From: a virus
Lineage: Duplodnaviria; Caudoviricetes
IMG/VR virus record: IMGVR_UViG_3300025875_000086
Span: 1-27,504 of that record
Length of the DNA: 27,504 bases
Direction: 5' to 3' (one strand)
Under the pieces are notes generated by a model. The model ran no database searches. It saw only the letters and a list, made by a program, of their open reading frames with translations, and was not told the DNA's origin. How positions within the stretch are numbered: the stretch's first letter is position 1; each line of letters opens with the position of its first letter. The position numbers and the translations under genes were made by a program. This document shows positions 1-27,504 of this stretch, piece after piece.

Positions 1-1
1 G

Positions 2-964
2 GTCGGAGAGGCGCTGATGGGCGTCATCCTGGCCGAGGCCGCCAAGCTCAAGCCGAGCGTCTGGACCAAGTACATCCGGCCCACCCTGGCCGACTACCAC
101 GGCGACGCGCTGTTCTCGAGCACGCCCGAGGGCAAGAACTGGTTCTACGAGCTCTGGCAGCGCGGCCAGCGGGGCGAGGAGAACTGGTGGTCGATCCGGA
201 TGCCCAGCTGGACCAACGACATCCTGTTCCCGCTCGGTCGGATCGACCCGGAGATCCGGGCCATGGAGTCGGAGATGACCCGGGAGAAGTTCCTGCAGGA
301 GATCGGCGCAGACTTCACCGAGAACGTCGGCGCGGTGTTCAAGGACTTCGACGAGGAGATCCACGTCGACCACCTGGCCTACGACCCCAAGCGACCGCTG
401 TGGCTGGCCACCGACTACGGCTTCACCAACCCCAACGTCGTGCTGTTCATCCAGACGGACATGTGGGACAACGTCTACGTCATCCGCGAGTACTACAAGC
501 GTCGGGTGACCACCCCGGAGATGATCTCCGAGATCAACGCCGACCCGGTGCTCGGCCCGCTCGCCCGGGTCGCCCTGGCGCTCTACCCAGACCCCGAGGC
601 ACCCGGGGACGCGAGCCAGCAGGCCGCCGCGTGGGGCGTCACCCTCAAGGGCTCGACCGGCGGGCTGATCCTCAACCGGGTCGACCTGATCCGGCGCTGG
701 CTCAAGGTCGGGCCGGAGTACCTGGCCGAGGGTCACCCGGACCGCCAGCCGCGGCTGTTCTTCGACCACAGCTGCGTGAACGCCATCAGGGAGATGCAGG
801 ACTATCGCTACCCTGAGACCAAGTCCGAGCAGAACGACAACGAGAACCCACTCAAGAAGGACGACCACGTCCCGGAGGCGCTGGGCCGGTTCTTCGCCGG
901 CCACTACGCCGCCGAAGTGCAGAAGCCAGGGACGGCCACCGTCCGCAAAGCAAGATCGGCATAG
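2..964 (+). CDS. terL: Terminase large subunit (5' end lies outside the window)
   Basis: The frame is open from the window edge. It has a Walker-B-like VGEALMGVILAEAA, coupling motif FSSTPEGKNWFY, nuclease-domain motifs TDYGFTNP and KKDDHVPEAL, and lies directly upstream of the portal. Confidence 0.93.
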   Translation, partial: VGEALMGVILAEAAKLKPSVWTKYIRPTLADYHGDALFSSTPEGKNWFYELWQRGQRGEENWWSIRMPSWTNDILFPLGRIDPEIRAMESEMTREKFLQEIGADFTENVGAVFKDFDEEIHVDHLAYDPKRPLWLATDYGFTNPNVVLFIQTDMWDNVYVIREYYKRRVTTPEMISEINADPVLGPLARVALALYPDPEAPGDASQQAAAWGVTLKGSTGGLILNRVDLIRRWLKVGPEYLAEGHPDRQPRLFFDHSCVNAIREMQDYRYPETKSEQNDNENPLKKDDHVPEALGRFFAGHYAAEVQKPGTATVRKARSA

Positions 965-973
965 GAGCAGACC

Positions 974-2545
974 GTGGCCCTCTACGGCACAGCAGCAGCG
1001 TTCATCGGACCACTTCCTGACTGGATCAACGCGACCGACGGCGCCCGGCTGGCGACCTACTCGTTCTACAAGGCGCTGTTCAAGAACGACAACACGTCCT
1101 TCAAGATCACGCTCCGGGAGGACGAGGAGAACCCGGTCTACGTCCCCTCGGCCAAGCGCATCGTCCGGACGATGGCCCGCTACACCTGCAAGGGGCTCGG
1201 CTTCACCACCGAGGGCGCCACGCCAGAGGCCGCGGCCGAGATGGTCATCGCGTTCGGCGACCTGTTCAAGCGGGAGGAGTTCTTCCCCAACTTCCGCGAC
1301 GCGCTCGAGATGGGTGTGGCCCAGGGTGACTTCTGCTGCATGGTCTCGGGCGACATCGACAAGCCCGAGCTGTCCCGGCTGTCGCTCCGCTTCATCGACC
1401 CGGGCACGTACTTCCCCCTGACCGTGGTCGGAGACCGCACCCGGGTCAACGGGCAGATGTTGGTCGAGACGATCACGATGAACGAGGCCTACGTCGAGAA
1501 CGGGCCCGGCACCCTCAAGGAGTACCTCCGGGTCCAGCGCTGGCTCAAGGTGACCCACCCCGACCACCCGCTCTACGTCGAGCCGGCGCCGGGCGTCGCG
1601 GTCAACTACGAGGTCCCGATCCAGTACGAGCGCCTGGTCATGGAGACCCGCGACTGGGAAGACCTGACCAAGCGGGTCATCGTCAAGACCGAGCAGCCGC
1701 TGGTCGAGATCCCCGGCATCCTCACCCTGCCGATCTACCACTTCCGCAACCGGGGCGAGGTCGGGGAGCTGATGGGGATCTCCGAGCTCGAGGGCATCGA
1801 GCGGCTGTTCATGGGCATCAACCAGGCCGCCACCGACGAGGACGTCGCCCTGGCCATGCAGGGGCTGGGGATCTACGTCTCCAACCAGCGGCCGGTGAAC
1901 AACGACGGCGAGCCCACCGACTGGGTCCTGGGGCCGCGCCGGGTGGTCCAGCTGTCCGGCACCGACGGGTCGTTCGAGCGGGTCTCGGGGGTCTCCTCGG
2001 TGGTGGCCAGCCAGGACCACATCAAGTACCTCCAGGACATGGCCGAGTCAACGGTCGGGATCTCCGACGTCGCGCTGGGCCAGGTCGACACCCAGACCGC
2101 GGAGTCCGGGATCGCGCTGGCGCTGCGGATGGGTCCGATCCTGGACGAGTCGACCCGTAAGGACGAGCGGATCCTGTCCAAGCTCACCCAGATGTTCCAC
2201 GACCTCAAGGTGTGGTTCGACGTCTACGAGGGCCAGACGTTCGACGAGCTGGTCGACATCATTCCGACGGTCGAGCCCAAGCTGCCCGTCGACACCGACA
2301 AGCAGATCACCCGGCTCCAGGATCTCTACGTCAACGGGGTGATCGGGACGATCCTCTACATCACCAAGCTGAACGAGCTGGGGATGGAGCTGGGCAAGCC
2401 CGAGGATGTGATGAAAGCCCAGATGGAGGAGGCCGCGGAGCGCGCGGCAGCCGCGGCCGAGCAGATGGCGGCCAGCGGCGGGCTCGACCCGGACGGGGAG
2501 CGACTGGCGTCTGAGGCCGAGGCTCCCGCTGATCCGGAGGAGTAG
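974..2545 (+). CDS. Portal protein
   Basis: 523 aa, GTG start after a TAGGAG RBS, follows the terminase. Portal-like motifs GISELEGIE and ESGIALALRMGP, with an acidic C-terminal tail. Confidence 0.88.
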   Translation: MALYGTAAAFIGPLPDWINATDGARLATYSFYKALFKNDNTSFKITLREDEENPVYVPSAKRIVRTMARYTCKGLGFTTEGATPEAAAEMVIAFGDLFKREEFFPNFRDALEMGVAQGDFCCMVSGDIDKPELSRLSLRFIDPGTYFPLTVVGDRTRVNGQMLVETITMNEAYVENGPGTLKEYLRVQRWLKVTHPDHPLYVEPAPGVAVNYEVPIQYERLVMETRDWEDLTKRVIVKTEQPLVEIPGILTLPIYHFRNRGEVGELMGISELEGIERLFMGINQAATDEDVALAMQGLGIYVSNQRPVNNDGEPTDWVLGPRRVVQLSGTDGSFERVSGVSSVVASQDHIKYLQDMAESTVGISDVALGQVDTQTAESGIALALRMGPILDESTRKDERILSKLTQMFHDLKVWFDVYEGQTFDELVDIIPTVEPKLPVDTDKQITRLQDLYVNGVIGTILYITKLNELGMELGKPEDVMKAQMEEAAERAAAAAEQMAASGGLDPDGERLASEAEAPADPEE

Positions 2546-4524
2546 TGGACGAGTGGATCCTGTCCCGGCTGTTCATCGCGCTCCCCGAGCTGGGCACTGA
2601 CGACCGGTTCCTGGCCCAGCTGATCGCCAAGGGCGTCATCCCGTCCGAGGTCATCGCCATCTACAAGGAGGTCCGCAAGGGCTTCCCCGGGCTCAAGGCC
2701 CCCAAGGGTCAGCCGCTGCTCCAGCGGCTGATGATGATCGCCCCGGAACTGATGAGCGTCCGGCTGATGCAGGTGCTCAAGTCGATGCGCCTGATCTCGG
2801 CCAAGGACGCCAACGCGCTGTCTGTGCTGCTCAAGGCGGGCTCCCGGCTGCTCCCCGGCGGGGTGTCCGAGGCGACAATGTGGACCCGGATGGGTGCGGT
2901 GTTCGACGACATCTTCTCCCCGGCCACGGTCAACTACATCCGGGCCCTGAACAACGAGCAGATTGCCGCGCTGCGGCAGATCCTGCGGGCGGTCCCGGAG
3001 AACTTCGGCCCGCGCGAGGGGATCTTCGGGTACCGGTACGGAACGCTCACCTCGGGTGACGCCGAGATCATCCGGAACCTCCTGGCCAAGTCAGTCGCGC
3101 GGGCCCAGGTGCTGCGCGCGGTGATCTCGGGCACCCGCCGGATCCGCGCCGACCTCAAGACCCGCGACCTGGACACGGTCTGGGACGTGCTCGGGCTGGC
3201 GTTCGACAACATCCTCGACGAGGGCACGCTGCGTAACCTGGTCCGGGCCGGGGTGATCTCGCCGGAGCGCTTCGCCATGTTCGACTCGCTGCGCGCCCTG
3301 GGCGCCGGCGTCTGGCGCAAGGCCGTTCTCGCCCACACCTACGAGGGCTGGGCCGCCCGGACGCTGCTGATGAGCGAGGGCGTGCTGTCCCACGAGACCG
3401 TCAAGGTGCTCCTGGCGCTGGGCCGGATCACGCCAGCGCAGGCCGAGCTGCTCTACCCGGTGATGTCGGTCATCCGCGGGATCACCCGCCAGGCCGCCAG
3501 CAAGTGGCGGACCGGTCAGCGATACCGGATCGTCCCCGGCGAGAAGCCGATCAAGACCTTCGCCCGGATGAGCCAGCAGACCGACCGCGCGCTGCTGTCG
3601 CTGCTGTCGCAGGCGGCCGACGACGCCCGTCGGGAGGCCGAGAGGCTGGCCGCCACCAAGGCGTTCGGAAACCTCACCCGGGGCCGCCAGCAGGCCGCGG
3701 TGGCCGGCGCTGTGCATCGGTCGATGCGCGACGTCATGGAGAACGTGGGGAGCCTGGTGATCTTCGGGGAGAAGGAGGCCGCCCAGGCCGCGCTCGAGGC
3801 CTACACCTTCATGGCCAAGCCGTACGGAGCCTCGGCCGAGGGCAAGGCGTTGCAGCGGATGCTGCGCTACACCGCCCAGTCCGGGGTCGACTCCTACATC
3901 AGTCGGGAGGAGAACATCCTCCCGCTGTCGCGCCGGGTCTACCGGAACATCTCGCTGCTCAACGGCCAGGTCGACCGCGAGATCTCCAAGGGCCTGATCC
4001 GGGGACTGAACGCCCGGGAGCTGGCCGGAGTCGTCCAGCGCTTCATCCATCCGGGCACACCGGGCGGGGCGTCCTATGCGGCGATGCGGCTGGCCCGGAC
4101 CGAGATCAACAACGCCTTCCACCAGACCGCGATCCGCTACACCCGGGAGATGCCCTGGGTCGAGGGCTACCGGTGGAACCTCTCGGGCAGCCATGGCCGT
4201 CCGGACGTCTGCAACGACATGGCCGAGCACTCCGAGGGGCTGGGCCGCGGGGTCTACGGGAAGGCCGGCGCACCGGGCAAGCCGCACCCCCACTGCCTCT
4301 GCTACATCACCACCGAGAGCGTCGACAACGCGACCTTCTACAAGCGCTACCGGTCGGGCGCCTACTCCTCCTACCTGGACCAGATCCAGGGCGCCGGGGT
4401 GTTCCCGGAGGACCGTTACACCCCGACCCGGGTGCAAGATGTTGCGCGTTCTGGCGCCAATCTTGCACTCGTGAACATCCTCGCCGACGTCGTGGGACGG
4501 GTGGGTCAGTTGTTGCTCCGCTAA
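2545..4524 (+). CDS. MuF-like (head morphogenesis/minor capsid) protein with a long N-terminal extension
   Basis: The C-terminal half has RLARTEINNAFH...W.LSGSH...DVC...GRGVY...PGKPHPHCLC, typical of MuF/minor capsid proteins. It lies between portal and scaffold, and its start overlaps the portal stop (TAGTG). Confidence 0.78.
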   Translation: MDEWILSRLFIALPELGTDDRFLAQLIAKGVIPSEVIAIYKEVRKGFPGLKAPKGQPLLQRLMMIAPELMSVRLMQVLKSMRLISAKDANALSVLLKAGSRLLPGGVSEATMWTRMGAVFDDIFSPATVNYIRALNNEQIAALRQILRAVPENFGPREGIFGYRYGTLTSGDAEIIRNLLAKSVARAQVLRAVISGTRRIRADLKTRDLDTVWDVLGLAFDNILDEGTLRNLVRAGVISPERFAMFDSLRALGAGVWRKAVLAHTYEGWAARTLLMSEGVLSHETVKVLLALGRITPAQAELLYPVMSVIRGITRQAASKWRTGQRYRIVPGEKPIKTFARMSQQTDRALLSLLSQAADDARREAERLAATKAFGNLTRGRQQAAVAGAVHRSMRDVMENVGSLVIFGEKEAAQAALEAYTFMAKPYGASAEGKALQRMLRYTAQSGVDSYISREENILPLSRRVYRNISLLNGQVDREISKGLIRGLNARELAGVVQRFIHPGTPGGASYAAMRLARTEINNAFHQTAIRYTREMPWVEGYRWNLSGSHGRPDVCNDMAEHSEGLGRGVYGKAGAPGKPHPHCLCYITTESVDNATFYKRYRSGAYSSYLDQIQGAGVFPEDRYTPTRVQDVARSGANLALVNILADVVGRVGQLLLR

Positions 4525-4539
4525 TCTTGCGGGTAATAT
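4510..4539 (+). promoter_or_regulatory. Possible promoter for the scaffold/capsid genes
   Basis: TTGTTG-N18-TAATAT in a locally AT-richer stretch, just upstream of the GGAGG RBS (4551-4555). The -35 match is weak. Confidence 0.3.
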
Positions 4540-4560
4540 CCATCCCGCCAGGAGGTTTTT

Positions 4561-5253
4561 GTGCAGAGCATCCCGAGGTTGCGCCTCGATTCGATCACCT
4601 GGAGGAACTTCACGATCTGCGGCGCGAGCCCGGATGGCGAGGCTCCCCCGGAAGGTCAACCAGCAGGAAGCGGTAGTGCCGCAGCAGGAAGCGGAACCGG
4701 TAGCGCCGGCGACGACGAGGACATCAAGGATCCCAAGGCAAAGATCCGGTCTCTTCAAGAAGAGAAAGATCGCCACTTCGCCGCAAGGCAGCAGGCCGAA
4801 ACAGAGCTGAATGAACTACGCAAGGAGAAAGACGAGCGGGAACGAGCCACTTTGAGCGATGCCGAGAAGACCGCAAGGGATCTCGAAACCGCGAAGAAGA
4901 CCTCCACCCAGCTCGTCGACACCAACCGTAGGCTCTCGATCGAGAACAACTTCCTGCTCCAGAACGACGTCTCGTGGCACAACCCAGCAGCCGCTCTCAA
5001 GCTGGTCGATCTCTCCGAAGTCGAGACGAGTGACGACGGGACCATCAAAAACCCCGACGTCCTCAAGGCCGCGATCGCCAAGTTGGCCAAAGAACAGCCA
5101 TATCTGGTGAAAGCGCCAGCCGATGACGAGCAGGGCAAGCGCAAGCCCCCGCCCTCCAGCGGGTCTGCCCCAGGTGGGCAGCCGCCGAGGACCGACGGGC
5201 TGGACGCCGACTCCCTGCAGTCGAAGTATCCGGCACTGCGCGCCCACCGCTAG
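4561..5253 (+). CDS. Capsid scaffolding protein
   Basis: GGAGG RBS, charged coiled-coil centre, LAKEQPYLVK followed by a Gly/Pro-rich tail and KYPAL end; lies just before the capsid genes. Confidence 0.85.
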   Translation: MQSIPRLRLDSITWRNFTICGASPDGEAPPEGQPAGSGSAAAGSGTGSAGDDEDIKDPKAKIRSLQEEKDRHFAARQQAETELNELRKEKDERERATLSDAEKTARDLETAKKTSTQLVDTNRRLSIENNFLLQNDVSWHNPAAALKLVDLSEVETSDDGTIKNPDVLKAAIAKLAKEQPYLVKAPADDEQGKRKPPPSSGSAPGGQPPRTDGLDADSLQSKYPALRAHR

Positions 5254-5291
5254 TCGTGGGGCCGCACCAAAACTGAGGAGATCGAGCATCC

Positions 5292-5648
5292 ATGGCTCGT
5301 GTGGACAAGACAGAATCCGCTGTCGGCGTCACTCGTGGCACGCTGCTCGCTGACATCCCGCAGGCACTCTGGGGCGTTGCCCTGGGTGTCGGCGTGAATG
5401 CAGCGGGCCTGACCGTGCGCGGCGCAGGACAGAGCGGCATCGTCGGCATCATCATCGCCGACAAGACCAACTACAAGGCCGGCACCCGGTGCGACATCAT
5501 CGGCAACGGCTCCGAGCTCGTCGAGTTCCCGGGCGTCCCCGGGACCGTCTACTACGCGGCTGTGGCCGACGGAGTGATCTCGACGACCAACACTGGAACC
5601 CGCCTCGGTTACACGATCGAGGCCGACCGACTGGTGGTGACCCTGTGA
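5292..5648 (+). CDS. Small Gly-rich capsid accessory/decoration protein
   Basis: 118 aa, GAGGAG RBS, beta-rich Gly/Val/Thr composition with GTVYYA and RLGYTIEADRLVV; lies between scaffold and major capsid. Confidence 0.65.
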   Translation: MARVDKTESAVGVTRGTLLADIPQALWGVALGVGVNAAGLTVRGAGQSGIVGIIIADKTNYKAGTRCDIIGNGSELVEFPGVPGTVYYAAVADGVISTTNTGTRLGYTIEADRLVVTL

Positions 5649-6784
5649 CCGCCTCGGCGTTCATCCAGCCCAACTTTCGCATCGGCGGCGCTGTGCCCTC
5701 GGGCTACAACGCGGCTGCGGACCTCATCACGCAGACGATCGACGGCTTCGACCTCAACTCCATCTGGAACGAGTTCTCGGCCACGGTCGCCCTGCAGAAC
5801 GCACAGCGCCAGGCGATCGTCGACCTGCTGACCTTCCCGGTCACCGACCTGATCGAGCGCGTTGCTCAGATCTCGTCCGGTGCATTCGAGGAGGCGAGCG
5901 AGTACGGCGAGCCCCGCGGTCTGCGCCCGACCGGTTCGTACTTCAACCTGGGCTACGACTTCAAGTGGTACGACCTGGCGGCTCGCTTCACCTGGAAGTT
6001 CCTGGCCGACGCGCCGCGGACCCAGGTCGAGGCGATCAACCAGATGGCCCTCGAGGCCGACAACATGCTGGTGTTCTCGAAGGTGATGAACGCGATCTTC
6101 GACAACCGCAACCGTGAAGCCAACATCAACGACCAGATCGTCCCGGTCTACCCGCTCTACAACGGCGACGGCACCGTGCCGCCGAAGTACAAGAGCAACA
6201 CCTTCACCGGCTCCGAGACGCACTACCTGGTCTCAGGCGCTGCTGTGGTGGACTCCGGCGACCTGGACACGATGTACGAGAAGATGCGCTCCAAGGGCTA
6301 CTCGATGGAGAACGGTGTCCGGCACATCCTGCTGGTCAACCACCGCGAGGGCATGACGATCCGCGGCTTCCGCGTGGCGACGGGGTCGACCTACGACTTC
6401 ATCCCCAGCGTCGGCACCCCGGCCCAGTACATGCCGATCGACGTCACCCTGTTCGGTGGCTCCCAGCCTCCGGGCAACTACGCCGGCCTCACCGCCATCG
6501 GCTCCTACGGGCCGTTCCTGGTGGTCGAGGACGACCTGTTCCCGCCGACCTACATGGTCGCCATCGGGACGGGCGGCCGGGCGAACCTCAACAACCCGGT
6601 CGGCATCCGCGAGCACAGCAACCCGCAGCTGCGAGGCCTTCGGCTGGTCAAGGGCGCCACGCCCGACTACCCGCTGATCGACTCGTTCTACCAGCGGGCT
6701 TTCGGCACCGGCATCCGCCAGCGTGGCGGCGCCGTGGTCACCCAGGTCAAGGCGTCCGGGACGTACGACATCCCGGTCATCTGA
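5645..6784 (+). CDS. Major capsid protein (HK97 fold presumed)
   Basis: 379 aa from a GTG overlapping the upstream stop (GTGA), with SD-like GGTGGTGA at 5633-5640. It has a FEEASEYGEP E-loop-like motif, strong codon bias and the expected position. The ORF-track start at 5489 is overextended. Confidence 0.85.
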   Translation: MTASAFIQPNFRIGGAVPSGYNAAADLITQTIDGFDLNSIWNEFSATVALQNAQRQAIVDLLTFPVTDLIERVAQISSGAFEEASEYGEPRGLRPTGSYFNLGYDFKWYDLAARFTWKFLADAPRTQVEAINQMALEADNMLVFSKVMNAIFDNRNREANINDQIVPVYPLYNGDGTVPPKYKSNTFTGSETHYLVSGAAVVDSGDLDTMYEKMRSKGYSMENGVRHILLVNHREGMTIRGFRVATGSTYDFIPSVGTPAQYMPIDVTLFGGSQPPGNYAGLTAIGSYGPFLVVEDDLFPPTYMVAIGTGGRANLNNPVGIREHSNPQLRGLRLVKGATPDYPLIDSFYQRAFGTGIRQRGGAVVTQVKASGTYDIPVI

Positions 6785-6882
6785 CCCCATTGATCGCCGG
6801 GGCGGGGGTCGAATATCTGTCGACTGGCCTCGACCTGGGAACGGCTCCCGCTCCGGCTCAAACCTGCTGAAAGAAGGAACGC

Positions 6883-7272
6883 ATGTCTCGTAACGTCGAC
6901 CTGGACAACCTGTCCCCCGACGACGCCCAGTACCTGACCGACCGGCCTTACCTGATCGCCGAGGCCAAGCTGCAGGGCGTGTCCGACATCGAGGATCGAG
7001 TCGCCGAGGCGCTCGACCCCGATCCGACCCCCGAGGTTGTGACGTCCGACGAGGACGTCTCCACCTCGGTCAACTACGACGCGCTGAACCTCGGTGACGC
7101 ACGTCGGCTCGCTGTCAGCCGGGGTCTCTCCGCTGACGGCTCTAAGAAGGCCATCCTCGCCCGCCTGCAGGCCGCCGACGTCGCTACCGGCGTCACCGCG
7201 ACCGTCTCCCGGGAAGCCGAGGGCGCCGTCGAGGCGGCCGACGGCGGCTCCGACGACGAGGCCGGCGAGTAG
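6883..7272 (+). CDS. Acidic virion-region protein with a SAP/HeH-like motif
   Basis: YDALNLGDARRLAVSRGLSADGSKKAILARLQAAD fits the SAP helix-extension-helix pattern; GAAGGAA RBS. Confidence 0.7.
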   Translation: MSRNVDLDNLSPDDAQYLTDRPYLIAEAKLQGVSDIEDRVAEALDPDPTPEVVTSDEDVSTSVNYDALNLGDARRLAVSRGLSADGSKKAILARLQAADVATGVTATVSREAEGAVEAADGGSDDEAGE

Positions 7273-7275
7273 CAG

Positions 7276-7581
7276 ATGGCCAAGGTGAGCGAGCTCCAAG
7301 AGCTGAGGGATCTGGGTCCGTCACTGGACGCCGACGACTCAGTTCTTGGGGCCCTCATCGACCAGCTGGGCGTCAACGGCGCGCTGGCCCACCTCTGGGC
7401 CGCCCGGGCCGCAGCGACCGCGACGCTGGTCGACGTGACCGAGTCCGGGTCCAGCCGCAAGATGTCCGGGATCCACAACCAGGCCAAGAGCCTCGCCGAC
7501 CGCTACCGCGGGCTGGCCGACGCCGAGAACGCTGTCGTGCCCGTCAGCGGCACCGTGACGCTGGGGACGATCACCCGATGA
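7276..7581 (+). CDS. Head-to-tail adaptor
   Basis: 101 aa helical protein with W..RAA...LVDVTESGSSRKMS; follows the capsid genes. Confidence 0.7.
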   Translation: MAKVSELQELRDLGPSLDADDSVLGALIDQLGVNGALAHLWAARAAATATLVDVTESGSSRKMSGIHNQAKSLADRYRGLADAENAVVPVSGTVTLGTITR

Positions 7582-7964
7582 ACACCGTCGAGCTGGCGAT
7601 CCACGAAGCGATTACCGACGAGTTCGTGGCCGCCGACGTCGTGCTCCTCGACATCTGGCGCGTCACCCCCAAAATCTCTGACGGCGCCGGCGGGAAGCTC
7701 AACGGGCCCGACATGCTGGTCGCCTCCGAGCGCCCCTGCCGGATGCTGCCCCAGTCCCGCAACTCCTCCGAGGTCACAACCCAGACCGCGGCCGGGACGA
7801 TGGACAACCCCCGCTACGTGATCCTGACCCTGTCCGACTTCCGGTTCGTGCTGGGTGACCACTTCATCTGGAACGGCTACCGGTGGGAGGTGTCGTCGGT
7901 CCACGACATGCCTCGCTACGAGAGCAAGGCCGACGTCATCCGGAAGGAGCGCCTCGATGGCTAG
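7578..7964 (+). CDS. Head-to-tail stopper
   Basis: 128 aa beta-rich protein with GDHFIWNGYRWEV, an SPP1 gp16-like pattern; ATGA overlap with the upstream gene. Confidence 0.72.
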   Translation: MNTVELAIHEAITDEFVAADVVLLDIWRVTPKISDGAGGKLNGPDMLVASERPCRMLPQSRNSSEVTTQTAAGTMDNPRYVILTLSDFRFVLGDHFIWNGYRWEVSSVHDMPRYESKADVIRKERLDG

Positions 7965-8352
7965 GGGCGACTTCGCGCTCGACGTCGGCGGCCAGTTCTG
8001 CAAACTGGTCTGGAACAGCGACTCGCGCAACATGGGCCGCAAGCTGGCCAACGGGCCCAAACTGGTCCACGACGCCTCGGTGGCGATCGCTCACCGGATG
8101 GCGCCCCAGGTGGCCAACTACATGAAGAGCAACGCGCCCTGGACCGATCGGACCGGCAACGCCCGCAACGGGCTGGCTGCTCAGCCGTACGACGAGGGCA
8201 ACGCGGTCGGGATCGTGCTCTACCACCAGGTGTCCTACGGGATCTGGCTCGAGGTCCGCTGGGGCGGCCGGTACGCCATCATCAACCCGACCATCGACGT
8301 CATGGGTCCGCGGGTCATGTCGCAGTACAACAACCTGCTGGCGCGACTGTGA
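7957..8352 (+). CDS. HK97 gp10-like neck/tail completion protein
   Basis: NAPWTDRTGNARNGL and YGIWLEVRWGGRYAIINPT motifs; ATG at 7957 after an AAGGAG RBS. Confidence 0.75.
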   Translation: MARGDFALDVGGQFCKLVWNSDSRNMGRKLANGPKLVHDASVAIAHRMAPQVANYMKSNAPWTDRTGNARNGLAAQPYDEGNAVGIVLYHQVSYGIWLEVRWGGRYAIINPTIDVMGPRVMSQYNNLLARL

Positions 8353-8726
8353 GAGGCCTGGTGCAGACGCTCCTGGAGAGCGTGGAGCCGGGGATCACCG
8401 TGCTGCAGGGTTCGGCCATCGACGAGGCGCAGCCCGAGTTCCCCTTCATCATCCACAAGTTCTCGATCGGCGCCCCGACCCCGTCCGGGCTGGTCAAACC
8501 CGGGCTGGAGGTCTGGTGCTACGACCAGTCCGGCTCTTACCTCCGGATCGACCGGATCCTCGACCAGGTCAAGACGACCCTGTTGGCCTACCCGTTCACC
8601 TCGCTGAACGGCCGGGAGCACATCGCCGTAGTGGACTGGACCAACGACTCCGCGGACCTTCCCGCGGAGGAGTTCCATGGAATCACGCGCATGAGCGCGT
8701 TCAACCTCGTAGGGAGATCATCGTGA
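8349..8726 (+). CDS. Tail terminator protein
   Basis: 125 aa with FPFII, VWCYDQSGSYLRIDRILDQVKTTL; lies before the tail tube gene; GTGA overlap. Confidence 0.7.
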   Translation: MRGLVQTLLESVEPGITVLQGSAIDEAQPEFPFIIHKFSIGAPTPSGLVKPGLEVWCYDQSGSYLRIDRILDQVKTTLLAYPFTSLNGREHIAVVDWTNDSADLPAEEFHGITRMSAFNLVGRSS

Positions 8727-9076
8727 GTCATCAAGTCAAGTACCTCGGGCCGACCGAGCACACCCGGGAGATCACCAAGGCCCAGGCCAAGAACGCCGGC
8801 TTCATCCTGGCCAGCGACCTGCAGTGGACCCTGGCCTCCCGCCACACCCTCATCCTCGACGACCTCGACGAGACCGCGGTCGAGTTCTTCAACGAGTCGG
8901 ACGAGTTCCGAGTCAAGGAGGTCTCCGACGACGAGGATGCGCCCACAGCGACCGGGAAGGCCGCGGCTGACCTGGAGGTGCAGAAGTCGTCCGAGGGCGG
9001 CGCAGCGGGCTCTGGCTCGAGCGCCACGACCGGTCGCGGCCGGACCACGACCTCGACCACCACGGCCACGACCTGA
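8723..9076 (+). CDS. Hypothetical virion-region protein with a low-complexity C-terminus
   Basis: GTG at 8723 overlapping the upstream stop, AGGGAG RBS, coding-like codon usage; 117 aa. Confidence 0.7.
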   Translation: MSHQVKYLGPTEHTREITKAQAKNAGFILASDLQWTLASRHTLILDDLDETAVEFFNESDEFRVKEVSDDEDAPTATGKAAADLEVQKSSEGGAAGSGSSATTGRGRTTTSTTTATT

Positions 9077-9078
9077 TC

Positions 9079-9276
9079 GTGTCCACACAGCTTCGGTGCG
9101 ACAGCCAGATCCTGTTCGGGATCCTCGAGGACAGCGTTCTCGAGGTCAAGTGCAAGTCTGACCGTTGCGCCGATCGGGTGAAAGGAGCGGTAGTCATTCA
9201 CCGCTTCGACATCCACAGCGGGAACCTCCTGGAGACCCTGAAATACAAGGATCCCGCTACGAAGAAAGGTAGGTGA
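9079..9276 (+). CDS. Small Cys/His protein, possibly a Mu Com-like zinc ribbon
   Basis: LRCDSQILFG...LEVKCKSDRC...VIHRFD; fills the gap exactly between its neighbours. Confidence 0.6.
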   Translation: MSTQLRCDSQILFGILEDSVLEVKCKSDRCADRVKGAVVIHRFDIHSGNLLETLKYKDPATKKGR

Positions 9277-9824
9277 TGGAAGTGCCTCTCTCCGAGAGCC
9301 TTCCCTACGGAATCCGTGACATCAAGATCACGCCGGTGACGGCTGCTGGTGTCCTCGGAACCGCCGTAGACCTCCCGAACGCCCGAACCCTCAGCTTTGA
9401 AGAGGGCGAGGAGTTCGAGGAGCTCCGTGGTGACGACCAGGTGGTCGCCACGCGCGGATCGGGCCCAGCCGTGTCCTGGGAGCTGGAGTCCGGCGGCATC
9501 TCGCTGGAAGCCCTGGTCGTCCTGAACGGCGGTACGTGCCTTCTCTCGGGTGTGGCGCCGTCCCAGGTCAAGACCTACAAGAAGCTGGCGACGGACGCTC
9601 GACCCGAGTTCAAGATCGAGGGCCAGGCCATGTCGGAGTCGGGTGGAGACTTCCACACGATCCTCCACCGCTGCAAGTCGACCGAGGAAGTCTCGGGCGA
9701 GTTCAGCGACGGCGGCTTCTTCCTGACCGCTGCGTCCGGGTCGGCCCTGCCGTCCAAGACCACGGCCACCGTTGGCGAGCTGTACCGGTTCGTCCACAAC
9801 GAGACCTCGGTCAACATCACCTGA
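9276..9824 (+). CDS. Major tail (tube) protein
   Basis: LPYGIRDIKI, ELRGDD and acidic beta-rich ~180 aa, directly before the chaperone and tape measure. The start is ATG 9276 or GTG 9282. Confidence 0.85.
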   Translation: MEVPLSESLPYGIRDIKITPVTAAGVLGTAVDLPNARTLSFEEGEEFEELRGDDQVVATRGSGPAVSWELESGGISLEALVVLNGGTCLLSGVAPSQVKTYKKLATDARPEFKIEGQAMSESGGDFHTILHRCKSTEEVSGEFSDGGFFLTAASGSALPSKTTATVGELYRFVHNETSVNIT

Positions 9825-9855
9825 GTCTCGCCCGCCCACAGATAGGAGCACACGG

Positions 9856-10401
9856 ATGCCAACATCTGCACCTCGCAAGACCGCCGCTCGCAGCGGCAAC
9901 CCGGCCAAGCGCGCGGAGGCCGCGCCGATCTCGTCGGCCGGCTCGTTCAAGAAGAAGCGCCAGGCGGCGCCGGTCGAGCTTCCCTCGGGCGAGACCGTCC
10001 GGATCCAGCGGCTCGAGCTGACCACCCTGATCTCGGAGAACCTGCTCGGAGACGACCTCGGCGCGATCGCCCAGGACCGGATCAACTCCGGCAAGGGCAT
10101 CACCGAGGCCGACAAGGAAGCGTTCGCCGAGGACCCGGAGAAGGTCCGCGAGATGCTCCTGATCTTCGACCGGGTGACCATCCGGGTGTGGATGGAGCCC
10201 AAGGTTCTCCCGGTGCCCGAAGACGAGGCCGACCGCGACGAGGACCAACTCTACGTCGACGAGATCGACCTGGCCGACAAGATCTTCACCTTCAACTACC
10301 TGTCCGGAGGTGACCCGGACCTGGCTTCGTTTCGTCAGCAGTTCGGCGCAGCTCTGGAGGATCTATCAGCTGGCGAAGGAGTGGCACTGCCGGCCCAGTG
10401 A
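9856..10401 (+). CDS. Tail assembly chaperone (short form)
   Basis: ATG 9856 after TAGGAG; lies between tail tube and tape measure; EPKV...LYVDEIDLADKIFTFNY...DLASFR. Confidence 0.82.
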   Translation: MPTSAPRKTAARSGNPAKRAEAAPISSAGSFKKKRQAAPVELPSGETVRIQRLELTTLISENLLGDDLGAIAQDRINSGKGITEADKEAFAEDPEKVREMLLIFDRVTIRVWMEPKVLPVPEDEADRDEDQLYVDEIDLADKIFTFNYLSGGDPDLASFRQQFGAALEDLSAGEGVALPAQ

Positions 10402-10609
10402 CCTGCTCGACGTTTCCGACCCGGTAGCAGCGTTCAAGCTCGACGCCGCGGTCTCCCGGTTCGGCTCCGCGCTGCAGGCCGAGCTGGAGAAGGCGAAGGG
10501 CAAGACCGACAAGGCAATCGCAGCAGCTCAACAACGAATACTCTCTAAGTGGATCCCAGAAGCCAAGGCCAGCCGCAAGGGCAAGTTCAAGGACCCGGCT
10601 AGCAGATAG
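10331..10609 (+). CDS. Tail assembly chaperone C-terminal extension, probably reached by +1 frameshift
   Basis: +1-frame ORF overlapping the chaperone end, with no usable RBS/start of its own. Sequence LW...RPSDLL.V.D..AAFKLDAAV..FG; it ends 8 nt before the tape measure start. Confidence 0.72.
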   Translation, partial: FVSSSAQLWRIYQLAKEWHCRPSDLLDVSDPVAAFKLDAAVSRFGSALQAELEKAKGKTDKAIAAAQQRILSKWIPEAKASRKGKFKDPASR

Positions 10610-10617
10610 GCACAGGG

Positions 10618-13600
10618 ATGGCAACAAACCTCGGCACCGCCTCGGGCCGCATCGAAGTCGACGGCTCCGGGGCGGAGCGGGGATTCTCGGTCGCCCAGGC
10701 GGCGGCCGACTCGTTCTTCTCGGCGGTCAGCAACAAGGTCTCCGACGTCGAGAACGTCGGGCGCAAGCTCCAGGCCCTCGGGGCCGTGTCGGCCACCGGC
10801 TTCGGTCTGGCCGTCAACAGCGCTGCCTCCTTCGAGCAGGCCCTGGACGGCATCCAGGCCGTCTCCGGGGCCACAGAGCAGCAGATGGACGCCGTGTCGG
10901 CTGCTGCCCTGCGGATCGGTGCTGAGAGCGTCTACAGCGCCACAGAGGCCGCTGGAGCCATCGAGGAGATCGTCAAGGCCGGCGTCTCGGTCGAGGACGC
11001 CCTGAACGGCGCTGCGGACGCCACGGTGCTCCTGGCGGCTGCTGGAGGGGTGTCCCTGCCCGAGGCTGCCTCGATCGCCTCCAACGCCCTCAACGTGTTC
11101 AACCTCAAGGGCAAGGACATGGCCTCGGTGGCCGACACCATCGCCGGGGCTGCGAACGCCTCTGCGATCGACGTCGGCCAGTTCGGCATGTCGCTGTCCC
11201 AGAGCGGGGCCGTGGCGGCCCTGACCGGACTGTCCTTCAACGACCTGGCCGTGGCCATCGCCGAGATGGGCCAGGCGGGCATCAAGGGGTCCGACGCCGG
11301 TACCTCGATCAAGACCTTCCTGACCAACCTGATCCCGACCACCGAGGCCCAGACCACCGAGTTCCGCAAGCTCGGGCTGATGTCGGTCCGCTCGACCGGG
11401 GCCATGCAGAAACTGGCCAAGCTGGGCATCAAGCCAGCCAGCCTGGCCTGGGACGACGTCACCAAGGCCCTCGGCAAGTACGTCGAGGACTCGGGCGGCG
11501 CCGAGGTCGGGACGGCCAAGAACAACAAGGCGGCCCAGAAGCTCGGCCTCGAGCTGGGCGTGCTGAGCAACGAGTTCTTCGACGCCCAGGGAAACGCGAA
11601 GTCCTTCGGCGAGATCCAGGGCGAGCTGGCCGACGCGACCAAGGACATGACCCGCGAGCAGAAGCTCGCCTCTCTGGAGCTCCTCTTCGGGTCCGACGCC
11701 ATCCGGGCCGCGGCGGTCTTTGCCGACCAGGGGGCGGCCGGCTTCGACAAGATGGCCGCGAGCATGTCCAAGGTGACGGCCGCCCAGGTGGCCGCCCAGC
11801 GGCTGTCCAACTTCCGGGGATCGCTCGAGCAGCTCAAGGGCGCCCTGGAGACCGCGGGCATCACCATCGGCTCGATCTTCCTGCCGATCCTGACCAAGAT
11901 CGTCGACTTCCTCGCCCGGGTGGTCAACGCCTTCAACAACGCTCCCCCGTCGGTGCAGCGGTTCATCGCCATCGTGGTCGCTGTCGCCTCGGCAGCTGCG
12001 GCCCTGGTCGGGACCCTGCTGACCTTGATCGTCCCGCTGACCCTGCTGATCGCCAAGTTCGCCGGGCTGGCGGCCCTGAGGAGCGTCTTCTCGATCTTCA
12101 CCCGGGGCTTCGCCGTCTTCCGGTCCGGGGCCGGGATCATGGCCGCGGTCGGGGCGGCAGTAGCCCGGGCCGGGGTCGTGCTGTCGCGCTTCGGGGCGAT
12201 CGGCAAAATCCTGGTCGGGATCATCACCCGGATCCCTGCGTCGTTCCTGCTGCTACGAGGACTGGCCGGTCTAGTCTTCGGGCCCTGGGGCGTGGCGATC
12301 GCGCTGGTCGTGACCGCGCTCCAGCTGCTCTACCAGCACTTCGCTCCGTTCCGGGCCCTGGTCAACCAGGTCGGGTCGGCGATCAAGTCCGGTCTGGTCG
12401 CCGGGCTGAACGCGGCCAAGGTGGCCATCGCCCAGGTGGTCTCGGGCTTCCGGAGCGGGGTCACCGGGGGCAACGGGTTCGCCACCCTGATGCAGACCGT
12501 CGGCGCCGGCGCGCGGATCGTCTGGAACGCTCTGGTCCAGCTCGGGCAGGCCGTGACGGGCCAGCTGCTCCCTGCCCTACGGGCGGCCGGCGCCGTGCTC
12601 AAGGGCTCCCTGCTGACCGCCTGGGGCCAGATCAAGGCCGCCATGGCCGGGCTGGCCCCGGCCTTCCAGCAGCTCGGCGTGGCCCTTGCTCCCCTGGTGC
12701 CCTACCTGCAGCAGTTCGGGGCAATGCTGCTCAAGATCGTCGGGGCGATCCTGCTGGCCGCGGCAGCCGTGGTCGGCGCCCTGCTGTTCGGGCTCATCAA
12801 ACTGGCCACCCTGATCGTCGGCACCGTGCTCCCGGCCGTGATCCGGTTCGGCGCCTTCCTGCTGTCGGCCATCATCCCGGCGGTGACTGCGGTGGCGACC
12901 CGACTGATCTCGGTGGTCGCCGCCTTCATCACCTTCGCGGCCGGGATCATCTCGGCCTTCACCGGGGCCAGCCAGGCAGCCGGCACCGGGGCGGCATCCA
13001 TCGGGGCCGCCCTGACCTCGATCGGTGCCTGGTTCGTGTCGGTTTTTACCGCGATCCAGACCTTCGTGGTAGGAATCTTCACCGCGGTCTGGACCTTCAT
13101 CGTGACCACGGCGACGGCCATCTACACCGGGATAGTGACCGCTCTGACCGGGATCGGGACCTTCTTCACCACGGTCTTCACGGCGATCTGGACCTTCTTG
13201 GTCGGGATCTGGACCGCGATCTCGACGACCGTGACCACCGCTCTGACCGCGATCCAGACCGCGATCTCGGCCGGGCTCACCTTCATCTCCGGCATCTGGA
13301 CCGCCTTCTGGACCTCGAGCTTCGGGCTGCTGGTGCAGAACGCCTTCGGTCTGATCGTCGACATCATCCAGCTGGCCATGGCCCTGATCCAGGCCGCCAT
13401 CAACATCGGGCTCGCCGCCATCCGGGTGATCTGGGCCGTGGTCTGGGGCAGCCTGTCGGCCGCCGCGTCGGCAGCCTGGGCGGCGATCCGGGCCGTGGTG
13501 ATTATCGGGATCGGTGTGGTGCGCTCGGTGATCTCGGCCGGGATGGCCGCGGTGGCCGCGGTCGTGTCGGCCGCCTGGAACACCGTGCGGTCGATCACGT

Positions 13601-14472
13601 CGACCGTGGTCAACGCTGTGCGGTCCGTGGTGTCGTCGGCCTGGTCTGCGATCCGGTCGGTGACCTCCAGCGCCTACAACGCGGTCGCCTCCGTGGTGTC
13701 CTCGGCCATGAACCGGGTCCGCTCGATCGCCACCTCGGTCGCCAACAGCGTGCGCTCGGTCGTGTCCTCGGCATGGAACGCGGTGCGGTCGGTCACCTCC
13801 TCGGCCTACAACGCTGTGGCTTCGGTGGTCTCCAGCGCGATGAACCGGGTCCGGTCGATCGTGTCCTCGGTGACGGCAGCGGTCCGGTCCCAGATCTCCA
13901 GCGCCTGGAACGCTGCCAAGTCGCTGACCAGCTCGGCCTTCAACGCCATCGTCTCGACGGTCCGCTCGGCGATCTCCCAGGTCGGCGCGTTGCTGCGGTC
14001 GATCCGCGGAATCGTCACCTCGGCCTTCGCCGGCGCCGCGGGCTGGCTCCGGTCCGCGGGTGCTGCGATCGTGCAGGGTCTGATCGGCGGGATCTCGTCC
14101 AAGATCGGGGCCGCGCGGGCCAAGGTCAACGAGCTGACCTCCATCGTCAAGAAGGCCGCGGCGACCGCCCTCAAGATCGGGTCACCCTCCAAGGTCTTCG
14201 ACGAGTACGGCGCGTGGACCGTCGAGGGCTACATGGAGGGCGTCGACAGCCGGATGACGAACCTCAAGCGGACCATGGCCGGAATGACCGATGTCGTGCT
14301 CGAACCTCGGGTCGCGGGGATGGTTGCACCGGCTCCGAAACGCCGCGACGACGACGATTCGGGGGATCGGGTCGGGGGTGTGGTCCAGTACGTGACCATC
14401 AACAACCCCGAGCGGGTCCGCGACTCCAAAGACCTCGACAAATCTTTGCAGCTGGCGGCGGTTTTACAGTGA
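10618..14472 (+). CDS. Tape measure protein
   Basis: 1284 aa Ala/Gly-rich, TP901-type core (GIKGSDAGTSIKT, LFGSDAIRAA), 11-residue aromatic periodicity, C-terminal LKIGSPSKVF. Confidence 0.96.
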   Translation: MATNLGTASGRIEVDGSGAERGFSVAQAAADSFFSAVSNKVSDVENVGRKLQALGAVSATGFGLAVNSAASFEQALDGIQAVSGATEQQMDAVSAAALRIGAESVYSATEAAGAIEEIVKAGVSVEDALNGAADATVLLAAAGGVSLPEAASIASNALNVFNLKGKDMASVADTIAGAANASAIDVGQFGMSLSQSGAVAALTGLSFNDLAVAIAEMGQAGIKGSDAGTSIKTFLTNLIPTTEAQTTEFRKLGLMSVRSTGAMQKLAKLGIKPASLAWDDVTKALGKYVEDSGGAEVGTAKNNKAAQKLGLELGVLSNEFFDAQGNAKSFGEIQGELADATKDMTREQKLASLELLFGSDAIRAAAVFADQGAAGFDKMAASMSKVTAAQVAAQRLSNFRGSLEQLKGALETAGITIGSIFLPILTKIVDFLARVVNAFNNAPPSVQRFIAIVVAVASAAAALVGTLLTLIVPLTLLIAKFAGLAALRSVFSIFTRGFAVFRSGAGIMAAVGAAVARAGVVLSRFGAIGKILVGIITRIPASFLLLRGLAGLVFGPWGVAIALVVTALQLLYQHFAPFRALVNQVGSAIKSGLVAGLNAAKVAIAQVVSGFRSGVTGGNGFATLMQTVGAGARIVWNALVQLGQAVTGQLLPALRAAGAVLKGSLLTAWGQIKAAMAGLAPAFQQLGVALAPLVPYLQQFGAMLLKIVGAILLAAAAVVGALLFGLIKLATLIVGTVLPAVIRFGAFLLSAIIPAVTAVATRLISVVAAFITFAAGIISAFTGASQAAGTGAASIGAALTSIGAWFVSVFTAIQTFVVGIFTAVWTFIVTTATAIYTGIVTALTGIGTFFTTVFTAIWTFLVGIWTAISTTVTTALTAIQTAISAGLTFISGIWTAFWTSSFGLLVQNAFGLIVDIIQLAMALIQAAINIGLAAIRVIWAVVWGSLSAAASAAWAAIRAVVIIGIGVVRSVISAGMAAVAAVVSAAWNTVRSITSTVVNAVRSVVSSAWSAIRSVTSSAYNAVASVVSSAMNRVRSIATSVANSVRSVVSSAWNAVRSVTSSAYNAVASVVSSAMNRVRSIVSSVTAAVRSQISSAWNAAKSLTSSAFNAIVSTVRSAISQVGALLRSIRGIVTSAFAGAAGWLRSAGAAIVQGLIGGISSKIGAARAKVNELTSIVKKAAATALKIGSPSKVFDEYGAWTVEGYMEGVDSRMTNLKRTMAGMTDVVLEPRVAGMVAPAPKRRDDDDSGDRVGGVVQYVTINNPERVRDSKDLDKSLQLAAVLQ
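13618..13881 (+). repeat. Tandem 44-codon repeat inside the tape measure (11-aa sub-period)
   Basis: VRSVVSSAW(S/N)A(I/V)RSVTSSAYNAVASVVSSAMNRVRSI occurs twice in tandem, with degenerate copies on either side. Confidence 0.8.
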
Positions 14473-14484
14473 AATCTCTCGTGA

Positions 14485-14609
14485 CGGTAGGTTACGTAGG
14501 TTGTGTAGGTTTCTACTGTGACTTCTTACGTGCGCGTGTGCGCGCGCGTGCGCGCGGGCGCGCCTGCGAGAGGGCTTTTGGTAACCCCCGGAACCTACCG
14601 ATCCCCCAC
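14485..14609. repeat. Intergenic direct/inverted repeat element flanking an alternating purine-pyrimidine tract (origin-like)
   Basis: GTAGGTT x3 at 9-bp period (14487, 14496, 14505); 30-bp perfect YR alternation at 14527-14556; inverted copy AACCTACCG (14592-14600) complementary to CGGTAGGTT (14485-14493). Confidence 0.8.
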
Positions 14610-14632
14610 CCAATCCCCTCCGAGAGGCTGAG

Positions 14633-15565
14633 ATGCGCGAGATGATCGTCGACGGGATCCCGCTGCGGGATCCGCTGGGGGAGTGGTTCATCGACTACAC
14701 CCAGAGCAAGCTGGTCGCGGACGTGTCCCGGGAGTTCGACTCCGACCCGCCCTACGGCTACCACGGCAACCCCCAGAACGTCGTCGACGAGGCCTACTTC
14801 GGTGTCGGAACCGAGACCTGGGTGCTCAACGTCATCGGCAGCAGCAAGGCCGACTTCGAGGTCAACCTTCGGGGCATCCTCGGCCTGGTTCAGCGCCCCG
14901 AGCTCACCGTGCTCGGCGCACCCCAGTTCAGCGGGCTCAACGCCGGGTCGGCCCGGGTCGGCCAGACCTTCAACGTCAGCGCCGACCTGGTGACCCAGGC
15001 CAAGATGCGGATGATCGGCAGCCCGGCCAAGAAGCGCATCGGCCCCGACGCCATGGAGCTCACACTGATCATGGAGAACCTCTGGGCGTTCTGGATGAGC
15101 CGGGACTACTTCACCTCGGCCATGACCGCCCTGACCTCGGCCAGCCAGGCCATCGTGCTCGACTCGACGATGGCCGACAGCAGCTCCCCCGTCACCGACG
15201 GCCTGGTCCGCATCAAAGGCCCGATCGCCGCCGGCGGCTACGTCATCATTCAGGACCGGGCCAACCCCTTCCGGGCGATCCGCTACAGCGCCGTCACCGC
15301 CCTCGGAGCGAGCGAGTACGTGGTGATCGACATGGGCACCCTGGCCGCCCGTCTGCAGACGACCGACACCTGGGCCATGACCGGCGGTACCGACGTCGGC
15401 AGCCGCGCCACCTCGGCCGGCGACGGGGCGTTCTACATGCTCGGCGCTCTCGGCGCCAACTGGCCGGCCGGCCCCTACAACTACACCGTCACCTGTGTCT
15501 CCTCGGGCTACACCTCGGGGAGCACCGCTGTCGGGTTCCGAGTCCGGAGGTCTTACCTCGCATGA
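14633..15565 (+). CDS. Minor tail protein (distal tail/Dit-like)
   Basis: 310 aa, first gene after the tape measure, GAGAGG RBS, beta-rich, ends FRVRRSYL. Confidence 0.8.
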   Translation: MREMIVDGIPLRDPLGEWFIDYTQSKLVADVSREFDSDPPYGYHGNPQNVVDEAYFGVGTETWVLNVIGSSKADFEVNLRGILGLVQRPELTVLGAPQFSGLNAGSARVGQTFNVSADLVTQAKMRMIGSPAKKRIGPDAMELTLIMENLWAFWMSRDYFTSAMTALTSASQAIVLDSTMADSSSPVTDGLVRIKGPIAAGGYVIIQDRANPFRAIRYSAVTALGASEYVVIDMGTLAARLQTTDTWAMTGGTDVGSRATSAGDGAFYMLGALGANWPAGPYNYTVTCVSSGYTSGSTAVGFRVRRSYLA

Positions 15566-18500
15566 TCCAGAAGTACCGCTTCATCGCCTACTCGCCCTTC
15601 GGCGCCGAGCTGGGTCAGATCACCCACCCGAGCTCTTGGGGCTTCTCCTCGACCTACAACGAGATCTCCTCGTGCAAGATCAGCCACCGCGACGACATGC
15701 CCAACGCCTCACGGCTGCAGGGCATGGTCGAGCTCGGCGTCCAGTGGAGCACCGACGGCGTGACCTGGACCGAGCCGCCCAACGGACGCTTCCTGCGGAT
15801 CCAGCGGGCCCGGGTCGTCCGGGGCAAGGACAAGGTCCGCTCCTACACGATGCCGGGGATGGGCCATCTCCTCAAGAAGGCCGAGCAGCGCGGGACCGCC
15901 AACCTCAACGCCGACGGCAAGCGCCCGTTCAACAGCGCCAACGCCGGGACGATCATCAAGACCCTGTTCGACGAGAACAAGGCCTGGGGCGGGTCCTGCG
16001 TCGGCCTGACCATCGACTTCACCACGACCACCGACTCCTCCGGCGCGGCCTGGAACAAGGTCATCACGATCGCCTACGAGCCCGGGCTCGACCTCTACAC
16101 GATCCTCGACAACCTGGCCAACCAGGGGATGTGCGACTGGTACTTCCAGGGCCGGACGCTGCGGATCTTCAACACCTCCTACCTCGACGTCGCCCGTCCG
16201 GTCAGCCTGTCGGCCGGGGTCGACGTCAACGGGATCCCGGTCGAGGCCTCGATCGACGGGCTCGTCCACAACGCCATCGTCTACGGCGACGCCGGGGCCA
16301 AGCTGGAGATCAACTCCTCCTACTCGCCGCCGGTCTACTGGGGGAAGTGGCAGACCTCGATCAGCAACGGCGGCGTCTCCGACACCGGGACGATGAACAT
16401 CCTCGCCGACCAGCTGCTTCACGACGGCTCGGCCGAGAAGGTGCAGTACACCCTCGAGATGGTCGTCAAGAAGTCCACCATCGAGCCGTTCCGCGACTTC
16501 GTCCCCGGCAACCGGATCACCGCGCCCAACGAGGCCGGGGACTACGAGCTGTTCCGCATCCCCCAGATCAACGTCGAGCGCAATGCCGCCGGGAAGATCT
16601 CGGTCAGCCTGATCGCCAACGACCGGTTCGTCGAGGCCGAGATCAGCCGCATCAAGCGGGTCAACGGGATCACCGGCGGCGCTGTGGCCGGCGGCTCCGG
16701 CACCCGCCCGGCACCCGCAGAGCCCGGCAAGCGGGTCCCGGCCACCCCGGTCGGGGTCACCCTGGGCTCCACCGTGGCGATCAACGAGGCCGGCTTCCCG
16801 CGCGCCGTGGCCACGGTCGACTGGGCCGACGTCACGACCGACGTCTCCTCGGTCGCGCTCGACATCGACTTCTACGAGGTCCAGGCGTTCCTCGGCTCCT
16901 CGACCACCCCGGAGTCCTGGGGCGTCTCCGCACAGAGCGTCCTGTCCCGGGCCGGGCTCAACCCCGGGGCCCAGTGGTCTGTCCAGGTCCGCGCCGTCTC
17001 TGCGACCAACGTGCGCGGCGCCTGGTCCAGCCCCAAGGTCACCGCGACCATGCAGACCGACACGACTCCGCCGGGCGTGCCGACGGCGCCCATCGTGACC
17101 TCGGTGCTCGGCACCGCGACGATCAGGTGGGACGGCAAGGCCGCCGGCGGCGCCACGATGCCCGCCGACCTGGACTACGTCAAGGTGTGGCAGGAGGGCG
17201 TCAGCGCCTACATCGACCGGATCGAGCCCGGCGGGGGCTACACCACGGTCGGCGGTCTCACCCCGGGCACCGCCTACCAGTTCCGGCTGTCGGCGATCGA
17301 CAAGTCCAACCCCGGCAACGAGAGCGCCAAGACCGCCGCGGTGTCGGTCACCATCGTCTCGGCCGCCACCGACGCCGGGATCCAGGCGCAGCTGGACTTC
17401 CTGCAGACCGAGGTCGAGCAGGACGTCGGCACCCAGATCACCACGGCGACCAACGGGATCGCCAAGATCATCTACTCTCCGCTCGACCCGTCCGGCACCT
17501 ACCCGACCGGCTCGACCTGGTGGAAGCGCGGCTCCGGCAACCTCATCATCGGCCAGTGGGAGTACAACGGCGGCTGGGTCCCCAAGACCGTCGACTCCGC
17601 GATCATCGCCAACCTCGACGCCGGGAAGATCAGCTTCGGCGAGATGGACGGCATCCGGATCAAAGCCGGCACGATCCGGACCGGAGCCCTGGCCGTCGGC
17701 CTCGGCCAGAACCAGGTGGCCGACCCGGTGTTCGGCGACCCGACGATCCGGGCCAACCGGACCGCCAACGGCTGGACCTACAACTCCGCCAACCGGACGT
17801 TCCAGAGCACGGCGGCCAACGCCCGGTTCTCGCTGGCCGCCGGCGGCCCGTCCGACGCCTACTCCGACCTGATCCAGGTCGTCCCCGGCGAGCGCTGGTA
17901 CCTGTCGGTCATCGCCCTGTCGACCAGCACCAACACCGTGACGTTCTCGATGCAGGGCTACGACCAGGGCGGCGCCCAGAACGCCTCGCTGTCCCTGAGC
18001 TCCTCGGAGGTGATCCTGCCCAACGTCGCCGAGACCGTCTACGCGATCTACACCATCCCGGCCGGGATGTACTTCATGAACGTCGGCGTCGTGTTCGCCA
18101 CCGCCGGGACCAACCAGGTGAGCCAGCCGGTGGTCAACAAGCAGACCCCGGCGGTCATCATCCAGGACGGCGCGATCACTGCCGACAAGATCGCAGTGAA
18201 CGCCGTGACCGCTAACGCTGTCAGCGCCGGCTCGATCGACGGCATGGTCATCACCGGCCCGACCATCCGGACCGCCCCGAGCGGCTCGAGGGTGCAGTTG
18301 GACACGACCGGCTTCCGGGTCTACTCCGGGACCACCCTCAAGGTCTGGGCGGCCGGCTCCACCGGCCAGCTCCGGGTCTACGCGACCGGCGACCTTTCCC
18401 ACACCTCGACCGGCCACGGCTTCCAGATCGGCGACGACGACGGCCCGAACCTGGCGTTCGATGCGAACGAGATCATGTCCCGGAACGCCGGCGACTACAG

Positions 18501-19278
18501 CGGCATCCTGCTCAACCGCGAGGGCGGCAACATCGCCATGGGCGGTAAGAAGGGAGGGTTCACCTCCAGCGACGTCGGCATCTTCCCCGAGGACGACGAC
18601 CACATGGTGCAGATTCGGGCCGGGGTCGAGATCCAGAACCACTCCTACGGCGACTACAACGACCTCTGGGCCCCGCTCATCGTCGGCGCCCGAGGCAACC
18701 CGCACATGTGGATGGACAAGATATCGATCGGGACCACCGACGGCGCGGGCGGCGTGGCCATCCTCCACGTCCTGCCCCCGGTCGGCCTGGACCCGAGCCG
18801 GACTCTGATCCACCACACGACCCCGGTCCACCTCGGCTCGGACTCCATCCAGATCCGTCGCATCGGAGCTGCGCAAGGTGGCGTCTTCTGCGTGGACGCT
18901 GGCGTGGCGCTGCAGTTCATCAACGGCCAGGTCAACAGCCGCGACTCGGCAATCGTCGGAAACCGATCGATGGGCGGCACGGTCTTCAACCAGCTCTCTC
19001 AGCGCTCTACCAAGCACTCGATTCAGAAGATCCCCGACGGCCACGCTCTCTCCCTCATCAAGACGGTCAAAGCCCAGAAGTGGAAGTTCACCGACGAGAC
19101 AAACCCCTACGACGACATGTTCCACTACGGCCCGATGCTGGAAGACCTGCCCGAGGACATGCACGCCCCGGTCGGGGAGAAGAAGGGCTACGACCAGGGC
19201 TCGCTGGTTGGCCTTCTGTGGGAGGCTCTAGGGGATCTCGCCGGCCAGGTCGAGGCACTCAAGAAGGGCAAGCCGTGA
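15562..19278 (+). CDS. Large tail-tip/central fibre protein (Tal-like N-terminus, FN3 repeats, putative carbohydrate-binding module, S74-type C-terminal chaperone)
   Basis: ATG 15562 after GGAGG (ATGA overlap); 1238 aa. FN3 signatures GLNPGAQWSVQVRAV and GLTPGTAYQFRLSAID..GNES; DGAITADKI fibre repeats; LSQRSTKHSI...HYGPMLEDL...coiled coil at the C-terminus. The ORF-track start at 14683 is overextended. Confidence 0.88.
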   Translation: MIQKYRFIAYSPFGAELGQITHPSSWGFSSTYNEISSCKISHRDDMPNASRLQGMVELGVQWSTDGVTWTEPPNGRFLRIQRARVVRGKDKVRSYTMPGMGHLLKKAEQRGTANLNADGKRPFNSANAGTIIKTLFDENKAWGGSCVGLTIDFTTTTDSSGAAWNKVITIAYEPGLDLYTILDNLANQGMCDWYFQGRTLRIFNTSYLDVARPVSLSAGVDVNGIPVEASIDGLVHNAIVYGDAGAKLEINSSYSPPVYWGKWQTSISNGGVSDTGTMNILADQLLHDGSAEKVQYTLEMVVKKSTIEPFRDFVPGNRITAPNEAGDYELFRIPQINVERNAAGKISVSLIANDRFVEAEISRIKRVNGITGGAVAGGSGTRPAPAEPGKRVPATPVGVTLGSTVAINEAGFPRAVATVDWADVTTDVSSVALDIDFYEVQAFLGSSTTPESWGVSAQSVLSRAGLNPGAQWSVQVRAVSATNVRGAWSSPKVTATMQTDTTPPGVPTAPIVTSVLGTATIRWDGKAAGGATMPADLDYVKVWQEGVSAYIDRIEPGGGYTTVGGLTPGTAYQFRLSAIDKSNPGNESAKTAAVSVTIVSAATDAGIQAQLDFLQTEVEQDVGTQITTATNGIAKIIYSPLDPSGTYPTGSTWWKRGSGNLIIGQWEYNGGWVPKTVDSAIIANLDAGKISFGEMDGIRIKAGTIRTGALAVGLGQNQVADPVFGDPTIRANRTANGWTYNSANRTFQSTAANARFSLAAGGPSDAYSDLIQVVPGERWYLSVIALSTSTNTVTFSMQGYDQGGAQNASLSLSSSEVILPNVAETVYAIYTIPAGMYFMNVGVVFATAGTNQVSQPVVNKQTPAVIIQDGAITADKIAVNAVTANAVSAGSIDGMVITGPTIRTAPSGSRVQLDTTGFRVYSGTTLKVWAAGSTGQLRVYATGDLSHTSTGHGFQIGDDDGPNLAFDANEIMSRNAGDYSGILLNREGGNIAMGGKKGGFTSSDVGIFPEDDDHMVQIRAGVEIQNHSYGDYNDLWAPLIVGARGNPHMWMDKISIGTTDGAGGVAILHVLPPVGLDPSRTLIHHTTPVHLGSDSIQIRRIGAAQGGVFCVDAGVALQFINGQVNSRDSAIVGNRSMGGTVFNQLSQRSTKHSIQKIPDGHALSLIKTVKAQKWKFTDETNPYDDMFHYGPMLEDLPEDMHAPVGEKKGYDQGSLVGLLWEALGDLAGQVEALKKGKP

Positions 19279-19439
19279 ACGAAGTAGACCCCCAGACCGT
19301 GATCGACCTCCAGCGCAAGCGGATCTCCGACCTCGAGTGGCAGCTGACCCTGTACCAGGCCGCCGAGCTGGAGCAGAAGAAGGCCGCCGCTGCGGCCCCA
19401 CCCGAGAAGGACGACGCCAATGGCGAAAGCAAAGGTTAA
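19275..19439 (+). CDS. Small coiled-coil hypothetical protein
   Basis: 54 aa from a GTG overlapping the upstream stop: MNEVDPQTVIDLQRKRISDLEWQLTLYQA. Small genes of this kind often follow tail fibres. Confidence 0.7.
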   Translation: MNEVDPQTVIDLQRKRISDLEWQLTLYQAAELEQKKAAAAAPPEKDDANGESKG

Positions 19440-20220
19440 GCGACTGATGAACGCACGAGTAGCGATCCTCAACATCAACATGGCCGCCGTGGACGGCTGG
19501 GGCGACGGCACCCGACAGGTGGCGATCCGGGACATGATCCGGGCCCAGGGCGCCTCCGTGGTCACCAGCCAGGAGAACAACCTCTACAACTGGTTCTGCT
19601 CCGCGAGTGGCCTCGGGACCAACTGGTTCTTCCGGCGCCACGGCAACAGCAACATCATGTTCGACGGCAACCAGCACGACTTGGTCGACAACACCTACTA
19701 CCAGCTGGACCTTCCGACGCCGGTCGGCCCGGGCTACTCGACCCGGCGTCTCGTCGGGCTGCAGCTGCTCAACAAGGCCGCCCAGCAGACGTTCTGGGTC
19801 CATGCCACCCACTTCCAGCCCGGCACCGACGAGTTCAACCGGGGCTGGCAGGCCCAGCAGATGGAGGCCTGCCTCGACGCGATCGGGTCGCGCGACCCGG
19901 CCAACGCCGTCTTCGGCCTGGACATGAACGACAGCCGCACCCTCGAGGGGCCGCGCGTCCAGGCCCGGAACCACCCGAGCCGGATGTTCGACCTCCGCAA
20001 CAAGCTGGCCTGCGTCAGTGAGTACGGCCCCGGCCGGTGCTCCAACGGCGACCTCAACACCTACACCGGCTACGTCGCGCCGGCGCGCGGGAAGGAGTGG
20101 ATCGACGACCTGCTGACCGGGGACAACCTGCTGCCCTACTACATGCGGATGGTTGACACTTGGACCGACGACCTCACCGACCACGCAGCCCAGCGGATGT
20201 CCTTCATTCGGCTGAGCTGA
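19420..20220 (+). CDS. Endonuclease/exonuclease/phosphatase (EEP) superfamily protein
   Basis: Ordered EEP motifs: VAILNI, VVTSQE, VHATHF, FGLDMND, WIDDLL, TDH; AAGGA RBS. Confidence 0.8.
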   Translation: MAKAKVKRLMNARVAILNINMAAVDGWGDGTRQVAIRDMIRAQGASVVTSQENNLYNWFCSASGLGTNWFFRRHGNSNIMFDGNQHDLVDNTYYQLDLPTPVGPGYSTRRLVGLQLLNKAAQQTFWVHATHFQPGTDEFNRGWQAQQMEACLDAIGSRDPANAVFGLDMNDSRTLEGPRVQARNHPSRMFDLRNKLACVSEYGPGRCSNGDLNTYTGYVAPARGKEWIDDLLTGDNLLPYYMRMVDTWTDDLTDHAAQRMSFIRLS

Positions 20221-20265
20221 GCAGCGCCCTCTAGACTGTTCCCGCGAGGCCGGTGAGGACGCATT

Positions 20266-20571
20266 GTGGAGTTCGTTGACTGGGTTGTCGGTAACGGCGG
20301 CGACATCGGTTTTGCGGGACTGGTTACCTTTTTCGTCTACCTCGTCTTCACGGGGAAGATTGTGGCGCGTAGCGTGGTCGATGACATCCGATCCGACGCC
20401 AAGGAACGCCTCGCCGCCAAAGAGCGGGTTGCCGAGGGATACAAAGAAGCGTGGGAGAGTGAACGTGCCCGAGGACTCATTCAGGATGCCCAGGTTGTGG
20501 AGCTTCTCGAGCACAGCAGGACCGCTGTCCACATCCTCGAATCACTCCCACGCCCTACAGAATCCAGGTAG
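20266..20571 (+). CDS. Membrane protein (holin-like; one TM helix plus coiled coil)
   Basis: IGFAGLVTFFVYLVFTGKIV hydrophobic helix followed by a charged amphipathic region; GAGGA RBS. Confidence 0.7.
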   Translation: MEFVDWVVGNGGDIGFAGLVTFFVYLVFTGKIVARSVVDDIRSDAKERLAAKERVAEGYKEAWESERARGLIQDAQVVELLEHSRTAVHILESLPRPTESR

Positions 20572-20575
20572 CCCG

Positions 20576-20818
20576 ATGGTCTGGCCCTTCACCCGGAAGA
20601 GGAAGATCGAGCGGGCTCCGCTCCTGTCCGAGATCGAGGCGCAGGCCGAGGCAGACCGGGCCAAGGAGATCTCGGCCACCGCGCTGCAGCGCACGCTCGC
20701 CCGAGGCCCGGTGGTGAGCGGAATCGTCGCTCGTCAGGCCGAGATCCGAGAACGGAACGGGTTGGGCGAGATGTTCGAGGAGTCGATGCGCAGAGTTGCG
20801 CGTGAGGAGAACCGATGA
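20576..20818 (+). CDS. Small lysis-cassette hypothetical protein
   Basis: 80 aa MVWPFTRKRK...IRERNGLGEMFEESM; sits between two membrane-protein genes; ATGA overlap downstream. Confidence 0.68.
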   Translation: MVWPFTRKRKIERAPLLSEIEAQAEADRAKEISATALQRTLARGPVVSGIVARQAEIRERNGLGEMFEESMRRVAREENR

Positions 20819-21318
20819 TCAAGCACCCCCGGATCCTGCTGCTGCTGGCCACGGCTGCGGCTGGCGCCCTGGTGGTACTTCTCGACGGAGACGCCGAGAC
20901 CGTCGGTTCGATCCTCCTGCTGGCCGGGTTGCCCGGTCTGTTCGTCTTCGTGGTGCTGTACGCCGTGCGCTCGCCCTGGCGGTCCAACCTCGGCGGCCGG
21001 GTGATTATGCAGCTGGCGGCCACCGAGCTCCTGGTCCTGACCCTCGCCGCCGGCCAAGCCATCTGGGGAACCGAGTGGCCGGCCCGGGACTGGATCCGGC
21101 TGTTCATCTACTTCGCCATGTTCGTCGCCTTCTGGCGCCTGGCCGTCACCGTGGTCAAGGTCCAGGGCCTGCCACCGATAGCGCCGGCCCGGCCGCCCGA
21201 GGACCGACGGGGTGTGCAGAAGGAAGACCCCGACCTCGAGGCACCCGAGGAGACCGAGGAGTCCAAGGACGCCCGCAATGCTCCCCCGGGCGCGTACGGC
21301 GGCGATCAGCGGAGCTGA
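20815..21318 (+). CDS. Multi-pass membrane protein, putative holin
   Basis: About 4 hydrophobic helices, a YAVRSPWRSNLGGRVIM motif and an acidic C-terminal tail. Confidence 0.72.
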   Translation: MIKHPRILLLLATAAAGALVVLLDGDAETVGSILLLAGLPGLFVFVVLYAVRSPWRSNLGGRVIMQLAATELLVLTLAAGQAIWGTEWPARDWIRLFIYFAMFVAFWRLAVTVVKVQGLPPIAPARPPEDRRGVQKEDPDLEAPEETEESKDARNAPPGAYGGDQRS

Positions 21319-21332
21319 TTAGGCCCGCCCGC

Positions 21333-21556
21333 CGCGGCGCGATTACCGCGATCGCGCCCGCGATTCGCGCTCGCCCGCCCGGGACGTCACGCCCGCCCGC
21401 GGATCGGAAGCGCGCAACGCGCCCAGGCGCACGACGTCGCGCACGGCACGCGCTGCACAAGGAACGCGGGCGCCTCGCACGCCGCGCCGCTCTGCTCAAA
21501 CCGCGGGACACGCGGGCGCGACGACGCGGGCGCGTTCAATCCTGGACGCGCACGCG
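21333..21556. repeat. CGCG-dense non-coding tract
   Basis: 20 CGCG tetramers counted by eye in ~225 bp; ACGCGGGCGC occurs at 21464, 21510 and 21524. Confidence 0.7.
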
Positions 21557-21629
21557 AGGCCAAAAGAATTTTTTGTGGCTCTGACTAGGGCAGGAGCTGG
21601 TTTTCCGGCCCTCAATCCCGAATCCCCGC

Positions 21630-21658
21630 TAGACAGCCCGGGCGGCCTAGAGTAATGT
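21630..21658 (+). promoter_or_regulatory. Promoter P1 (variant)
   Basis: TAGACA-N17-TAATGT, with the GGCCTAGAGT motif lying mostly within the spacer. Confidence 0.6.
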
Positions 21659-21720
21659 TCTACCCATCACCTCAGCAGCACCGGGGAGGCGGCCAGCAGG
21701 ACCGGCCACCAGGGCAGGAC

Positions 21721-21750
21721 TTGACAGCACCGGGCCGCATGGCCTAGAGT
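21721..21750 (+). promoter_or_regulatory. Promoter P2, sigma-A-like
   Basis: TTGACA-N18-TAGAGT, with ATGGCC immediately before the -10. Confidence 0.85.
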
Positions 21751-21838
21751 TAAGCACAGATCGAACGCACGGCTCCCCCTTCGGGGACACGGGGCCGGTA
21801 AGTCTCCCTAGGGGAGCGGTATGCCTAGATCACCCCGC

Positions 21839-21867
21839 TTGACAGGCTGGCTCGGATGGCCTAGAGT
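21839..21867 (+). promoter_or_regulatory. Promoter P3, sigma-A-like
   Basis: TTGACA-N17-TAGAGT, with ATGGCC immediately before the -10. Confidence 0.88.
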
Positions 21868-21873
21868 AGTACT

Positions 21874-22345
21874 CAGCAAGGCAGGGCAAGCGCGAATCAC
21901 GGCGTCGGGCAAGCGAACTCGGTCAGGTATTCCGAGGGGAGTCCACGGGCCGCGTGGCTACCCTGTCTCGCCCAGAACGGCAAGATCGCAGACTCGGTTG
22001 CCCCTAACGGGGCCACCTCGTACCTGCCAGAACTTTGAGAACTCAATAGTGAAGCGCGAACGATATGTCGCCACAGGATTGCTCTGCCCGGACCCGAGAT
22101 GCGGGGAGCGGAGCACAGAGAGGCCTATGGCCTGTGGCACGACACGCTCTGGAGAACGGAGACCTCATTGGCCGAGGTCTGCCGGTAGACGCCCCGAACG
22201 GGGGTGAACAGGGCAGGAACCATAGCGCGGGGGAGAAGTGGGAATACGGAGCCGTCGTGAGACGTCTGTCCCGGGCCACTCACGCCCCCAAAGTAAGTCC
22301 GTGACAGGGACTTCGGCTGCGCTCGGACCTTCCCTCCGAGCGTTT
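21874..22345 (+). ncRNA. Long structured untranslated leader / candidate ncRNA
   Basis: No credible ORF. Stems visible by eye include GGCAGGG/CCCTGTC, CTCGG/CCGAG, CCACG/CGTGG, GCCCC-TAAC-GGGGC, GCCACAGG/CCTGTGGC, AGACCTC/GAGGTCT, CGTC-GTGA-GACG and CGCTCGGA/TCCGAGCG. Boundaries are approximate. Confidence 0.5.
22034..22051 (+). promoter_or_regulatory. rRNA-operon boxA-like antitermination element
   Basis: TTTGAGAACTCAATAGTG matches the mycobacterial/actinobacterial rrn leader boxA region as I recall it. It is an AT-rich island in GC-rich DNA, about 20 nt downstream of a tetraloop hairpin (22000-22013). Confidence 0.7.
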
Positions 22346-22380
22346 CCGTGGACCCCGCCCCATAGCGACAGGAGAGCTCA

Positions 22381-22680
22381 ATGGCTACCACCACTGACAA
22401 CATCACTAAGGCGCAGGCCATGGCGGCCTACCGTAAGGTCTGCAAGAAACTCGGCGTCACCCCTGCCGATCGGTCCGTCCGTCAAGGTCAGGACTCCGAC
22501 CTCTGGTCGGCCGGCCCGGTCCTCTGCGAGGACTTCGAGGGTTGGTCCTCGACGACTCACTGGGCGATTGTTTGGGAGGGCGACTACGAGTGGCCCCAGC
22601 GGATGTGGGAGATGTTCATCGGCACCGCCGTCTTCGCCGAGCCGATCAACGGCTACTCGCTCGGTCTGTACCGCCCATGA
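22381..22680 (+). CDS. Hypothetical protein (first gene of the putative early array)
   Basis: AGGAGAG RBS, 99 aa, WAIVWEGDYEWP...VFAEPINGYSLGLY. Confidence 0.8.
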   Translation: MATTTDNITKAQAMAAYRKVCKKLGVTPADRSVRQGQDSDLWSAGPVLCEDFEGWSSTTHWAIVWEGDYEWPQRMWEMFIGTAVFAEPINGYSLGLYRP

Positions 22681-23084
22681 AGGCCATGTACGGCCACCAG
22701 TCGGCCACCATCCACCTCAACGGTCTCCCTGGCGATCCGACCTATGGTCGGACCTGCTCCGTCCACCTGGACAAGGACCCGGGTCACGGCTCGATGAACT
22801 TCTACAACGAGTCGACCACCCAGATCACCATCACCGAAGCGACTCCGGAGGAGTACCGAGCGGTCGCCGCTCAACTCCGGAACGCCGCCAAGTACCTGTC
22901 GGTCGACGGCTTCGCCACCCGAGAGCGTTACCTGGAGTTGGCAGAGCGCTACGAGTTGGAGTCCTACGGCGAGCCGGACGAGTTCGGCAACTTCGACTGC
23001 CCGGACTGTCATCCGCACGACGACACCGATTGCACCTGTGATCGATGTGACGGTACCGGGTACGTCTCCGACCCCCGCCCCTGA
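22677..23084 (+). CDS. Hypothetical protein with a C-terminal DnaJ-like Cys cluster
   Basis: ATG 22677 (ATGA overlap); CPDC...CTCDRCDGTGY. Confidence 0.72.
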   Translation: MKAMYGHQSATIHLNGLPGDPTYGRTCSVHLDKDPGHGSMNFYNESTTQITITEATPEEYRAVAAQLRNAAKYLSVDGFATRERYLELAERYELESYGEPDEFGNFDCPDCHPHDDTDCTCDRCDGTGYVSDPRP

Positions 23085-23147
23085 TCTCGGCCGGTCCCGG
23101 TGTGACCACCCCGCCGGGCCGACCGACCCACTTAGAAAGTGAGCGCC

Positions 23148-23426
23148 ATGAAGTTCCGCAAGATCGAGACCAAGGTCACGACCGGCACCGACGGCCAGGA
23201 CAACGACGTCGTCCTGGTGACCGTCTTTCACGATGCTCGCCAGTCCTTCTCCAAGGCTGTCGACCCCGCTGCGAAGCGAGCCATGCGGGCCTATATGGCC
23301 CAGCACCGCATCCAGCACGCCACCCTGACCGGTGGCAACTACGGCCTCGCCATCGTCGACGAGCCCGACCCGATGCGCTGCAACTCGCAGGTCTGCTTCA
23401 CCATCACCGCGAAAGGCTCCAAGTGA
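23148..23426 (+). CDS. Hypothetical protein
   Basis: ATG 23148 after GAAAGTGAG; 92 aa; coding-like codon usage. Confidence 0.75.
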   Translation: MKFRKIETKVTTGTDGQDNDVVLVTVFHDARQSFSKAVDPAAKRAMRAYMAQHRIQHATLTGGNYGLAIVDEPDPMRCNSQVCFTITAKGSK

Positions 23427-24031
23427 GCAAGCACCTTTCCCCTAACCAGATCCTCCGCAAGCGAGCCGACACGACGACCCGCAAGACGGTCGCTCGGATC
23501 CTCGAGGTCTGGGACTCCGCGTCTGCCACCAACCGGGAAGACGGCGCGCAGTGGTACCCGCTCCATACGCAGCTGGTGATCCGGCTGTCTCGGGACTGGT
23601 ACGTCTCCGAGGAGCACGCCGCGGCGGTCCTGTCCCACCTCTCGCCCCGGGTCCAGTGGGACAAGGCGATCGCCGCTGCTCCGGTCATCCTGTCCGGCCA
23701 ACGTCCGTCGGGGATCCTCGGTGACCGGATCGAGGCCTGCCAGCAGGCTCTCCGGGCCGTCGACCCGCTGACCACCTTCGGTGGCCCCAAGACCCGCAAC
23801 TTCTACCTCAACCTCATCGGCGATCTCGACGCCGTCACCGTCGACGTCTGGGCATGGCGCATCGCTCTCGGCGAGCACGACGTCAAGGTCGAGAGCCGGG
23901 CCGGCGTCTATGACGCCGTGGCTCACTGCTACCGGCTCGCCGCTGCCAAGCGCGGCGTCCGTCCGTCGACGATGCAGGCCGCGACCTGGTGCGCCCTTCG
24001 GGGCCGGTCGGACTTGACACCTCTCCAGTGA
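23423..24031 (+). CDS. Conserved phage protein (DUF7178-like, possibly an HhH-glycosylase-related fold)
   Basis: GTG 23423 after GAAAGG; motifs GAQWY, AAAVLSHLSPRVQW, GPKTRNFYLNL, VTVDVWA and MQAATW. Family assignment is from memory. Confidence 0.65.
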   Translation: MSKHLSPNQILRKRADTTTRKTVARILEVWDSASATNREDGAQWYPLHTQLVIRLSRDWYVSEEHAAAVLSHLSPRVQWDKAIAAAPVILSGQRPSGILGDRIEACQQALRAVDPLTTFGGPKTRNFYLNLIGDLDAVTVDVWAWRIALGEHDVKVESRAGVYDAVAHCYRLAAAKRGVRPSTMQAATWCALRGRSDLTPLQ

Positions 24032-24042
24032 TGGCCTAGAGT
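24014..24042 (+). promoter_or_regulatory. Promoter P4
   Basis: TTGACA-N17-TAGAGT with ATGGCC, followed by the leader CACCTACCGATCGGAGCACGACATG. Confidence 0.88.
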
Positions 24043-24073
24043 AGTACTCACCACCTACCGATCGGAGCACGAC

Positions 24074-24535
24074 ATGAGCAACGACACCCTCCTCCCCGCT
24101 GGCACCTTCGCCGGTCACATCGGCGAGCGCACCTTCGACGACGCCGACCTGTTCGGCAAGGCCGCCGGCGAGTGGCGCTCCTCCAAGGTCGAGACCCGCC
24201 CGGGCCGTCGAGTGTGGACCGCTGACACGATCAGCCACAGCAAGACGATCTCGGTGCCGCAGCACTGGTCGGCCATGACCAAGGCGGCCAAGCGCGGCAA
24301 CCAGAGCCCGACCAAGCTGACGCCCGAGGAGCAGGAGTGGCTCGGCGCTAACGTCTCGTTCTCGGTCAAGGCTCATCGGCCCGACGGCAACGGGGTCGAC
24401 TACTTCGGCCAGACCGGTCAGGTCTGGGCACTCTCGACCATCGGCTCGGTCTGGGTCGTCCTGGACAACGCCACCAGCAAGGGTGGAGGTGCTGCCTTCG
24501 AGTCCGTCCCCACGGCCAGCCTGACCCGCATCTGA
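24074..24535 (+). CDS. Hypothetical protein
   Basis: 153 aa, GGAG RBS, directly downstream of P4. Confidence 0.8.
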   Translation: MSNDTLLPAGTFAGHIGERTFDDADLFGKAAGEWRSSKVETRPGRRVWTADTISHSKTISVPQHWSAMTKAAKRGNQSPTKLTPEEQEWLGANVSFSVKAHRPDGNGVDYFGQTGQVWALSTIGSVWVVLDNATSKGGGAAFESVPTASLTRI

Positions 24536-24543
24536 CACCTAAC

Positions 24544-24570
24544 GTGGCGCCCGACAGGAGCGGGCGCCGC
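24544..24570 (+). other. Intergenic stem-loop
   Basis: GTGGCGCCCG-ACAGGAG-CGGGCGCCGC; no U-tract. Confidence 0.65.
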
Positions 24571-24603
24571 CATGGCACGTCAGCCGCAACCCAGAGGAGA
24601 GCT

Positions 24604-24840
24604 ATGAGCACGAACGCAGAGTGGTTTTACGTCGGCAACACCGGCGCATACGTCGAGGCGGCAGAGCAGGGTGAGACCTACGGCGACGCCCACCTGGAGC
24701 ACGACGAGTTCGGCGTGGTCATCGGTGCCGACGCCTTCGCCGTCGTCTACAGCACCGACGTCGACGACTTGGTCGCCTTTTTCGAGAAGGCCCTGGCCGT
24801 CGCTCATGCGATCAAGGAATCGTCACAGCGTCCCGCTTGA
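24604..24840 (+). CDS. Hypothetical acidic protein
   Basis: ATG 24604 after GAGGAG; 78 aa; its stop codon lies within the TTGACA of P5. Confidence 0.78.
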   Translation: MSTNAEWFYVGNTGAYVEAAEQGETYGDAHLEHDEFGVVIGADAFAVVYSTDVDDLVAFFEKALAVAHAIKESSQRPA

Positions 24841-24865
24841 CAGATGCTCTCGAATGGCCTAGAGT
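24837..24865 (+). promoter_or_regulatory. Promoter P5
   Basis: TTGACA-N17-TAGAGT with ATGGCC, followed by the leader CACCTACCGAACGGAGCAGGACATG. Confidence 0.88.
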
Positions 24866-24895
24866 AAAGACATCACCTACCGAACGGAGCAGGAC

Positions 24896-25258
24896 ATGAA
24901 GAACGAGAACACCGAGCGGCTCGAAGAGTACGGGCAGCGTCTAGTCGAAGCGAGTTTCCGCGTCTGGGTCACCGCGACCCACAGCCGCAGCGGAGGCTTC
25001 CTGACCTACGAGCGGGGCGGGTTCTGGGGTCACCTCCAGGAGTCCACCTACGAGGGCTGGCAGCACGACATGCCTCTCGTACCCAGCCGGGAGTTCGGCT
25101 CCGCGATGTTCATCGGTGTCCCCGTCGAAGACGTCTGGTCGGTCGAGGCTGCGGAGCAGGCGGCGCAAGCCACCAACCACAATGACATCGTCGGTACCCA
25201 GCGCAACGCCGGCGACAAGACGTGGCTCTCCAAAGACGCCTACCCCCTCCACAAGTAG
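24896..25258 (+). CDS. Hypothetical protein
   Basis: 120 aa, GGAG RBS, directly downstream of P5. Confidence 0.8.
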   Translation: MKNENTERLEEYGQRLVEASFRVWVTATHSRSGGFLTYERGGFWGHLQESTYEGWQHDMPLVPSREFGSAMFIGVPVEDVWSVEAAEQAAQATNHNDIVGTQRNAGDKTWLSKDAYPLHK

Positions 25259-25264
25259 CACCCC

Positions 25265-25288
25265 TGGCGGGGCCTACGGGCCCCGCCA
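25265..25288 (+). other. Intergenic stem-loop with a cUACGg tetraloop
   Basis: Perfect 10-bp stem TGGCGGGGCC-TACG-GGCCCCGCCA; no U-tract. Confidence 0.8.
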
Positions 25289-25312
25289 CCCCTCCCCTTG
25301 AGAGTGAGCACC

Positions 25313-25633
25313 ATGAGTTTGTTCTGCTGCCCCGTAGGGCACGCCGAGAATCCGCCCGAGACCTGGTCGGTCGAGAAGATCGCACCTCGGACCTGGGTCA
25401 TCTCGACCGGAGTGTCGTCCTACGCCCGGATCTCCAGCTACGGCACCAAGCGAGCCGCTCAGGACGCGATCGACTACTCCTGGGCCCCTCTCTACAACCG
25501 TGAGACCGCCTGGTACGAGGGCTCTACGCTCCTCGGCTGGCGCCCCTACGAACCCCGCCCCTGCAAGAACCACCCCACGGTCGACGAGCACGCCTTCGAC
25601 CTCGACGAGGAGCGCTTCGGCCCTCAGGACTAG
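25313..25633 (+). CDS. Hypothetical protein
   Basis: ATG 25313 after GAGAGTGAG; 106 aa. Confidence 0.72.
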   Translation: MSLFCCPVGHAENPPETWSVEKIAPRTWVISTGVSSYARISSYGTKRAAQDAIDYSWAPLYNRETAWYEGSTLLGWRPYEPRPCKNHPTVDEHAFDLDEERFGPQD

Positions 25634-25641
25634 GAGTCCGC

Positions 25642-26214
25642 ATGACCAAGCAACACGACCAGATCGTCGACAAGATTGTCGAGACCGTGGCCAACTTCGC
25701 CGGTCGGCAGATGTGCGAGGAGTTCCCCTACGCCACGACCGGAGACGTCGGAGCCGAGTCGATCGACGGCTTGGACGCGGCCGTCCGCACCTTCGCCAAC
25801 GAGTGGATCGAGAACAACGTGAGGCCGATGTACTTCTCCGGGGACTGGTGTGAGCCGGAGAACGGGGTCGGCCCCTGGGAGGCCTACGAGGCTGTCCGGT
25901 TCGGTCCGTCTTGGAACGGCTGGGCGACTCCGCTGGTGACCCGGGCGGTCGCCGAGCGCATCGTCGAGCGCCAGCAGCGCATAGCCCGCGAACACCCCGG
26001 GATCGACGCCCGGCTCCTGATGTGGCACAACGACACCCTGGTCGTGGTCGAGGAGGACGAGTCCCACTACGCCGATCTCATCGAGCCGACCGAGGACGGG
26101 CTCTACGACGTCAGCCTCGGCTGGTGCTGGAGCCGCCTCGATCGGATGACCGACCTGCACTTCCGCGTCTGCCTTTCCAATGGCGGCGTCCGGGACTACT
26201 CGACGACAAGCTGA
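25642..26214 (+). CDS. Hypothetical protein (WNGW..P motif)
   Basis: TAGGAG RBS; 190 aa, acidic and Trp-rich: SWNGWATPLVT...YDVSLGWCW. Confidence 0.8.
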   Translation: MTKQHDQIVDKIVETVANFAGRQMCEEFPYATTGDVGAESIDGLDAAVRTFANEWIENNVRPMYFSGDWCEPENGVGPWEAYEAVRFGPSWNGWATPLVTRAVAERIVERQQRIAREHPGIDARLLMWHNDTLVVVEEDESHYADLIEPTEDGLYDVSLGWCWSRLDRMTDLHFRVCLSNGGVRDYSTTS

Positions 26215-26281
26215 CAGCACCGCCCGACCCAGCTTTACTGGCAAGACCCTCCCCGCTCGTCTACCACCGAAGGAAGCAGCC

Positions 26282-27454
26282 ATGACCCGCTACGACTACA
26301 CAGACACGTTCGCTGGACCCGGCGGCTGGGACATCGCCGGTCATGCCATGGGACTCAACGGCCTCGGCCTGGAGGTCGACTCCTCGGCGTGCGCCACCCG
26401 GCGCATGGCGCGGCTTCCAACGGTGGAGGGCGACGTCCGCAAGTACGGTCCGCAGGACTTCCCCAGGACGCCGGGCTTCATCGGCTCGCCGCCCTGCCAG
26501 ACGTTCTCCCGGGCCGGCAAGGGGTCGGGCCGCGGCTCGATCGAGGGCCTGGTCGCGGCGGTCTACTCCATGGCCCGCTACGGGGCCAGCGGCCAGCACC
26601 TGTTCGAGGACGAGAAGACGGAGTTGGTGCTCGAGCCGCTCCGGTGGATGCTCCAGGCGATCGACCTCGGCCAGGCCTACCAGTGGATCGCCCTGGAGCA
26701 GGTCCCGGCCGTCCTGCCCATCTGGGAGGCGATCGGCAACGTCCTCCGGGAGAACGGCTACAGCGTCGCTGTGGGCCTGCTGAACGCCGAGCAGTACGGA
26801 GTGCCCCAGACCCGCCAGCGGGCGATCTTGGTGGCCAACAGGATCCGCCTCGTGTCCCTGCCGACTCCGACCCACTCCCAGTACCACGTCCGCACCCCGA
26901 AGCGTCTGGACGCCGGTGTGGCGCCCTGGCGCAGCATGGCCGACGGCCTCGGCTGGACCGGGACCGACCTCATCGGCTTCCCCCGCAAGTACGACGGCGG
27001 ATCGGGTGGACCGGTGGAGCTCGGTGGCAAGACGTACCGCCGCCGCGACCTCCGGTCGGCTGACCAGCCGTCGTTCACCGTGACCGAGAAGGCCCGGTCG
27101 TGGACCCGCTGGGAGATCGAGCAAGAGATGGAGAACGGCGTCCTGCCGGACGGCCAGCAGCGCCTCAACAACCAGTCGGGCACGAAGTTCGACCTCGGCT
27201 GGCCGATGGACCGGCCCTCGCCGGTCATCGCCGGTCGTGGCCTGGTCACGATGCCGGGTGCCAACGCCAACCGGTTCAACGGCAGCACCAAGAGCCGCAA
27301 CGACGGCGTCCGGATCACGGTCGAGGAGGCCGCGCGTCTCCAGTCCGTCCCGGCCTCGCACGTCTTCCAGGGCACCAAGACCAAGCAGTTCGAGCAGGTC
27401 GGGAACATGGTTCCCCCGCTGCTGGCCGGCGCGGTGATCCGTGCCGCAAGTTGA
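26282..27454 (+). CDS. DNA (cytosine-5)-methyltransferase
   Basis: Motif I FAGPGG, IV GSPPCQTFS, VI LEQV, VIII YGVPQTRQR, IX EAARLQS, X QVGNMVPP; ATG 26282 after AAGGAAG. Confidence 0.95.
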   Translation: MTRYDYTDTFAGPGGWDIAGHAMGLNGLGLEVDSSACATRRMARLPTVEGDVRKYGPQDFPRTPGFIGSPPCQTFSRAGKGSGRGSIEGLVAAVYSMARYGASGQHLFEDEKTELVLEPLRWMLQAIDLGQAYQWIALEQVPAVLPIWEAIGNVLRENGYSVAVGLLNAEQYGVPQTRQRAILVANRIRLVSLPTPTHSQYHVRTPKRLDAGVAPWRSMADGLGWTGTDLIGFPRKYDGGSGGPVELGGKTYRRRDLRSADQPSFTVTEKARSWTRWEIEQEMENGVLPDGQQRLNNQSGTKFDLGWPMDRPSPVIAGRGLVTMPGANANRFNGSTKSRNDGVRITVEEAARLQSVPASHVFQGTKTKQFEQVGNMVPPLLAGAVIRAAS

Positions 27455-27479
27455 CAGACGCTCGACGATGGCCTAGAGT
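27451..27479 (+). promoter_or_regulatory. Promoter P6 (likely leaderless transcript)
   Basis: TTGACA-N17-TAGAGT with ATGGCC; an ATG lies 6 nt after the -10 with no RBS; the MTase stop codon lies within the -35. Confidence 0.85.
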
Positions 27480-27485
27480 AGAGAC

Positions 27486-27504
27486 ATGAGCACAGCAACA
27501 GCGA
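27486..27504 (+). CDS. 5' end of the next gene (truncated by the window)
   Basis: ATG AGC ACA GCA ACA GCG at the predicted transcription start of P6. Confidence 0.5.

Follow-up and report, generated by a model that had tools for sequence, protein, structure and literature searches.

Antitermination at bacterial rrn leaders involves the boxB, boxA and boxC elements together with NusA, NusB, NusE, NusG, SuhB and S4. According to the available parts of two reports, boxA alone nucleates the rrn complex in E. coli, where the complex blocks Rho and chaperones RNA folding, and binding of NusB to boxA has also been shown for B. subtilis (PMC13753749, PMC8632103). The former, in its available part, also places boxA ahead of the 23S gene in E. 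coli and Bacillus (PMC13753749), and the accessible sections of two further papers report boxA, boxB and boxC in mycobacterial rrn leaders (PMC5676007) and the binding of boxC by M. tuberculosis NusA (PMC2724277). The Pleft non-coding RNA of the cluster A phages L5, D29 and StarStuff is about 500 nt long and free of ORFs, with tandem early promoters before it and the first early gene behind it; the available part of that report describes the L5 leader as the most abundant phage RNA, processed and toxic, with a 3′ part that cannot be deleted and with about 90% of its transcripts ending before the first gene, and makes no mention of boxA (PMC5712189). The combination of boxA and a folded RNA in a leader is a logic already known from rrn operons and from the nut site of lambda, which acts with the N protein. 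HK022 put and B. subtilis EAR, both protein-free cis antiterminators, are folded RNAs behind an early promoter or before a sugar-biosynthesis operon, and neither is known to need boxA. GOLLD, ROOL, OLE and other large ornate RNAs are phage-associated, multi-helix and of unknown function.

We analyzed the early leader of a phage in a window, by which we mean the whole 27,504-nt stretch of DNA under study. Like an rrn leader, it has tandem promoter-like sites and the same 18-nt motif, and downstream of its boxA comes an untranslated RNA that folds within a long-range closing helix; unlike an rrn leader, it has no rRNA downstream, protein genes follow within about 330 nt, no stalk partner is found (-17 versus -32 kcal/mol) and the 5′ half of its boxA departs from the host form. 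It resembles put and EAR in being folded and in that no dedicated protein gene was found for it, whereas its core is larger, multi-junction and coupled to boxA; Rfam, which may not hold put or EAR, gave no such match at gathering scores and four chance hits to E 10. As in lambda, a phage boxA stands in an early leader, but a 175-nt domain takes the place of a short-spacer boxB hairpin behind it (judged by eye), and hairpins precede it; no member of the N family was seen among the 37 window frames scanned, a search that a short unstructured N could escape. The L5 Pleft start resembles, by eye, the starts of promoters P1 and P3 of the window, but neither the core sequence nor its model finds a match in L5, which has no boxA within five mismatches, while other cluster A phages such as Pukovnik possess a boxA with a different RNA behind it. 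The core shares its many helices and its phage association with GOLLD, ROOL and OLE but is much shorter, and it matches none of them at Rfam gathering scores or to E 10. Literature searches listed no paper that describes this RNA or a boxA in the leaders of actinophages, and six supplementary files of a paper on 10,000 candidate phage RNAs gave no match (PMC10690425; files 1, 2 and 4 could still contain the motif).

The early leader and its boxA

The window is a 27.5-kb phage contig in which genes for terminase, portal, head and tail come first; small membrane genes follow as far as 21318, and small early-type genes and a DNA methyltransferase come after them. Its host is very likely an actinobacterium, because the capsid protein is 45-61% identical to capsids of Arthrobacter, Microbacterium, Gordonia, Mycobacterium and Nocardia phages. 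Three promoter-like sites on the plus strand precede the early genes: P1 (TAGACA-17-TAATGT, 21630-21658), read from the sequence, and P2 (TTGACA-18-TAGAGT, 21721-21750) and P3 (TTGACA-17-TAGAGT, 21839-21867), obtained by promoter-pattern scanning. Sites of the form TTGACA-17/18-TAGAGT number five in 21000-27504, compared with 0.5 +/- 0.7 in shuffles. L012, a complete phage record of 68.6 kb, shares 94% identity with the -10 and start region of promoter P1 (21652-21686), and the 13 nt at the predicted P3 start, near 21874-77, are identical in Nocardia phage P3.1. The folded leader lies between P3 and the first early gene, an ORF of 99 aa without a PHROG match (22381-22680, plus strand; ORF list and profile search), in front of which the sequence has an RBS-like AGGAGA (22370-75, plus strand). 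A simple scan, which misses Rho sites, revealed no terminator-like site on the plus strand of 21000-27504. Three further TTGACA-17-TAGAGT promoter-like sites occur within the early region, at 24014, 24837 and 27451.

A G+C-rich, CGCG-laden and self-complementary tract separates the lysis genes from the early promoters in the window (21320-21580) and at four other loci (L010:2300-2815, L051:4400-4975, L052:6850-7580 and L012:1230-1560); an A-run/T-run closes it in P3.1, Wollypog, Terapin and the window, and it may be an origin or a signal for packaging. Over 19 nt, the beginning of the P3 transcript (21884-21902) is 89% complementary to this tract (21358-21376); the corresponding cases in L012 and P3.1 are shorter and weaker, and the complementarity may be due to chance.

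The boxA and its spacer occupy 22028-22051 (plus strand), behind the promoter-like sites and in the untranslated leader. The 18-mer at 22034-22051, expected 1.5e-8 times in the window by base composition, is identical to the motif of actinobacterial rrn leaders, which bears out the earlier recognition of a boxA-like motif. It recurs in about 3700 stretches of a genome collection, all of them actinobacterial among the 80 matches listed. Within 122 matches at 120 loci, it stood 107-372 nt before 16S in 33 of the 33 loci with enough flank, the 16S genes being recognized by a primer motif; a variant, a 2-mismatch copy, precedes 23S. By sequence identity, the window element is an rrn-type boxA site. 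The six preceding nucleotides are only partly host-like, CAGAAC in the window versus mostly CTGTTG, GTGTTG or GTGTTC in hosts, and this 5′ half varies in many phage copies too. The boxA of L012 has four mismatches with its core intact, and this variant was found at no rRNA gene in 301 genomes.

Service as a processing substrate had been suggested as one role of the RNA, but the boxA has no downstream pairing partner with which to form an rrn-type processing stalk (RNase III site). In an rrn operon used as a control, the motif pairs with the spacer after 16S at -32.2 kcal/mol, the second-best site reaching -16.6, whereas the best duplexes were -17.1 (window, to 27480), -18.3 (P3.1) and -17.1 kcal/mol (Pukovnik), none of them stalk-like. 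Since the three phage copies tested have no partner resembling the post-16S one, the conservation of boxA in phages points to recognition by a protein, and its predicted function is to bind NusB-S10 and suppress Rho-dependent termination.

A conserved 175-nt core

The preliminary description took 21874-22345 as an ORF-free, heavily base-paired leader. Strong folding was confined to the middle (22052-22230; z -3.42, 0 of 200 shuffles as good), while the whole region reached a z of only -1.36, with 9 of 100 shuffles as good. Values for the flanking segments were -1.93 for 21876-22030 (6 of 200 shuffles as stable), -1.31 for 22228-22295 (30 of 200) and -2.23 for 22290-22360 (4 of 200). The arms listed earlier are all present, in place or one to two bases off, as is the duplicated GGGCAAGCG (at 21884 and 21907). 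The proposed closing helix GGCAGGG/CCCTGTC had a pairing probability of 0 in both folds containing it, and the 5′ domain folded alone is closed in its place by GGCAGG/CCTGCC (22023-28). L012 and P3.1 contain no equivalent of this multibranch domain or of the GNRA-capped CGTC-GTGA-GACG domain, the boxA is predicted to enter a weak hairpin and not to sit in an unpaired linker, and the region is not strictly free of ORFs, since three frames of at least 60 aa on the plus strand and three on the minus strand overlap it. The 5′ leader (21876-22030, plus strand) is a variable stretch with hairpins, sharing only 13 nt with P3.1, and 22229-22345 (plus strand) holds variable 3′ hairpins, with different ones at the same place in L012 and P3.1. 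Behind the last of them (22320-42) come three T, and a 3′ end is possible there.

The part of the claim that stands is a core of 175 nt at 22054-22228 (plus strand), closed by helix P1 (22054-57 with 22225-28), where folding and covariation agree and whose end blocks are common to all four members described below. Domain 1 (22071-22137, plus strand) consists of helices P2 (22071-77/22131-37), P3 (22080-87/22108-15) and P3b (22093-96/22102-05); compared with L012, its 19 pairs show five double changes and one one-sided change that keeps pairing, and none is broken. Domain 2 (22146-22214, plus strand) is a three-way junction of helices P5 (22146-51/22209-14) and P6 (22157-66/22174-84) and the P7 hairpin (22192-22203), with seven double changes and no break among 20 pairs; the 3′ strand of helix P6a lies at 22182-84 (plus strand), and 22184-22204 is invariant in three phages.

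The helices tested were predicted from the window alone and then checked in L012, with the registers of P3 and P3b set by hand. Across 48 helix pairs in this one pair of sequences, 32 were unchanged, three had one-sided changes and still paired, 12 had double changes and one was broken, whereas random change of an equal number of letters broke 19 on average and never fewer than eight (200,000 trials). Leaving out five pairs of an alternative hairpin that overlaps P2 gave 43 pairs, of which 28 were the same, two one-sided, 12 double and one broken. In an unfitted MAFFT alignment, 30 pairs were 100% paired, with eight double changes, against 33-47% in slid controls. The compensatory changes bear out the helices CCACAGG/CCTGTGG, TGCTCTGC/GCGGAGCA and AGACCTC/GAGGTCT of the preliminary description. 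Because the helices are kept in this way in a 75%-identical homologue, we conclude from sequence comparison that the structured RNA at 22054-22228 is real. When the whole transcript is folded, the energy model gives up helices P1 and P5 in favour of mispairing with the 5′ leader, although P5 covaries.

A pseudoknot is predicted within 22122-22173 (plus strand), between 22122-28 and the P6 loop (22167-73). Six of its seven pairs form in both the window and L012, with two double changes (chance 0.026), and the loop has exactly one 6-of-7 partner per core, at the same place. The pseudoknot strand was off by one base in the MAFFT alignment, and the register was taken from the BLAST alignment; we consider the pseudoknot likely, not certain, to be real. 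An alternative long-range pairing, 22084-22089 with 22210-22215, was seen by eye in the window and L012 and as a long helix in a constrained fold of the mobile-element locus L323 (see below); it competes with helices P3 and P5 and is a possible switch. The 3′ block of the core (22216-22227) and a second CCATAGCG before the RBS (22360-22367) look like the 3′ half of a boxA variant that is common in phages.

The core fold matches no Rfam family and is uncatalogued, as had been proposed: searches of the window at gathering scores and of 21300-22500 to E 10 gave no credible family and four chance matches. ARAGORN found no tRNA or tmRNA in the window, and the core has no significant likeness to 16S or 23S rRNA. 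Two candidate identities were rejected, a copy of a 23S rRNA junction, the best block being equalled by 20 of 200 shuffles (profile E 1.5), and a CRISPR-repeat mimic, which had no Rfam match and whose look-alike tail is absent from L012 and P3.1.

An ATG at the same place opens a frame of 74-79 aa in the window (22065-22304) and in L012. Between these two sequences, the first third is out of frame and the in-frame block has 14 non-synonymous and four synonymous codons, compared with 36 and 70 in the capsid gene used as a control; judged by these substitutions, the frame changes like non-coding DNA, not like a gene.

L012, located by a pattern scan, is 75% identical to the window over 22026-22231 and has the same gene order. 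In P3.1, the order of lysis genes, G+C-rich tract, A/T tract, promoter, identical first 13 nt and boxA recurs, and three sequence blocks of the core are kept, both end blocks included; its interior is unalignable, and folding it on the homologous helices costs 9 kcal/mol relative to its best fold. A search of 301 genomes with the boxA variant of L012 gave three matches, one of them L323 (L323/L330) in genome G097, which has a host-like boxA 5′ half and the two end blocks at a distance of 173 nt (in the window, 174 nt), an arrangement seen in 0 of 200,000 shuffles. Helix P1 is extended to eight pairs in L323, which scores E 5e-6 with a phage-only model built without it, and its interior does not align with the other members. 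L323 heads an operon of FAD oxidoreductase, DegT aminotransferase and GDP-mannose dehydratase genes beside relaxase, MobC and integrase genes, with no phage genes among the 15 frames scanned nearby. The order promoter, boxA, core and first gene holds at all four loci, each of them at the head of an operon: the core starts 2-7 nt after boxA in 4/4 members and the first gene about 100-170 nt after the core, and the downstream genes are mutually unrelated.

Further searches gave no other member. L012 was the sole true member in the viral scans, which otherwise gave chance matches (one in one scan, eight in another); the metagenome scan returned the window's own record, an L012 duplicate and one chance match; a genome scan for homologues gave none; and the neighbouring protein had no relatives in viral contigs. 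Model R1 matched nothing in 10 related records, in the Krampus, Papyrus, Jalebi and L5 stretches, or, at E 1e-4, in 76 boxA-bearing loci, and model R2 scored 62 other loci at boxA level only (at most 28 bits) and added no member from 150 genomes. In 401 and 121 genomes searched by pattern and by DNA sequence, G097 was the only find, and a DNA search of 151 genomes gave three short, chance-like matches. The element is absent from many related phages, and the assembly of the closest relative by capsid (G001, 94%) does not contain the leader region.

boxA as a header in actinophages

Of the 79 phage records matched by a 30-nt boxA query, 60 bear the name of an actinobacterial host. Among the rows listed (60, duplicates included), 43 of the 46 annotated actinophage rows were intergenic versus 0 of the 11 others, and in eight named phages the motif lay 290-480 nt before the first gene. 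A relaxed pattern found about 160 IMG/VR stretches; 110 of the 121 boxA matches examined were in loci of at least 50% G+C, and none was followed by an rRNA start. The sequences after boxA fell into 53 groups among 117 sequences (L202-L321), and at 34 loci, about one per group, the next 200 nt folded with a median z of -2.3 versus -1.2 and -0.8 in the controls (p 0.048 and 0.003). Most boxA-led groups had no Rfam match in the 20 scanned, and they are a source of further new RNA families.

The boxA also precedes known stable RNAs, standing 21 nt before tmRNA in phage Bongo (L184:1501-1941) and directly before tRNA genes in L207, L218 and L219. A boxA-led module at L204:771-958 (plus strand) includes a 16S rRNA-like piece (RF00177, model 107-310, 60.7 bits), and a shorter piece of the same 16S region lies behind boxA in L214 and L242; possibly these pieces are rRNA mimics that bind ribosomal proteins. 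In Pukovnik (L011:730-1030) and L008, boxA lies behind tandem Pleft promoters and the RNA behind it, which has two T-loop-like hairpins, is conserved (81% identity between the two loci), L5 being without boxA. A different motif is shared behind boxA by prophage-like loci, namely L005 and L007 (73% over 41 nt between these two) and L185 (RGL3). At the same genomic place in phage Wollypog, a boxA-like motif with four mismatches (L051:5240-5256) heads a 300-nt leader with no core-model match. The leader at that place in phage Cuke (L053:7360-7430) contains hammerhead-like core words but has no Rfam match at gathering score.

Candidate modes of action

Our preferred reading, a tentative one that the preliminary description also listed, is that this is the untranslated leader of an actinophage early operon in which boxA would load the host Nus complex and the folded core would act in cis to let the polymerase read on. 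In a first step, which is probable, the tandem host-type promoters would fire early and NusB-S10, NusA and NusG would bind boxA, shielding about 330 untranslated nt from Rho and holding the 5′ strand of helix P1 near the exit channel until its partner emerges 170 nt later. The idea of Nus-guided folding comes from E. coli, as set out in the available part of PMC8632103, and the misfolding of the core by the energy model in the full transcript fits a need for such guidance. In a second step, for which our confidence is somewhat short of even, the pseudoknotted core, like put and EAR RNAs, would accompany the polymerase during elongation and replace a phage antitermination protein, with read-through of terminators in cis as the predicted effect.

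We favour cis read-through because cores with these end blocks stand before a mobile biosynthetic operon as well as before phage early operons, and because no NusG paralogue was found: the NusG family (PF02357) was absent from 3/3 related phage records (control, 10 of 14). The latter result also counts against the LoaP-like logic once proposed for the leader. That L323 heads sugar-biosynthesis genes carried by a mobile element agrees with a cis element that is portable. Several observations weaken the reading. No plus-strand terminator-like site was seen and the three internal promoter-like sites lessen the need for read-through, many related phages are without the element, and the interiors of P3.1 and L323 are unalignable, so that the covariation comes from one sequence pair. 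The part assigned to boxA is weakened by the difference of its six preceding nucleotides from the common host forms and by the four mismatches in L012. The occurrence of boxA before tmRNA, tRNAs and 53 sequence groups fits a general header for stable RNAs and argues against action in cis, as does the L5 leader, which accumulates while about 90% of its transcripts end before the first gene, according to the available part of PMC5712189.

A close alternative, which takes in the decoy role listed in the preliminary description, is a discrete, abundant and stable RNA that acts in trans by sequestering a host protein (RNA-binding, ribosomal or defence-related) as a decoy or sponge; we assign it a probability of about one case in three. 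boxA would then only protect and fold the RNA, as for rRNA and tmRNA, and most transcripts would end at the 22320-42 hairpin. Such a role agrees with the boxA-led tmRNA of Bongo and tRNAs of L207, L218 and L219, with the 16S-like pieces in L204, L214 and L242, and with the abundance, processing, toxicity and undeletable 3′ part of the L5 Pleft leader (PMC5712189, available part), whose start resembles, by eye, those of window promoters P1 and P3. The patchy presence of the element would suit an accessory function, and the internal promoters, with no downstream terminator seen, are equally in keeping with it. However, the G097 member heads a mobile sugar-biosynthesis operon, where a host-takeover RNA makes less sense, L5 has neither boxA nor a model match and is an analogue only, and the core has no significant likeness to 16S or 23S rRNA.

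It is unlikely that boxA is incidental and that the first genes are tuned by the core, whether as a switch that senses a ligand or protein, as an element for self-cleavage or processing, or as an mRNA stabilizer. Pseudoknots and invariant junction bases are typical of riboswitches and ribozymes, and the core has both, along with competing pairings around helices P1/P2 and P5. Yet no Rfam riboswitch or ribozyme matched to E 10 beyond the four chance hits, the genes downstream are unrelated between members, and the core ends about 140 nt before the RBS. Very improbable is that 22065-22304 encodes a small protein or that the hairpins are chance products of 64% G+C, since, despite the shared ATG and the modest z of the whole region, the first third of the frame is out of register between the two sequences and most codon changes in its in-frame block alter the amino acid, and the 12 double changes with one break lie far from what random change produces.

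A bolder reading, which we regard as less likely than not, is a new class of portable antitermination cassette in which an rRNA-type boxA fused to a pseudoknotted RNA would put the actinobacterial polymerase into rRNA mode without a phage protein. Lytic phages and a mobile operon for sugar biosynthesis would both use it, and it would be one of dozens of unrecognized boxA-led actinophage RNA modules, some of them 16S-derived. A working cis antiterminator, if true, would be a tool for the expression of long operons in actinobacteria. The locus bears on whether the rRNA Nus complex works outside rRNA operons in actinobacteria and on what role the abundant early leader RNAs of actinophages play; as a test case it is small, its helices are defined, compensatory variants of it occur in nature, and one member is found in an isolated phage (P3.1). 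As the boxA header is common in actinophages, it offers a cheap route to many more phage RNAs.
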